Shown: piece by piece, positions 1 to 64,000 of the stretch
Layout: every line of letters begins with the position of its first letter
Position numbering within the stretch: the first letter of the stretch is position 1
NCBI GenBank assembly: GCA_045645965.1
Contig: JAZRJU010000006.1
Coordinates: 2,422-66,421 of the forward strand
From: Bacteroidaceae bacterium
Lineage (GTDB): Bacteria; Bacteroidota; Bacteroidia; Bacteroidales; Bacteroidaceae
Reading direction: 5' to 3'
Length of the DNA stretch: 64,000 nucleotides
Translations under genes and position numbers: made by a program
Notes under the pieces: generated by a model
What the model saw: only the letters and a program-made list of their open reading frames with translations
Database searches by the model: none
What the model was told of the DNA's origin: nothing

Positions 1-128
1 TCGTTGAGGCAAGTGCCGCCAAGTTTGCGTGCCTCAACCACCAATACCTGCAAACCAGCCTTGGCGGCTTTGACGCCGACCTCGTAACCTCCGGGGCCGG
101 CGCCTATGATGATGAGTTGATGTGTCAT
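1..128 (-). CDS. lpdA: dihydrolipoyl dehydrogenase, N-terminal part (runs off window)
   Basis: Reverse translation from the ATG at 128-126 gives MTHQLIIIGAGPGGYEVGVKAAKAGLQVLVVEARKLGGTCLN. This is a GxGxxG FAD fold followed by the GGTCLN redox-centre motif, and it lies downstream of the gcv genes. Confidence 0.8.
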   Translation of the reverse strand, partial: MTHQLIIIGAGPGGYEVGVKAAKAGLQVLVVEARKLGGTCLN

Positions 129-134
129 AGTTTT

Positions 135-262
135 AACGAACGGAAAAGTGAAATGTGAAAACGGAAAACTGCTCTTTAACGGGGAGCGTTCAGAATATTC
201 ATATGCTCAAAATACTTGGGTTACTTAGAGTTTTCCGTTTTCCGTTTTCACCTTTCCGTTTT
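135..262. repeat. RepA inverted pair in the gcvPB/lpdA spacer
   Basis: AACGAACGGAAAAGTGAAATGTGAAAACGGAAAACT (135-170) and AGTTTTCCGTTTTCCGTTTTCACCTTTCCGTTTT (229-262) flank a 58-nt loop. The right arm abuts the gcvPB stop. Confidence 0.88.
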
Positions 263-1742
263 ATAAAGTTTTATACGTAAACTTCGGTTCCTTCACCGCC
301 TTCACATCGTCCAGACGACGGACGGGGGTGTGATGCGGAGCGGTCTTAAGGAGTTCGCGTTGGTCGCGAGCCTCGATGGCTATCTTCTTCATCACGTCGA
401 TGAACTCGTCCAGTGTCTTCTTGCTCTCTGTTTCGGTAGGCTCTATCATCATGGCCTCGTGGAAAAGCAGAGGGAAGTAGATGGTGGGTGCATGGTAGCC
501 ATAGTCGAGCAGGCGCTTTGCCACATCCAGTGTGGTGACATGTCCAGGGTCGTGATGGTCGCCACCATATTCCTCGCGCAGACCGTCGAAGACAAACTCG
601 TGCTTGCAAAGCACATCGATGGGCAGTTTGTAGTATTCCTTCAGGTGCTCCTTGATGTAGTTGGCATTCAGCACGGAGAGTTTGCCTGCCATGGGAACAT
701 ACTCCTTGCCAAGAGACAACAGATAGGCATAGGCACGGATGACAATGCCATAGTTGCCAAGGAAGGCAGAAACGCTACCCAGCGACTCGGGGTTGTTTAC
801 CAAGGTGAAGTAACCGTCCTCCTGACGCTTTACCTGTGGGTTGGGTAGGTACTCCTCCAAACCCTTGCGTACACCAACAGGACCGCTGCCCGGACCTCCG
901 CCGCCATGAGGTGTGGAGAAGGTCTTGTGCAGGTTGATGTGCATCACATCGAAGCCCATATCTCCAGGACGGCACACACCGAGCATGGGGTTCAGGTTGG
1001 CTCCGTCGTAGTACATCAGACCACCGCACTCGTGCACCAGTCGTGCTATCTCGGGAATCTTTGTCTCGAAGATGCCCAGGGTGTTGGGATTGGTCATCAT
1101 CATGCCGGCAATGTCATCGCCAAGCAGAGGCTTGAGGTCCTCCACATCCACGGTGCCGTCGGCGGTACTCTTCACCTCCACAATCTGTAAACCGCACACG
1201 GCTGCCGAAGCAGGGTTGGTGCCATGGGCAGAGTCGGGAACGATAATCTTGGTACGCTTCAGGTCGCCACGCTTTTCGTGGTAGGTGCGTATCACCATCA
1301 GGCCTGTCAGCTCGCCATGAGCACCGGCAAAGGGATTCAGCGTGAACTCGTGAAGCCCGGCTATCTCGGAGAGTGATTTCTGTACATTATAATATAGTTC
1401 CAGTGCGCCCTGTGTGGTGTACTCCGGCTGGTGAGGATGCAGGGTGGTGAAACCTGGCAGGGAAGCCATCTCCTCGTTAATCTTAGGGTTGTACTTCATG
1501 GTACAGCTGCCCAAGGGATAGAACCCGGTGTCCACACCGAAGTTGTTGTTGGACATGTTGGTATAGTGGCGCACGGCGGTGAGTTCGTCCACCTCAGGCA
1601 ATATTGTCTCGCCCTCGCGGAGAAGGTTTGCAGGCAGGTCCTCCAATGTGTGACCGCTCCACTGGTTCTCAGGCAGAGAATAACCAATACATCCGGGGGT
1701 GGAAAGTTCGAATATGAGTTTTCCGTAATATGTGTTGTTCAT
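261..1742 (-). CDS. gcvPB: glycine dehydrogenase (decarboxylating) subunit 2
   Basis: 493-aa ORF with a typical P-protein beta subunit sequence (PLGSCTMKYNP, HINLHKTF PLP-lysine region), in gcv operon context. Confidence 0.95.
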   Translation of the reverse strand: MNNTYYGKLIFELSTPGCIGYSLPENQWSGHTLEDLPANLLREGETILPEVDELTAVRHYTNMSNNNFGVDTGFYPLGSCTMKYNPKINEEMASLPGFTTLHPHQPEYTTQGALELYYNVQKSLSEIAGLHEFTLNPFAGAHGELTGLMVIRTYHEKRGDLKRTKIIVPDSAHGTNPASAAVCGLQIVEVKSTADGTVDVEDLKPLLGDDIAGMMMTNPNTLGIFETKIPEIARLVHECGGLMYYDGANLNPMLGVCRPGDMGFDVMHINLHKTFSTPHGGGGPGSGPVGVRKGLEEYLPNPQVKRQEDGYFTLVNNPESLGSVSAFLGNYGIVIRAYAYLLSLGKEYVPMAGKLSVLNANYIKEHLKEYYKLPIDVLCKHEFVFDGLREEYGGDHHDPGHVTTLDVAKRLLDYGYHAPTIYFPLLFHEAMMIEPTETESKKTLDEFIDVMKKIAIEARDQRELLKTAPHHTPVRRLDDVKAVKEPKFTYKTL

Positions 1743-1772
1743 AATGCTTTCGGATACTTTTATTGGTTAATA

Positions 1773-3116
1773 CTATAGTCCTTGCTCTGCGCAGAAGGCA
1801 GCAATGCTTTCCACCAGAGCCTCCACCTCTTCAGGCGAGCGTTGCTCGGTTGCGGCAAAGATAATCTCGTCCTCCTTCGCTTCTGCCTTCACACCGGCAA
1901 TGAAACCGTCAATGTAGGCATTGTCCTGCAATGCGGAGATGTTCAGAGAGCATTTCAGCGTGAACTCGTTTAGGAAGGGTTTGCCTGGATATGCCTCGGA
2001 GAAGCAGGGCAAGGCAAGCAGACGCTTGTGCAACTCGTGTGCTGCGCCATAGGACTGCTCGTTAACCTCGCGCAAGCCCTTCTTGCCCATCAGAGCAAGG
2101 TAGGAAGCGACATACAGGCACATGATGCCCTGGGCGGTGCAGATGTTGGAAGTTGCCTTTTCGCGGCGGATGTGCTGTTCGCGTGCCTGCATGGTCAATA
2201 CGAAGCAACGCTTGCCATCGGCATCGGTGGTGGCGCCAACCAATCGGCCTGGCATCTTTCTCACCAAGGCATTGGTGGTACAGAGGTAACCGATATATGG
2301 ACCGCCATAGCACATGGGTATGCCCAGACTCTGTGCCTCGCCGCAAGCGATGTCGGCACCCCACTGGCCGGGAGACTTCAGTACACCAAGGGCAGATGCC
2401 ATGGTGTTGATGGCCAGCAGAGCCTTGTGTGCATGGCACATGTCGGCAAGTCCGGTGAAGTCCTCTATGATGCCGTAGTAGTTGGGTTGTGCCACCAGCA
2501 CGCCAGCAACATCGTCGGCTTCGAGCAATGTCTGTATAGCACACATGTCCGTAACGCCCTCCTTGGCAGGAACCTTAACGAGGTCCACGCCATGGAACTT
2601 GGCATACGTCTCCACCACTCGCATCACGGCAGGGTTGTATGTCTCGGAGATGAGCACACGGTTGCGCTTCTTTGCGGCAGCCACGCACATCATCATTGCC
2701 TCGGCGGTGGCGGTGGAACCGTCATACATCGAAGCATTGGAGATGTCCATACCGGTAAGGTCGGCCATCATGCTCTGGTACTCAAAGATGTATTGCAATG
2801 TACCTTGCGAGATCTCTGCCTGATAGGGAGTGTAAGAAGTGGAGAACTCCGAGCGCGATGCAATATATGGCACCACACAGGGTGTGTAGTGGTCATAGAC
2901 ACCGGCACCGGCAAAGGAGATGAGTTGCTCATTGGATTGCTCCAGAGAACCAATAACCCTTCTCACCTCTATTTCCGACATGGCAGAGGGCAGGGCAAGT
3001 TCCTTGTTGAACTTCAGTTCTTCGGGAATCTCGGAATATAGTTCCTCTAAAGAACTCACGCCGACAACCTTCAGCATCTCCTGAAGGTCATCGGCGGTAT
3101 GTGGGAAGTATTTCAT
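1773..3116 (-). CDS. gcvPA: glycine dehydrogenase (decarboxylating) subunit 1
   Basis: The ORF track gives 1773..3188. The first 24 codons read through the GTGAAAACGGAAA repeat, so I place the start at MKYFPHTADDL (ATG 3116-3114). Confidence 0.92.
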   Translation of the reverse strand: MKYFPHTADDLQEMLKVVGVSSLEELYSEIPEELKFNKELALPSAMSEIEVRRVIGSLEQSNEQLISFAGAGVYDHYTPCVVPYIASRSEFSTSYTPYQAEISQGTLQYIFEYQSMMADLTGMDISNASMYDGSTATAEAMMMCVAAAKKRNRVLISETYNPAVMRVVETYAKFHGVDLVKVPAKEGVTDMCAIQTLLEADDVAGVLVAQPNYYGIIEDFTGLADMCHAHKALLAINTMASALGVLKSPGQWGADIACGEAQSLGIPMCYGGPYIGYLCTTNALVRKMPGRLVGATTDADGKRCFVLTMQAREQHIRREKATSNICTAQGIMCLYVASYLALMGKKGLREVNEQSYGAAHELHKRLLALPCFSEAYPGKPFLNEFTLKCSLNISALQDNAYIDGFIAGVKAEAKEDEIIFAATEQRSPEEVEALVESIAAFCAEQGL

Positions 3117-3126
3117 AGGCTTAACA

Positions 3127-3200
3127 ATGTGAAAACGGAAATGTGAAAACGGAAATCTGCGAGTAAGTTTTCCGTTTTCCGTTTTCACCTTTCCGTTTTA
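3127..3200. repeat. RepA hairpin in the gcvH/gcvPA spacer
   Basis: GTGAAAACGGAAATGTGAAAACGGAAA, loop TCTGCGAGTAA, then GTTTTCCGTTTTCCGTTTTCACCTTTCCGTTTTA. Confidence 0.9.
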
Positions 3201-3204
3201 ATAA

Positions 3205-3582
3205 TTACTTGCAACAGTTCTCGTAGTCAGCAGCGCTGAGCAGGTTGTCCACCTCGGAGGGATCGGAGAGCTTCACCTTCATGATCCATGTGCCGAAAGC
3301 ATCCTGGTTGATGAGTTCGGGCTGGTCTTCCAGTTCCTCGTTGATTTCAACAACCACACCGCTGACGGGAGAGATGAGGTCACTGGCAGCTTTCACACTC
3401 TCTACGGCGCCGAAGTCCTCGCCTGCGGTAACTTCGTCGTCCACCTCGGGCATATCCACGTATACCACGTTGCCCAACTGCTCCTGAGCATAGTCGGTGA
3501 TACCAACATAACCGTACTCGCCTTCAACTTTCACATACTCGTGGCTCTCGCTATAGTAGAGGCCTTCAATTGTCTTTGCCAT
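3205..3582 (-). CDS. gcvH: glycine cleavage system H protein
   Basis: 125 aa with the lipoyl-lysine motif ESVKAASD, as expected for the H protein. Confidence 0.95.
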   Translation of the reverse strand: MAKTIEGLYYSESHEYVKVEGEYGYVGITDYAQEQLGNVVYVDMPEVDDEVTAGEDFGAVESVKAASDLISPVSGVVVEINEELEDQPELINQDAFGTWIMKVKLSDPSEVDNLLSAADYENCCK

Positions 3583-3598
3583 AATTAGATTAGGTTAA

Positions 3599-3796
3599 GA
3601 CCCTCCCCCTTACCCCTCCCTCTATGGAGGGGAGTATAATGTATAGGGATTGGGTAGGTTAATGATTTGCTTTGTTTATTTTGTGTTGTTGTTGTTTAAT
3701 GTTTTTCTACTCCTCCCTTTTTCTTGACCATTTCCCTGTCTTTATCAGTCAGTAGTATCTACTCCCCTCCATAGAGGGAGGGGTTGGGGGAGGGTC
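3599..3796. repeat. RepB inverted pair bracketing the gcvT/gcvH spacer
   Basis: GACCCTCCCCCTTACCCCTCCCTCTATGGAGGGGAGTA (3599-3636) and its reverse complement TACTCCCCTCCATAGAGGGAGGGGTTGGGGGAGGGTC (3760-3796). Confidence 0.9.
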
Positions 3797-3804
3797 TTTT
3801 TTTC

Positions 3805-4893
3805 TCACTTCTTATAATTCTTTTCGTAGAAGCGCTTCTTGCATACCACGCCATCCTGCAACTTCTTGTGGATGCGGATTTGCACGGGGGTGTCGAGTTT
3901 GGCGTATTCTATGTCCACCATGGCCATGCACACGCTCTTGCCTGTGGAGATGGAGTTGTAGCCCGTGGTGACGGTTCCCACCACCTTGTCGCCCACCACC
4001 ACATCGTAGCCATGACGGGGTATGGCACGGCCAGCCAGTTCTATGCCCACAATCTTGCGTGTCAGTCCTTCTGCCTTCTGCTTGGCAAGAGCCTCCTTGC
4101 CGATGAAGTTCTCCTTGTCGAGTTTCACGAACATGCCAAGACCAGCCTCCAGAGGGGTGATGTCGTCGGTAAGTTCATCGCCGTAAAGAGGCAAGCCAAC
4201 CTCAAACCTCAATGTGTCGCGGCAACCAAGGGCACAGGGTTTCACGCCATGGGCAATGAGCTTGTCCCATGCACCTTGTATGTAGGCATGGCTTCCGTAC
4301 ACCTCGAAACCATCCTCGCCCGTGTAGCCAGTACGGCTCACGATAAGAGTCTCGCCCTCCGTTTCTACGGTCTTGAAGGTATAGAATGCCAGGTCCTCGC
4401 ATGCCAGCCCTAGGCACTCTGCCATCACCTTCTCCGAATCAGGTCCCTGCAGGGCTATCTGTCCGTAGATGTCGCTCTGGTTTACGGTAACCACATCGAA
4501 AGCCTTTGCCTGAGCCTCTATCCATGCATAGTCCTTGTCGATGTTGGCGGCATTGATGACGAGGAAGAACTTGTCATCCGCCATCTTGTAGACAAGCAAA
4601 TCGTCTACGGTGCCGCCGTTCTCATGCAGCATCATGCCATAATATATCTTGCCCACGGGAGCACCGGCAATGTCGTTGGTGAAGATGTATTGCACAAACT
4701 TCTCCGCCTCGGCACCGCTCACCAGCACCTCGCCCATGTGGCTCACGTCAAACACGCCGCTTGCCTTGCGCACGGCATTGTGCTCATCCACGATGTCGGT
4801 GTACTGTATGGGCATCTCAAAGCCCCCGAAAGGCACCATCTTGGCACCCAGTGCAATGTGCTTGTCGTAAAGACATGTTCTTTTATCAGTCAT
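3805..4893 (-). CDS. gcvT: aminomethyltransferase (glycine cleavage T protein)
   Basis: 362 aa with a typical GcvT N-terminus (FGGFEMPIQY) and length. Confidence 0.95.
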   Translation of the reverse strand: MTDKRTCLYDKHIALGAKMVPFGGFEMPIQYTDIVDEHNAVRKASGVFDVSHMGEVLVSGAEAEKFVQYIFTNDIAGAPVGKIYYGMMLHENGGTVDDLLVYKMADDKFFLVINAANIDKDYAWIEAQAKAFDVVTVNQSDIYGQIALQGPDSEKVMAECLGLACEDLAFYTFKTVETEGETLIVSRTGYTGEDGFEVYGSHAYIQGAWDKLIAHGVKPCALGCRDTLRFEVGLPLYGDELTDDITPLEAGLGMFVKLDKENFIGKEALAKQKAEGLTRKIVGIELAGRAIPRHGYDVVVGDKVVGTVTTGYNSISTGKSVCMAMVDIEYAKLDTPVQIRIHKKLQDGVVCKKRFYEKNYKK

Positions 4894-4943
4894 AGTAGTG
4901 TTTTGTATTTAAGGTTTTCTAAAAAAAAGTCTTGTCAAAAGGT

Positions 4944-5981
4944 CTAAAGACCGTTGTTGGCATTGAATAGCGTTTCTATAAGCTCCCTGAGCCTCTCGGT
5001 CGCCAGTCCTCTGATGGCGATGTTTGGCGAGTGTTCAGTGGTTTGCTTTATCAGGGCATCTTTTGTGAACGGACAACTGGCAAAAGCATTGTTGAACGCG
5101 GCATGCGCATCGCCCAGTTCAAAGTAGTCGCCACTGAGTGAAACGGCCGTCACCTTGCCCTCCCTTGTTTCAAACTCGATAGCCAATGTGCCACATCCGT
5201 TTATTCTGGCTTGGCACAGATGCGAAGGCTCCGTCTTCCTTGTCTTGCCCCAAAGGAACGCAGGCGTATAGTATCCGCTTTCTATTTCGCGTATCTTGTC
5301 AATGTCTTCCTCTGTCAGCACGATGCTTCCCTTGCAAAGGTGCTCCCTTATGCTCTGGCGCAGTTTGCTTACGTCAATATTCTCGTGCAAAGCATCCTTC
5401 AGCAGTGCTATGCGGCTCTCCACGCTCTTCACCCCTTTGGACATGAGTTTGGCACGTTCGGGGGTCAGTGCACCACGCATCATGTGCGCATTCGTGTCGT
5501 AGAGCATGGTGCCGTGCACTATGTTGCGCTTGGCCATATGGTAGAAGGCATTTCCGCAAATCTTGCCGCCACCCTTCATGCAGATGTCGTTGCGTCCGGA
5601 GACCTCCACCTCGGCACCAAGTGCGTTGAGGCATCCTGCCACATTGTGGGCATACTCGTGGAAAAGCTCCTCCACCGCACCCTCTCGTGTCACGAGGCTT
5701 GTCATAATATTGCCTCTGTCGGCAAAGATGCTTCCGCCACCGCTCTTCCTGCGAATCACGTCTATTCCCTCCGCCTTGCAAAAGGCAAGATCTATCTCTG
5801 CCTCGGCATCCTGGTTTCTGCCCATCACCACGGTGGGAGACAGCTGCCATGTGAACAGATAGCTGCCCTCTGGCATGTGCGAGGCAACGTACTCCTCCAC
5901 GGCCAGATAGAACGCCGCCCTCTCGCCATCGCAATGCGGTGGCAACTCAACGAATGTGGCAGGGAAGGTGTGTTCAGTCAT
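4944..5981 (-). CDS. lplA: lipoate-protein ligase A
   Basis: 345 aa with the RRKSGGGSIF lipoate-binding motif. It is the first gene of the gcv operon. Confidence 0.85.
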   Translation of the reverse strand: MTEHTFPATFVELPPHCDGERAAFYLAVEEYVASHMPEGSYLFTWQLSPTVVMGRNQDAEAEIDLAFCKAEGIDVIRRKSGGGSIFADRGNIMTSLVTREGAVEELFHEYAHNVAGCLNALGAEVEVSGRNDICMKGGGKICGNAFYHMAKRNIVHGTMLYDTNAHMMRGALTPERAKLMSKGVKSVESRIALLKDALHENIDVSKLRQSIREHLCKGSIVLTEEDIDKIREIESGYYTPAFLWGKTRKTEPSHLCQARINGCGTLAIEFETREGKVTAVSLSGDYFELGDAHAAFNNAFASCPFTKDALIKQTTEHSPNIAIRGLATERLRELIETLFNANNGL

Positions 5982-6054
5982 GGGGTGGGGTGTTGTTGTG
6001 ATTAAGGTTTGGTTTAAAGTCTTTCTTTGGCACGTTTTTGTGCTTTTTGTGCAT

Positions 6055-6062
6055 CAAATTTA
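6055..6062 (-). promoter_or_regulatory. Bacteroidota -7 box TAAATTTG for the lplA-gcv operon
   Basis: The minus strand reads TAAATTTG about 70 nt upstream of the lplA ATG. Confidence 0.55.
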
Positions 6063-6250
6063 CAGAATAGTCCTCAATCGGGCAAATAATCGGTCTTTAA
6101 TTTTGTTAAAACTTTGAATAGGCCCAAAATGGAATTGCACTTGGAGAGAAGTTTCCGGCTCTATATACCTCTTTATATAGGCAGACGGAGCAAAAACAAT
6201 GCTTTGCTCCGTCTGTGTTGCTTTTCATTATGGTGTGCCCGAAAAGTGTG

Positions 6251-6970
6251 TCATTTGAAAATGCTGAGCACGTGGGCTGGCATGGCGGTGCGGTGCCAGT
6301 TTTCGGTGTTGGTGTGACCGTTGTACTGGTAGGACAGTGTGTGCTTGTCCTTGCCTTGCCATGAAATCTGGCATGGGTTGCCGCCTTCCCTGGTGTGGCC
6401 ATCGGGTGTGTATTCCACTTCTTCCATGGTGAAGATCATGGATTGTGCATTGCCCACCTGTGCGAGATGCAGTGTCATGCGTACCTCCTTGTCGTAGAAC
6501 TTGTAATATTTGGTTCCTGTCATCTCGGGTGCGTGCCATGCGCCCAGGAGTTTGTTCTTCTTGCCTGGCTTTTTGTCCACTCTGTCCATCAGGTCAAGGA
6601 AGTCCTTCATGTTCTCGGACATGATTTTCTTGGCAGGCGTGTAAACGTTTGTCACCTTCACGGTGTTCTGTCCGCCGGGATAACCGCTCGGGTCGTATGT
6701 CCATGTGTAACTCAGGCCCTCGTCGGTTACCGTCAGTGCTTTCATTTCCTTTTCAACAACATAAACCCTCTCAACCCCCTCCACTTCGTATGTCTGTATC
6801 TCGTATGTCTTTCCGTTCTTCAGCAGCAGGTACAGGTCCTGCGGATTTTCCATTTCCTTGCCGTCCAGAGTTGTAAACTTGGTCTGCTTGTACAGACCGG
6901 GCTTTGGTTGTGCCATTGTGGCCATGCCAACCATGAGCATCGCGATTGATAGAAAAAGTGTCCTTTTCAT
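6251..6970 (-). CDS. hypothetical secreted protein (signal peptide)
   Basis: 239-aa ORF with an N-terminal signal-like MKRTLFLSIAMLMVGMATMAQ. I do not recognise a family. Confidence 0.6.
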   Translation of the reverse strand: MKRTLFLSIAMLMVGMATMAQPKPGLYKQTKFTTLDGKEMENPQDLYLLLKNGKTYEIQTYEVEGVERVYVVEKEMKALTVTDEGLSYTWTYDPSGYPGGQNTVKVTNVYTPAKKIMSENMKDFLDLMDRVDKKPGKKNKLLGAWHAPEMTGTKYYKFYDKEVRMTLHLAQVGNAQSMIFTMEEVEYTPDGHTREGGNPCQISWQGKDKHTLSYQYNGHTNTENWHRTAMPAHVLSIFK

Positions 6971-7012
6971 AATCGTGGGTATTAGGGGTTATACTTTTAC
7001 TTTTTCTGCTAA

Positions 7013-7020
7013 CAAAATTA
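7013..7020 (-). promoter_or_regulatory. -7 box TAATTTTG for the 6251..6970 gene
   Basis: The minus strand reads TAATTTTG about 43 nt upstream of the ATG. Confidence 0.5.
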
Positions 7021-7183
7021 AGATAATATGTTCTCCGTTATTATTTGCATGTGGAGATATTTTCAAAATAATATGTAAATGCAATCTCCATGTAGCAAAA
7101 GTGGGGTGTCGTGATAGTGCTGGCGGTGGGCAAAAATAGCAGAAGAGCGAACATTCGGTGTGGAATGTACGCTCTTCTTTGTG

Positions 7184-7257
7184 TGACTCCTGCAGGATTC
7201 AAACCTGCAACCTTTTGATCCGTAGTCAAATGCTCTATTCAGTTGAGCTAAGGAGCC
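7184..7257 (-). tRNA. tRNA-Arg(ACG), copy 1
   Basis: Hand-folded cloverleaf: acceptor GGCTCCT/AGGAGTC, anticodon arm TTTGA-CTACGGA-TCAAA, T arm GCAGG-TTTGAAT-CCTGC. Confidence 0.9.
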
Positions 7258-7272
7258 ATCCTCTTGGTTTTG

Positions 7273-7347
7273 TGGGCGATGACGGATTCGAACCGCCGAC
7301 CCTCTGCTTGTAAGGCAGATGCTCTGAACCAGCTGCGCTAATCGCCC
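7273..7347 (-). tRNA. tRNA-Val(TAC), copy 1
   Basis: Acceptor GGGCGAT/ATCGCCC, anticodon arm TCTGC-CTTACAA-GCAGA, T arm GGCGG-TTCGAAT-CCGTC. Confidence 0.9.
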
Positions 7348-7415
7348 GTTGTTGAAAGTGAAGAGGGTCAGGTGACGAGAGTCGTCTGTCGGTTGACCGT
7401 TCCTTTCATAAAGAA

Positions 7416-7435
7416 GAGAACCTCGTCAGGTTCTC
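7416..7435 (-). terminator. hairpin after tRNA-Asp (GAGAACC-N6-GGTTCTC plus T-rich tail)
   Basis: The minus strand reads GAGAACCTGACGAGGTTCTCTTCTTTAT just 3' of tRNA-Asp. Confidence 0.45.
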
Positions 7436-7452
7436 GCTCTTTTGTTTTGTTT

Positions 7453-7529
7453 TGGCGGTGCGGACGGGGCTCGAACCCGCGACCCCTAGCGTGACAGGCT
7501 AGTATTCTAACCAACTGAACTACCGCACC
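7453..7529 (-). tRNA. tRNA-Asp(GTC), CCA encoded
   Basis: Acceptor GGTGCGG/CCGCACC, anticodon arm CTAGC-CTGTCAC-GCTAG, T arm GCGGG-TTCGAGC-CCCGT, 3' GCCA. Confidence 0.9.
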
Positions 7530-7549
7530 AATGTTGGTTTGTTGTTTTG

Positions 7550-7622
7550 AGCGGAAAACGAGGCTCGAACTCGCGACCCCAACCTTGGCAAGGTTGTGCT
7601 CTACCAACTGAGCTATTTCCGC
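7550..7622 (-). tRNA. tRNA-Gly(GCC)
   Basis: Acceptor GCGGAAA/TTTCCGC, anticodon arm CAACC-TTGCCAA-GGTTG, T arm GCGAG-TTCGAGC-CTCGT. Confidence 0.9.
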
Positions 7623-7659
7623 ATTCTTTTGTTTCTTTCACACTTTGGTTTGTGTGAAG

Positions 7660-7742
7660 TGGGCAGGGACGGATTCGAACCGCCGAAGGCGCAAGCCAAC
7701 AGATTTACAGTCTGCCCGTTTTAACCACTTACCTACCTACCC
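7660..7742 (-). tRNA. tRNA-Tyr(GTA), long variable arm
   Basis: Acceptor GGGTAGG/CCTGCCC, anticodon loop CTGTAAA, long variable arm, T arm GGCGG-TTCGAAT-CCGTC. Confidence 0.88.
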
Positions 7743-7758
7743 AGTGTGCTTTGATTCG

Positions 7759-7832
7759 TGACTCCTGCAGGATTCAAACCTGCAACCTTTTGATCCGTAG
7801 TCAAATGCTCTATTCAGTTGAGCTAAGGAGCC
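7759..7832 (-). tRNA. tRNA-Arg(ACG), copy 2
   Basis: Same sequence as 7184..7257. Confidence 0.9.
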
Positions 7833-7846
7833 ATCCTCTTGTTGTG

Positions 7847-7921
7847 TGGGCGATGACGGATTCGAACCGCCGACCCTCTGCTTGTAAGGCAGATGCTCTG
7901 AACCAGCTGCGCTAATCGCCC
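7847..7921 (-). tRNA. tRNA-Val(TAC), copy 2
   Basis: Same sequence as 7273..7347. Confidence 0.9.
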
Positions 7922-7978
7922 GTTGCTATCAGTCTTGTTTTGTTGTCTTCTCTAAGACTTGTTCCTGATTTGCGAGTG

Positions 7979-7986
7979 CAAAGGTA
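7979..7986 (-). promoter_or_regulatory. -7 box TACCTTTG of the tRNA operon
   Basis: The minus strand reads TACCTTTGCACTCGCAAA about 58 nt upstream of the first tRNA. The same 18-nt module precedes tRNA-Asp at 17443. Confidence 0.6.
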
Positions 7987-8275
7987 GCGCTTTTTATGAT
8001 ACCCGCCAAATATTCTAATGATATTTTTCTAAAAAACTTTAATAATTCTTTCCTATGCGATGTTTTTGCCTCTGTTACACCTTATATATTATATATAGGG
8101 AAAGCGTAAGTACTGTTAGGGGTGAGTGAACTGACAAAATGTGTACCTGTAGATTGCTGACAAAATGCCCTTCTTCTTGTGTCAACATGTCACGAAGTAT
8201 TGATTTTCGTCAATTAAAGGGGAAATTCCTATTCGGTTTAGAGATTTACCCACGGGTTTTCCCCCGAAATGGCAT

Positions 8276-8283
8276 TACCTTTG
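8276..8283 (+). promoter_or_regulatory. -7 box TACCTTTG, about 166 nt upstream of the 8450 ORF
   Basis: This is the only canonical box I see upstream of 8450. It implies a long purine/A-rich leader. Confidence 0.4.
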
Positions 8284-8449
8284 CAGCAGAAAAGGTGAAA
8301 GACCTGACCTGAAAACACAGAAAAGACACACAACAAGTAAGGATAACACAGGTGCCGCCCAACACACGGCACATACAAAGGAAAGGTGCCGACAGAGGTT
8401 GGCACAGGAAAAAAGGAAAACACAATATTAAGGTAAAAAGATTGAAAAT

Positions 8450-8821
8450 ATGAAAAAGATTATGACTTTGGTAGCCGCCATGTTGATGGCCGTTGCCGTA
8501 AATGCAAGCAATAAGAGTGTGGAATATGCAACAGAGGCTCCCGGCAAGGTTGCTCCCTTCAGCGAGGTGAATGTAAATGTTCCTTCACGCGTCAGAGTGA
8601 TCCAGGGCGAAGACTACGGAGTGATGGTAAACGGTACGTCCGTGTACGACTCCACTCAGCTGGTCTTCGATGTAAGGGACGGTGTTCTCTACATAAGCAC
8701 CAAGTGCACTGACATGCTTTCAGCATCGGGCCGAGGAACGGTGATTACCGTCATTACCCCTGCCAATGATATTGACATCAAGACAGGTGACGACGTACAG
8801 CCGCTCCGCAGAAAGAGATAG
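8450..8821 (+). CDS. small secreted hypothetical protein (possibly DUF2807/adhesin-head-like)
   Basis: 123 aa with signal peptide MKKIMTLVAAMLMAVAVNA and a beta-rich remainder. The family call is tentative. Confidence 0.55.
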   Translation: MKKIMTLVAAMLMAVAVNASNKSVEYATEAPGKVAPFSEVNVNVPSRVRVIQGEDYGVMVNGTSVYDSTQLVFDVRDGVLYISTKCTDMLSASGRGTVITVITPANDIDIKTGDDVQPLRRKR

Positions 8822-8918
8822 AAAAGTTTTTGGTTAGATTATAGATTGTTTAGGTTTTTAGGTTTCTGTACCATCCTTTAGGTAATAAAACAGAACATAA
8901 GGAAATGGTTAGGTCCGT

Positions 8919-8970
8919 GAAACCCTCCGTCTCGCTAAGGGATTGGAGGGTTTCTTGTGTTCTTTGTTTT
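8919..8970 (+). terminator. hairpin GAAACCCTCC-N16-GGAGGGTTTC plus T-rich tail
   Basis: 10-bp perfect stem followed by TTGTGTTCTTTGTTTT, about 100 nt after the stop of 8450..8821. Confidence 0.5.
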
Positions 8971-8975
8971 ATCAA

Positions 8976-9159
8976 CACCGAGGACACAGGCTTGAATATA
9001 GTATTTGTTCGCCGAACGAATACCGAGGACAAGGACGTGACAATACCGAGGACAAATAATGCTCTTATTTTGCTTATAGGAACGCAACACGAGGCGATGC
9101 CCTTCGTAACGTGAGACGAAGGCAGTTGTGTCGTGAGGCGATGCCCTTCGCAACGTGAG
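8976..9159. repeat. local direct repeats: (C/T)ACCGAGGACA x3 and a 26-nt unit x2
   Basis: ACCGAGGACA occurs at 8976, 9021 and 9045. GAGGCGATGCCCTTCG(T/C)AACGTGAG occurs at 9090-9115 and 9133-9159. Confidence 0.8.
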
Positions 9160-9169
9160 GCATTTGCCC

Positions 9170-9484
9170 CTATCTCTTTGCTTCCTCCTCCAGGAGTTGG
9201 CGCTTGCGTTCAATCATTTCTCCTTTGCGCTCGCCATGGAATCCGCCAAGGGAACCGTTCGAGGCTACAACCCTGTGGCAAGGCACTTCGGGAGCAAAGG
9301 GGTTGCGCCTGAGTGCCTGCCCCACGGCTTGGGCGCTACGGCATCCAATGCGCCGTGCCAGTTCGCCGTAGGAGATGGTTTCTCCACGTGGCACGTTCAG
9401 GAGTTCCAGATACACACGCCTTTGAAATGGGGTGATGTCCGTGGAGTGAAGTACCCTCTGCCTTATGTCCATGTCCTTGCTCAT
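9170..9484 (-). CDS. ogt: methylated-DNA--protein-cysteine methyltransferase (MGMT C-terminal domain only)
   Basis: 104 aa with the active-site PCHRVV motif and an HTH region. It starts 3 nt after the HK stop. Confidence 0.85.
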   Translation of the reverse strand: MSKDMDIRQRVLHSTDITPFQRRVYLELLNVPRGETISYGELARRIGCRSAQAVGQALRRNPFAPEVPCHRVVASNGSLGGFHGERKGEMIERKRQLLEEEAKR

Positions 9485-9487
9485 GTC

Positions 9488-10345
9488 TCAGGGCGCTATG
9501 ACGAAGGTGGTGTGGTACGAAGGCATGGGGCGCTCGGCCAGGGTGAGTTTCATGCCCTGCATCACTATCATCTGTCGGGACAGGGACAGGCCTATGCCCG
9601 AACCGCTCCGTTTGGTGGTGAAGAAGGGGATGAACATTTCCCTGCGCACCTCTGCCGGGATGGGAGCACCGTTGTTGCTAACGTACAGAGCCTTGTTCCA
9701 CCTGATGTCCATGGCGGTGGCACCTGCCTCCACGGCGTTCTTAGTAAGATTGGTGAGCACCTGCATCATCATGCTCTCGTCGGCACGGATGCAAGTGTCG
9801 GGGGCAATGTCCGTATACCATGTGAGGTCGGGGTAAAGCGACCTGAGTGAATGGCAAAGGTCTGCCAGGTTCACCTCCCTTATGTCCGGTTCCTGCACCA
9901 GGGTGATGGTGCGGAAGTTGCGCACGAAGTTGGAAAGGCTCTCGCTGGTCTTCTGTATGGCCAGTATGCCCTCCTCGTAGGGAGTGCCCTTTATGTTGGG
10001 GTCTGACAGGTAGGCCTGGCTGATACTGCTTATGGGCGTGGCGGCATTCATTATCTCGTGTGTCAGCACACGGGTCAGTTTCTGCCACGACTCCACCTCC
10101 TTCTGTGCGGTAAGCACGTTTATATCCCGGCTCAGGTCGTTCAGCGCATCCTGCATGGCACGCTCGCCGAAGAACAGGCCTCTCAGGGGCAGGCGGAAGG
10201 TGAAGTCGCGATTTCTCACCGCCTCGCGCATCAGGTGAGCACGGTCGCGTAGCAGGCACTGGTGGCGGTAGAACCTTATGCCTAGATACACCAGACACAG
10301 CACCGCCAGCGCGGCCACCGCTATGTGTATTTCCATCTCTGTCAT
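9488..10345 (-). CDS. sensor histidine kinase (single TM segment, no periplasmic domain)
   Basis: The start is placed at MTEMEIH, where the ATG overlaps the RR stop as ATGA. H-box LTHEIMNAATP, N/G boxes (TNLTKNAVEA, GSGIGLS). Confidence 0.85.
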   Translation of the reverse strand: MTEMEIHIAVAALAVLCLVYLGIRFYRHQCLLRDRAHLMREAVRNRDFTFRLPLRGLFFGERAMQDALNDLSRDINVLTAQKEVESWQKLTRVLTHEIMNAATPISSISQAYLSDPNIKGTPYEEGILAIQKTSESLSNFVRNFRTITLVQEPDIREVNLADLCHSLRSLYPDLTWYTDIAPDTCIRADESMMMQVLTNLTKNAVEAGATAMDIRWNKALYVSNNGAPIPAEVRREMFIPFFTTKRSGSGIGLSLSRQMIVMQGMKLTLAERPMPSYHTTFVIAP

Positions 10346-10863
10346 CTCTTCATCTTGGCATAAAGGGTTTGTCGTGTGATGCCCAGCATTTCGGCAGCCT
10401 TGCTGATGTTGCCGTGGCACTTCTCCACGACACGGTGGATGTGTGCCGTCTCCACCTCCTCCAGTGGCACTATCTCCTTGCTCTTGTCTATGGCATCCTT
10501 CAGTGTGCGCACCAGTTCGGCATTGTCCCAGGGCTTGGTGACAAAGTCTGCCGCTCCGTCCTTCAATCCCCTCACCGCCAGTTTGATGTCGGCGTATGCC
10601 GTTATCAGTACCACGGGCACATCGGGGTGCAACTTGTGTATGCTACGGAGCCATAGCAATCCGTCCTGCCCCGAGTTCACGCCCAGGGTGAAGTTCATGT
10701 CCAGCAGAACAATGTCTACGTTCTCCTGATTCATGGTGGCAGGGATGCCCTCCGGTGAGGTCAGCGTTATCACCTTCTCGAACACGCCACCCAGACATAT
10801 CCTGGCCGCGGTGAGTATGGCAGGATTGTCGTCCACCACCAGTATGGTTCCGTAGTTCTTCAT
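10342..10863 (-). CDS. response regulator, REC plus Fis-type HTH (NtrC-like, lacking the AAA+ module)
   Basis: 173 aa: ILVVDDN...VLLDMNF receiver, and C-terminal GNISKAAEMLGITRQTLYAKMKR (HTH_8). Confidence 0.85.
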   Translation of the reverse strand: MKNYGTILVVDDNPAILTAARICLGGVFEKVITLTSPEGIPATMNQENVDIVLLDMNFTLGVNSGQDGLLWLRSIHKLHPDVPVVLITAYADIKLAVRGLKDGAADFVTKPWDNAELVRTLKDAIDKSKEIVPLEEVETAHIHRVVEKCHGNISKAAEMLGITRQTLYAKMKR

Positions 10864-10886
10864 AATCTTTTGCTTGTGTTACGCTA

Positions 10887-10894
10887 CAAAGGTA
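10887..10894 (-). promoter_or_regulatory. -7 box TACCTTTG for the RR-HK-ogt operon
   Basis: The minus strand reads TACCTTTG about 24 nt upstream of the RR ATG. Confidence 0.6.
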
Positions 10895-10953
10895 AAGAAA
10901 AGTTGGCAAAGACGTACATTTTTCCCCTCCAACCTCTTTCATCTGTCCGATAG

Positions 10954-10970
10954 TGTATGATTTTTAGACA
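10954..10970. promoter_or_regulatory. degenerate copy of the TGTATGA-TTT-TCATACA palindrome
   Basis: TGTATGATTTTTAGACA lies about 60 bp upstream of the RR -7 box. It has 2 mismatches to the copies at 12177 and 12200. Confidence 0.45.
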
Positions 10971-11062
10971 CTCTTGTGCGTAAAGTTCGTCCTATAAACC
11001 TAAAGACAGCACATATTATAAAAATATTCAAGAAGAATCATTGCTTATGAATTAAAATGTTG

Positions 11063-11070
11063 TACCTTTG
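11063..11070 (+). promoter_or_regulatory. -7 box TACCTTTG for the Abi gene
   Basis: Canonical box about 69 nt upstream of the ATG at 11139. Confidence 0.55.
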
Positions 11071-11138
11071 CGCTGACAGTTTCCGCCACGCTTCCCATAG
11101 AACAGCGAACCAGGGCGGAACTTTTGCTTTTTATTGCT

Positions 11139-12032
11139 ATGATATACTCAAAGGCTCCATTAGATTACGAAGAGCAGATTAAGATGCTGAAAGAGCGTGG
11201 ACTGATTATTGCTGACGAACAGAAAGCCGTAAATAGTCTGAAGATTATCAGTTATTTCCGTCTGGCAAATTACCTTCGCCCGATGGAATACGACAAGGAG
11301 AATCATTTCTATAAGCCAAACAGTTTTTTCGAGAATGCCATAGACCTCTACTATTTTGACAAGGAACTACGAGGAATCATTTTCGCAGCGGTTCAGTCCA
11401 TAGAAATTGCGTTGCGCTCAAAGATGATACACCACATATCGATGAAATACGGCGCGTTTTGGTTTATGGAACCGTCGCTTTTCAAAGATAGGAATATCCA
11501 TGAACAATGCCTGGCTGCTATGCGACAGGAATTGGCTCGCAGCAAGGAGGAATTCATTACCGAACATAAGGCAAAGTATACAGAACCTGATATGCCTCCT
11601 GTATGGAAGGCATTGGAAATAACATCTTTTGGAACTCTATCCAAGTTGTTTTGCAACTTCAATGATAATTCCCTTAAAAAGAAGATTGCGCGAGAGTTCA
11701 ATGTGCCACAACATCTTGTATTGGAAAGTTGGGTGAAATGCGCAGTCAACATACGCAATTGTCTTGCTCATCACGCACGAGTCTGGAATAGGAAATTTCC
11801 AATCATGCCACAACTTACTGGTTCATTCCGAGGCAACTGGATTAAGAATACCAATTTGCCAATAGCGAAATTGTATCCCCAACTCTGCTATATGCAGTAT
11901 ATGCAAGTCCAAATTCATGGCAATGACGATTTTAAACACAAACTGAAGGGACTATTGGAGAAACATCCCAATGTTGATATCATGGCTATGGGATTTATTG
12001 AAGACTGGGAAAGTGAATCGTTATGGAAATGA
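11139..12032 (+). CDS. Abi_2 family (AbiD/AbiF-like) abortive-infection protein
   Basis: 297 aa. The N-terminus PLDYEEQIKMLKERGLII, then ISYFRLANYLRP and RNCLAHHARVWNRKF, match my memory of Pfam Abi_2. The ORF-track TTG start at 11124 is replaced by the ATG at 11139. Confidence 0.8.
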   Translation: MIYSKAPLDYEEQIKMLKERGLIIADEQKAVNSLKIISYFRLANYLRPMEYDKENHFYKPNSFFENAIDLYYFDKELRGIIFAAVQSIEIALRSKMIHHISMKYGAFWFMEPSLFKDRNIHEQCLAAMRQELARSKEEFITEHKAKYTEPDMPPVWKALEITSFGTLSKLFCNFNDNSLKKKIAREFNVPQHLVLESWVKCAVNIRNCLAHHARVWNRKFPIMPQLTGSFRGNWIKNTNLPIAKLYPQLCYMQYMQVQIHGNDDFKHKLKGLLEKHPNVDIMAMGFIEDWESESLWK

Positions 12033-12091
12033 AGAACCGTTCCGATAAGTAAGAAATCATACAATCGTACTTTGTCACACAACTCTGATAT

Positions 12092-12137
12092 AGGGATAGC
12101 CAAACTTATTGATTTAGCAAAGAGTTTGGCTATCCCT
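12092..12137 (+). terminator. 14-bp hairpin AGGGATAGCCAAAC-N18-GTTTGGCTATCCCT
   Basis: Perfect inverted repeat about 60 nt after the Abi stop. The T-tail is weak. Confidence 0.5.
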
Positions 12138-12176
12138 GCTTTGTGTGCCTATATTCGTTTTCGTTATACCCAATTG

Positions 12177-12216
12177 TGTATGATTTTCATACAAGACGCT
12201 GTATGATTTTCATACA
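12177..12216. promoter_or_regulatory. two tandem 17-bp palindromes TGTATGA-TTT-TCATACA (TGT-N11-ACA), 23 bp apart
   Basis: Identical copies at 12177-12193 and 12200-12216, 51-90 bp upstream of the ABC-transporter -7 box. Confidence 0.6.
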
Positions 12217-12266
12217 ATCTGCTTCCGTGCCGTGCTTTTCTCTTGGAGGCAATGGGAAGTTTGCCA

Positions 12267-12274
12267 TATCTTTG
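12267..12274 (+). promoter_or_regulatory. -7 box TATCTTTG for the ABC transporter genes
   Basis: Canonical box about 59 nt upstream of the ATG at 12333. Confidence 0.6.
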
Positions 12275-12332
12275 TTGGCAGAAAGCGCAATGGTATACCT
12301 TACATAAACATTATTAAACAAAAAACAGACGC

Positions 12333-13013
12333 ATGATAAGAATAGAGAATATCACAAAGACCTTCCGTACCGAGGAGGTGGAGACCATGGCACTGAACGG
12401 TGTGAGCATGGAGGTGAAGGAAGGCGAGTTTGTTGCCATCATGGGTCCGAGCGGATGCGGCAAGTCAACTCTGCTGAACATCCTTGGCCTGCTGGACAAT
12501 CCCGATGGCGGCACATACATGCTCGATGGCGAGGAGGTGGCAAATATGAAGGAACGCGAGCGCACACGTCTGCGCAAGGGACGCATAGGCTTCGTGTTTC
12601 AGAGTTTCAACCTCATAGACGAACTCACCGTGGAGGAGAACGTGGAACTCCAGCTCAAATACCTCGATGTGTCCAAGGCCGAGCGCAAGCAGAGGGTGCT
12701 GGACATCCTGCGCCGTGTGAACATGAGCCATCGTGCCAAGCACTATCCCCAGCAGCTCTCGGGCGGTCAGCAGCAGCGTGTGGCCATAGCACGTGCCGTG
12801 GTGGGTAAGCCGCGCCTTATCCTGGCCGACGAACCTACGGGCAACCTCGACTCCAAGCACGGACAGGAGATTATGGAACTGCTCTCCCAACTGAACGCCG
12901 AAGGCACTACCATAGTGATGGTGACCCACTCGCAAAAGGATGCCACACATGCCCACCGTGTCATCAACCTCTTCGACGGTCAGGTGGTGGAGAATATGAA
13001 CGGGTTGCTGTAG
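12333..13013 (+). CDS. ABC transporter ATP-binding protein (MacB/LolD type)
   Basis: Walker A GPSGCGKST, signature LSGGQQQR, Walker B ILADEPTGNLD. Confidence 0.93.
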   Translation: MIRIENITKTFRTEEVETMALNGVSMEVKEGEFVAIMGPSGCGKSTLLNILGLLDNPDGGTYMLDGEEVANMKERERTRLRKGRIGFVFQSFNLIDELTVEENVELQLKYLDVSKAERKQRVLDILRRVNMSHRAKHYPQQLSGGQQQRVAIARAVVGKPRLILADEPTGNLDSKHGQEIMELLSQLNAEGTTIVMVTHSQKDATHAHRVINLFDGQVVENMNGLL

Positions 13014-13040
13014 ATGGGGACCCATCCCGGCCTTCCCTGT

Positions 13041-13172
13041 TTTATCCACCCTCTCCCCCCTTCGGGGTACTCTCCCTGTTCAGGGAGAGAAAGTGGGTGA
13101 TAACGTTAGCAGTTGTTGCTAACTGTCCCTCTGAGACAGGGGGACGAGGAGCGAAGCGACGGAGGGGGTATG
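13041..13172. repeat. RepF composite repeat inserted between the ATPase and permease genes
   Basis: TTATCCACCC...GGGTGATAA with nested hairpins, then CCCTCTGAGACAGGGGGACGAGGAGCGAAGCGACGGAGGGGG. The latter is the reverse complement of the word at 38801-38840. Confidence 0.8.
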
Positions 13173-13225
13173 ATAATACCTTTGCCAAATCTATACTCCA
13201 ATACAATTACAATACAATTACAACA

Positions 13226-15598
13226 ATGAAATCATACTTTGTTTTTCTAAAGCGCAACAAACTATACACCGCCATACAGGTCTTCGGCCTTGCCATGGCT
13301 CTGGGCTTTGTCATTCTGCTTGCCTCGCATGCACGTAATGAGTATATGGTGGGCAAGACGCAAGCCATGGCGGACAAACTCTATGTGATGGGCTCGCACA
13401 ATTTGGCAGGCCTGACGGTGGGCACGGGCCCCGAAATATGCCCCAAGATACCGCAGATAAAGGGCTACACACGTGTGGGCGGCATCCGTCCGTGGGACGT
13501 GAAGGTGGGAGAGAACGGTTTCTCCACCAATGCCATGGCCCTGGACAGCACTTTCTTCCAGTATTTCGACTATGAACTGCGCGGATGCGACCGCAAGAAG
13601 GTGCTGGCTTCGCCCACGGACATCCTCGTGAGCGAGGAGTTCGCCAAAAGGGCCTTTCCCGACGAGGACGCCATAGGCAAGACCATAACCCTGTTGGGGC
13701 AGGAGGAACCGCTGACCATCGTTGGTGTGATGGAGACTTTTGACGAGGACGACATCTTCACACGTTCGGAGATATTCTTTTCCATGCAGGTGGAGGAACA
13801 GAGCCGTGCATGGTTGGACAACTTCGGTTCCATCGTCACCTTCGTCACCCTGAACGAGGGTGCATCCGTGGAGGAGGTAAAGGAAGCCTTGCTGGATAAG
13901 TATATGGAGGTTTGGAACATGTTCTGGACACGTGAGCCCAAGGACGGAAGTTTCCTGGGCGGAGTGTCACTTATCCCTTTGAACGAATTCTATTTCTCCA
14001 ACCTGGCCACCAACTCAGGCTTCAGGCATAGCGATGCCACAATGGTGTGGATACTGGTGTGTGTGGCATTGGTGCTCCTTGTGTCTGCCATGTTCAACTA
14101 CGTCAACCTCACCACGGCCCTCATTGGCAAGCGTGCCAAGGAGATAGCCACACGCCGCCTTCTGGGCGATAGCATGGCAGAGGCCGTGGGGCGCAATCTG
14201 TTGGAGTCGCTGGTGTTTACGGCAGGGTGCTTTGTGTTCGGATGCATGGTGGCATTGATTATGCGCCCGTGGTTTGAGGAGTTGATGGATTTGGAAATAC
14301 CCCTCTTTGACGACTTCTTCTCCATTCTGGCCGCCGTAGCCCTGCTTCTGGTGGTATCGCTCGTGGCAGGCTTGATTCCTGCGGTGATAGTGGCTCGCTT
14401 CAAGCCCATCGATGTGGTGAAGGGTTCGTTCCGTTTCCAGGGCAAGATGCGCCTGAGCCGTGTGTTCATCGTGGTGCAGAACCTCATCAGTACCACCCTT
14501 ATTGCCATAGGGCTTGTCATGCTTGCACAGATGCACCACCTTGCCACCCTGCCCATGGGTTATCGTACGGAAGGACTGGCGGAGATAGAGTGTTATACGT
14601 ATTCTTTCAATGTAGAACAACTGACTCCCATCCGCGACCGCTTGTTGGCCATGCCACAAGTAAAGCGAATCGGGTGGGCAATGAACATGCCATGGCAATG
14701 CCAGACAAACGGAGTGCAGGAAAAGGGCAGTGGTGATGAACCTGTGTCTTCATGGACCTTCTATTCCGCAATGGATACAACCTGTATGAGCATGCTCGGT
14801 TTCGAGATAGTGGAGCAGTACAGTGCCCCCGAAGACGGCAAGCATTACATTACAGAGGAAACGCGCGACAGGTATGGCGTAAGTGCCGACAATCCCCTTG
14901 TGGGCGGTCAGGTATCGGGCACGGCCAGTTATCCCGTTTGTGGTGTCATCAAGGACTATCGTTCGTTTAATCCCGTCAGTGGCAACTCCATGGCCGACGG
15001 ACACAATATCATTGCCGTAATGATGAATCCCCCCCGTTCCGCACGCATGATGGTGGAACTCTCCGAAGAGGGCATGGAGGATGTGGATGAGAGCATCAAG
15101 CAGATGCAGGAAACATGCCGTGCCGTAACGAAGGAAGCATGCGGAGTAGAAAAGGACTTCTACATCCGCACCGTGGACGACATCCTTGCCGAACCCATGG
15201 AGGAACTGGAGAGCCTGCTCCTGATAGTTCTGTGCTTCATGTTCGTCTCCGTGCTGATTTCCGCCCTTGGCCTCTTTGCCATGTCCATCAGTTATACCGA
15301 GCAGCAAAGCAAGCAGATAGCCATCCGCAAGGTGATGGGTGCATCGGTGGCGAGTGCCTCATGGCAATTGGCACGCCCCTTCCTTCTGCTTTGTCTTCTG
15401 GCCGCCGTATTGTCCGCACCCCTGGCCGTCAAGGGTTCGCAAATGTATCTGGAACTATTCCCCAACCGTATCGGCTTCCCCTGGTGGCTTCTCTTCGTCT
15501 CCGTGCTCGTTACCCTGCTCATAGCCTTCCTTTCCATCTGCTGGCACACCCTCTCCGTAGCACGCCGCAATCCGGTGGAAAGCATAAAGACGGAGTGA
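13226..15598 (+). CDS. ABC transporter permease, FtsX/MacB type (two FtsX modules)
   Basis: The start is placed at MKSYFVFLKRNKLYT. The upstream 43 codons of the ORF track read through RepF. The architecture is a large MacB-like permease. Confidence 0.88.
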   Translation: MKSYFVFLKRNKLYTAIQVFGLAMALGFVILLASHARNEYMVGKTQAMADKLYVMGSHNLAGLTVGTGPEICPKIPQIKGYTRVGGIRPWDVKVGENGFSTNAMALDSTFFQYFDYELRGCDRKKVLASPTDILVSEEFAKRAFPDEDAIGKTITLLGQEEPLTIVGVMETFDEDDIFTRSEIFFSMQVEEQSRAWLDNFGSIVTFVTLNEGASVEEVKEALLDKYMEVWNMFWTREPKDGSFLGGVSLIPLNEFYFSNLATNSGFRHSDATMVWILVCVALVLLVSAMFNYVNLTTALIGKRAKEIATRRLLGDSMAEAVGRNLLESLVFTAGCFVFGCMVALIMRPWFEELMDLEIPLFDDFFSILAAVALLLVVSLVAGLIPAVIVARFKPIDVVKGSFRFQGKMRLSRVFIVVQNLISTTLIAIGLVMLAQMHHLATLPMGYRTEGLAEIECYTYSFNVEQLTPIRDRLLAMPQVKRIGWAMNMPWQCQTNGVQEKGSGDEPVSSWTFYSAMDTTCMSMLGFEIVEQYSAPEDGKHYITEETRDRYGVSADNPLVGGQVSGTASYPVCGVIKDYRSFNPVSGNSMADGHNIIAVMMNPPRSARMMVELSEEGMEDVDESIKQMQETCRAVTKEACGVEKDFYIRTVDDILAEPMEELESLLLIVLCFMFVSVLISALGLFAMSISYTEQQSKQIAIRKVMGASVASASWQLARPFLLLCLLAAVLSAPLAVKGSQMYLELFPNRIGFPWWLLFVSVLVTLLIAFLSICWHTLSVARRNPVESIKTE

Positions 15599-15602
15599 GG
15601 GG

Positions 15603-15722
15603 AACGGAAAAGTGAAAACGGAAAAGTGAAAACGGAAAACGGAAAACGGAAAACTGGAACAGGACGAAGACGAGGACGAGAACTGCGACTAAACGGGTTC
15701 TGGAACATGGTAGGGACGCTCA
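15603..15722. repeat. RepA tandem words plus a RepC head (ATGGTAGGGACG)
   Basis: AACGGAAAAGTGAAAACGGAAAAGTGAAAACGGAAAACGGAAAACGGAAAAC begins immediately after the permease stop. Confidence 0.85.
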
Positions 15723-15830
15723 CCGCTCATCCGCTCACCGTTTATCACTCTAACATAAATATATTTGTGATGATTAGCATATATCTGCCCTCCCGATTGT
15801 GATAATTATGGAGTAGGCTTCCCCAAAAAC

Positions 15831-15857
15831 GCCCCGAAGATGTGATATCCTCGGGGC
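15831..15857 (-). terminator. hairpin GCCCCGA-N13-TCGGGGC plus T-run
   Basis: On the minus strand the stem is followed by GTTTTTGGGG. It lies about 28 nt after the stop of 15885..17150. Confidence 0.65.
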
Positions 15858-15884
15858 GTTGTTTTATATTAGGGGGTGTTCTTA

Positions 15885-17150
15885 TTAATCGGCGATAACG
15901 TCCTTGATGCCGGTCTGGTCTTCCCAGATAATCTGGAAGTCTGGGTGGTAGCCGGTGAAGGCCTTCTCGTCAACCTCTGTGCCAACGGGAATGTATGCTG
16001 CCAGCAGGTTGGGACAATTCTCCACTGCCCAGGCCTCAATCTTCTTGGTGCCGGCGGGGAATATTACCTCCAGTACGTTCTTATGACCGGTCATTGTCTC
16101 CTTGCCATAAACCTCGGCAGGAATCAGTTCTACGCAAAGTTTGGCAGAGGGGATGTAGAGGGGAGATGTGCTGTACTTGTCGTACACAACACCCTTGTAG
16201 CTCTTCAGAACCTGGTTTTCGGGATCCACGTGTGCTTCCTCAACATTGGGGCCATGCTCCTTCAATCCATAGATGCCATCCTGGCCTATGCTGATGATGT
16301 TCTTGCCAATGTAGATTTCCTTCACGTTCTCGGGCAGGTCCTGTGTGGGGCTGAAGCAGTCAATCTTGTACTTAGCGCCATTGTTCAGTGTCACGCTGAA
16401 GGGCACCACGAAGGCATCCTCGGCCATGTTCACGGCATTCAGGTTCAGCTTCTCCTTGTCGTAGTTGTAGGAGTAGAGCTCTGTCTCCAGGAAGTTGCCG
16501 TCGGCAGATACAGGGATGAACATCTGCTGGTACTTGTCCAGTTCCTCGGCCTTGTATTCAAGGCTGTTTGTGGGGTCGCTCAGTCTCCATGCTCCGCTAT
16601 AGTAGGCATAGTTCCATGCATGTCCCATGAAGGCTCCGCTGTTCAGCCAGCCGTTGGCATTGATAACGGGGATTCCCTGGGTGTGGAGCATCACATTGAG
16701 CAGGTTGGCATAGCCCTGGCAAACGGCCTTCTTGTTCAGGAACACGTCGTATGGCTCGTTGCTTACGTATCCGTCGGCATATTTCACGTTCTGTCTGACA
16801 TAGTTGTAGATGAGGCGGTAAACTCGTGCATCGGTTGTGGCGTCCTTGACAAGTTCGTCGGTAAAGGCCTTGATTTCCTGGAGCTGTTCTTCTGTGGGAA
16901 CCTTGAAATTGCCCATTCTTTGGAAGAAAGCGCTGTCGGCACCCTGCAGTATGTGGAGGAGCCTCTCGGCAGGCATGCCGGGCAGTGACTTTGCACCGTC
17001 GTCCTCGGGGAAGGCACGGGTAAGGTTGGCCGCAGGCTGTTCTGTGGGTTCGTTAGGGATGATGTCGCCTGTGCCGTTGATGTCGTTTGAACAACTGGCC
17101 AGGAGACCTGTTGCCAATGCAAGTGACAGGATGTAGTAGTTTTTCTTCAT
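15885..17150 (-). CDS. lipoprotein with a transglutaminase-like cysteine-protease core and BspA-type LRR C-terminus
   Basis: Start at MKKNYYILSLALATGLLASC (lipobox). CQGYANL...GHAWNY...SDPT forms a C-H-D triad pattern, and the C-terminal repeats are LRR_5-like. Confidence 0.75.
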   Translation of the reverse strand: MKKNYYILSLALATGLLASCSNDINGTGDIIPNEPTEQPAANLTRAFPEDDGAKSLPGMPAERLLHILQGADSAFFQRMGNFKVPTEEQLQEIKAFTDELVKDATTDARVYRLIYNYVRQNVKYADGYVSNEPYDVFLNKKAVCQGYANLLNVMLHTQGIPVINANGWLNSGAFMGHAWNYAYYSGAWRLSDPTNSLEYKAEELDKYQQMFIPVSADGNFLETELYSYNYDKEKLNLNAVNMAEDAFVVPFSVTLNNGAKYKIDCFSPTQDLPENVKEIYIGKNIISIGQDGIYGLKEHGPNVEEAHVDPENQVLKSYKGVVYDKYSTSPLYIPSAKLCVELIPAEVYGKETMTGHKNVLEVIFPAGTKKIEAWAVENCPNLLAAYIPVGTEVDEKAFTGYHPDFQIIWEDQTGIKDVIAD

Positions 17151-17339
17151 GTCTATTATTGTGTTATTGGTTTGTATTCGTTGCAAATATATGGAAATAT
17201 ACTATAAAACACGGAAATAGGCGTGTTAAATATTGCAAAGAGGTAGTAAAGAGTTACCAACAGGCTAAATGCCGCCTCTATTGAACGGCTACGAGCGGAC
17301 CCACCGGTGGTGGTGGTCCGTAACACCTTGAAACGAAAA

Positions 17340-17363
17340 AGGAGAACCATTTCTGATTCTCCT
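17340..17363 (-). terminator. hairpin AGGAGAA-N10-TTCTCCT plus TTTTCG after tRNA-Asp
   Basis: Read on the minus strand immediately 3' of tRNA-Asp. Confidence 0.55.
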
Positions 17364-17369
17364 CTTTTG

Positions 17370-17443
17370 CGGTGCGGACGGGGCTCGAACCCGCGACCCC
17401 TAGCGTGACAGGCTAGTATTCTAACCAACTGAACTACCGCACC
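17370..17443 (-). tRNA. tRNA-Asp(GTC), second locus, CCA not encoded
   Basis: Same body as 7456..7529. Confidence 0.9.
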
Positions 17444-17474
17444 ATTGTTGGTTGCTCCTTTCGGTTTGCGAGTG

Positions 17475-17482
17475 CAAAGGTA
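17475..17482 (-). promoter_or_regulatory. -7 box TACCTTTG for tRNA-Asp
   Basis: TACCTTTGCACTCGCAAA module, shared with the tRNA cluster promoter. Confidence 0.6.
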
Positions 17483-17603
17483 TGATGTTTTTCCGAAACT
17501 ACCAAATGTTTTGGCAAGTTTTTTTCATTTCTTCTGGAAATAAGTCTTCGGATGGCGGTAGGTGTTGTGGCTGCCTTGTGCTAAAGGGGTGGGGCGAAAG
17601 TGC

Positions 17604-18743
17604 TCATTTGATATTTATGTTGCCATGCATGTTTTCTATTTGGAAGAGTGTGGGGGCACTGTAGGATGTTCCGAAGTATCCTTCCTTGGAAGAGAAGAAG
17701 TCCTTTTCCACTATGTGTGTGTTCTTGTGTTTTATTAGCCCATCAATGCTTATTGAACCGAACTGGCTGCTCAGTTTGTAGCCGGCATTTATCTGTTTGG
17801 GTATACGGAGGTTCAGGTCGGTGAAGGTGCCCTTCATGTAGAAACTCTCAAATTTGGCTTTCTCGCTGATGCTGACTTTAATCTTGGAGTGCTGGCTGTT
17901 GGGGATGTTGACGAGTGTGCCTGCCTGACTGAGTTCTATGGACGAGTGCTGGCTGGAAATGGTTGTCTTTCCTGTAGCCAGGATGATGTCTATGGTTGAG
18001 TGTTGTATGTTCATGTCCGCATCCTTGAAACTTCCTATGCTGACATGTGAGAAACTTTCTTTAAGGGCAAGTGTGTTGCAGGTTCCTATGCTTACTTCTT
18101 TGCAATGGGCGTTTTTCATCTCCAACTGGGTGCATTTGCCGATGCTTACATTGCAGAACGATGCGTTTACCTTGGCCCGGTTGCTTCTGGTGAGATACAG
18201 GTTGCCATGTGCGGCCTCCAGAGTACATTCTCCATCTGCTTTTATGTTCTGGCACAGCAAGGTTCCGAAACTGACCTTGGCCTCCAGTTTTGCGCATTCG
18301 TAGTCGGGGATGTGTATGTCTCCGAAAGCGTTTAGTACGGTAAGCGACAGTTTGTTTTCAGGCACATATACCGCCCATGTGGACTCCATGCTGTTTTGCT
18401 TGTCGTTGTTGCCTGTATCGTTGCGTCTGAGTTCCAGGCTATATGTGTTGCCCTCCTCCTGACGGATAATCTCCGTGCTTTCCAGCATTTTGTCGGCATA
18501 ACTCTGGCTTTCGGCCTTTATGTGTAACTTGTAATCCAGTTCTATCACGTCCTTGTCCCAGACGTAGATTCTGATGTTGCCAAAGCGGTTGTTTAGTTTC
18601 AGCGTTGCGCCTCTCTTTACGTTCCGGAAGGTAATCTTCCCGGTCTTGCTTCTCTCGAATTGTGCCTCGCTTGCAAGGGCATGCGGCATGGCTATGGCGA
18701 GTAGTGCCAATAGCAGGCATAGTGTTCTGGCGATGTGTCTCAT
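17604..18743 (-). CDS. DUF4097-like beta-strand-repeat (putative adhesin) protein
   Basis: 379 aa with a signal peptide and about 10 repeats of the (F/H)GN(I/V)xI type. It is the last gene of the ECF operon. Confidence 0.7.
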   Translation of the reverse strand: MRHIARTLCLLLALLAIAMPHALASEAQFERSKTGKITFRNVKRGATLKLNNRFGNIRIYVWDKDVIELDYKLHIKAESQSYADKMLESTEIIRQEEGNTYSLELRRNDTGNNDKQNSMESTWAVYVPENKLSLTVLNAFGDIHIPDYECAKLEAKVSFGTLLCQNIKADGECTLEAAHGNLYLTRSNRAKVNASFCNVSIGKCTQLEMKNAHCKEVSIGTCNTLALKESFSHVSIGSFKDADMNIQHSTIDIILATGKTTISSQHSSIELSQAGTLVNIPNSQHSKIKVSISEKAKFESFYMKGTFTDLNLRIPKQINAGYKLSSQFGSISIDGLIKHKNTHIVEKDFFSSKEGYFGTSYSAPTLFQIENMHGNINIK

Positions 18744-18757
18744 ATTTCTTGGGGTGT

Positions 18758-19294
18758 TTATTGTTGTTTGCTTAGACGTGCCTGTTTGCCTTCGTTCAGT
18801 ATCGTGTGTATGTATTGCAGGCTTCTAAGGTGCGACTGGTATATTGATGCTATATGGTATATCTTTTCGTCTTCGGAGAAATGCTCTCCGTCAATGTCGG
18901 CAACGAGCGAATCCGGTGCCATGTTAATCTTGATGACTTCGTCCATGAGCCTGTCTCTGGTTTTGGGGTCAAGTTCCTTGCACAGGTTGGCGATGAACTC
19001 GGTTTCGTTCCACAACAGGGACCTGTAATAGCCACGTACTTCAGCAATCATCAGATCGGTTTCGGTGGGAGGGGCTTCATCCCTGTGCATGCCGGGTGTG
19101 ACGAAGAAGAACAGCAACAGGGATGCGGCAATGGCCGCGGAGGTTAGCAGGCGCCATGTTTTCCGCCGCTTCTTCTCGTGCTCGGCTTTCTCCAGCCGTT
19201 TCATGAACCTTTCCCAGCTTCCCAGTGGAAGTCGGGGAGTGTCAATGCTTGACTTGATTAGAAGTTCCAGTTCTGTGTCATTTATGTTTTTCAT
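18758..19294 (-). CDS. putative anti-sigma factor (single TM segment)
   Basis: 178 aa. It overlaps the sigma gene by 17 nt and has a central TM segment LLTSAAIAASLLLFFFV. Confidence 0.6.
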   Translation of the reverse strand: MKNINDTELELLIKSSIDTPRLPLGSWERFMKRLEKAEHEKKRRKTWRLLTSAAIAASLLLFFFVTPGMHRDEAPPTETDLMIAEVRGYYRSLLWNETEFIANLCKELDPKTRDRLMDEVIKINMAPDSLVADIDGEHFSEDEKIYHIASIYQSHLRSLQYIHTILNEGKQARLSKQQ

Positions 19295-19892
19295 ATCGGA
19301 AGCATGTTATCAGTTTCTGTTTCGCCCGTGTCAACTGTGTCCTGATGGTAGAGGGTTTGGCATGGAGCAGGGAGGCAATGTCGTCCGAACTCAGGTCCTC
19401 CACTACGGATAATAGCAGCACCGTCTTGTATTTCTCCGGAAGGGAATCGATGGCCTGACGCAGATTTCCGCTCCTTTCCGCATCAATCAGCATGTCGTCT
19501 GTCTCCTCGTCTGCGGTGATGTTAATGCCGTCCTCCCAACAGTCCGATCTGTTTTTCTGCTTTCTCAGGCGGTCTATGGTTTCGTTTATGGTTATACGCC
19601 TGAGTCTTCGTTCCATGTCTGCCTGTCTGTCCAGCATCTGTATTTTTCCGGTAAGCGGGAGCAGCAGGACTTCCTGTACTATATCCTCCGCTTCGTACTC
19701 ATCGCCTATGAGACGGCATGCCGTGGAGAACATGGTTTGTGCAAACAGATTGTAGAAGGCCGTTTGTGCACTTCTGTCCCTGTTCCGGCATCCCTTTATG
19801 ATTTCATCGTAACTCACTTCTTGTCGTTGTAATAGGTAATGTTTCTGTCTATATAACGTAAACCGGCGGTGTTTTGCTACAAGGAAAAGCAT
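19278..19892 (-). CDS. ECF-type RNA polymerase sigma-70 factor
   Basis: Region 2 (AEDIVQEVLL) and region 4 (SSDDIASLLHAKPSTIRTQLTRAKQKL) motifs. The exact start is uncertain. Confidence 0.8.
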   Translation of the reverse strand: MLFLVAKHRRFTLYRQKHYLLQRQEVSYDEIIKGCRNRDRSAQTAFYNLFAQTMFSTACRLIGDEYEAEDIVQEVLLLPLTGKIQMLDRQADMERRLRRITINETIDRLRKQKNRSDCWEDGINITADEETDDMLIDAERSGNLRQAIDSLPEKYKTVLLLSVVEDLSSDDIASLLHAKPSTIRTQLTRAKQKLITCFRYEKHK

Positions 19893-19948
19893 TTTTTTTC
19901 GCGCTAAGGGGCTAAATAATTCCAGTACCGATTTCTGTGCCCTGCATT

Positions 19949-20008
19949 CGGTACTGGAGTACCGCCGTGTCGGTATTGGAGTACCTTCGTGTCGGTATTG
20001 CAGTACCG
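19949..20008. promoter_or_regulatory. three 16-bp near-palindromes CGGTAyTGsAGTACCk at an exact 22-bp period
   Basis: Copies start at 19949, 19971 and 19993. Extra half-sites lie at 19921-19930 and 20016-20021. The array sits 57-116 bp upstream of the ECF sigma ATG. Confidence 0.5.
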
Positions 20009-20185
20009 ACGTGAGAGTACTGGCTCTGTAAAGGGGAGCATGCCGACGGGGGCTGGTACATTATAATAAATGATGTAGGGACGAAGTGTGGGTATTGGTC
20101 CGATTGGGGGGTAGACATAGAGTGAGGCTGTATCGGACCTTCTCCGGTACAGCCTCACTTGGATTGTCGCATGACTCGCTCTCTG

Positions 20186-20596
20186 TTACTTCTGGGCATC
20201 CAGACGCCAGTCGCCGTCGGCATTCTTCACGAGTTTGAACTTCTGGTCGTCGGTGGTACCGTCGCCATAGGTAATCTTAGCCTTCACTACGGCGGTGTTG
20301 CCGTCCTCTGCGATCTCCTCACTCAGAATCTCGCAGGATGCTATCCCCTGCTTCTTGTCCAGAGTCGGGCCCAGTTTCCCATGTAGCAGGGCAAGGAGCT
20401 GCTCCTTCTGCTCCTCCACGCTCTTGCCTTTCTTCTCTTCAATCTGGATAAGGTCCACGTAGGCCTCGTAGTTCTTTGCCTTTACGTACTCGATGGAATT
20501 CTCCACCACCTTTGAGGGGGTGTTGCCGCCGCCGCAACTCCAGAAACACACTGCCATTACCACGAGGGCAAGGATTCCGAATACTGATTTCTTCAT
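20186..20596 (-). CDS. DUF4878-like lipoprotein
   Basis: 136 aa, lipobox ...FWSCGG, small NTF2/cystatin-like pattern. Confidence 0.65.
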   Translation of the reverse strand: MKKSVFGILALVVMAVCFWSCGGGNTPSKVVENSIEYVKAKNYEAYVDLIQIEEKKGKSVEEQKEQLLALLHGKLGPTLDKKQGIASCEILSEEIAEDGNTAVVKAKITYGDGTTDDQKFKLVKNADGDWRLDAQK

Positions 20597-20633
20597 AATC
20601 TTTCAGGGACTTAAGGGTTAATATATAGGTTTG

Positions 20634-21248
20634 TTAAAATGCGCATATTGTACAGAGGTGTCTGGACGAGGTAAAGTCCGAGGGCAGTATCACGCCCCTG
20701 AACGTGAAGACCGGCAGGTTCACATCGTGCCTGGCACTGTCCGTTATGGACAGCCCTGCCGCCTCTTTGTAGGTATGCTCCACCAGTTCCGAGCAGTACA
20801 TCCTTGTGGTGTCCTCCGCGTCATAGTCGTGGTCGAACAGGACTCCCTTGCGGTAAATCCTCAGCGCCACCTCTGCCGCGCTTCGTGCTACAATGCTGTC
20901 GGCATGCCTCATTATCCTGCCGTTGCAGGTCCTCATGGAAGAGAAGAACACCTCCGGGGCATCCATCTTCACCCTGTCCACGTCCCCAGCACCATCGTGC
21001 TCGTCGGGCACGGCATGCACTATCATCATCACTCCCGACGAATCCACCGCTATGCCCACGTGCGAGTAGCATCCTCCGCCGTCGGCCATCCTCACGGCCC
21101 TGCTTGTCATACCGCTTCCGCACCTCAGCACCACATCGCCGGCCCTCAGTTGCTGCCCCTGGTAAAGTGTGTGTCCGTCCCTCTCCCGGCACCCCGTGGT
21201 GAGTACGGCCGCCAGTATCAGGATTATGTGCGGAAGGCATGTTTTCAT
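20634..21248 (-). CDS. YiiX/permuted papain-like (NlpC/P60 superfamily) lipoprotein
   Basis: Start at MKTCLPHIILILAAVLTTGC. SHVGI...RMYCSELV pattern typical of permuted papain-fold enzymes. Confidence 0.6.
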   Translation of the reverse strand: MKTCLPHIILILAAVLTTGCRERDGHTLYQGQQLRAGDVVLRCGSGMTSRAVRMADGGGCYSHVGIAVDSSGVMMIVHAVPDEHDGAGDVDRVKMDAPEVFFSSMRTCNGRIMRHADSIVARSAAEVALRIYRKGVLFDHDYDAEDTTRMYCSELVEHTYKEAAGLSITDSARHDVNLPVFTFRGVILPSDFTSSRHLCTICAF

Positions 21249-21630
21249 AGTTAGTGCGGTGTAAATGTAATGAAAATATGCACAAAAGCAAAGGAAAGTG
21301 TACAGGAATTTGCTTGGCGGACAGATTTGCCTCTGTCGGTCCGTGTCATCTGTTGCCATCTTCAACGACATGACAAACTCGTGTGATATTCCCAAAATGG
21401 AGTCTGGGAACTAATCTTGCTCAGTAATACAATACACAATCCGCAGCACCTCAATGGCGAGGTACTGCGGATTTGTTGTTTTGTGTGAAGGTAGGGCAAA
21501 CGGTGGACTTGGAAGATTGGCCAAATGTCAATCGGTACATCGTGAGAGACGCAATTCCCATTGTGACGTTGGGGAACGGCATGCCGAGTCCGCTTGAGGA
21601 TGGTTGGTCTTTCGTCCGCTTGCTATTGTT

Positions 21631-21661
21631 CTTCGGACACGGCGTGCCGTGTCCCTACCAT
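21631..21661. repeat. RepC variant: ATGGTAGGGAC plus palindrome ACGGCACGCCGT plus GTCCGAAG (minus-strand reading)
   Basis: Plus strand reads CTTCGGACACGGCGTGCCGTGTCCCTACCAT, about 22 nt after the purA stop. Confidence 0.75.
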
Positions 21662-21682
21662 AAACAGTTTTTCGTTTTCCGG

Positions 21683-22951
21683 TTAGCGCTCGATGGTCTG
21701 GGCGCGGTCGGGACCTACGCTGACGATGGTGATGGGGCGCTCGAGGGCCTTCTCCAAGTAGTCGATGTAGTCCTGGAAGGCCTTGGGGAACTCGGTGGGA
21801 GATGTCATCTGTGTGAGGTCGGTCTGCCAACCGGGAAGTTCCTCGTAGACTGCCTCCCAACCCTCGGTGTCGTAGGGCATCTCGGTGGTGCGCACGCCGT
21901 TCTTCTCGTATGCCACGCAAGCCTTGATGGTCTCGAAGGTGTCCAGCACGTCGCTCTTCATCATGATGAGCTGGGTGACGCCGTTTACCATGATGGCATA
22001 CTTGAGGCCCACGATGTCCACCCAACCGCAACGGCGGTTACGGCCTGTTACGGCACCGTACTCGTGACCGATGTCGCGAATCTTCTCGCCTGTCTCGTCG
22101 AACAGTTCCACGGGGAAGGGACCAGAACCCACACGGGTGCTGTAGGCCTTGAAGATACCGAAGATCTCGCCTATGCTGTTGGGGGCAACACCAAGGCCGG
22201 TGCAGACGCCGCCGGTGCAGGTGCTGCTGGAGGATACGAAGGGGTAGGTGCCGTGGTCGATGTCGAGCATGGTGCCCTGTGCACCCTCGGCCAGTACGTT
22301 CTTGCCCTCGGAGAGAGCCTGGTTGATTTCAAACTCGGTGTCGCGCAAGGGGAACTGGCTCATGTAGCGTATGCCTTCCATCCACTTCTGCTCCTCCTCG
22401 GTGATGTCGTAGTCGGTGAAGTGCAGGTCGCTCAGAATCTGCTCGTGGCGTGCCTTCAAAGCCTGGTACTTCTGCTCGAAGTTGTCCTGGATGTCGCCCA
22501 CGCGCAGGCCGATGCGGCTGGCCTTGTCGCTATAAGTGGGGCCAATGCCCTTGCCGGTGGTGCCAACCTTGTTCTTGCCCTTGGCGGCCTCGTAGGCACG
22601 GTCCAGCACACGGTGTGTGGGCAGGATGAGGTGGGCGCGGCGGCTGATGTGCAGACGGCTCTTCAGATCGTAGCCAGCCTGCTCCAGTTCCATGGCCTCT
22701 GCCATGAACAGGTCGGGAGCGATGACGCAGCCGTTGCCGATGATGTTCAGCTTGCCCTCGTCGAAGATGCCAGAGGGGATGCTGCGGAGGACGAACTTCT
22801 TGCCCTCGAAGATGATGGTGTGTCCGGCATTTGGACCGCCGGCAAAACGTGCCACAACGTCGTAGCGTGGGGTGAATACGTCTACAACCTTACCTTTGCC
22901 TTCGTCGCCGAAGACGATGCCCAGCAGGGCATCAACTTTTCCTTTTGCCAT
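21683..22951 (-). CDS. purA: adenylosuccinate synthase
   Basis: Start at MAKGKVDALLGIVFGDEGKGK (P-loop GDEGKGK). Upstream codons in the ORF track read through RepB. Confidence 0.95.
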   Translation of the reverse strand: MAKGKVDALLGIVFGDEGKGKVVDVFTPRYDVVARFAGGPNAGHTIIFEGKKFVLRSIPSGIFDEGKLNIIGNGCVIAPDLFMAEAMELEQAGYDLKSRLHISRRAHLILPTHRVLDRAYEAAKGKNKVGTTGKGIGPTYSDKASRIGLRVGDIQDNFEQKYQALKARHEQILSDLHFTDYDITEEEQKWMEGIRYMSQFPLRDTEFEINQALSEGKNVLAEGAQGTMLDIDHGTYPFVSSSSTCTGGVCTGLGVAPNSIGEIFGIFKAYSTRVGSGPFPVELFDETGEKIRDIGHEYGAVTGRNRRCGWVDIVGLKYAIMVNGVTQLIMMKSDVLDTFETIKACVAYEKNGVRTTEMPYDTEGWEAVYEELPGWQTDLTQMTSPTEFPKAFQDYIDYLEKALERPITIVSVGPDRAQTIER

Positions 22952-22961
22952 ATTTAAGGTA

Positions 22962-23166
22962 GACCCCTCCCCGAACCCTCCCACAGGGGGAGGGAGTATG
23001 ATGTACTGGGGAATAGGGATTTTTTAATGAGGTTATTTGTTCTTTTCTATTTTGCTGTTCTCGGAGTAGTCTGAGTAATCTGAGTAATCTGAGTTTTCCG
23101 TTGTTTGTCTGGTGAGTGTTAGTTGTAACTACTCCCCGCCCTATAGGGAGGGGTTGGGGGTGGGTC
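22962..23166. repeat. RepB inverted pair bracketing the purA / alkD-like spacer
   Basis: GACCCCTCCCCGAACCCTCCCACAGGGGGAGGGAGTA (22962-22998) and TACTCCCCGCCCTATAGGGAGGGGTTGGGGGTGGGTCC (23130-23166). The spacer holds CTGAGTAAT x2.5 and a RepA fragment. Confidence 0.85.
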
Positions 23167-23737
23167 CTTCCATTGCTTCCAGTGTCTGCATCACTGCTTT
23201 GCGCAGGTATAGGGGTGCGTTGGCGGAGAGGGCCGCAGCATGGTCGCGCAGTTCTGCTTCGGAACGGGGCATGAGCCTGTTGCCCTGGCGGAGCAGGCGG
23301 CAGATGGTGAGCCAACCGCAGAGCGAGGCAAGTTCATGTGTGCCTGCTATCCAACGGAAGGCCATGTCGGTGGCCCAGGGCTGGGGTGAGATGAGTTCCA
23401 TGGCCAGAAGCGACACCGCCTCGGGTGTGCGGGCCTCGTGAACCCAGATGTCTGCCACCTCGGGCAGGAACTCCTGTGGGGGAGTGAGCAGTATGCCCAG
23501 CAACTGGCTCTCGCGCACGTTCTCCGCCCATAGACGTTGGCCAAGACGGCGGTTGCGGGGGAACTCGGCGGCGATGTTCCTGAGTCGGGGCAACTCTATG
23601 CCCCACACCACATGGTGAGGCATGCCGCCACGGCGCATCTGCGAGGAGGCAATGCCGTTCATGTTGGCACGCAACTCCTTTTTTATATTACGGATGGTTT
23701 CGTCCATCCAGTTTGTGTCAATTGTATTCTCTTCCAT
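23141..23737 (-). CDS. DNA alkylation repair (AlkD-like HEAT/ARM repeat) protein
   Basis: Start at MEENTIDTNW. The sequence matches the DNA_alkylation family by my recollection. The last 8 codons and the TAG stop lie inside RepB. Confidence 0.72.
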   Translation of the reverse strand: MEENTIDTNWMDETIRNIKKELRANMNGIASSQMRRGGMPHHVVWGIELPRLRNIAAEFPRNRRLGQRLWAENVRESQLLGILLTPPQEFLPEVADIWVHEARTPEAVSLLAMELISPQPWATDMAFRWIAGTHELASLCGWLTICRLLRQGNRLMPRSEAELRDHAAALSANAPLYLRKAVMQTLEAMEGPTPNPSL

Positions 23738-25679
23738 ATCTGAGCATCTGCTGGTCGAAGGTCTCGTCGTAGGACACGCCAACGTCCGTGACCTTGCCGT
23801 CAGTGTCTGTTACAAGTGTGTATCGGGGGTTTATGAAACCCTTGTAGGGAGCCAGGTCCAGAGCCTCGTAGCGCTGGAGCACCTCCTGGTGCAGGGTGCT
23901 GTCCACCTCCACGCCATACTTCTCCACCAGATGCTTGGCGGCCAAGGTGTCGCCCTCGCTCTTGATGCGCTGTATCTCGGCCAGCAGTTGGCCTATGAAC
24001 TGGCGCAGGGTGGGGTAGTCGTGGATGACCAGGCGTGTCTTGCCATCTTTCCTGACAAGTTCCATGGCAGGTATGGTGCCAAAGACCTGTGCCCAATATG
24101 TGGACTGCTCCAGGCACCAGTGCGCTATGAGGGCACGGTTGCGCATGTGCGCCTCCTCTATGTGGCATCCGGGCTTGATGCGCACGAGTTGCGTCATCAG
24201 ACCGTTGAGCATGTAGGTGTAGTAGTTGCTATGCCATGCATCCAGGGTGGGAGTGAGCCCCAGCTGGTGCATCTTCTGGTCGGCAATGTAGTAGAGGGCG
24301 AAGAGGTCGGCACGTGTCTCCTCGATGGTACTGCCATGCACGCCAAGGGCATCGGCATCCACGCCGGGCAAGAGTTGTCCCGAACCATGTCCGAGGCACT
24401 CGTGCAGGTCGGTATGCAGGTCGTCCAACTGGTGAGCATAGAGGTTTACCTGCTCCAGCACCTTGGCATCGGGGATGAACTCCTGGCGGAACCCATTGCC
24501 CTGCGCAGCCTGGTCGTAAGCCTCGGTGAGGTTGCCTATGGTAACGCTCTTGCTTCCGTATACGGAACGCACCCAGTTGCTATTGGGCAGGTTGATGCCT
24601 ATGGCAGAACTGGGATAGAGGTCGCCACCCAGAATGGCAGCCTGCACCACACGCGCGGTGACACCCTTGCATTCCTTCTTCTTGAAACGAGGGTCCACAG
24701 GGCTGTTGTCCTCGAACCACTGCGCATTCTGGCTGAGTATCTCGGTGCGGCGTGTTGCCTCGCGGTCCAGTATGTTCACATAACCCTCCCACGAAGCCTT
24801 CAGGCCCAGAGGGTCGCCATATACTTCGGTGAAGCCGTTGACGAAGTCCACCGTGCCCTCCACCTCGGAAATCCATTGGATGGTGTACTGGTCGAAGGTG
24901 TCCAGCGAACCGGTGCGGTAGAACTGGAGCAGAAGCGAGATAACCTCTCTCTGCCTGTCCGTCTCGGCAAACTCCATGGCCTTCTCCAGATGCGAGCAGA
25001 TGCGCTCTATCTGTCGCCCGTAGAGCCCTGTGGAGGAATATATGTTCTCGTACAGATTGCCCTCGGCATCCCTTTCCAGACGGCTGTTCATGCCGTACAT
25101 GACAGGCTGGTCGGGCAGGGGAGCGGAAGCCTTCTGCTGGGCATAGAACTGCTCTGCCTCGTGCTGTGTGACACCCTCGCCATAGTAGTTGCATGCCGAG
25201 GCAAGCAAGAGGTCGTCGCCGCTCTGGCACACACGCTTGGGCATGACGGAGGGGTTGGTGATAACCTCGGCAAGGCGCTCGAACTCTTCGGCCCCAACCA
25301 CGGGAGAAGGAATGGCACGGTATGCCTGGCCAAGCCACTCGGCAGAGAAGGCAGGCAGGAACTTGTCCGTGCTATAGTGATGATGTATGCCGTTGGCAAA
25401 CCACACCTGCCGCAGGTAGGTGAGGAAAGCCTCCCAGTCCTTGCCCTCGTGCACTATGGCCGAGTTCTGCAGGATGTCCTCCAGCAGACGGCGGATGGCC
25501 AGGTTGTGGCGGCAGTTCTGGTCCCACAGGATGTCGCGTCCGCACAAGGAAGCCTCCGCCAGGTGGTAGACATACTGCTTCTGCCCCAGGCTCAGGTCCT
25601 GGAAGGCAGGCACACGGTAGCGCAGCAGCTGTATGTCGGCAAAGCGCACCTGGGCGTATGTGAAGGTGTTATTCTTCAT
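23718..25679 (-). CDS. dipeptidyl-peptidase III (M49 family)
   Basis: Zinc motifs HECLGH and EETRAD (the family's second EExxAx zinc motif). Start at MKNNTFTYAQ. It overlaps the AraC stop by 11 nt and the AlkD-like start by 20 nt. Confidence 0.88.
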   Translation of the reverse strand: MKNNTFTYAQVRFADIQLLRYRVPAFQDLSLGQKQYVYHLAEASLCGRDILWDQNCRHNLAIRRLLEDILQNSAIVHEGKDWEAFLTYLRQVWFANGIHHHYSTDKFLPAFSAEWLGQAYRAIPSPVVGAEEFERLAEVITNPSVMPKRVCQSGDDLLLASACNYYGEGVTQHEAEQFYAQQKASAPLPDQPVMYGMNSRLERDAEGNLYENIYSSTGLYGRQIERICSHLEKAMEFAETDRQREVISLLLQFYRTGSLDTFDQYTIQWISEVEGTVDFVNGFTEVYGDPLGLKASWEGYVNILDREATRRTEILSQNAQWFEDNSPVDPRFKKKECKGVTARVVQAAILGGDLYPSSAIGINLPNSNWVRSVYGSKSVTIGNLTEAYDQAAQGNGFRQEFIPDAKVLEQVNLYAHQLDDLHTDLHECLGHGSGQLLPGVDADALGVHGSTIEETRADLFALYYIADQKMHQLGLTPTLDAWHSNYYTYMLNGLMTQLVRIKPGCHIEEAHMRNRALIAHWCLEQSTYWAQVFGTIPAMELVRKDGKTRLVIHDYPTLRQFIGQLLAEIQRIKSEGDTLAAKHLVEKYGVEVDSTLHQEVLQRYEALDLAPYKGFINPRYTLVTDTDGKVTDVGVSYDETFDQQMLRYGREYN

Positions 25680-26121
25680 CTGTCTCACTTTCTTTCTTGC
25701 CCTTCTTGGAGGTGGCGTTCTGTGCACGGTACTCCAGCGGAGTCATACCGTTCTTGCGGAAGAATGCCGAGTAGAAGCACTGGCGGTTGGCAAAGCCCGT
25801 GGCACGGGCAACGTCCTCCATCTTGAGGTCGGCAAAGTGCCTGTCGGTAATCATGTACATGGCCTCCTTGATGCGGAAGTCGTTGATGAGCTGCGAGAAG
25901 TTGTCGCGGTACCTGAGATGCACCACGGCACTGATGTAGCGGGCGTTGCATCCGATTTCCTCAGCCAGCTTGGCCGCGGTGTATTCGGGGTCGCGGTATT
26001 TCTTCTCCACCACGAACTTCAGCAGGATCTTCTCGTATATCTCCTCTACAAGTGATGTGCTCAGGGCACCGATGTAGGATGCCTCTTTCTTCTTTCTCTC
26101 TGTGATATTATATTTTGCCAT
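25669..26121 (-). CDS. AraC-family HTH protein (DNA-binding domain only)
   Basis: 150 aa with two HTH units (LAEEIGCNARYISAVV; VARATGFANRQCFYSAFFRKNGMTPLEYR). Confidence 0.85.
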   Translation of the reverse strand: MAKYNITERKKKEASYIGALSTSLVEEIYEKILLKFVVEKKYRDPEYTAAKLAEEIGCNARYISAVVHLRYRDNFSQLINDFRIKEAMYMITDRHFADLKMEDVARATGFANRQCFYSAFFRKNGMTPLEYRAQNATSKKGKKESETDEE

Positions 26122-26127
26122 GGTAAA

Positions 26128-28650
26128 TTAAAGTCCAAGTTCTATTTTCAGCCTTGCTATCTGCATCATCACATCGCGCAGGGCCGTTTCCTGTTGTTCT
26201 ATCTGTGTTTCGGTTATAATCTGCTTTTCGGTAAGCTGGCTATTGGTCATACTGCCCGTGTCCACTTCCAGTGCAATGATTTCCGACTGTATGGCCTTCA
26301 CCCTCTGTTGTTGCAATGAGGTGGCAAGACGGTTGTCGCGAATGCGGCGGCGCTTCTCGTTCCAGTCGATGTTCTGCGTGAGCACGGCATTGAGTTCGGC
26401 ATATTGCACGGGAGGGTTGTTGGCATTGTATGCTCTTATCCACAGGTCCACGAGGTTGCGCTGTGCGCTGGTCTTCTGGTCCAGGCTGTCGCCGAACCTG
26501 CGTGCGTATGAATAGGCACCCTCCCTGTCTTTCTGTTCCAGTGCCAGGACCTGAAGGTTTTCGGCACACTGAGCGTGCTCACGCTGAGCCTTGTAGTAGG
26601 CATTGAGCGAGCGGTCCAGAGCCTCGCCCGTACTCATGTCGGGCAGCAGCAGCTGGCGGCGCTCGTGCAGTTCGCTATATTTGCTTCTTTGCTGTCTTGC
26701 CTCGTCGTTGATGCCCTCAATGCCCGCCTGGCACTGTTGCAGCATCGTCTGGTACATCTCCTTCCTGATGCATGCCTCTGCCATGTTGCGGTCTATGTCG
26801 GCAATGCTCCGGTTGACGAGCTTCCAGTCCGAGGCCATCTGCCTGATGTCCAGATAGAGGTTTTCGGCATTATGCTGCCATTGCTTGAACCACTCCGGGA
26901 TGGAAATCTCCTTTTGCAGGAGTTCGTAGAGGTTGTGATACTTCTCCTGGGCCAGCTTGCGCGACTCGTCCAGGCGGTCGCTTTGGGCAGCGAGTATGGT
27001 GCATAGCGACTTTGCCTCGTTGGTGCGTGCGCTGATTTCTGCCTTCTTGGTCTCCAGTTGGGCAATCTTGCCAGAAAGGTTGGTAATCTGTGTGGTGTGG
27101 TAGTTGAACTCGCCCAGTTCTGCCTCGGCGCTCTGCAGGTCGCGCTGTGCATTGTCCTGCAGCTGCCGTATGGTGGCCATGCGTGCATCGCTGTCGGTGC
27201 TGGCCGAACAGTCGTAGAACGTGGGGTCCAGTTGTGCAAACACCCTCCACTCCTTCACGTCCTCGCTTTGTCTGAGGCGCACCACCTCCAGGTTCTTCTG
27301 TTCGGCAATCTGCTGGCCCAGGTTCTGCGTCAGCTTGTCATGCAGTATGGCCAGCTGCTTCTCCTGTCCCTGCAGTTCACCGGAGAGAGTCTCGTAGTCG
27401 CTTCGGAAGTCGCTGATGAGCTTGTACTGGTCCTGCATCGTGTCGCTATGGTAGGGATGATGCGTGGCGCCGCACACGGAGCACGCCGTTCCCTCCACCA
27501 GGTCGGCTCTCAGGTTTATGAGGTTCTGGCTCTTGCTCATGTTCAGCGAGTACTCCTTGTCGGCCACCTGGCGCTTCAGCGTGCTTACCACGATGGTCAG
27601 TTCCTGTTCGGCCTTCAGGTCGTGCTCTATCTCCAGCCGGAGCGAGTTGATGAGCTGTGTCTTCTCCTCTATGTTCGCGTATCCCGTGCTGATGCGCCTC
27701 CACAGGCTCTGTGCGGCAGAGAGCATGAGCATGCGGCTCTTCAGCTTCATCACACGCTCCTGTACATCGTAGCTCTGCATGCCACGGATGTTGGTGCGGT
27801 GAATCTCTGCCTCGTCCTGCAGGGTCTGTATCTGCTGGTCTATCTCGTTCTGCTGGGCTATGATGCGAGCCAGGTCTTCGCCAGCTCTCATCTGCTCCTC
27901 CGAGTTCTTGGTGTACTGGCCGTTCCTGCGTTTGAGGTTTTCGGACAGTTCCTCCAGCCTCTGCAGCATGCCCAGTATCAGTTCCGAGCGTTCCAGCATG
28001 GACTCGTGGCTTTTCAGCACGTGCAGCTTGCTGTTCTGCTTCTCCAGGTTTTTCTCCAGTTCGGCTATGATGGCGTTCTGTGCTGAAATGTGGCTCTCCA
28101 GGCTCTTCTTCCGGTCTTCCTCCACGCCCAGGGCCAGCTGCAGGCGTCTGCTCTGCTCCTCTATGATGGCGCATGCACCGTCGTGCTGGCTGCATTCCTC
28201 CACTATGCGGCAGAGGTCCTGGTGCTGTGTTTCGGTGAGCTTGATGTTGTCGCGGCTGGTGGTGAAGTGCTTGCGCAGTTCCTCAATGTCGTTGCCCACC
28301 TTGCGTATCTGCTGTTCCAGGTCTATGCCGGCACGCCGGTTTTCCTCGGCCTCGTCCTCGAGCAGCTGCATCCTCAGGAAGGGAGCCATGATGCTCTCGA
28401 AGGTCTCGAAGCGGTCCATCTCCGTTGCCTCGTCCGATATGGAGGCAAATTCCTTGTTCAGCACAAAGAGCTGCCTGGTGTTGATGTCCAGTTCGGAATT
28501 CAGTTGCTGGTGGCGGTATAGTTTTTCCTGTAGCGAGCGCAGACGCTTGATGTTCTCCTCTATGTTCTGCTGGCGGCTCTGTGCCAGGCGGAGAGTGTCC
28601 CTCAGGCGTTGGTGCTGGGCGCTGGTTATATCTGGATTGTTGGAATTCAT
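26128..28650 (-). CDS. SbcC/Rad50-like coiled-coil protein with a central CxxC zinc hook, no ATPase head
   Basis: 840 aa, heptad-rich throughout. CSVCGATHHPY at aa 390-400 (codons for CSVC at 27472-27483) resembles the SbcC hook CPLCGSxxHP. No Walker A, signature or Walker B motif is seen. Confidence 0.75.
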   Translation of the reverse strand: MNSNNPDITSAQHQRLRDTLRLAQSRQQNIEENIKRLRSLQEKLYRHQQLNSELDINTRQLFVLNKEFASISDEATEMDRFETFESIMAPFLRMQLLEDEAEENRRAGIDLEQQIRKVGNDIEELRKHFTTSRDNIKLTETQHQDLCRIVEECSQHDGACAIIEEQSRRLQLALGVEEDRKKSLESHISAQNAIIAELEKNLEKQNSKLHVLKSHESMLERSELILGMLQRLEELSENLKRRNGQYTKNSEEQMRAGEDLARIIAQQNEIDQQIQTLQDEAEIHRTNIRGMQSYDVQERVMKLKSRMLMLSAAQSLWRRISTGYANIEEKTQLINSLRLEIEHDLKAEQELTIVVSTLKRQVADKEYSLNMSKSQNLINLRADLVEGTACSVCGATHHPYHSDTMQDQYKLISDFRSDYETLSGELQGQEKQLAILHDKLTQNLGQQIAEQKNLEVVRLRQSEDVKEWRVFAQLDPTFYDCSASTDSDARMATIRQLQDNAQRDLQSAEAELGEFNYHTTQITNLSGKIAQLETKKAEISARTNEAKSLCTILAAQSDRLDESRKLAQEKYHNLYELLQKEISIPEWFKQWQHNAENLYLDIRQMASDWKLVNRSIADIDRNMAEACIRKEMYQTMLQQCQAGIEGINDEARQQRSKYSELHERRQLLLPDMSTGEALDRSLNAYYKAQREHAQCAENLQVLALEQKDREGAYSYARRFGDSLDQKTSAQRNLVDLWIRAYNANNPPVQYAELNAVLTQNIDWNEKRRRIRDNRLATSLQQQRVKAIQSEIIALEVDTGSMTNSQLTEKQIITETQIEQQETALRDVMMQIARLKIELGL

Positions 28651-28669
28651 CAGTTGGGTTTATTTTTGG

Positions 28670-28677
28670 CAAAGATA
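28670..28677 (-). promoter_or_regulatory. -7 box TATCTTTG for the coiled-coil operon
   Basis: Read on the minus strand. The box ends about 20 nt upstream of the ATG at 28650. Confidence 0.6.
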
Positions 28678-28784
28678 CATAATTAAATGCACAAACCCTT
28701 GTGCGCGATGGCATAAAATAGAGTTGCGAGGCGTATTTTGTAAATATTTCTGTCGTGTGTGTGTATAATTAGGCGAATAATCCT

Positions 28785-28792
28785 TATCTTTG
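28785..28792 (+). promoter_or_regulatory. -7 box TATCTTTG for hisS
   Basis: About 46 nt upstream of the ATG at 28838. Confidence 0.6.
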
Positions 28793-28837
28793 CACGAAAT
28801 AATAGCAGATGTCGTTTAAGAAAAACAAAACAGAATA

Positions 28838-30193
28838 ATGAAACCAAGCATACCAAAGGGCACGCGCGATTTCGGTCCCGTTGAAATGGCGCGCCGCAAT
28901 TACATTTTTGATACTATACGTTCCGTTTATGCTCTCTACGGCTTCCAGCAGATAGAGACTCCTGCCATGGAGAACCTCTCCACGCTGATGGGCAAATATG
29001 GCGAGGAGGGCGACAAGCTCCTGTTCAAGATACTGAACAGCGGCGACTTCCGCTCGCACGTTTCTGCCGAGGAATGGACAGACAACACCCTGGGCCGCCT
29101 TACTTCCCAGTTGTCCGAGAAGGGCTTGCGCTACGACCTCACCGTGCCCTTCGCACGCTATGTGGTGCAGCACCGCGAGGAGTTGCAGATGCCTTTCCGC
29201 CGCTACCAGATTCAGCCAGTGTGGCGTGCCGACCGTCCTCAGAAAGGCCGCTATCGCGAGTTCTACCAGTGCGATGCCGACGTGGTGGGAAGCGACTCTC
29301 TGCTGAACGAGGTGGAACTGATGCAGATTGTGGACACCGTGTTCACACGCTTTGGCATCCGTGTGTGCCTGAAGATAAACAACCGCAAGATACTAACCGG
29401 CATTGCCGATGTCATCGGGCAGGCCGACAAGATAGTGGACATCACCGTGGCCATTGACAAACTGGACAAGATTGGCCTGGACAAGGTCAACGAGGAACTC
29501 CTTGCCGCTGGCATACCCCAGGAGGGCGTGGACAAGCTGCAGCCCATCATCAACCTGAGCGGTACCAACGAGGAGAAGCTACAGACCATGCGCGAGGTGC
29601 TGGCACAGAGCGAGACTGGCCTGAAGGGCGTGGAGGAGGTGGAGTTTGTGCTCTCGGCCTTGAAGAACATCTGCTCGCTGAACAACCCCATCGAACTGGA
29701 CCTCACCCTGGCACGTGGCCTGAACTACTACACGGGCTGCATCTTCGAGGTGAAGGCTCTGGATGTGCAGATAGGCAGCATCACAGGTGGCGGCCGCTAT
29801 GACAACCTTACCGGCATCTTCGGTATGCCTGGCCTGAGTGGTGTGGGCATCAGTTTCGGCGCCGACCGTATCTACGACGTGCTGAACCAGTTGGACCTCT
29901 ATCCCGAGCAGGTGCGCACCGCCACACAGTTGCTCTTCGTCAACTTCGGCCAGGCCGAGGTGGAATACTCCCTGCCTATCATTGCCAAGGCACGCCAGGC
30001 AGGCATCCGCACCGAGATTTATCCCGACTCTTCCAAGATGAAGAAGCAGATGCAGTATGCCAATGTAAAGCAAATTCCATACGTTGCCATCGTTGGCGAA
30101 ACGGAAATGGCTGAAGGCAAGGTAATGCTGAAGAACATGGTCACCGGAGAGCAGAATCTCGTTACCCCCGACGAACTGGTGACAATGATATAA
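28838..30193 (+). CDS. hisS: histidine--tRNA ligase
   Basis: 451 aa with class II aaRS motifs ([31 protein letters not shown]). Confidence 0.95.
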
Positions 30194-30213
30194 GGCTAAA
30201 TACAGACAGGAAG

Positions 30214-30249
30214 GTCCCGCAATCGGCAGAACGGTTGCGGGACTTTTTT
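30214..30249 (+). terminator. rho-independent terminator GTCCCGCAA-N12-TTGCGGGAC plus TTTTTT
   Basis: 9-bp GC-rich stem and a T6 run, 20 nt after the hisS stop. Confidence 0.8.
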
Positions 30250-30340
30250 GTTATCGTATGTTTATCGTTAAAAATGACTAAAAAAGCAGAAAATAATACA
30301 ATAGTACGCAGCTATTTGCTACAGTTATTTCTAAAAGAAC

Positions 30341-30348
30341 TATTTTTG
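30341..30348 (+). promoter_or_regulatory. -7 box TATTTTTG for the sulfatase-anSME operon
   Basis: About 81 nt upstream of the ATG at 30429. Confidence 0.5.
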
Positions 30349-30428
30349 CACAGCGAGTAGCTTCATGATGTGCTTGGAAAGCCAGAAGAGGCTCAGGGTG
30401 ATAAGTAAAGAAAACATACTAATTAGCC

Positions 30429-32054
30429 ATGAAAAAGATATTTAGGAAGGTGAGCATGTTTCTGCTCATGATGTCTATGCCGGTAAGTATTGCGCTTACA
30501 GGTTGTTGCGAGGAATCAACAACTGCCCCTGAGTCCAAGGAAAAGTACAACATTATCCTTATTACTACCGATCAGGAAGCCTATATGCCGACTTTCCCTC
30601 AGGAGAGCAATTATGAAGCCAGGGAGCGTTTGCGTAGCTTGGGCACCACGTTTGAGAAACATTATGCATGCTCCAATGTGTCCACTTCTTCTCGTTCGGT
30701 GATGTACACAGGTCGCCATGTGACGGAAACCAAAATGCTTGACAATACCAATCTGGTTTTCCAACCTGATATGGATACTAATATCAAGACCGTGGGCGAT
30801 ATGATGACCGAGGCTGGATACTATGCCGCCTACAAGGGAAAGTGGCATATCTCCCGTCATGAGGATTCGTTGGAGGAGTATGGATTCAAGGACTGGACGG
30901 AGGGCAATATATATGGCTCCGTGTGGGAGGGTTTCCATGCCGATAGCACCATTGCTGCCAGGGCATGTGAATGGCTCACCACCATAGGTGTGGAAAGGAA
31001 CCAAAGCGGACAACCCTTCTTCCTGGCTGTGAACTTTATCAATCCTCATGATATCATGTATTTCTGTGAGAGTGAGAAGACCGGTTCCTTTGGCTCAGCC
31101 ACAGCTCCCGATGCTCCCGTCTACAAGAAAAAGTATCCATCAGTGCCTGTGCCTGCCTCATGGAACGAATCTTTGAGTAAGGCCGGCCGTCCTTCGGCTC
31201 ATTTTCAGTATCAGAAGGGTTGGGATTTAGTAACTGGCGAGTCGCCCAATACCGAGGAAGAGTGGCGTACTTTCCGCGACTATTATTTCAATTGCATCCA
31301 GGACTGCGACAACCAAATGAATCGTCTGTTGGACCACATTCAGGAATTGGGATTGATGGAGAATACCATCATTGTGTACACTTCTGACCATGGTGAGATG
31401 ATGGGCGAGCATTGCATGAAGGGCAAGGGAGGCAATATATATGAGAATAACATCCATGTGCCTCTGGTTATATATCATCCTGACTATGAGGGTGGCAGAA
31501 GTTGCCAGAGTGTTACTTCCCATCTTGATCTTGCTTCCACATTTGTGGATATGGCAACAGACAATGCCAGTGATGCCAATCGCATAAAGGCAGGAGTGGT
31601 GGGCTACAGTCTTATGGAGGCCATGCAAAACACCGATGCTCCCATGCGAAACCAGGAAGGCGCACTCTTTGTATATGATATGATTTCCATGATGGATGAC
31701 GACCCTGAAGTGAAACCTCATCCCAATGGTGAACTGGAATTGCACGTGGATCTCAATAATCGTGGTTATCTGCGTGGTATTATCACTCAGGACTATAAGT
31801 TCGCCCGCTACTTCTCTCCGCTTCATTTCAATACTCCAACGGATGTGGAAAGCCTCTATGAGAACAACGATGTGGAACTCTATGCCATGGGTACGTCCGA
31901 GTGTGACAATCTGGCACATCCAAAGGGTAATAACCCGGAGCTTGTGGAGGCCTATAATAGGAAACTTAACAACATAATAAGCAGGGAGATAGGAGTGGAC
32001 GACGGACGAGAAACCAGTAACTTCATTGATGGTATAGAGAATTATGGCAAATAA
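30429..32054 (+). CDS. sulfatase (S1 family), Ser-type with atypical S-T-S-S-R maturation motif
   Basis: LITTDQ metal site, STSSRSVMYTGRH in place of (C/S)xPxRxxxxTG, GKWH, TSDHGEMMGEH. Confidence 0.88.
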   Translation: MKKIFRKVSMFLLMMSMPVSIALTGCCEESTTAPESKEKYNIILITTDQEAYMPTFPQESNYEARERLRSLGTTFEKHYACSNVSTSSRSVMYTGRHVTETKMLDNTNLVFQPDMDTNIKTVGDMMTEAGYYAAYKGKWHISRHEDSLEEYGFKDWTEGNIYGSVWEGFHADSTIAARACEWLTTIGVERNQSGQPFFLAVNFINPHDIMYFCESEKTGSFGSATAPDAPVYKKKYPSVPVPASWNESLSKAGRPSAHFQYQKGWDLVTGESPNTEEEWRTFRDYYFNCIQDCDNQMNRLLDHIQELGLMENTIIVYTSDHGEMMGEHCMKGKGGNIYENNIHVPLVIYHPDYEGGRSCQSVTSHLDLASTFVDMATDNASDANRIKAGVVGYSLMEAMQNTDAPMRNQEGALFVYDMISMMDDDPEVKPHPNGELELHVDLNNRGYLRGIITQDYKFARYFSPLHFNTPTDVESLYENNDVELYAMGTSECDNLAHPKGNNPELVEAYNRKLNNIISREIGVDDGRETSNFIDGIENYGK

Positions 32055-33222
32055 CGAAGACAAACGTCATTATTCCATTATAGTAAAACCAGTAGGCGCG
32101 GCGTGCAATATGCGTTGCGCCTATTGCTATTATTTGGGTAAGGCACATGAGGGCGAAACGCCTGTTATGACAGATGAGGTACTGCGCAAATATGTCAGTG
32201 AAACCATTGCCATTCATGGTTCCGAAGCCGAAATAGAATTTGCCTGGCATGGTGGAGAACCCCTTATGGCTGGAATGGCATTTTATGAAAAGGCATTGGC
32301 CTTGCAGAGGGAATATGGCACAGGCAGGAGGATATTGAACACCTTGCAGACGAACGGTACCTTGCTAAACGATGAGTGGTGCCGATTCTTCAGGGACAAT
32401 AAGTTCCGCATAGGCATAAGTCTGGACGGACCGGAGCATCTGCACAATGCATTCAGAAAGGATGCGCAAGGCAACGGGACTTTCCATCAGGTAATGCGTG
32501 GTGTGGAACTGCTCCGCAAGCATGAGGTGGAGTATAATGTGCTTGCTACGGTAAACTCGGTAAATGTGCATCATCCTCTGGAAGTGTATCAATTCCTTCG
32601 TACGGTGTCCGATTATATCCAATTCCTGCCGGTAGTGGAGTGCTCCGGCGATGAGGCCAATGTGGCACAACCTCCTGGAGTGTATTCCGCCTCCCAGAGT
32701 GCCGTGCCACATGAGGCCCATTTTAATGTTTCTGCCGAAGGCTATGGAGAGTTCTTGTGCCGAATCTTCGATGAATGGGCACGGCATGATATAGGAAAGA
32801 AGTTTGTACAGATTTTTGAAGCAGCAATAGGCAATATCATGCGCAGGCCTGCAGGATTGTGTGTCCATGAGGGTGTATGCGGACATTGTGCCGCCATAGA
32901 GCGCGGAGGCAATGTCTATCGGTGCGACAGGTATGTCTTCCCCGATTATCTTATGGGTAATATCATGCACGATTCATTGTATGAGATGATGCAAGGTAAC
33001 CGTCAGTTTGGTGAGCACAAACTGGAATCGCTATCCACGGAATGCCTGCATTGCGATGTGGTAGACCTCTGCTTTGGTGGTTGTCCCAAGGACAGGTTCA
33101 TTCCTGTGCAATCTCCAGGGCAAGGAAAGGAGTATCAAAACTACCTTTGCCCAGGCTATAGGAAGTTTTTCCGTTATGTAAGGGAGAGAGTGAGGAGAGG
33201 GGAAAGGAGAAATGAGAAATGA
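32044..33222 (+). CDS. anaerobic sulfatase-maturating enzyme (radical SAM/SPASM)
   Basis: CNMRCAYCYY (Cx3Cx2C) and C-terminal Cys-rich SPASM clusters. It overlaps the sulfatase by 11 nt. Confidence 0.9.
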   Translation: MANNEDKRHYSIIVKPVGAACNMRCAYCYYLGKAHEGETPVMTDEVLRKYVSETIAIHGSEAEIEFAWHGGEPLMAGMAFYEKALALQREYGTGRRILNTLQTNGTLLNDEWCRFFRDNKFRIGISLDGPEHLHNAFRKDAQGNGTFHQVMRGVELLRKHEVEYNVLATVNSVNVHHPLEVYQFLRTVSDYIQFLPVVECSGDEANVAQPPGVYSASQSAVPHEAHFNVSAEGYGEFLCRIFDEWARHDIGKKFVQIFEAAIGNIMRRPAGLCVHEGVCGHCAAIERGGNVYRCDRYVFPDYLMGNIMHDSLYEMMQGNRQFGEHKLESLSTECLHCDVVDLCFGGCPKDRFIPVQSPGQGKEYQNYLCPGYRKFFRYVRERVRRGERRNEK

Positions 33223-33530
33223 GAAATGAGAAATCTGCAAGTAAGCGAGAGCAATCAACCGACGCAGGAGCGAACGCAGAATCAACCGACGCAGGAGTGA
33301 GCGCAGAATCAAACTTGTTTGAATTATGCCGAGCGACAAGGAGGAAAACAATAGTTAAGTTTGTTTGAATTATGCTGAGCGACAAGGAGGAAAACAATAG
33401 TTAAACTTGTTTGAATTGCCGAACCGACGCTCGAAACAAGAGCAGAGAAAGCTTGCTTGCTATGCGGTGAACGGTGAGTCCGTTTTCTCCTTTCTCCTTT
33501 CTCCTTTAATCCCGCTCACCGTTCTCTAAT
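33205..33530. repeat. RepG mosaic tandem-repeat tract (7-bp x3, 27-bp x2, 45-bp x2.4, CTCCTTT runs)
   Basis: GAGAAAT x3 (33214-33234, includes the anSME stop). AATCAACCGACGCAGGAGyGArCGCAG x2 (33253-33306). A 45-nt unit x2 plus a partial copy (33313-33420). TCTCCTT x3 lies near the uvrB stop. Confidence 0.85.
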
Positions 33531-35542
33531 CCCTCCAGCATGTTCATCATGCGCAACATCTCGTCGCGAAGCTGGGCGGCAAGGGTGAAGTCCAGTTTCT
33601 TAGCGGCCTCCTGCATGCGTTTGCGTGTGGTGTCGATGGCTTTCTTGAGCTGCTGGGGCGTCATGGCATCGATGATGGGATCTGCCACCTTCATGCTTGG
33701 GGTCTCCACCTCCACATAGGCACGCTTGTCGCCAATCTCCTTCTGTATTTCAAGCAGGTTGGTCATGGTGCGAGCCTTCTGTATCTGTGTGGGTGTGATG
33801 CCATGCTCCATGTTGTAGCGCATCTGTTTCTCGCGCCGGCGCTCCGTCTCCTCGATGGTCTTTTGCATGGAACCGGTCATGTTGTCGGCATAGAAGATGG
33901 CCAGGCCGTTGAGATTTCGTGCCGCACGGCCAATGGTCTGCGTCAGGCTTCGGTAGCTGCGCAGAAAACCTTCCTTGTCGGCATCCAGTATGGCCACGAG
34001 CGACACCTCCGGAAGGTCTAGACCCTCGCGAAGAAGATTGACACCCACGAGCACGTCGTACACGCCGCTTCGCAAGGCATCCATGATGCGTATGCGCTCC
34101 AGTGTGTCCACGTCGGAATGGATGTAGGTGGTCTTAATGCCATGCCTCAGGAGGTACTCCGATAGTTCCTCTGCCATGCGCTTGGCTATGGTTGTGACGA
34201 GTACACGCTCGTTGCGCTCCACCCTCTGCTGTATCTCCTCCATGAGGTCGTCTATCTGGTTCTTGGACGGGCGCACCTCTATCCTTGGGTCGAGCAGGCC
34301 TGTGGGACGTATAAGTTGCTCTACCACAACTCCCTCGCTCTTCTCCAGTTCGTAGTCGGCAGGTGTGGCGGAGACGTATATGGTCTGTGGGGTGAGTTCC
34401 TCAAACTCGTTGAACTGAAGCGGACGGTTGTCCTTGGCGGCTGGCAGGCGGAAGCCGTATTCCACCAGGTTCTTCTTGCGTGCCTGGTCGCCACCGTACA
34501 TGGCGCCTATCTGAGGGATGGACTCATGGCTTTCGTCCACAACGAGCAGGAAGTCGTCGGGGAAGAAGTCCAGAAGGCAATAGGGTCTCTGTCCAGGCTG
34601 GCGTCCATCGAAATATCTTGAATAGTTCTCTATGCCCGAGCAGTGCCCGAGTTCGCGAATCATCTCAATGTCGTAGCGCACACGCTCCTCCAGGCGCTTT
34701 GCCTCGAAGGTTTTGCCTATTTCCGTGAAATACTGCACCTGTGCCTCCAGGTCTTCCTCGATCTGTCGGATAGCCGCCTCCTGCGTGTCCTTGCTGGTCA
34801 TGAACAGGTTGGCAGGGTAGATGCGGTAGTCCTGAAACGAAGTGTGCGCCTGCATGCTCTGAGGGTCCAGTTCCTGTATGGACTCTATCTCGTCGTCCCA
34901 GTAGGTGACCCTCAGCACCGTGTCGGCATAAGCCAGCCAGATGTCCACCGTATCGCCTATGGCACGCACGTCGCCACGGTTGGGCGTGACATCGTTGCGC
35001 ACATATAGCGCCGCTATGAGTTTGCGCAGGAGATTGTTGCGGTCAAGGCGCTGTCCCACGCGGATATCTATGCTGTTCTCGCTCAGGGTGAGCGGGTTGC
35101 CCATACCGTAGATGCATGACACGGAACCCACCACGATGACATCCTTCCTGCCCGAGAGCAGGGCAGAGGTGGCGGCCAGTCGCAACTTGTCTATCTCGGC
35201 ATTGATGGCCAGGTCCTTCTCTATGTAGGTGTCCGTGCTGGGGATGTATGCCTCGGGCTGGTAGTAGTCGTAGTAGGAGACATAATACTCCACGGCGTTC
35301 TTGGGGAAGAACTGCTTCATCTCGCCATAGAGCTGGGCGGCAAGTGTCTTGTTGTGCGAGAGTATGAGCGTGGGCTTGCCTATGTTGGCGATGACGTTTG
35401 CAATGGTAAATGTCTTGCCGCTGCCCGTTACGCCAAGCAGCACCTGGGCTGGTGTTCCGCTCAGCACTCCGTCGGTCAGTTGGCGTATCGCCTCGGGCTG
35501 GTCGCCGGTGGGGTGGAATTGGGATGTCAGTTCGAAGTTCAT
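33506..35542 (-). CDS. uvrB: excinuclease ABC subunit B
   Basis: Start at MNFELTSQFHPTGDQPEAIRQL, Walker A GVTGSGKT, C-terminal UVR domain. Confidence 0.95.
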   Translation of the reverse strand: MNFELTSQFHPTGDQPEAIRQLTDGVLSGTPAQVLLGVTGSGKTFTIANVIANIGKPTLILSHNKTLAAQLYGEMKQFFPKNAVEYYVSYYDYYQPEAYIPSTDTYIEKDLAINAEIDKLRLAATSALLSGRKDVIVVGSVSCIYGMGNPLTLSENSIDIRVGQRLDRNNLLRKLIAALYVRNDVTPNRGDVRAIGDTVDIWLAYADTVLRVTYWDDEIESIQELDPQSMQAHTSFQDYRIYPANLFMTSKDTQEAAIRQIEEDLEAQVQYFTEIGKTFEAKRLEERVRYDIEMIRELGHCSGIENYSRYFDGRQPGQRPYCLLDFFPDDFLLVVDESHESIPQIGAMYGGDQARKKNLVEYGFRLPAAKDNRPLQFNEFEELTPQTIYVSATPADYELEKSEGVVVEQLIRPTGLLDPRIEVRPSKNQIDDLMEEIQQRVERNERVLVTTIAKRMAEELSEYLLRHGIKTTYIHSDVDTLERIRIMDALRSGVYDVLVGVNLLREGLDLPEVSLVAILDADKEGFLRSYRSLTQTIGRAARNLNGLAIFYADNMTGSMQKTIEETERRREKQMRYNMEHGITPTQIQKARTMTNLLEIQKEIGDKRAYVEVETPSMKVADPIIDAMTPQQLKKAIDTTRKRMQEAAKKLDFTLAAQLRDEMLRMMNMLEGLENGERD

Positions 35543-35546
35543 TCTA

Positions 35547-35554
35547 CAAATGTA
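35547..35554 (-). promoter_or_regulatory. -7 box TACATTTG only 4 nt before the uvrB ATG (near-leaderless)
   Basis: The minus strand reads GTACATTTGTAGAATG. Confidence 0.4.
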
Positions 35555-35671
35555 CGTTTTTCCTGCCGTATGGACAAGCAAACCGTGTGCTTTGCTCCAT
35601 AAAAAGCCTTAAAACGCATGCTGCCGAAGAAATAAAAGCGCAACGATGGAGGGTTCTTCATGTTTTTTTTG

Positions 35672-35679
35672 TATCTTTG
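35672..35679 (+). promoter_or_regulatory. -7 box TATCTTTG for bamD
   Basis: About 54 nt upstream of the ATG at 35733. Confidence 0.6.
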
Positions 35680-44124: not shown

Positions 44125-47010
44125 ATGAAAAGAACCTTAACTACAATGCTGGCATTGGCGATGCTGCTTCCCATGATGGCGCAAGCTGGGTTCCCCGAGG
44201 AGGGAAAGTATTATCGCCTATACAACACCGCACGCCAGCCAGGCATGCAATTGTATTGGACCTCGTCGTCCTCGCACGCTTATTCCGCCCAGTTGACGGA
44301 CGCTGACAACAGCCAGGTGTGGGAGTTTGTCCTTGCCGATGGCGCAACGGACGAGTTCAAGTACTACATCAAGAGTTATGAGACGGGCAAGTTCATGAGC
44401 AACGTAACCCCCGGCGGTCACAATGTGCCCCTGAACGAAGGACTCTCCTCGGCTGGCAAGTTTGCCATCACTAAGGTGGAAGGCGAAGACACATATACCT
44501 TCCGTACGGGCAATGCCCAAGGCAATTACCTCTTCTGCGACGGACCTGGTTCGGACGGCAACTACCGTCTGGACGGATGGAAGGCGGACGGATGTGAGAA
44601 CTTCCACTTTGAGGTTGTGGAACCACAGGTTATCACCTACAAGTATATTCTTTTCTCTGCCGGTATGCCCGACGGAGCCACCATCACCATAGACGGCAAG
44701 GACTACAAGGGCGTGAATGCCCAGGGCAATGTGGAGGTAGAGGTATCACGCAAACTCACGGATGCTGATATCACGGTTACCGTGGGCGGTGGCATGGGTT
44801 ATGAGATGTCGGTCGACAATGTGAACATGCAAATCAACGTGGACTTCCGCCAGATGTTCATCCCCGCCCTTGCCATAGACGAGGCAGAGGCCAAGGAGTA
44901 CCTCATGAAGATGCCCAAGGCCTATGTTAAGACCACGGGCAGCAACATGGGGCACACCAAGAAGAAGTCCGAGGCCGACCGTTTCCTCTTCCTTGAAGAC
45001 ACAGAGAATGTTGGTCTGTACTATATCTATGACAAGGCTTCGCAGAGTTATGTCTACTACACCCAGGCCTCCAACGGCGCCGTGGTGAAGCAGACATCGC
45101 AGAGCAACGTTAAGTTTACTGCCGACAAGTCTGGCGCCAACACATGGAAGATAGTCCTTGGCAACGACGGCGAGAGCGTTACCGTGGTGCCCGGCAGTGT
45201 GGCACGCCCCGATGGTAATTCTCCGGCATGGAACTTCACAGGTGGCATTGAGGACAACTGTGTGCTGAACCTGTGGACGGCAAGCGATGTGAACAGTGTG
45301 TGGAGCATCGTAGACCCCTCGTTGGGCACCATGGCATGCGCCACCACCATGTTTGCCCTGCCCGGTGCCGAGTATATGCACAAACTCGTGCCCAATGCCG
45401 GCGAGAGCATCATTGATGTGGACTTTGGCACCATCACCACCCTGGCCTTGAAGGAAGACCGCCTTGCCAAGGGCAATGCATATAAATACGTCTACGGACG
45501 TGCACCCATGGAGGAGGGCGAGTACACCTATTCCGTGAAGATTCAGGATGCCGAGGGCGATATTACGGAGACAAAGGTAAGCCTTACCGTTAGCACCCAC
45601 CTGCAATCGCCCACTCCCATGATGTCTTGGCTCACCTGGAACTGGTTTGATTGCAACATCTCGCACGACAAACTGATGGGCGTGCTCCGTGGCATGAAGT
45701 CCAAGGGCCTGATAGATGCCGGATACAACACCATCGTCATCGACGACGGTTGGGCCACCACACAGATGGACAAGTCCAAGCTGACATATAACCCACAGAA
45801 ATTCCCCGGCGGCATCACAGGTTTCATCCAGGACGTGAAGTCAGTGGACGAGCGCATGATTGTGGGCATATATTCCGATGCCGGCACCATGACCTGCGCA
45901 CGCATCCAGCCAGGTTCCTATGGCTACGAGCGTCCTCACATGGAGATGTGGGACAGTTGGGGCGTGGATATGCTCAAGTACGACTTCTGCAACAACGAGG
46001 ATGCCGCCTATGCCAGTTACAAGATGATGGGCAAGGTGATAGCCGATGTCAATGCCCGCCGCCAGGCAGAAGGTCGCCGTCCCTTCGTCTTCAACATCTG
46101 CGAATGGGGCACCAACCAGCCCTGGCTTTGGGGTGCCGAGGCAGGCGGCAGCAGTTGGCGTGCCACCTACGACCAGCGCGAGTGCTGGGTGGGCGAGGGT
46201 CTTCTGCCCGGTGTGCTCACTGGTCTTGACCAGGTGCGCGACCTGTGGATGTATGGCGGTGTGAACCGCTTCAACGATATGGACATGATGGTTATTGGTT
46301 TGCATGGCCGAGGCAATCCCAGCAACATGACTCCCACGCACAATGCCAACGGTGGCGTCATCCCCAGCCTTACCGACGAGCAATACCGTTCGCAGATGAG
46401 CCTTTGGTGCATGTTGTCAAGTCCCTTGGCACTGACATGCGACTTCCGCGACACTCCCGTGGCGGATGGCAATACCAGTGCCGGCACTCTGCCCAATCCC
46501 CTTATCACAAAGACCGACCTGAGCATAATGACCAACCCCGACATCATTGCTGTCAACCAGGATTCGCTTGGCCAGCAGGCAGAGTATATGGAGGCACTTT
46601 CTACGGGTACCCGTGACAATGTGGCTTCGGGTTACGACATCTACGTGAAGGACCTCTCTGGCGGACGTATGGCCGTGGCGGTGTTCAACCGTAGTTCTTC
46701 TGCCCAGAGTGTTCCTGCCCTTAACCTTGCCGACCTCTATATGGATGGCGATGCCGCCTACACCGCCAAGAACGTGTGGGAGGGCAGCACAGAGGTTGTT
46801 TCCGGTACTCTCAAGGCTGGTTCGCTGAAGGCATACCAGACAAAGGTGTACGTCCTCACCCGTCAGGGCGATGAAACAGGCATTACTGAAACGGAAAACG
46901 GAAAAGTGAAAACGGAAAACTCTCCTGTCTTCGACCTCTCTGGCCGTCGTGTGCAGAACATGCAGACGGGTGTCAACATCACCGAGGGCAAGGTGGTTGT
47001 AAAGAAGTAG
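44125..47010 (+). CDS. GH27 alpha-galactosidase/alpha-N-acetylgalactosaminidase-like protein with N-terminal accessory domains and a short T9SS-like tail
   Basis: Core MSWLTWNWFDCNIS...IVIDDGW...LKYDFCNN. Tail SPVFDLSGRRVQNMQTGVNITEGKVVVKK. Confidence 0.85.
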   Translation: MKRTLTTMLALAMLLPMMAQAGFPEEGKYYRLYNTARQPGMQLYWTSSSSHAYSAQLTDADNSQVWEFVLADGATDEFKYYIKSYETGKFMSNVTPGGHNVPLNEGLSSAGKFAITKVEGEDTYTFRTGNAQGNYLFCDGPGSDGNYRLDGWKADGCENFHFEVVEPQVITYKYILFSAGMPDGATITIDGKDYKGVNAQGNVEVEVSRKLTDADITVTVGGGMGYEMSVDNVNMQINVDFRQMFIPALAIDEAEAKEYLMKMPKAYVKTTGSNMGHTKKKSEADRFLFLEDTENVGLYYIYDKASQSYVYYTQASNGAVVKQTSQSNVKFTADKSGANTWKIVLGNDGESVTVVPGSVARPDGNSPAWNFTGGIEDNCVLNLWTASDVNSVWSIVDPSLGTMACATTMFALPGAEYMHKLVPNAGESIIDVDFGTITTLALKEDRLAKGNAYKYVYGRAPMEEGEYTYSVKIQDAEGDITETKVSLTVSTHLQSPTPMMSWLTWNWFDCNISHDKLMGVLRGMKSKGLIDAGYNTIVIDDGWATTQMDKSKLTYNPQKFPGGITGFIQDVKSVDERMIVGIYSDAGTMTCARIQPGSYGYERPHMEMWDSWGVDMLKYDFCNNEDAAYASYKMMGKVIADVNARRQAEGRRPFVFNICEWGTNQPWLWGAEAGGSSWRATYDQRECWVGEGLLPGVLTGLDQVRDLWMYGGVNRFNDMDMMVIGLHGRGNPSNMTPTHNANGGVIPSLTDEQYRSQMSLWCMLSSPLALTCDFRDTPVADGNTSAGTLPNPLITKTDLSIMTNPDIIAVNQDSLGQQAEYMEALSTGTRDNVASGYDIYVKDLSGGRMAVAVFNRSSSAQSVPALNLADLYMDGDAAYTAKNVWEGSTEVVSGTLKAGSLKAYQTKVYVLTRQGDETGITETENGKVKTENSPVFDLSGRRVQNMQTGVNITEGKVVVKK
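46889..46920 (+). repeat. RepA word embedded in-frame in the GH27 gene
   Basis: AAACGGAAAACGGAAAAGTGAAAACGGAAAAC is translated as ETENGKVKTEN, between the catalytic part and the sorting tail. Confidence 0.85.
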
Positions 47011-47020
47011 CGGCCTGTGC

Positions 47021-47060
47021 TCCTTGCCTTATAAGAGGAAATTAGAGGAAGCAAGAGGAA
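47021..47060. repeat. RepD 10-bp tandem nnAAGAGGAn x4
   Basis: ATAAGAGGAA ATTAGAGGAA GCAAGAGGAA ACAAGAGGAT. Confidence 0.85.
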
Positions 47061-47097
47061 ACAAGAGGATAATACAGAAAAAATATAAAAGGAAAAC

Positions 47098-48633
47098 ATG
47101 AAACAACTATCAGTTCTTTCCATGGCTGCTATGGCGGCCCTTTCGGCTCAGGCACAGAGCCAGCGCCCAAACATCGTCTATATCATGACGGACGACCACA
47201 CGGCTCAGGCACTTAGTGCTTACGGCAATAGTCACATTCCGACTCCCAACCTTGACCAGATTGCCAAGGAGGGTGTCCTGTTCCGCAACAGCTTTGTGGC
47301 TAACAGCCTTTCAGGTCCCAGCCGTGCTTGCATGCTCACAGGTAAGCATAGCCACATCAATGGCTTTACCAACAACGAGCATGGTATCTTTGACGGCTCC
47401 CAGCAGACAATGCCTAAACTCCTGCAGGCTTCTGGCTACCAGACAGCCCTCATCGGCAAGTGGCACTTGGTGAGCGAACCTACAGGTTTCGACCATTGGG
47501 ATATCCTCATTGGTCAGGGCGAGTACTACAACCCCGTCTTCCATCATCAGGACGGAAGCAAGTCAGTGGAGCAGGGCTATTGCACCAACGTAATCACCGA
47601 CAAGGCCATCAATTGGATGGAGCGGCGCGACAAGGAACGCCCCTTCATCCTCTTTGTGCACCACAAGGCATGCCACCGCAACTGGTTGCCCGAAATCAAG
47701 TATCTGCGCGAGTATGAGGACCAGACCTTCAAGAAGCCTGCCAACTTCTGGGATACCTACGAGGGTCGTGTTGCTGCCCAGCAACAGGAAATGGCAATTG
47801 CCTCCAACCACGATATGGACCTTGCCTATGACACCAAGGCTTATCTGCCTGGCGACCAGAGCCGTCTGTCGGGTGCTTACGTAAACTATGTGGAGCGCCT
47901 TGAACCCGAACTGAAAAAGCAGTACTGGACCTTCTACGACAGCCTCTCTTGCGACTTCAAGCGCCAGAACCTCCAGGGCAAGGACCTTGTGGAGTGGAAG
48001 TACCAGCGCTACATGCGCGACTATGCCAAGGTAACACGTACTCTGGATGACAATGTGGGTCGTCTGATGGAATACCTCCGTGAAAATGGTATGTTGGAGA
48101 ATACGCTTGTTGTATATACCTCTGATCAGGGTTTCTATATGGGCGAGCATGGTTGGTTCGACAAGCGTTTCATGTACGAGGAGAGTCTTTCTACCCCCTT
48201 GTTGATGCGTCTGCCTGATGGCTACAATCGTCGTGGTGAGATTACAGATATGGTTCAGAATATCGACTATGCACCCACATTCCTGGAGATGGCTGGTGTT
48301 AAGGTTCCTGCCGACATTCAGGGCAAGAGCCTCGTTCCCCTGCTCAAGTGTGAGAAGACCATAGGCAAGTGGCGCGATGCCATCTATTACCACTTCCACG
48401 AGTATCCCGCTGAGCATGCCGTGAAGCGTCATTATGGTGTTCGTACCGAGCGCTACAAGTTGATACACTTCTACAACGACATAGACACCTGGGAACTCTA
48501 CGACCTTCAGGAAGACCCCACAGAGATGAAGAACGTCTACGACGACCCTGCCTATGCCAAGGTTCGCAAGCAGATGCACAAGAAACTTGAACAGATGCAG
48601 AAGATGTATAAGGATCCTATTGCGATGAAGTAG
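47098..48633 (+). CDS. sulfatase (S1 family), canonical Ser-type SGPSR motif
   Basis: IMTDDH, SLSGPSRACMLTGKH, GKWH, TSDQGFYMGEHG. Confidence 0.9.
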   Translation: MKQLSVLSMAAMAALSAQAQSQRPNIVYIMTDDHTAQALSAYGNSHIPTPNLDQIAKEGVLFRNSFVANSLSGPSRACMLTGKHSHINGFTNNEHGIFDGSQQTMPKLLQASGYQTALIGKWHLVSEPTGFDHWDILIGQGEYYNPVFHHQDGSKSVEQGYCTNVITDKAINWMERRDKERPFILFVHHKACHRNWLPEIKYLREYEDQTFKKPANFWDTYEGRVAAQQQEMAIASNHDMDLAYDTKAYLPGDQSRLSGAYVNYVERLEPELKKQYWTFYDSLSCDFKRQNLQGKDLVEWKYQRYMRDYAKVTRTLDDNVGRLMEYLRENGMLENTLVVYTSDQGFYMGEHGWFDKRFMYEESLSTPLLMRLPDGYNRRGEITDMVQNIDYAPTFLEMAGVKVPADIQGKSLVPLLKCEKTIGKWRDAIYYHFHEYPAEHAVKRHYGVRTERYKLIHFYNDIDTWELYDLQEDPTEMKNVYDDPAYAKVRKQMHKKLEQMQKMYKDPIAMK

Positions 48634-48639
48634 AAGAAA

Positions 48640-48830
48640 GGACCCACCCCCAGCCCCTCCACAGGGGAGGGGAGTGGATACTACTGAGATTACAACGTCA
48701 TTCGTTTTACCAACGAAGAGGTGTTGCATGATATAGATAATGTAATAGATAAAATATCAGGAGAATTACAATGTTATGAATGATATAGTATCTACTCCCC
48801 TCCCTTGTGGAGGGGTAAGGGGGAGGGTCC
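48640..48830. repeat. RepB inverted pair bracketing the sulfatase / cobB spacer
   Basis: GGACCCACCCCCAGCCCCTCCACAGGGGAGGGGAGTGG (48640-48677) and TACTCCCCTCCCTTGTGGAGGGGTAAGGGGGAGGGTCC (48793-48830). The second lies inside the cobB 5' coding region. Confidence 0.88.
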
Positions 48831-49525
48831 GCATCATCGTCCTCACCGGTGCCGGCATGAGTGCCGAGAGCGGTATCAGCACCTTCCGAGATAGTGGAGG
48901 TCTTTGGGAACAGTACAAAGTGGAAGATGTTGCCACGCCCGAGGGGTGGGCAAGGGATCCGGAACTTGTTACTGAGTTCTACAACCTGCGCCGCCAGCAG
49001 ATGCTTGATGCACAACCATGCCTTGGACATAAGTTACTGGCAGAGTTGGAGCGTTTCCACGATGTGCAGATTATCACACAGAATGTGGACGACCTGCACG
49101 AGCGTGCTGGTAGCACCAATGTGATCCACCTGCATGGCGAGCTGATGAAGGTGACCAGTAGCGAGGCGCCCAACGCTCCCTCGCAAATCATCACCCTCAC
49201 CCCCGACAATGCCGATGTGCAGTATGGCGATGAGGCTCCCGACGGAAGTCCTCTGCGCCCCTACATCGTATGGTTTGGCGAAGAAGTTCCCAACATAGAA
49301 GTGGCGGCAGAACTTTGCATGCAAGCCGATGTACTGGTGGTCATTGGTACAAGTCTCAATGTCTATCCTGCCGCTGGTCTTACCCGTTGTGTGCCCCACG
49401 GTACGCCTATCTGGCTTATCGACCCCAAACCCGTGCAATGGAATTCCTCCAGCACCTTCCGCCACCTGCAGATGGGTGCTTCCAAAGGCGTGGCACAATT
49501 TATGAAGGAGTTGTTGGAAGGGTAA
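48776..49525 (+). CDS. cobB: NAD-dependent protein deacylase (class III sirtuin)
   Basis: GAGMSAESGISTFR, QNVDDLH, catalytic HLHGE, FYNLRR. There is no in-frame alternative start after the repeat, so codons 6-18 are repeat-derived. Confidence 0.82.
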   Translation: MNDIVSTPLPCGGVRGRVRIIVLTGAGMSAESGISTFRDSGGLWEQYKVEDVATPEGWARDPELVTEFYNLRRQQMLDAQPCLGHKLLAELERFHDVQIITQNVDDLHERAGSTNVIHLHGELMKVTSSEAPNAPSQIITLTPDNADVQYGDEAPDGSPLRPYIVWFGEEVPNIEVAAELCMQADVLVVIGTSLNVYPAAGLTRCVPHGTPIWLIDPKPVQWNSSSTFRHLQMGASKGVAQFMKELLEG

Positions 49526-49574
49526 GGATGAAAGCAGATTTGCGTATGAACTTTGATACCTCATGTGAGATAAT

Positions 49575-50579
49575 ATGATGATGCTAGGCAGACTTATAGC
49601 AATACTCCTTCTTGGTTTGAACCCTTTTTCTTCTTATGCCTCAAATGAAAGCGAGGACTTCTCCATTGTGGGTGTATGGATGCTGAAAAGCGAACTTGAC
49701 CCTGAAGGGCGTGAGTCCATATATGCCCAATATACCAGATGCAAAATATATGATGCCGATAGTACATATTACTCGGTGCAGCTTCATGCAGTTGGTGAAG
49801 ATATGATGATTATCGCACATGAGATGGGACGGTATCATCTGGATGATTCGGTATACATAGAGAACGGACGTGTGATGCCGTTTCAAGTGATTAACGACTC
49901 CACCTATATTCTCGAATTTCAGGGGTACAAAGAAACCATGGCGCGTTCCAATACAATGACGGAGGAGCGCAAGGAAGAGATACGTGAACTTGTCAGAAAA
50001 TATCCGAATGACGGAGATACTCCGGTAAAGCATTTTGTACTATCTACGGGAGAGCGTAAGCTGAAGGATATTATAAGTACATACCACTACGTTTTTATAA
50101 TATTGGTCCTTGTAGTTCTGCTCATTATTGCTATAGCCTTGAATATAGCATACCGCAAGCGTCTGGTTGAGCAGAGTCTCTCTGCTATCTTGGAAGAATT
50201 GGAATCTCGTCCTGCACCTGTGACCGACGCGATGAAACATGTGTCGGATAACTTTTTCATGTCTGACTATTATAATGCCATACGTCCGCGTTTAGAGGCA
50301 GGGGATAACCTGAGTGCAGAGGATTGGAGTGAAATGGAAAGTCAGTTGAATGCCGTCTACACAGGTTTCTCTCGTAAATTACGTTCGCTTCATCGTTTTT
50401 CGGAAGTGGAGTTTCAAGTCTGTATGCTCATAAAGCTGCGTGTTTCTAATCGGGACATTGCAATGGTGGTAAACCGTGCTCCGGATAGTGTCTCTTCCAT
50501 ACGTAGCCGTTTGCATAAGAAGGTCCTGGGGGCGGATGGTGGAGCCAAGGAATGGGATGAGTTCGTTCTGTCTCTTTAA
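49575..50579 (+). CDS. membrane-anchored regulator: signal peptide plus periplasmic domain, TM segment, C-terminal LuxR/GerE-type HTH
   Basis: TM segment YVFIILVLVVLLIIAIALNIA. C-terminus EVEFQVCMLIKLRVSNRDIAMVVNRAPDSVSSIRSRLHKK. Confidence 0.6.
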   Translation: MMMLGRLIAILLLGLNPFSSYASNESEDFSIVGVWMLKSELDPEGRESIYAQYTRCKIYDADSTYYSVQLHAVGEDMMIIAHEMGRYHLDDSVYIENGRVMPFQVINDSTYILEFQGYKETMARSNTMTEERKEEIRELVRKYPNDGDTPVKHFVLSTGERKLKDIISTYHYVFIILVLVVLLIIAIALNIAYRKRLVEQSLSAILEELESRPAPVTDAMKHVSDNFFMSDYYNAIRPRLEAGDNLSAEDWSEMESQLNAVYTGFSRKLRSLHRFSEVEFQVCMLIKLRVSNRDIAMVVNRAPDSVSSIRSRLHKKVLGADGGAKEWDEFVLSL

Positions 50580-50656
50580 AATCAGTAATATGTAATAAGG
50601 ATTGCTTTCGTGGGTGGAGGTAATCCTTATTTCATGTATAATAACGATTTAGAGCT

Positions 50657-50709
50657 ATTGCAAGGTTGTTGCAAGCATGCCATGAGTTGATAGCAAGAAC
50701 ATTGCAAGG
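50657..50709 (+). promoter_or_regulatory. four wTwGCAAGr words on an 11-bp grid (offsets 0, 11, 33, 44)
   Basis: ATTGCAAGG at 50657, GTTGCAAGC at 50668, ATAGCAAGA at 50690, ATTGCAAGG at 50701. They lie 32-84 bp upstream of the -7 box at 50741. Confidence 0.45.
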
Positions 50710-50740
50710 ATACTTTTTAGTCGGCCATGTAAAAAGTCTG

Positions 50741-50748
50741 TATTTTTG
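50741..50748 (+). promoter_or_regulatory. -7 box TATTTTTG for the TlpA-like gene
   Basis: About 64 nt upstream of the ATG at 50812. Confidence 0.55.
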
Positions 50749-50811
50749 CGCCATGAAACCAAGCGTCCTTTAATAGGCTTTCGTTATTAATAAAAACTTA
50801 TAAGGAAAAAC

Positions 50812-51750
50812 ATGAAACGTATTCTAATTATTTTTTGTTTCTTGCCCTTGCTTATCCTTGTGGCATGTGCTCCCAAAGAGAATCGTACAATCTTGAATCC
50901 TGATTACCCCCAAAAGGATGAATATTCTCAGTTGGAAGTGACCAGAGTGGATTTGACTGATACGGCAACAGTGGTACATTTGCGTATCATTAGCTCTTAT
51001 CAACCTTGGGGATTAGCCAAGGTGTGGCTTAGGTCTGAGGGTAAACAATATGCGTTTAGGTGCGGTAGGCGTATAAGTACTGATGGTGATGGAATCATTT
51101 ACACGGAAGACAGGAAACTGCCTGTTCAGACACAAAATGGTACGGAAGAATGGTTAGTTCCAATGGAGGAGCCTTTTGTAGACGGAAAGATATATATGCG
51201 TACCAGTCAGGTGGATTCCTTGGTACTCTGCTTTGAACCGTTGCCTGAAACGGCAACATCGTTTGATTTCTCCAACGACATTCAGGACATAAGCCTTATC
51301 AAATCTGCGGTTGTGGAAAACAAGGCAAGTGTTATTCCTATGCCAGATGTGACACCGGACAAGCTCTTTGAAAGTATTGTAGAGAGGTTCCCTGGCAAGG
51401 TTGTCTTTATTGACCTATGGGCAACATGGTGTGGCCCATGTGTACATCTAATCAATGCGATGGGACCTGTCAAGGAGGAACTTAAGGATGAAGACGTGGT
51501 ATTTGTATATCTTACCAACACAACCAGCCCTGAAGAGTTGTGGAAAAAGAAAATATCAGGCATGAAGGGATATCATCTGCGAATGGACAAGGAGTATTGG
51601 GACAGATTGCCTTGTATAGAGGAGCATAGTGGTATACCGCAGAGTTTTATATATGACAGGAATGGAATTTGTGTTTATCGTAGCATGGGGTTTGGTGAAC
51701 ATGTTGCCCAAGATTATAAGAATGAGATAAGGAAAGCTTTGAAAGACTAA
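50812..51750 (+). CDS. TlpA/thioredoxin-like thiol-disulfide oxidoreductase lipoprotein with an N-terminal extra domain
   Basis: Lipobox LILVAC and the active site WATWCGPC. Confidence 0.8.
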   Translation: MKRILIIFCFLPLLILVACAPKENRTILNPDYPQKDEYSQLEVTRVDLTDTATVVHLRIISSYQPWGLAKVWLRSEGKQYAFRCGRRISTDGDGIIYTEDRKLPVQTQNGTEEWLVPMEEPFVDGKIYMRTSQVDSLVLCFEPLPETATSFDFSNDIQDISLIKSAVVENKASVIPMPDVTPDKLFESIVERFPGKVVFIDLWATWCGPCVHLINAMGPVKEELKDEDVVFVYLTNTTSPEELWKKKISGMKGYHLRMDKEYWDRLPCIEEHSGIPQSFIYDRNGICVYRSMGFGEHVAQDYKNEIRKALKD

Positions 51751-52048
51751 TCAAAGTTATTACTCAATTTAGTTGAAGAAGAACCTCTAATTTCAGAACA
51801 CCTCAGTTTCATCGTAGTTTTAGTATATTGAAACTCCAGTACCAATGCACTGAAATTCCAGTGTCAGTATATTGACATTGAGTTGGTACTGTAATTAAAC
51901 ATCTGGGGGCTAATCATTGACAATTCTCTTACAGGAATAAGACAATTGAATTCTTTATAATCATCTTTGTCATCATAGCCTTTCAGATAATGAGGCATAG
52001 AGGTTTCTGCTGAGGTTAATATAAGATGGCCATAGTAACGGTAAACTT

Positions 52049-52109
52049 TTGTTGTCGTATCAACAGAACTTTGTTGATACGACAACAGGGCTTTGTTGAT
52101 ACGACAACA
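52049..52109. repeat. hairpin with a duplicated arm (TTGTTGTCGTATCAACA / TGTTGATACGACAACA x2)
   Basis: One left arm (52049-52065) can pair with either of two right arms (52072-52087, 52094-52109), 22 nt apart. Confidence 0.75.
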
Positions 52110-52165
52110 AAAAGCAATCGCTACAGGGCATGCACGAGAGTTTCTATTTTGGTATAGTGAACACC

Positions 52166-53857
52166 TTATTTCTCGTACACAAAATCATAGTTTGTGAGGC
52201 CACATTCCTTGAGCATGGCGGTGAGGCGCTTTATGTGCTCTTGGGGGGCACCATGGCAAACGTTGATGCGTATATGGTGGTCCTTCCTGTAGGAAATGTC
52301 CTTCAACAGGTTCTTGATGTTATAGGATTTCTGAGTCCATGAAATATACTCGTATTGCTTGTGGTCGAAGGTCTCCTTTATGCCTTGGCTTTGAAAGATG
52401 CTGACGCGGAACGAGGCGTCTTTGGGAGGTGTGCCAGTAAGGAGTATGGTCAGCTGAGGGTTGATGTTTCCCTTGATACTGGCAGGTATCTCAACGGGTT
52501 TGGTGATGAGGTTTATCACATCTATTTCTCCCTCTTTACTATGTTCTATTTTCTTAAGGGCTGAGGCTGGAAGATCGGGTACATGATGGAGGTCAAACTC
52601 CACTCCGTCAAGAAGCATCTTTGTTTTCTTGGCAGGAATTGCAAAAGGGTATTGTGCATTTGGTCTGTTTTCGACAAACGATTTTCCCCAAAGTTCTATC
52701 CATGCTCCTTTTGTCCATGATACCCTGAAAAAATCTCCTCGTTTTTTTATGATAGGGTGTTTCTTCTGTTCATCGGATAGAAATACTGCTTCAACCATGC
52801 GCTCCTCAAGCTTGTGATTAGCAGTGTTTTTCTCTTCTTCAAACTTGACTCTAACCGCATTGCCTTTACCAGATATGCCTTGAACAGTATCGCCATTGCT
52901 TTGTATGGTGTAATCTTCCGTCTTTGGTTTGGCAAATGCAACAACGGCTATACCCATGAATAGCGGGAGGAACAGGCCCTTGAGCATGAGCAGGCCTGAT
53001 GATTTTGTCTTTTTCATCATAATGATTCTGTCTTTTAGTGAACCGTGACTCAGGCTGTTTGTCACACTCTGCAGACGTGTTCCAAATGCCTTTATCACCA
53101 ATAATTGTTGGTATCTCGTTGCATCGATGCCTAAATCCAGTACCGCCTTGTCTGCCTCATACTCGTGCACAGCTCTGAGGTCGCGTGCCAGCATCCATAC
53201 TAGTGGGTTGAACCATTGTATGGTGCATACGGTCTCCAGCAGAAGTATGTCCCAGGAATGCCCCAGGCGGATGTGTGCCTGTTCGTGCGTGAGGATGGCG
53301 TGGCGGGAGTCTTCGTAATCCTTGGCGCTAATCACAATGTAGCGAAAGAAACTATATGGTGCGAAGTTGCCTCCGCGTATGATTATGGTGTTATCATACT
53401 TGTCCTTTGTCCTTATGCCGTGCTGCACGTCGTGCCGGAAAGCCAGTATCTGTCTGAGAATGGAGAGTACATGCCATGCAACACCAAGTAAATAGATACA
53501 ATAAGGAATTATGTGCCACGGAAATGTGGCATGGGAAGAGGGGATGTCCCCTTTTGTTATCCGTGTAGCAGAGGGATGGTGTACTTTCTCCGTGTCATTG
53601 CTGGCTTGTGAGTATGTCTCAGGAATATTCTCCCAACTATCTGCGGAAAGTATCTCGGCAGGACGATATGCCCACTCTGGCATGAAGAGCGATTTGTTCA
53701 TCCTCATCTGGCAAGCTGGCAAGAACAATGATGATACGAGTATGACAAGCAGCATGCCACGGTTGAATCTGTGGAACGTCTCACGGCTCAAGAGCACGAA
53801 GAAGCACCCATAGAGCACAGATATCAGTATAGCAGATTTCAGTAGGAAGTATATCAT
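52166..53857 (-). CDS. BlaR1/MecR1-like M56 peptidase signal transducer (non-PBP C-terminal domain)
   Basis: HEQAHIRLGHSWD (HExxH) in a multi-TM N-terminal half. The C-terminal roughly 270 aa are not penicillin-binding-like. Confidence 0.85.
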   Translation of the reverse strand: MIYFLLKSAILISVLYGCFFVLLSRETFHRFNRGMLLVILVSSLFLPACQMRMNKSLFMPEWAYRPAEILSADSWENIPETYSQASNDTEKVHHPSATRITKGDIPSSHATFPWHIIPYCIYLLGVAWHVLSILRQILAFRHDVQHGIRTKDKYDNTIIIRGGNFAPYSFFRYIVISAKDYEDSRHAILTHEQAHIRLGHSWDILLLETVCTIQWFNPLVWMLARDLRAVHEYEADKAVLDLGIDATRYQQLLVIKAFGTRLQSVTNSLSHGSLKDRIIMMKKTKSSGLLMLKGLFLPLFMGIAVVAFAKPKTEDYTIQSNGDTVQGISGKGNAVRVKFEEEKNTANHKLEERMVEAVFLSDEQKKHPIIKKRGDFFRVSWTKGAWIELWGKSFVENRPNAQYPFAIPAKKTKMLLDGVEFDLHHVPDLPASALKKIEHSKEGEIDVINLITKPVEIPASIKGNINPQLTILLTGTPPKDASFRVSIFQSQGIKETFDHKQYEYISWTQKSYNIKNLLKDISYRKDHHIRINVCHGAPQEHIKRLTAMLKECGLTNYDFVYEK

Positions 53858-53875
53858 AAGCCAACATGTTGTATT

Positions 53876-54334
53876 TCATTGCCCGTTGTGATGAATGTCG
53901 TTTACCGGAGCAAGGGATTGTGTGTCCATGCTATCAGTTGGATTCATTCTCACCATTTGCATGATTTCCATTAGTTCTTCATCCGTAATGTCCTCCGTAC
54001 GAATAAGGAAAGAGAAAAGTTTCTTGGTGGAATTCCCGAAGAGCGAGTCCTTTACGTCATCCATTACATTGATTATATATTTCTCGCGTGTGAAAACAGG
54101 AGAAAAGACGAAGCAACGTTTGCTTCCTTCCTTTTTGAAGTGCTCCACATAGCCTTTGGCTTCTATGATTTTCAGGAAGGTGGCAATGGTGGTGTATGCA
54201 GGACGAGGCTCAGGATAGCGCTCTATAATCTCGTGTATCGTAAGCGCCTCCGTGGCATCCCATAGTACGTTCATCACCTCCATTTCGGCTTTGGTCAGTG
54301 GGCGCAGGTCATTTCTCTTCTTCATATCCTTCAT
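53876..54334 (-). CDS. BlaI/MecI/CopY-family transcriptional repressor
   Basis: LTKAEMEVMNVLWD... winged helix. The start is moved to MKDMKKRN because a TAAATTTG box lies inside the longer ORF. Confidence 0.85.
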   Translation of the reverse strand: MKDMKKRNDLRPLTKAEMEVMNVLWDATEALTIHEIIERYPEPRPAYTTIATFLKIIEAKGYVEHFKKEGSKRCFVFSPVFTREKYIINVMDDVKDSLFGNSTKKLFSFLIRTEDITDEELMEIMQMVRMNPTDSMDTQSLAPVNDIHHNGQ

Positions 54335-54348
54335 TGGTTTTGATACCG

Positions 54349-54356
54349 CAAATTTA
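54349..54356 (-). promoter_or_regulatory. -7 box TAAATTTG for blaI-blaR1
   Basis: The minus strand reads CCTAAATTTGCGG, 14 nt upstream of the ATG at 54334. Confidence 0.55.
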
Positions 54357-54583
54357 GGCACTTCCTGTTTTTCGGGCGAGAAAAATATGGAAAGCCCCAG
54401 AGAATAACGCTGTTTTTTAACGTTTGTTATTAGTAATAAGCAGTGAATTCTTAGTAGTTAACGCTTGCTGCTCGTACATATTTCTTGAGAATCCGAAATA
54501 AATCATAGGATATTTCCAGATAATCTTACTCTTGACACAGATAATACATTGCCCCGTCCCGTGGTAATGCAATGAAAAATACC

Positions 54584-54591
54584 TATCTTTG
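54584..54591 (+). promoter_or_regulatory. -7 box TATCTTTG for mntP (very short leader)
   Basis: The box ends 8 nt before the ATG at 54600. Confidence 0.5.
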
Positions 54592-54599
54592 CAAGCGTA

Positions 54600-55154
54600 A
54601 TGGGAATAATAGAAGTACTTTTGATTGCCGTTGGCGTCAGTATGGATGCCTTTGCCGTGTCCATAGCCAAGGGAATATCTGCTCGTAGGGTAGGGTGGAG
54701 GCATGCCCTTTTGGCAGGATTGTGGTTTGGCGGTTTCCAGGCATTGATGCCATGTATAGGTTATTTTCTTGGTCTTGGCTTTGCCGCATTTATAGGCCAA
54801 TGGGACCATTGGGTGGCATGGCTGCTGCTCACCTTGATAGGTGCCAATATGGTAAAGGAGTCATTTTCCAAGGACGATGACGAAGTGTCTGGCGGCTGGG
54901 GATTCTGGCACATGCTCACTCTTGCCGTTGCCACCAGCATAGATGCCCTTGCCGTGGGTGTTTCCTTTGCCTTCCTTGAAATGTCGGTATGGATGCCTAT
55001 TATTATAATAGGTATCACCACAATGATGTTTTCTATCGCTGGTGTGCTCTTGGGCAAGAAGGTTGGAGAACGTTTCAAATCCAAGGCAGAGCTCGTCGGC
55101 GGCCTTGTGCTCATTGCCATCGGCATCAAGATACTCTGGGAGCACACGATGTAG
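54600..55154 (+). CDS. mntP: manganese efflux pump MntP
   Basis: 184 aa, 6 TM helices, duplicated SMDAF/SIDAL motifs. Confidence 0.88.
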   Translation: MGIIEVLLIAVGVSMDAFAVSIAKGISARRVGWRHALLAGLWFGGFQALMPCIGYFLGLGFAAFIGQWDHWVAWLLLTLIGANMVKESFSKDDDEVSGGWGFWHMLTLAVATSIDALAVGVSFAFLEMSVWMPIIIIGITTMMFSIAGVLLGKKVGERFKSKAELVGGLVLIAIGIKILWEHTM

Positions 55155-55187
55155 TATTCCTGATTGACTTGTTTGGATAAAAAGAAA

Positions 55188-55228
55188 GCGGAGATAACCT
55201 GTATGAAGTTATCTCCGCCGTTGTTTCT
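55188..55228 (+). terminator. terminator GCGGAGATAAC-N9-GTTATCTCCGC plus T-rich tail
   Basis: 11-bp perfect stem about 34 nt after the mntP stop. Confidence 0.7.
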
Positions 55229-55229
55229 G

Positions 55230-55301
<72 letters not shown>

Positions 55302-55312
55302 GAAATCGGGTG

Positions 55313-55320
55313 CAAAGGTA
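55313..55320 (-). promoter_or_regulatory. -7 box TACCTTTG for tRNA-Thr
   Basis: The minus strand reads TACCTTTGCAC, 11 nt upstream of the tRNA 5' end. Confidence 0.55.
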
Positions 55321-55497
55321 TGCTTTTTTTGTGAAAGTTCCAAACCTTTTCCAGATTTTTTATTGTCTTGTAGTTGCTTTTTCTGACGTGCATTGCGTGT
55401 GAGGGTATATTTTCATAACTTTACATGAGCATTTGCGCATTATGCGCGCATGCATGAACGCAGTCAAAAACAATAACCTAAATAAACAAAATCCAAA

Positions 55498-57966
55498 ATG
55501 AAGAGATTTTTTCTTAAAAACGGCCTCAAGCATTATGCCTTGGGCATGGCTCTGATGGCTTCCATGGCAGTAAGTGCCGGTGATTTCACCCCCAAGAACC
55601 CCATGACCATGTGGTACGACGTGCCTTCCACGGCAACGGGTGTGAAGAACGTGTGGATGGAGTACTCGCTGCCTATTGGCAACGGTCAGTTGGGCGGAAG
55701 CCTGTTTGGCGGTGTCCACAAGGACGAGATCCAGTTCAACGAGAAAACCCTATGGACGGGCAAGACCAGCGACATGCAGGGCTATGGCGGTGGCTATGGC
55801 CAGTACAAGAACTTCGGCAGCATCTTCGTGGAAGACTTGAGTGGCGTGTTCCAGCCAGGCAAGGACGGTGAGGTGCAGGACTATGTGCGCAGTCTTGACC
55901 TTATTGAGGGTGTTGGTAGCGTAAAGTTTACCAGCGGCAGGCATCACACCACTTATGAGCGCACATATCTGGTGAGCAATCCAGACAAGGTTATGGCGGT
56001 GAGATACACATCTGCTGGCCAAAAGACATTGCACCTGTTGTTCTCCTATGTGCCCGGCAAGGACATCAATGCAAGTCCCGTGACCTATGCCACTGATGCA
56101 GCAAGTCTGCCCTATGCCAACTTTAACGGACAACTGGAAACCGTAGCCTATCAGACAACCATGCGTGTTGTTCCCGTTGGTGGCGGACAGGTTCGTGCTA
56201 CAGAGAAGGGTATTGAGGTGTCTGGTGCAAGAGAGGTGGTGATGTATATGGCTGCTGGCACCGACTTTGCCCCCAATACCAAGAGCCGTGTGTCTGGCAT
56301 ATCCATGCAGGACTTGGGCAAGGAGATGATGGCACGTGTGGATGCTGCATGCAAGAAGGGCTTCCCACATATAATGGCAGACCATATAGCCAACTTCAAG
56401 TCCTACACCGGCCGTGTTTCTCTCGACTTGAACGCCAAGAGCAGCCGTCCCACCAACGAACTGATTGACTACTACAGCACACTGAAGGATTTGGACAATC
56501 CCGAGGCTCGTTTCCTGGAGCAGCTGTACTTCCACTATGGCCGCTACCTGGCAATCTCCAGCAACCGCGAACTCATGGCTCCCAACAATCTGCAGGGTAT
56601 CTGGAACAACATGAGCAATGCTCCTTGGAACTCAGACATACACACCAATATCAACATACAGATGAACTACTGGCCAACTGAGCCTACCAACCTGAGCGAC
56701 CTGCACATGCCTCTGCTTGACTACATCATCCAGAATGCCGGCGACGAGAACTGGCAGAAGGCAGCCAAGAAGTATGCTGGTGTGGAGAAAGGTTGGACCG
56801 TCTTCACCGAGAGCAGCCTGTTCGGTGGTATGAGCATATGGGGTACCAACTACTTCGTTGCCAATGCGTGGTATTGCACACACTTGTGGCAGCACTATCG
56901 CTACACTCTTGATAAGGATTTCCTTGCCAAAGCCTTCCCTGCTATGTGGTCTTGTGCCGAGTTCTGGTTCGAGCGCATGAAGGTGGCTCAGGATGGCACA
57001 TACGAGGCTCCTGATGAATATAGCGCTGAGCAGAATTCACATCCCAAGGAAGACGGTACTGCTCATGCACAGCAGTTGATTTACAACCTGTTGCTTTGTG
57101 TAGACGAGGCCCAGAGCGTGTTGGGTAATAAGGTAACCGGTCTTTCCAAGGAGGACATCGCCAAGTTGAAGAACTATCTGGAGAAGACAGACAGAGGTTT
57201 GCACACTGAGGTGTACGACGCTCGTACCGACAAGCATCGTGCATGGGTGGATGGTCGCAATGGCATTAACAAGGGCGATATAATTCTGCGCGAATGGAAG
57301 TATAGCCCTTACCATGTGAGCGATGACCCCGACCATCGTCACATGAGCCATCTGATGGCACTTTATCCTCTGACACAGATAGCACCCACAAGTCCTTACT
57401 TCCAGCCTGCCGTTAACTCTCTGAAACTACGTGGTGATGCTGCTACTGGTTGGTCAATGGGTTGGAAGGTAAATCTCTGGGCACGTGCTTTGGATGGTGA
57501 TCATGCTCACCTGATTTTGAAGAATGCTTTGCGCCATTCTACCGATTATGGTTTGAATCAGTATGCCGGTGGTGTTTACTACAACCTCTACGATGCACAT
57601 GCACCCTTCCAGATTGATGGTAACTTTGGTTGCTGTGCTGGTATTGCTGAGATGCTTTTGCAGAGTCACACCGACACCTTGCAACTCCTTCCTGCAATGC
57701 CCTCAACATGGGAGGCAAAAGGTCATGTTCATGGTTTGAAGGCCGTGGGCAACTTCACCGTCGACCAGGATTGGAAGAACGGCAAGCTTACCAAGGTAAA
57801 GGTCGAGAGCCATGCTGGCCAGCCCCTCTATATCAAGTATCCTGGCATCGCAACCAAGACCGTGCGCAACTCTGCCGGCAAGAAGGTGAAGGCCAAGGCA
57901 AAGGACCAGAACACCATCATCATCAGCAAGACAAAGGTGGGAGAGACATACGAGATAGAGTTATAG
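55498..57966 (+). CDS. GH95 alpha-L-fucosidase
   Basis: 822 aa. N-terminus MWYDVPS...[13 protein letters not shown]...NEKTLWTG is typical of GH95. Confidence 0.9.
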
Positions 57967-58070
57967 GAAGCAAGAGGACACAAGAGGAAGCAAGAGGACG
58001 CAAGAGGATACAAGAGGAAATCCTCTCCCATCCTCTCATATCCTCTTCCATCCTCTCCCGTCCTCTCCCC
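57966..58070. repeat. RepD: CAAGAGGAnn x5-6 followed by inverted TCCTCTnnnn x5 (10-bp periodic long hairpin)
   Basis: Exact 10-bp register across about 105 bp between the GH95 stop and the nanA start. The arms are complementary around GAGGAAATCCTC. Confidence 0.9.
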
Positions 58071-58101
58071 TAAATTAAACAACAAATAACAAACAAATAT
58101 T

Positions 58102-59028
58102 ATGGAAAAGATTATCGGACTTATTGATGCGCCATTCACCCCTTTCTATGCAAATGGCGATGTGAACTTGGAACCCATTCCCGCATATGCCGCCATGTTG
58201 CAGAAGAACGGCATGAAGGGTGTATTTATAAACGGAAGCAGCGGTGAGGGCTACATGCTCACCGAGGAAGAGCGCATGCGCCTGGCAGAGGCTTGGGTAG
58301 AGGCCGCCAAGGCATTGCCTGGCGAGTTCAAGGTGATAGTACATGTTGGTTCTTGCTGCGTGCGCAACTCTCGCATGCTGGCAGAGCACGCTCAGAAGAT
58401 AGGTGCATGGGGCATCGGTGCCATGGCACCTCCATTCCCCAAGATTGGACGTATCGAGGAACTCGTAAAGTATTGCGAGGAGATTGCTGCCGGTGCTCCC
58501 GAGTTACCTTTCTACTACTACCACATCCCAGCCTTCAATGGTGCATTCCTGCCCATGGTGAAGTTGCTCGAGGCTGTTGATGGCCGCATTCCCAACTTTG
58601 CCGGTATCAAGTACACCTACGAGAGCATCTACGAATACAACCAGTGCCGACTGTATGCTGGTGGCAAGTTCGACATGCTTCACGGTCAGGACGAAACCAT
58701 CCTGCCCTCACTGGCCATGGGCGGTGCACAGGGCGGTATTGGCGGTACCACCAACTACAACGGTGTGAACCTCGTGGGCATCATTGATGCATGGAACGAG
58801 GGCAATCTGGAGAAGGCACGCGAGTTGCAGAACTTCTCTCAGGAGGTTATCAACGTAATTTGCCATTTCCGTGGCAACATCGTGGGTGGCAAGCGTATCA
58901 TGAAGCTCATTGGCCTTGACCTCGGTCCCAACCGCACACCGTTCCAGAACCTCACCCAGGAGGAGGAGAATGCTATGCGTGCCGAACTGGAGGCAATCAA
59001 CTTCTTCGAGCGTTGCAACAAGTTCTAA
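58102..59028 (+). CDS. nanA: N-acetylneuraminate lyase (DHDPS/NanA family)
   Basis: 308 aa. GVFINGSSGEGYMLT and the K in FAGIKYT as Schiff-base lysine. Sialic-acid gene context. Confidence 0.85.
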   Translation: MEKIIGLIDAPFTPFYANGDVNLEPIPAYAAMLQKNGMKGVFINGSSGEGYMLTEEERMRLAEAWVEAAKALPGEFKVIVHVGSCCVRNSRMLAEHAQKIGAWGIGAMAPPFPKIGRIEELVKYCEEIAAGAPELPFYYYHIPAFNGAFLPMVKLLEAVDGRIPNFAGIKYTYESIYEYNQCRLYAGGKFDMLHGQDETILPSLAMGGAQGGIGGTTNYNGVNLVGIIDAWNEGNLEKARELQNFSQEVINVICHFRGNIVGGKRIMKLIGLDLGPNRTPFQNLTQEEENAMRAELEAINFFERCNKF

Positions 59029-59046
59029 GCATTTGTTCCCAATAAG

Positions 59047-61569
59047 ATGAAGAAGTTACTGTTCTTATTATTTGTGCTCTGTCCCTTGCTATGCTTGGGA
59101 CAGAACCGTGTTTCTGTCTCTGCCACTCCTCCCATGCGAGATGCCGTCTCCGGGCATTATGCTGGTTGGATAAAGGGGCAGTTATGGACTTGGGGCGGAT
59201 GCAACTTTCCCGATGTGCCTTGTGCCGATGGCGGAGAGAAGAAATACTATCCCATTGCTTATGGCGCCAGTGTGCCAGTGCCCGGTGGTGTTGCCATATT
59301 GGGCGGAACGGATGGTATCACCTCGTTCGACAAGTGCGGTTTCTATAGCGCCAGCGACAGGAACTATGCCGAGATAGCACCTCTGCCAAAGGGCTTGGAC
59401 AACTTTGCCGCTACCTATCACGACGGTATGTTGTGGGTGGCAGGCGGTCAGTGCCAGGGTGTGCCCAACAAGGAAGTATACTCTCTTCCTTGGCCCGGTG
59501 ATGCCAAGGAATGGACATTGGCTGCCACCTTGCCCGACGAGTGCCGTCTGCAGCCCTGCGTTGCGGTACAGGGTACTGCCAAGGGCAATTGCCTGTTCGT
59601 ATTTGGCGGCTATCAGTCAAAGAATGATTCTTTAGGTCTTGCACCAGCAGTGCACACCGATGGTGTGTATATGTCCATAGCAGAACTGAAGAAGGGTGGG
59701 GCAGACGCTTCCCTGTGGAAACGCACTTCTCCTGCTTCTGTGTGGGTTGACAACACCCAGGATGGAGGTCGCGAACTTTGTCGCCAGGCCATTGTGGGAA
59801 GTACCAGCACGTCTATTGGATACAGTCATGTGGCTTTCTTCGGAGGTGTTGATTTTGAGATATTCCTCAGCGCCATACAGGGCCGTCAGGACAGCCTCTA
59901 TCTGCGCCACGAACCCGAATGGTACCGTTTCCGCAAGGATGTGCTCACCTATCACACCATTACCGATGCATGGGGCCTGCTCCCCGGTGACAGCCTGCTG
60001 GCAAGAGCCGGTGCATGCCTCACTCCCGAGGTGGGAGGAACCGGTTGGAGTTATAGCGGTGGTGAACTGATGCCTGGTGTGCGCAGTGCCGATGTGACAC
60101 ATGTGGAGGTGACCAACGAGAAGAACTTCGGCTGGCTCAACTGGACAGTGCTTGCCTTCTACCTCTTGGCTATGCTCGGTATGGGTTTCTACTTCATGCG
60201 CAAGGAAAGCGGTGCAGACGACTTCTTCAAGGGAGGCGGCCGCATTCCATGGTGGGCTGCTGGTATCAGCATCTATGCCACCATGCTTTCTGCCATCACT
60301 TACATGACCATTCCAGCCAAGGCATATACTACCGACTGGACGTACTATCCCATGTTGTGGATGATTCTGCTTATCAGTTTCCCTGTGATAAAGTACTATC
60401 TGCCCTATTTCCGCAAACTGAACGTAACCAGTGCCTACGAGGTGTTGGAGCAGCGCTTCAACCTGGCAACACGCCTGCTGGCATCGTTCCTCTTCTGTGT
60501 GTTCATGATAGTGCGCATGGCCATGGTGCTTTATCTGCCCTCTTTGGCTCTGACGGCTGTAACTGGCATTGACATCTACCTGTGCATTGTGCTCATGGGT
60601 CTTATCACCATCATCTATTGCACCATGGGCGGTGTGGAAGCCGTCATCTGGGGCGATGTGGTGCAGGGCCTTATCCTGGTTGGCGGTGCCATCTTTGCCG
60701 TAATTTATCTGGCGGTGAACACCGAAGGCGGTGTGATGGGATGCATAGACATCGCACTGGAGAACGATAAGCTGCGCCTCTTCGACTGGAGCAACTCATG
60801 GTCGCAAGCCACATGGTGGGTTATCATCATTGGCGGCTTGGCCAACAACCTCATCTCCTATACCTCCGACCAGACGGTTATCCAGCGTTTCATGACCACT
60901 CCCGACGAGAAGTCTGCCGGTCGTGGTATCCTGGTGAACGGTCTTATGAGCGTGTTCGTGTCCGTGGCATTCTATATGATAGGTACGGGTCTCTATACGT
61001 TCTATAAGACGCACCCCACCGAGTTGGATGTAACCATGGGTCAGTCGGATGCCATCTTCCCCTTCTTCATGATGAGCCAGATGCCTGCCGGTGTTGCCGG
61101 TGCACTCATTGCGGCTATCTTTGCCGCCACCATGAGTACTATTTCCAGCAATATCAACAGTGTGTCTACGGCCTTCTCCATCGACTTCTGGAAACGCTTC
61201 CGTCCCAGCACCACCGACCATCAGTTGTTGGGTGTGGCACGTTGGAGTTCCATGCTCAGCGGTTTGATAGGTTTGGTTCTGGCACTCTTCATGGCAACAT
61301 GGAATGTCCAGTCCTTCCTCGATTTCTTCAATAGCGCCTTGGGCCTGCTCACCAGCGGTTTGGGCGGACTCTTCTTCATGGCGGTGTTCATGAAACGTGT
61401 CAAGGGCTATGCTGCACTCATTGGTTTCGTTGCCGGCGAGGCGGTGGTATTCTGGATGAGCGAATGCACCGATGCCAACCTCTTCCTGTTCGGTGCCACG
61501 GGTATCGTAGTGAGCGTGGTGGTGGCATGGATTCTCTCATTGGGTTCCTATGTGAAGAGCAGTAAATAA
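59047..61569 (+). CDS. fusion: periplasmic cyclically-permuted mutarotase (NanM-like Kelch propeller) plus sodium:solute symporter
   Basis: Signal peptide plus about 350 aa of Kelch-like repeats, then an SSS core (FFKGGGRIPWWAAGISIYATMLSAITYM...). Confidence 0.85.
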   Translation: MKKLLFLLFVLCPLLCLGQNRVSVSATPPMRDAVSGHYAGWIKGQLWTWGGCNFPDVPCADGGEKKYYPIAYGASVPVPGGVAILGGTDGITSFDKCGFYSASDRNYAEIAPLPKGLDNFAATYHDGMLWVAGGQCQGVPNKEVYSLPWPGDAKEWTLAATLPDECRLQPCVAVQGTAKGNCLFVFGGYQSKNDSLGLAPAVHTDGVYMSIAELKKGGADASLWKRTSPASVWVDNTQDGGRELCRQAIVGSTSTSIGYSHVAFFGGVDFEIFLSAIQGRQDSLYLRHEPEWYRFRKDVLTYHTITDAWGLLPGDSLLARAGACLTPEVGGTGWSYSGGELMPGVRSADVTHVEVTNEKNFGWLNWTVLAFYLLAMLGMGFYFMRKESGADDFFKGGGRIPWWAAGISIYATMLSAITYMTIPAKAYTTDWTYYPMLWMILLISFPVIKYYLPYFRKLNVTSAYEVLEQRFNLATRLLASFLFCVFMIVRMAMVLYLPSLALTAVTGIDIYLCIVLMGLITIIYCTMGGVEAVIWGDVVQGLILVGGAIFAVIYLAVNTEGGVMGCIDIALENDKLRLFDWSNSWSQATWWVIIIGGLANNLISYTSDQTVIQRFMTTPDEKSAGRGILVNGLMSVFVSVAFYMIGTGLYTFYKTHPTELDVTMGQSDAIFPFFMMSQMPAGVAGALIAAIFAATMSTISSNINSVSTAFSIDFWKRFRPSTTDHQLLGVARWSSMLSGLIGLVLALFMATWNVQSFLDFFNSALGLLTSGLGGLFFMAVFMKRVKGYAALIGFVAGEAVVFWMSECTDANLFLFGATGIVVSVVVAWILSLGSYVKSSK

Positions 61570-61639
61570 AGATTAATATTCGGTAGTGCCTATGGATTGG
61601 CTATAGGCACTACCAACTTAAAAACAATAGTATTACGAT

Positions 61640-62818
61640 ATGATAGATTTCAAGCAACTTGCCCAGCAGTACAAGTCTGAGCTTCTGGACAGAGTGATGC
61701 CCTTCTGGATGGAGAAGAGCATAGATAAGGAGTTTGGCGGCTATTTCACTTGCCTGGAGCGCGACGGCGAGGTTTTCGATACCGACAAGTTCATCTGGCT
61801 TCAGGGCCGCGAGGTGTGGATGCTGTCCACATTATATAATAAGGTAGAGAAGCGCCAGGAGTGGTTGGATGCAGCCATCCAGGGTGCTGAGTTCCTGAAG
61901 AAGTATGGTCATGATGGCAACCTCAACTGGTATTTCGCTCTCGACCGCGAGGGAAATCCCTTGGTAGAGCCTTATAATATCTTCTCATATACCTTTGCCG
62001 TAATAGCCTTCGGACAATTGTCCATCGCTACTGGCAATCAGGAGTATGCCGATATTGCCAAGAAGACTTTCGACATTGTCCTTTCCAAGGTGGACAACCC
62101 CAAGGGCCGTTGGTCAAAGGCTGCTCCCGGTGCCCGTTCGCTGAAGAGTTTCGCCTTGCCCATGATTCTTTGCAACGTGGCATTGGAGATAGAGTCTCTC
62201 CTCGACAAGGACTTCCTCGACAAGACCATCGAGACCTGTGTGCACGAGGTGATGGACGTCTTCTACCGTCCCGAACTTGGTTTGATTGTAGAGCACCTTG
62301 GCACCAACAACGAGATGGTGGACTGCATGGACGGCCGTCTGCTGAATCCCGGTCATGCCATTGAGGCCATGTGGTTCATCATGGATCTTGGCAAGCGTCT
62401 GGGCGACCAGGCTCTCATCGAGAAGGCTGTTAAGATTGCCCTTGCCGAGGTAGAGTATGGTTGGGACGAGAAGTATGGCGGTATCTTCTACTTCATGGAC
62501 CGCCTGGGTCGTCCTCTCCAGCAATTGGAGTGGGACCAGAAGTTGTGGTGGGTACACATCGAGACTCTCATCACCATGATCAAGGGTTATGAACTCACTG
62601 GCAGCCAAGAGTGTCTGGCATGGTTCGAGCGCATCCACGACTATGTATGGAGCCACTTCATGGATCCTGAGCATCCCGAATGGTTTGGTTATCTCAACCG
62701 TCAGGGCGAAGTGTTGCTTACCCTCAAGGGCGGCAAGTGGAAGGGCTGCTTCCATGTTCCCCGTGGTCTCATGCAGGTGTACCAGTCGCTCGAGCGCATA
62801 GCGGAGAAGAACGTTTAA
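61640..62818 (+). CDS. N-acylglucosamine 2-epimerase (AGE/RenBP family)
   Basis: 392 aa with typical AGE motifs (FIWLQGREVWM, NPGHAIEAMWF, WWVHIE). Confidence 0.9.
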   Translation: MIDFKQLAQQYKSELLDRVMPFWMEKSIDKEFGGYFTCLERDGEVFDTDKFIWLQGREVWMLSTLYNKVEKRQEWLDAAIQGAEFLKKYGHDGNLNWYFALDREGNPLVEPYNIFSYTFAVIAFGQLSIATGNQEYADIAKKTFDIVLSKVDNPKGRWSKAAPGARSLKSFALPMILCNVALEIESLLDKDFLDKTIETCVHEVMDVFYRPELGLIVEHLGTNNEMVDCMDGRLLNPGHAIEAMWFIMDLGKRLGDQALIEKAVKIALAEVEYGWDEKYGGIFYFMDRLGRPLQQLEWDQKLWWVHIETLITMIKGYELTGSQECLAWFERIHDYVWSHFMDPEHPEWFGYLNRQGEVLLTLKGGKWKGCFHVPRGLMQVYQSLERIAEKNV

Positions 62819-62884
62819 CGTTTAACGTTGAATGTTTAACGTTTTGTGATTTATAAATGTAAGGACGCTGCACGCAGCGTCCTT
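62810..62884. repeat. RepE (AACGTTTAAC words) plus RepC palindrome
   Basis: AACGTTTAACGTTTAACGTTGAATGTTTAACGTTTT contains the AGE stop codon. It is followed by AAGGACGCTGCACGCAGCGTCCTT. Confidence 0.88.
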
Positions 62885-62896
62885 CTAAAATACTTA

Positions 62897-63526
62897 ATGA
62901 TGAAGATAAATATCCTTTTCGGTGCCGCTCTCATGAGTATGCTCATGGCATGTGCACCAGCAGAAAACAAAGAGAATATGACTCCTCAGGAAGAGAAGAA
63001 CCACGTTGTGGAAACCATCATGGCTCGCCGCAGCATTCGCAAGTACAAGGCAGAGCCAGTTGCTCGCGAGGTGATGACACAGATACTGGATTGCGGTATC
63101 AATGCTCCTAACGGCCAGAACAAGCAATCGTGGGAAATCCGCGTTGTTGACAATCCCGAACTACTTGCCGAGATGAGTAAGGCTATGGGCGAGGCACATC
63201 CTCAGATAGGTATGGCCAAGGAATGTTTCCGTGGTGCACCTGTGATGGTGTTCATAGCACGCGATCCTTCCTACGACTTCTCTGCCTACGATTGCGGTCT
63301 TCTTGCCCAGAACATGATGCTTTCTGCATGGAGCATGGGCGTGGGCTCCGTATGTCTGGGCAGTCCTGTGCGTTTCCTTACAGATAATGACCTGTGCAAA
63401 CCTCTCGTAGAGAAACTCGGTTTCTCCGAGGGCTATCAGCTCAGTCTTTGCGTTGGTTTCGGTTATGCCGACGAAACTCCCGATGCCAAGCCACGCGACA
63501 AACAGAAGTACCGTTTCGTAGATTGA
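62897..63526 (+). CDS. nitroreductase-family protein with an N-terminal lipoprotein-like signal
   Basis: Start at MMKINILFGAALMSMLMAC, then IMARRSIRKYK and the nitroreductase core. The longer ORF-track start reads through RepC. Confidence 0.85.
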   Translation: MMKINILFGAALMSMLMACAPAENKENMTPQEEKNHVVETIMARRSIRKYKAEPVAREVMTQILDCGINAPNGQNKQSWEIRVVDNPELLAEMSKAMGEAHPQIGMAKECFRGAPVMVFIARDPSYDFSAYDCGLLAQNMMLSAWSMGVGSVCLGSPVRFLTDNDLCKPLVEKLGFSEGYQLSLCVGFGYADETPDAKPRDKQKYRFVD

Positions 63527-63531
63527 TATAG

Positions 63532-64000
63532 ATGAAAAAAACAGTCTCTTTGTTGCTTTCTGCATGGCAGAAGCTGAACCTCATGTCGCGCATACTCATT
63601 GGTATAGTATGCGGTACACTTCTGGCCCTGTTCCTCCCCCAGGCTCAGGTTATTGGCATTTTGGGTGTACTTTTTGTCGGTGCACTCAAGGCCATTGCCC
63701 CTGTGCTTGTGGCGGTGCTTGTGGTGTCGTCTGTTGCCAAGGCCGGCAATGGACTTGGCGGACGTTTTCGCAACGTTGTTTCGCTTTACATGCTCAGCAC
63801 CTTGTTTGCCGCCGTGCTGGCCGTGCTGGCAAGTCGTTATTTCCCTGTAGATATGGTTCTTTCTGGTGTGACTGGCGCTGAAAACCAGGCACCCCAGGAA
63901 CTCTCCAATGTCTTCAGTACCATAGCGTCCAATCTTATGAGCAACCCTCTTCGTGCTATTGCAGAGGCCAACTACCTGAGCATTTTGCTTTGGGCCATCA
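63532..64000 (+). CDS. sstT: serine/threonine transporter SstT (DAACS family), N-terminal part (runs off window)
   Basis: Own translation: MKKTVSLLLSAWQKLNLMSRILIGIVCGTLLALFLP...GALKAIAPVLVAVLVVSS... It is not in the ORF track because it is open at the window edge. Confidence 0.8.
   Translation, partial: MKKTVSLLLSAWQKLNLMSRILIGIVCGTLLALFLPQAQVIGILGVLFVGALKAIAPVLVAVLVVSSVAKAGNGLGGRFRNVVSLYMLSTLFAAVLAVLASRYFPVDMVLSGVTGAENQAPQELSNVFSTIASNLMSNPLRAIAEANYLSILLWAI

Follow-up and report, generated by a model that had tools for sequence, protein, structure and literature searches.

SbcC is the ATPase subunit of SbcCD, a nuclease acting on hairpins and DNA ends. What the very long arms and the hook of Rad50 and SbcC do beyond positioning the heads is a long-standing question that has mostly been approached with engineered truncations, and engineered headless SMC and Rad50 hook or coiled-coil fragments have reportedly been used in vitro. 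The Rad50 hook has been characterized as a constitutive, persistent dimerisation module (PMC6969161). RloC is reported to combine an ABC ATPase and an anticodon nuclease with an inserted Rad50-like coiled coil bearing a zinc hook, and so provides a bacterial example, beyond classical SbcCD, of a zinc-hook coiled coil being reused (PMC2610378). In our searches of the literature, no relevant description of a naturally headless or catalytically dead SbcC/Rad50 protein in bacteria came up.

Here, we analyzed a gene from a 64-kb stretch of Bacteroidaceae DNA (the whole of which is referred to as the window) that appears to encode the arm and zinc hook of an SbcC without its heads. Like the engineered headless constructs, the protein combines an arm with a dimerisation module and has no ATPase heads, whereas those constructs are laboratory-made and the window gene is natural and kept by selection. 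In contrast to RloC, which reportedly keeps its ABC ATPase and has a nuclease domain (PMC2610378), the window protein has neither. Compared with E. coli SbcC (1048 aa), whose antiparallel coiled-coil architecture is also predicted for the window protein, the ATPase is missing, no nuclease partner is encoded alongside and the arm is longer (about 840 aa versus roughly 650 aa). The features of the locus are collected in Table 1.

Table 1. Positions in the window of the arm gene, its parts and its surroundings (aa, residues of the arm protein; AF2, AF2 model).
Feature	Position	Strand	Basis
Arm gene, 840-aa ORF: SbcC-derived coiled-coil arm with central zinc hook, without ATPase head halves	26128..28650	-	ORF, translation, homology
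N-terminal (ascending) arm helices, aa 5-373	27532..28638	-	AF2 H5-207, H211-219, H221-286, H292-373
C-terminal (descending) arm helices, aa 399-836	26143..27456	-	AF2 secondary structure
Hook motif C390-S-V-C393-G-A-T-H-H-P-Y-H401, arm apex	27448..27483	-	Sequence, homologue alignment
Joint patch 1, aa 281-330, ...QERVMKLKSR..LSAAQSLWRRISTGYANIEEKT	27661..27810	-	Family conservation peak
Joint patch 2, aa 461-500, SEDVKEWRVFAQLDPTFYDCSASTDSDARMATIRQL, facing patch 1 in the hairpin	27151..27270	-	Conservation peak
Knob near the former head end, aa 736-768, LWIRAYNANNPPVQYAEL....DWNEKRR	26347..26445	-	Conserved in family
Bacteroidetes-type -7 promoter box TATCTTTG, 19 nt upstream of the ATG	28670..28677	-	Sequence
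Neighbour, 150-aa HTH_18/AraC-type DNA-binding protein	25669..26121	-	Pfam HTH_18 1.1e-13

The original prediction, made from the DNA letters, had placed here an 840-aa ORF that is heptad-rich from end to end, host-like in composition and devoid of Walker A, ABC signature and Walker B motifs. Length and position of the ORF were confirmed, and its strand, left unstated in the prediction, was found to be the minus strand. The frame is intact, starts with ATG and encodes a 97.5 kDa protein with a pI of 5.5. Its AF2 model (mean pLDDT 84.9) is helical from residue 5 to 836 except for the hook (374-398) and short breaks, and the GC content around the gene (0.55-0.56) is similar to that of the neighbouring housekeeping genes. 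Regex scans of the 840-aa protein were empty for Walker A, a loosened pattern included, as well as for the SGG/LSGGE signature and the hhhhDE Walker B. A Pfam search yielded 0 matches at E<=1, thus neither AAA_23, AAA_29 and SbcC_Walker_B nor SMC_hinge and SMC_N. NCBIfam gave weak coiled-coil matches to SMC/Rad50 models and nothing else, while PDB searches with both the arm sequence and a family profile returned generic coiled-coil matches and nothing above these. We rejected an SMC proper (Smc/MukB/JetC) based on the missing SMC_hinge and SMC_N matches and on the apex, which carries a CxxC hook instead of a hinge. In a charge profile the protein is acidic and its basic patches are modest; direct DNA binding is therefore not evident. 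A second 840-aa ORF in the window (59047-61569) encodes an unrelated fusion of a NanM-type Kelch protein and a sodium:solute symporter.

The predicted motif CSVCGATHHPY is present at aa 390-400, at the midpoint of the protein, and contains its sole CxxC. Its proposed likeness to the SbcC hook was supported by hhalign, which aligned it with the E. coli SbcC hook CPLCGSTSHP (probability 79%, E 1.6e-5; RAQLQAGQPCPLCGSTSHPA in E. coli versus LRADLVEGTACSVCGATHHPY here). The aligned part comprises the 34-residue hook only, arm similarity to E. coli SbcC being undetectable directly. None of the hook residues C, C, G, H, H, P and H varies across 50 homologues, and nearly all headed, dead-head and headless relatives retain the C..CG...HP pattern, so that the CxxC is near-invariant rather than unconserved. 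One or both hook cysteines were lost in two headless members (P0141 and P0161), indicating that the hook is not indispensable everywhere. In the AF2 monomer model the hook residues have pLDDT values below 50, as would be expected if Zn and a second chain complete the predicted site. Pfam Rad50_zn_hook (PF04423) did not match the arm protein at E<=1. This is uninformative because none of 8 relatives matched it at E<=0.001, 6 of them having recognisable SbcC head domains.

Based on the AF2 model, the arm is predicted to pair with itself as a long intramolecular antiparallel coiled coil. The descending arm consists of helices H399-472, H486-580, H586-667, H673-743, H762-797 and H802-836, and helix breaks are mirrored about the hook (208-220 with 581-585; 287-291 with 473-485). 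Three conserved patches stand out, and key residues of each are conserved in headed and headless groups alike. Joint patch 1 adjoins a helix break and contains A313 and W317, both at least 90% conserved in the two groups. Joint patch 2 (W468, D475 and R490) coincides with the break at 473-485, and the knob (N742, W763 and R767) includes a region, 744-761, modeled as short helices and loops. The best Foldseek matches for the arm were the arms of MukB, JetC, condensin, Smc5/6 and Rad50, which reflect shared coiled-coil architecture only.

Using a profile built from 17 headless proteins as query, the arm could be connected to complete SbcC proteins. The profile matches proteins of ~1205-1290 aa over their residues ~210-1070 with E values from 1e-147 to 1e-42, and most of the ~1250-aa matches carry intact SbcC heads, named examples coming from Alloprevotella and Prevotellamassilia. 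These headed relatives possess AAA_23 and SbcC_Walker_B domains and have the exonuclease subunit SbcC as top NCBIfam match. One of them, P0170, is matched at E 1.2e-133 across residues 227-1067; its best NCBIfam match, exonuclease subunit SbcC (1.6e-92), is below the curated cut-off, while AAA_23 and SbcC_Walker_B are present and its heads are 41-46% identical to those of E. coli SbcC. At this headed locus, the one examined, sbcD lies directly upstream. The window protein ends about 25-40 residues short of where the C-terminal head of P0170 begins. Judged from full-length arm homology to headed SbcC and from the hook alignment, the arm gene is a true SbcC derivative, in line with the original description as a headless SbcC. 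The link emerged only from this exhaustive profile search and not from the Pfam, NCBIfam and PDB searches.

The closest described counterparts are the SbcC proteins of Alloprevotella, Prevotellamassilia and related Bacteroidaceae (~1250 aa, encoded in an sbcD-sbcC operon), represented by P0170 and by WP_183694923.1 of Alloprevotella rava. Homology extends along the whole of the ~840-residue arm, the hook reads CP/SVCGATHHPYH in both, and the joint residues W317, W468, D475, R490, W587, N742, W763 and R767 are common to both. Unlike these proteins, the window protein has neither the about 220 N-terminal residues forming the Walker A half of the head nor the about 185 C-terminal residues forming the signature/Walker B/H-loop half, and its gene sits at another locus, beside hisS, without an adjacent sbcD.

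The headless form is neither rare nor confined to one strain. Searches found 268 homologues; among the full-length ones listed, lengths are 801-944 aa and no Pfam domain occurs. A motif scan of species genomes yielded 243 relatives, the best 80 of which are all headless-type and all from Bacteroidaceae/Prevotellaceae MAGs. Headless relatives are 836-940 aa long, and their main clade has a bootstrap value of 85/100 in an NJ tree whose deep nodes are poorly supported (35/100 for the sister group). Full-length relatives do exist; the truncation, however, is clade-wide and not a strain-specific event. dN/dS of the arm gene against its orthologues is 0.08-0.18 and the frame is intact here and in the orthologues, so a pseudogene or decaying remnant, which would show frame disruptions or a dN/dS near 1, was rejected, and the original argument that an intact frame speaks for maintenance over decay holds. 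Column by column, conservation of the arm in the active group is correlated with that in the headless group (r = 0.57); 20 positions, the hook among them, are at least 90% identical in both. With hook, length and arm sequence preserved across hundreds of homologues, the originally noted architecture goes far beyond what chance would produce. In a large Bacteroidaceae/Prevotellaceae clade the headless form has become fixed and evolves under purifying selection. Existing annotation calls these proteins either "hypothetical" or "SbcCD ATPase subunit", and both labels are inaccurate.

Further relatives, from sister lineages, retain the heads in inactive form. Ten full-length proteins have no Walker A, signature or Walker B, and the replacements differ in each. 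Three SbcD partners were examined; motif III is lost in all and motif II or V too in most. The resulting dead pairs (SbcC P0164, P0176 and P0213 with their SbcD neighbours in L087, L091 and L090, respectively) resemble the window protein in their conserved arm and hook and in having abandoned ATPase and nuclease chemistry, whereas they retain degenerate heads and a degenerate SbcD, both of which the window protein has shed. In active pairs the heads are 2.2-2.5 times as conserved as the arms. In dead pairs heads and arms are about equally conserved, with arm and hook remaining constrained. A stub (P0223) carries a frameshifted relic of the C-terminal head. As ATPase and nuclease motifs decay in these relatives while still attached, catalysis seems to have been given up and not relocated, and the constraint on arm and hook during head decay indicates that selection can act on the arm itself.

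The gene neighbourhood was analyzed in 85 related loci. In most of them hisS is the divergent neighbour and an HTH_18 gene lies 3' of the arm gene. In the window this HTH_18/AraC-type gene begins 6 nt downstream of the stop, as originally noted, and is probably co-transcribed with the arm gene. TAnnTTTG-type -7 elements mark Bacteroidetes promoters, and 75 of the 85 loci have such a box among the 70 nt preceding the start, mostly at 18-23 nt. The box had been noted in the window as well, its spacing to the ATG being 19 nt instead of the 20 nt given. Several loci have the HTH_18-to-purA block in the opposite orientation and about 13 contain an additional recQ, the arm gene staying intact where the block is inverted or split off by recQ. 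We rejected the HTH_18 protein as an obligate partner: when the block is inverted, it travels with the M49 peptidase-alkylation repair-purA block. The conserved order of hisS, HTH_18, M49 peptidase, alkylation-repair and purA genes looks like plain housekeeping synteny and therefore points to no partner or process. In agreement with the earlier remark that no room is left for ATPase motifs nearby, tblastn with the N-terminal heads of P0170 and E. coli SbcC was empty in the window and in 80 headless loci. No head or sbcD fragment was detected within about 6 kb of the arm gene in the 85 loci or in the 64-kb window, and no SbcD-like sequence in the window or the headless loci. The only match of the head search in the window, at about 12.7-12.9 kb, is an ordinary ABC-transporter ATPase.

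We consider it probable, with room for doubt, that the gene is an sbcC descendant stripped of its heads and of sbcD and that its product is a non-catalytic, hook-dimerised coiled-coil rod serving as a scaffold or tether. An ancestral sbcC would have lost both ATPase head halves and the adjacent sbcD, leaving exactly the arm and the zinc hook. The chain would fold back into an antiparallel coiled coil of about 55-60 nm, as estimated from ~390 residues per strand, and two chains may be linked at the CxxC through a single Zn ion, in the manner of Rad50/SbcC, to form a long rod with two arms. Such a rod would act without ATP or nuclease chemistry, probably via the joint patches (aa 281-330 with 461-500; 736-768), which would be older than the loss of the heads. 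Among the three functions originally suggested, a scaffold or tether fits best, while the accompanying idea of heads encoded elsewhere is disfavoured, since in relatives the loss of ATPase and nuclease chemistry preceded that of the heads.

That separately encoded head halves and a nuclease rebuild an active complex on the arm is accordingly a very improbable arrangement. The conserved arm ends (aa 20-100 and 730-800) would come together where the heads used to be and might offer a docking site for a partner, yet a head-like ORF lies beside the gene in 0 of 85 loci, none is present in the window and the motifs of relatives decayed while still attached. We know of no precedent for a two-polypeptide head joined non-covalently to a coiled coil. 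An unlikely alternative, though one with more to recommend it, is a modulator: the headless arm might form mixed hook dimers with, or zip along, a co-resident active SbcC and so tune or block the nuclease. In their sequence pattern, hook and arm joints are nearly identical to those of active SbcC from related genera. Related Bacteroidaceae abound in active 1250-aa SbcC, and Rad50 hooks are persistent dimerisation modules (PMC6969161). However, neither the window nor the surroundings (about 6 kb) of 80 headless loci contained an active sbcCD, and the named carriers of active SbcC belong to other genera, Alloprevotella and Prevotellamassilia. Dead-head SbcC moreover shares an operon with dead SbcD, which points to inactivation of the whole system and not to a regulatory paralogue.

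A functionless remnant on its way to loss, its frame open by chance or because of read-through needs of the downstream operon, is largely refuted by the selection data and has in our view hardly any chance of being correct. Hook cysteines are lost in two members, other lineages decay SbcCD stepwise and, in the window, 6 nt separate the arm gene from the HTH_18 gene downstream of it, all of which a remnant would accommodate. Against this stand a 2.5-kb frame that is intact and of constant length in hundreds of species, even at identities as low as about 31%, the dN/dS values, a conservation by position that matches active SbcC and a gene that is preserved also where the downstream block has been turned around or recQ lies in between. 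An unrelated cytoskeletal or SMC-like coiled coil with a chance CxxC would explain the missing Pfam match, the generic PDB matches and the 34-residue extent of the hhalign alignment, but the arm matches SbcC of related genera along its full length (E down to 1e-147) and the hooks fall in register, which makes the probability of this reading negligible.

The rod reading can be widened to the family, tentatively and as something possible rather than probable. The SbcC/Rad50 arm and hook may have a function of their own, free of ATP and nuclease chemistry and ancestral in Bacteroidales SbcCD. That function would be strong enough for several lineages to have independently inactivated or dropped the enzyme while retaining the arm, and a large Prevotella/Paraprevotella-type clade would run on the stand-alone rod without SbcCD activity.

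In conclusion, this family represents a natural separation-of-function series, ranging from active SbcCD through dead full-length SbcC with dead SbcD and stubs to a fixed head-free arm. The series corrects existing annotation and supplies concrete proteins and conserved patches with which partners can be tested. The head-free arm has become fixed in a major clade of bacteria from gut and rumen, and as this large Bacteroidales group keeps arm and hook under purifying selection, the arm alone appears to be useful.

The arm gene encodes an acidic protein of 97.5 kDa (computed pI 5.5) whose sole CxxC is C390-S-V-C393, within CSVCGATHHPY at residues 390 to 400. Translation confirmed the ORF and its hook, and the coordinates of the original prediction were correct; the strand, which it had not stated, is minus. 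Regex scans, including a loosened Walker A pattern, found no Walker A, SGG/LSGGE signature or hhhhDE Walker B in the protein, in line with the predicted lack of ATPase motifs, and Pfam gave no match at E<=1. NCBIfam matches were confined to weak coiled-coil similarity with SMC and Rad50 models, scoring far under the cut-offs, and the charge profile showed no obvious DNA-binding surface. The promoter-like box just 5' of the ATG and the AraC gene following the stop codon were likewise found as predicted. The same was true of the host-like composition, with GC content resembling that of the neighbouring hisS, HTH_18, M49 peptidase, alkylation-repair and purA genes.

Coordinates of features in the window and in related loci (L-numbers denote fetched loci of relatives)
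Feature	Position	Strand	Remark
Arm gene ORF	26128-28650	-	840 aa, ATG start
TATCTTTG box	28670-28677	-	19 nt 5' of arm gene ATG
TATCTTTG octamer, second copy	28785-28792	+	45 nt upstream of hisS ATG
HTH_18/AraC-type gene			150 aa; begins 6 nt after arm gene stop
Alkylation-repair gene	23141-23782
Sulfatase gene	30429-32054	+	overlaps next gene by 11 nt
Radical-SAM/SPASM gene	32044-33222	+
uvrB	33506-35581	-
uvrA	41090-43909	+
DHDPS-family (lyase-like) gene	58102-59028	+	adjoins next ORF
Kelch-symporter fusion ORF	59047-61569	+	840 aa
recQ	L033:8532-10394	-	620 aa; convergent with arm gene
Dead sbcD-sbcC operon	L087:6842-8011		with P0164
Dead sbcD-sbcC operon	L090:6772-7986		with P0213
Dead sbcD-sbcC operon	L091:4737-6011		with P0176

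Using a headless-family profile, 1.84 billion representatives were searched exhaustively. Besides proteins of 836-940 aa, the profile matched residues ~210-1070 of 1205-1290-aa proteins (E 1e-147 to 1e-42), which carry about 220 extra N-terminal and about 185 extra C-terminal residues. These extras are SbcC heads (AAA_23/AAA_29 N-terminal, SbcC_Walker_B C-terminal). In case of P0170, a headed homologue, the best NCBIfam match was 'exonuclease subunit SbcC' (1.6e-92), the heads were 41-46% identical to those of E. coli SbcC and an SbcD above the TIGR00619 cut-off was encoded immediately upstream. Among named organisms, the active form is carried by Alloprevotella rava, Alloprevotella sp. and Prevotellamassilia timonensis. 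The family hook aligned with that of E. coli SbcC (RAQLQAGQPCPLCGSTSHPA against LRADLVEGTACSVCGATHHPY, hhalign E 1.6e-5). The headless N-terminus coincides with the exit of the coiled coil from the N-head, and the C-terminus lies about 25-40 residues short of the C-head start. Judged from these alignments, headless proteins are SbcC with both heads removed and the arm kept. The neighbouring sbcD has been lost as well. The predicted headless SbcC is thus borne out by homology to headed proteins, and we regard an SbcC origin of the arm protein as highly probable. An unrelated coiled coil, to which we assign a negligible probability, is refuted by the profile matches to headed SbcC (E down to 1e-147).

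A word-indexed search with the arm protein returned 268 homologues; among the matches listed, full-length proteins had 801-944 aa and none contained a Pfam domain. Across 50 aligned members (identity down to 32%), hook residues C, V, C, G, H, H, P and H were invariant, and conservation was highest around the hook (residues 280-520) and at both protein ends. Scanning one genome per GTDB species for the motif gave 243 relatives, the best 80 of which all came from Bacteroidaceae/Prevotellaceae MAGs of gut and rumen, some labelled Paraprevotella; the closest of these 80 was a Bacteroidaceae MAG protein with 97% identity. Two headless proteins, P0141 and P0161, have lost one or both hook cysteines ('NGTICGTTHHP' and 'SRVVSGTVYNP'), so hook retention is not universal in the headless family; in these lineages decay may have gone further, or dimerisation may take another route. 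A headless subclade (P0081, P0087 and P0112, 916-938 aa) shares a conserved N-terminal extension, '...EELARQWWKERYGESMPEEVSAWIKQLTRSEARR...', which is missing in the window protein and could be a lineage-specific docking peptide.

In the window, hisS lies divergently upstream of the arm gene, and HTH_18, an M49 peptidase, a DNA-alkylation-repair protein and purA follow downstream. The same divergent hisS is found in most of 85 related loci, where the downstream order is usually the same; in several of these loci the HTH_18-to-purA block runs the other way round, and about 13 have an inserted recQ. Of the 85 loci, 75 have a TAnnTTTG box within the 70 nt preceding the start, mostly at 18-23 nt, and the 187-nt hisS/arm-gene intergenic region of the window seems to contain a divergent pair of Bacteroidetes-type -7 boxes. 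Pairwise dN/dS between the window gene and orthologues was 0.08-0.18. Conserved homologues, synteny, the promoter box and low dN/dS indicate that the arm gene is a core gene of the chromosome that is maintained and probably expressed. Its gene context points to no partner, in the window or in related loci. About 2 kb separate arm and HTH_18 genes in L033 and about 12 other loci (L027, L029, L031, L036, L043, L052, L054, L057, L059, L060, L070, L082); the L033 insert, the sole one examined, is a RecQ helicase gene and showed no sign of anything beyond lineage synteny. Several DNA-repair genes occur regionally (uvrB and uvrA within about 15 kb, and the alkylation-repair gene), none adjoining the arm gene. 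Elsewhere in the window, the radical-SAM/SPASM gene overlapping a sulfatase gene probably encodes an anaerobic sulfatase-maturating enzyme. A second 840-aa ORF, unrelated to the arm gene, fuses a NanM-type Kelch propeller (N-acetylneuraminate epimerase) to a sodium:solute symporter and probably forms a sialic-acid uptake and utilisation module with the DHDPS-family gene.

A census of Walker A, signature and Walker B in representatives of at least 830 aa identified 34 active proteins with all three motifs, two with partial retention, ten full-length proteins with none, three stubs (974-1049 aa) and 67 headless proteins, a few of which are probably truncated fragments (e.g. P0235, which retains Walker A). 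The hook pattern C..CG...HP was kept in nearly all classes. In dead heads, replacements differ by lineage (at Walker A e.g. FTISTER--MLDA, TASGGLPLPP, GKSVTGKK), and signature, Walker B and H-loop are likewise destroyed. The SbcD encoded upstream of dead-head SbcC had lost nuclease motif III (GNHD) in all three cases examined, together with motif II in two, V in two and I in one. At the P0164, P0213 and P0176 loci, sbcD-sbcC operons are intact yet both partners are catalytically dead; in L092, an sbcD-like gene was called as two pieces. Conservation in active pairs was well above the arm (0.25) in N-head (0.53) and C-head (0.61), whereas in dead pairs the heads (0.32 and 0.28) were not much above the arm (0.24), and where the two dead proteins are closely related the arm equalled or exceeded them. 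A frameshifted C-head relic extends beyond the stop codon of stub P0223. Neighbour joining on 819 columns of the arm recovered the main headless clade, window protein included, as monophyletic (bootstrap 85/100; sister-group support 35/100), with dead-head proteins dispersed among active ones. Headless P0197, P0232 and P0219 fall outside this clade in other genomic contexts, with neither hisS nor sbcD adjacent, which suggests that inactivation and head loss occurred more than once.

Column by column, arm conservation in the active group correlated with that in the headless group (r = 0.57), and 20 columns were occupied by one shared residue in 90% or more of each group. Ten are hook columns (L380, R381, L384, E386, G387, C390, C393, G394, H398, P399) and ten lie outside it (L229, A313, W317, W468, D475, R490, W587, N742, W763, R767). 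AF2 helix breaks are mirrored about the hook (208-220 with 581-585; 287-291 with 473-485), and several of the 20 columns lie at or beside them. This shared pattern indicates that arm constraints are older than head loss and passed through it nearly intact. In the alignments, purifying selection is evident on both arm and hook. Top Foldseek matches were the arms of MukB, JetC, condensin, Smc5/6 and Rad50.

The arm protein most likely functions like the arm-and-hook module of SbcC. From what is established for Rad50/SbcC, each chain would fold into an antiparallel coiled coil of an estimated 55-60 nm, and two chains would share one Zn via their CxxC motifs to give a two-armed rod. The Rad50 hook link is persistent (PMC6969161). 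The rod may then act through its conserved joints as a non-catalytic scaffold or tether, a mechanism we favour by a little over even chances. Modulation of a co-resident active SbcCD is an unlikely alternative. Very unlikely is a split SbcC with heads encoded elsewhere, which fits poorly with relatives that gave up catalysis while their heads were still attached. That the protein is a functionless remnant is hardly credible: loss of hook cysteines in two members speaks for it, but the selection data contradict it.

The arm protein is homologous to the SbcC arm-and-hook module but is missing the head and operon features that define SbcC; the label of ATPase subunit, found in some JGI records, should not be applied to it. 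The literature searched, with incomplete coverage, contained no description of a natural headless or catalytically dead SbcC/SbcD. The main interest of these proteins lies in the separation-of-function series that they form naturally for the Rad50/SbcC arm.
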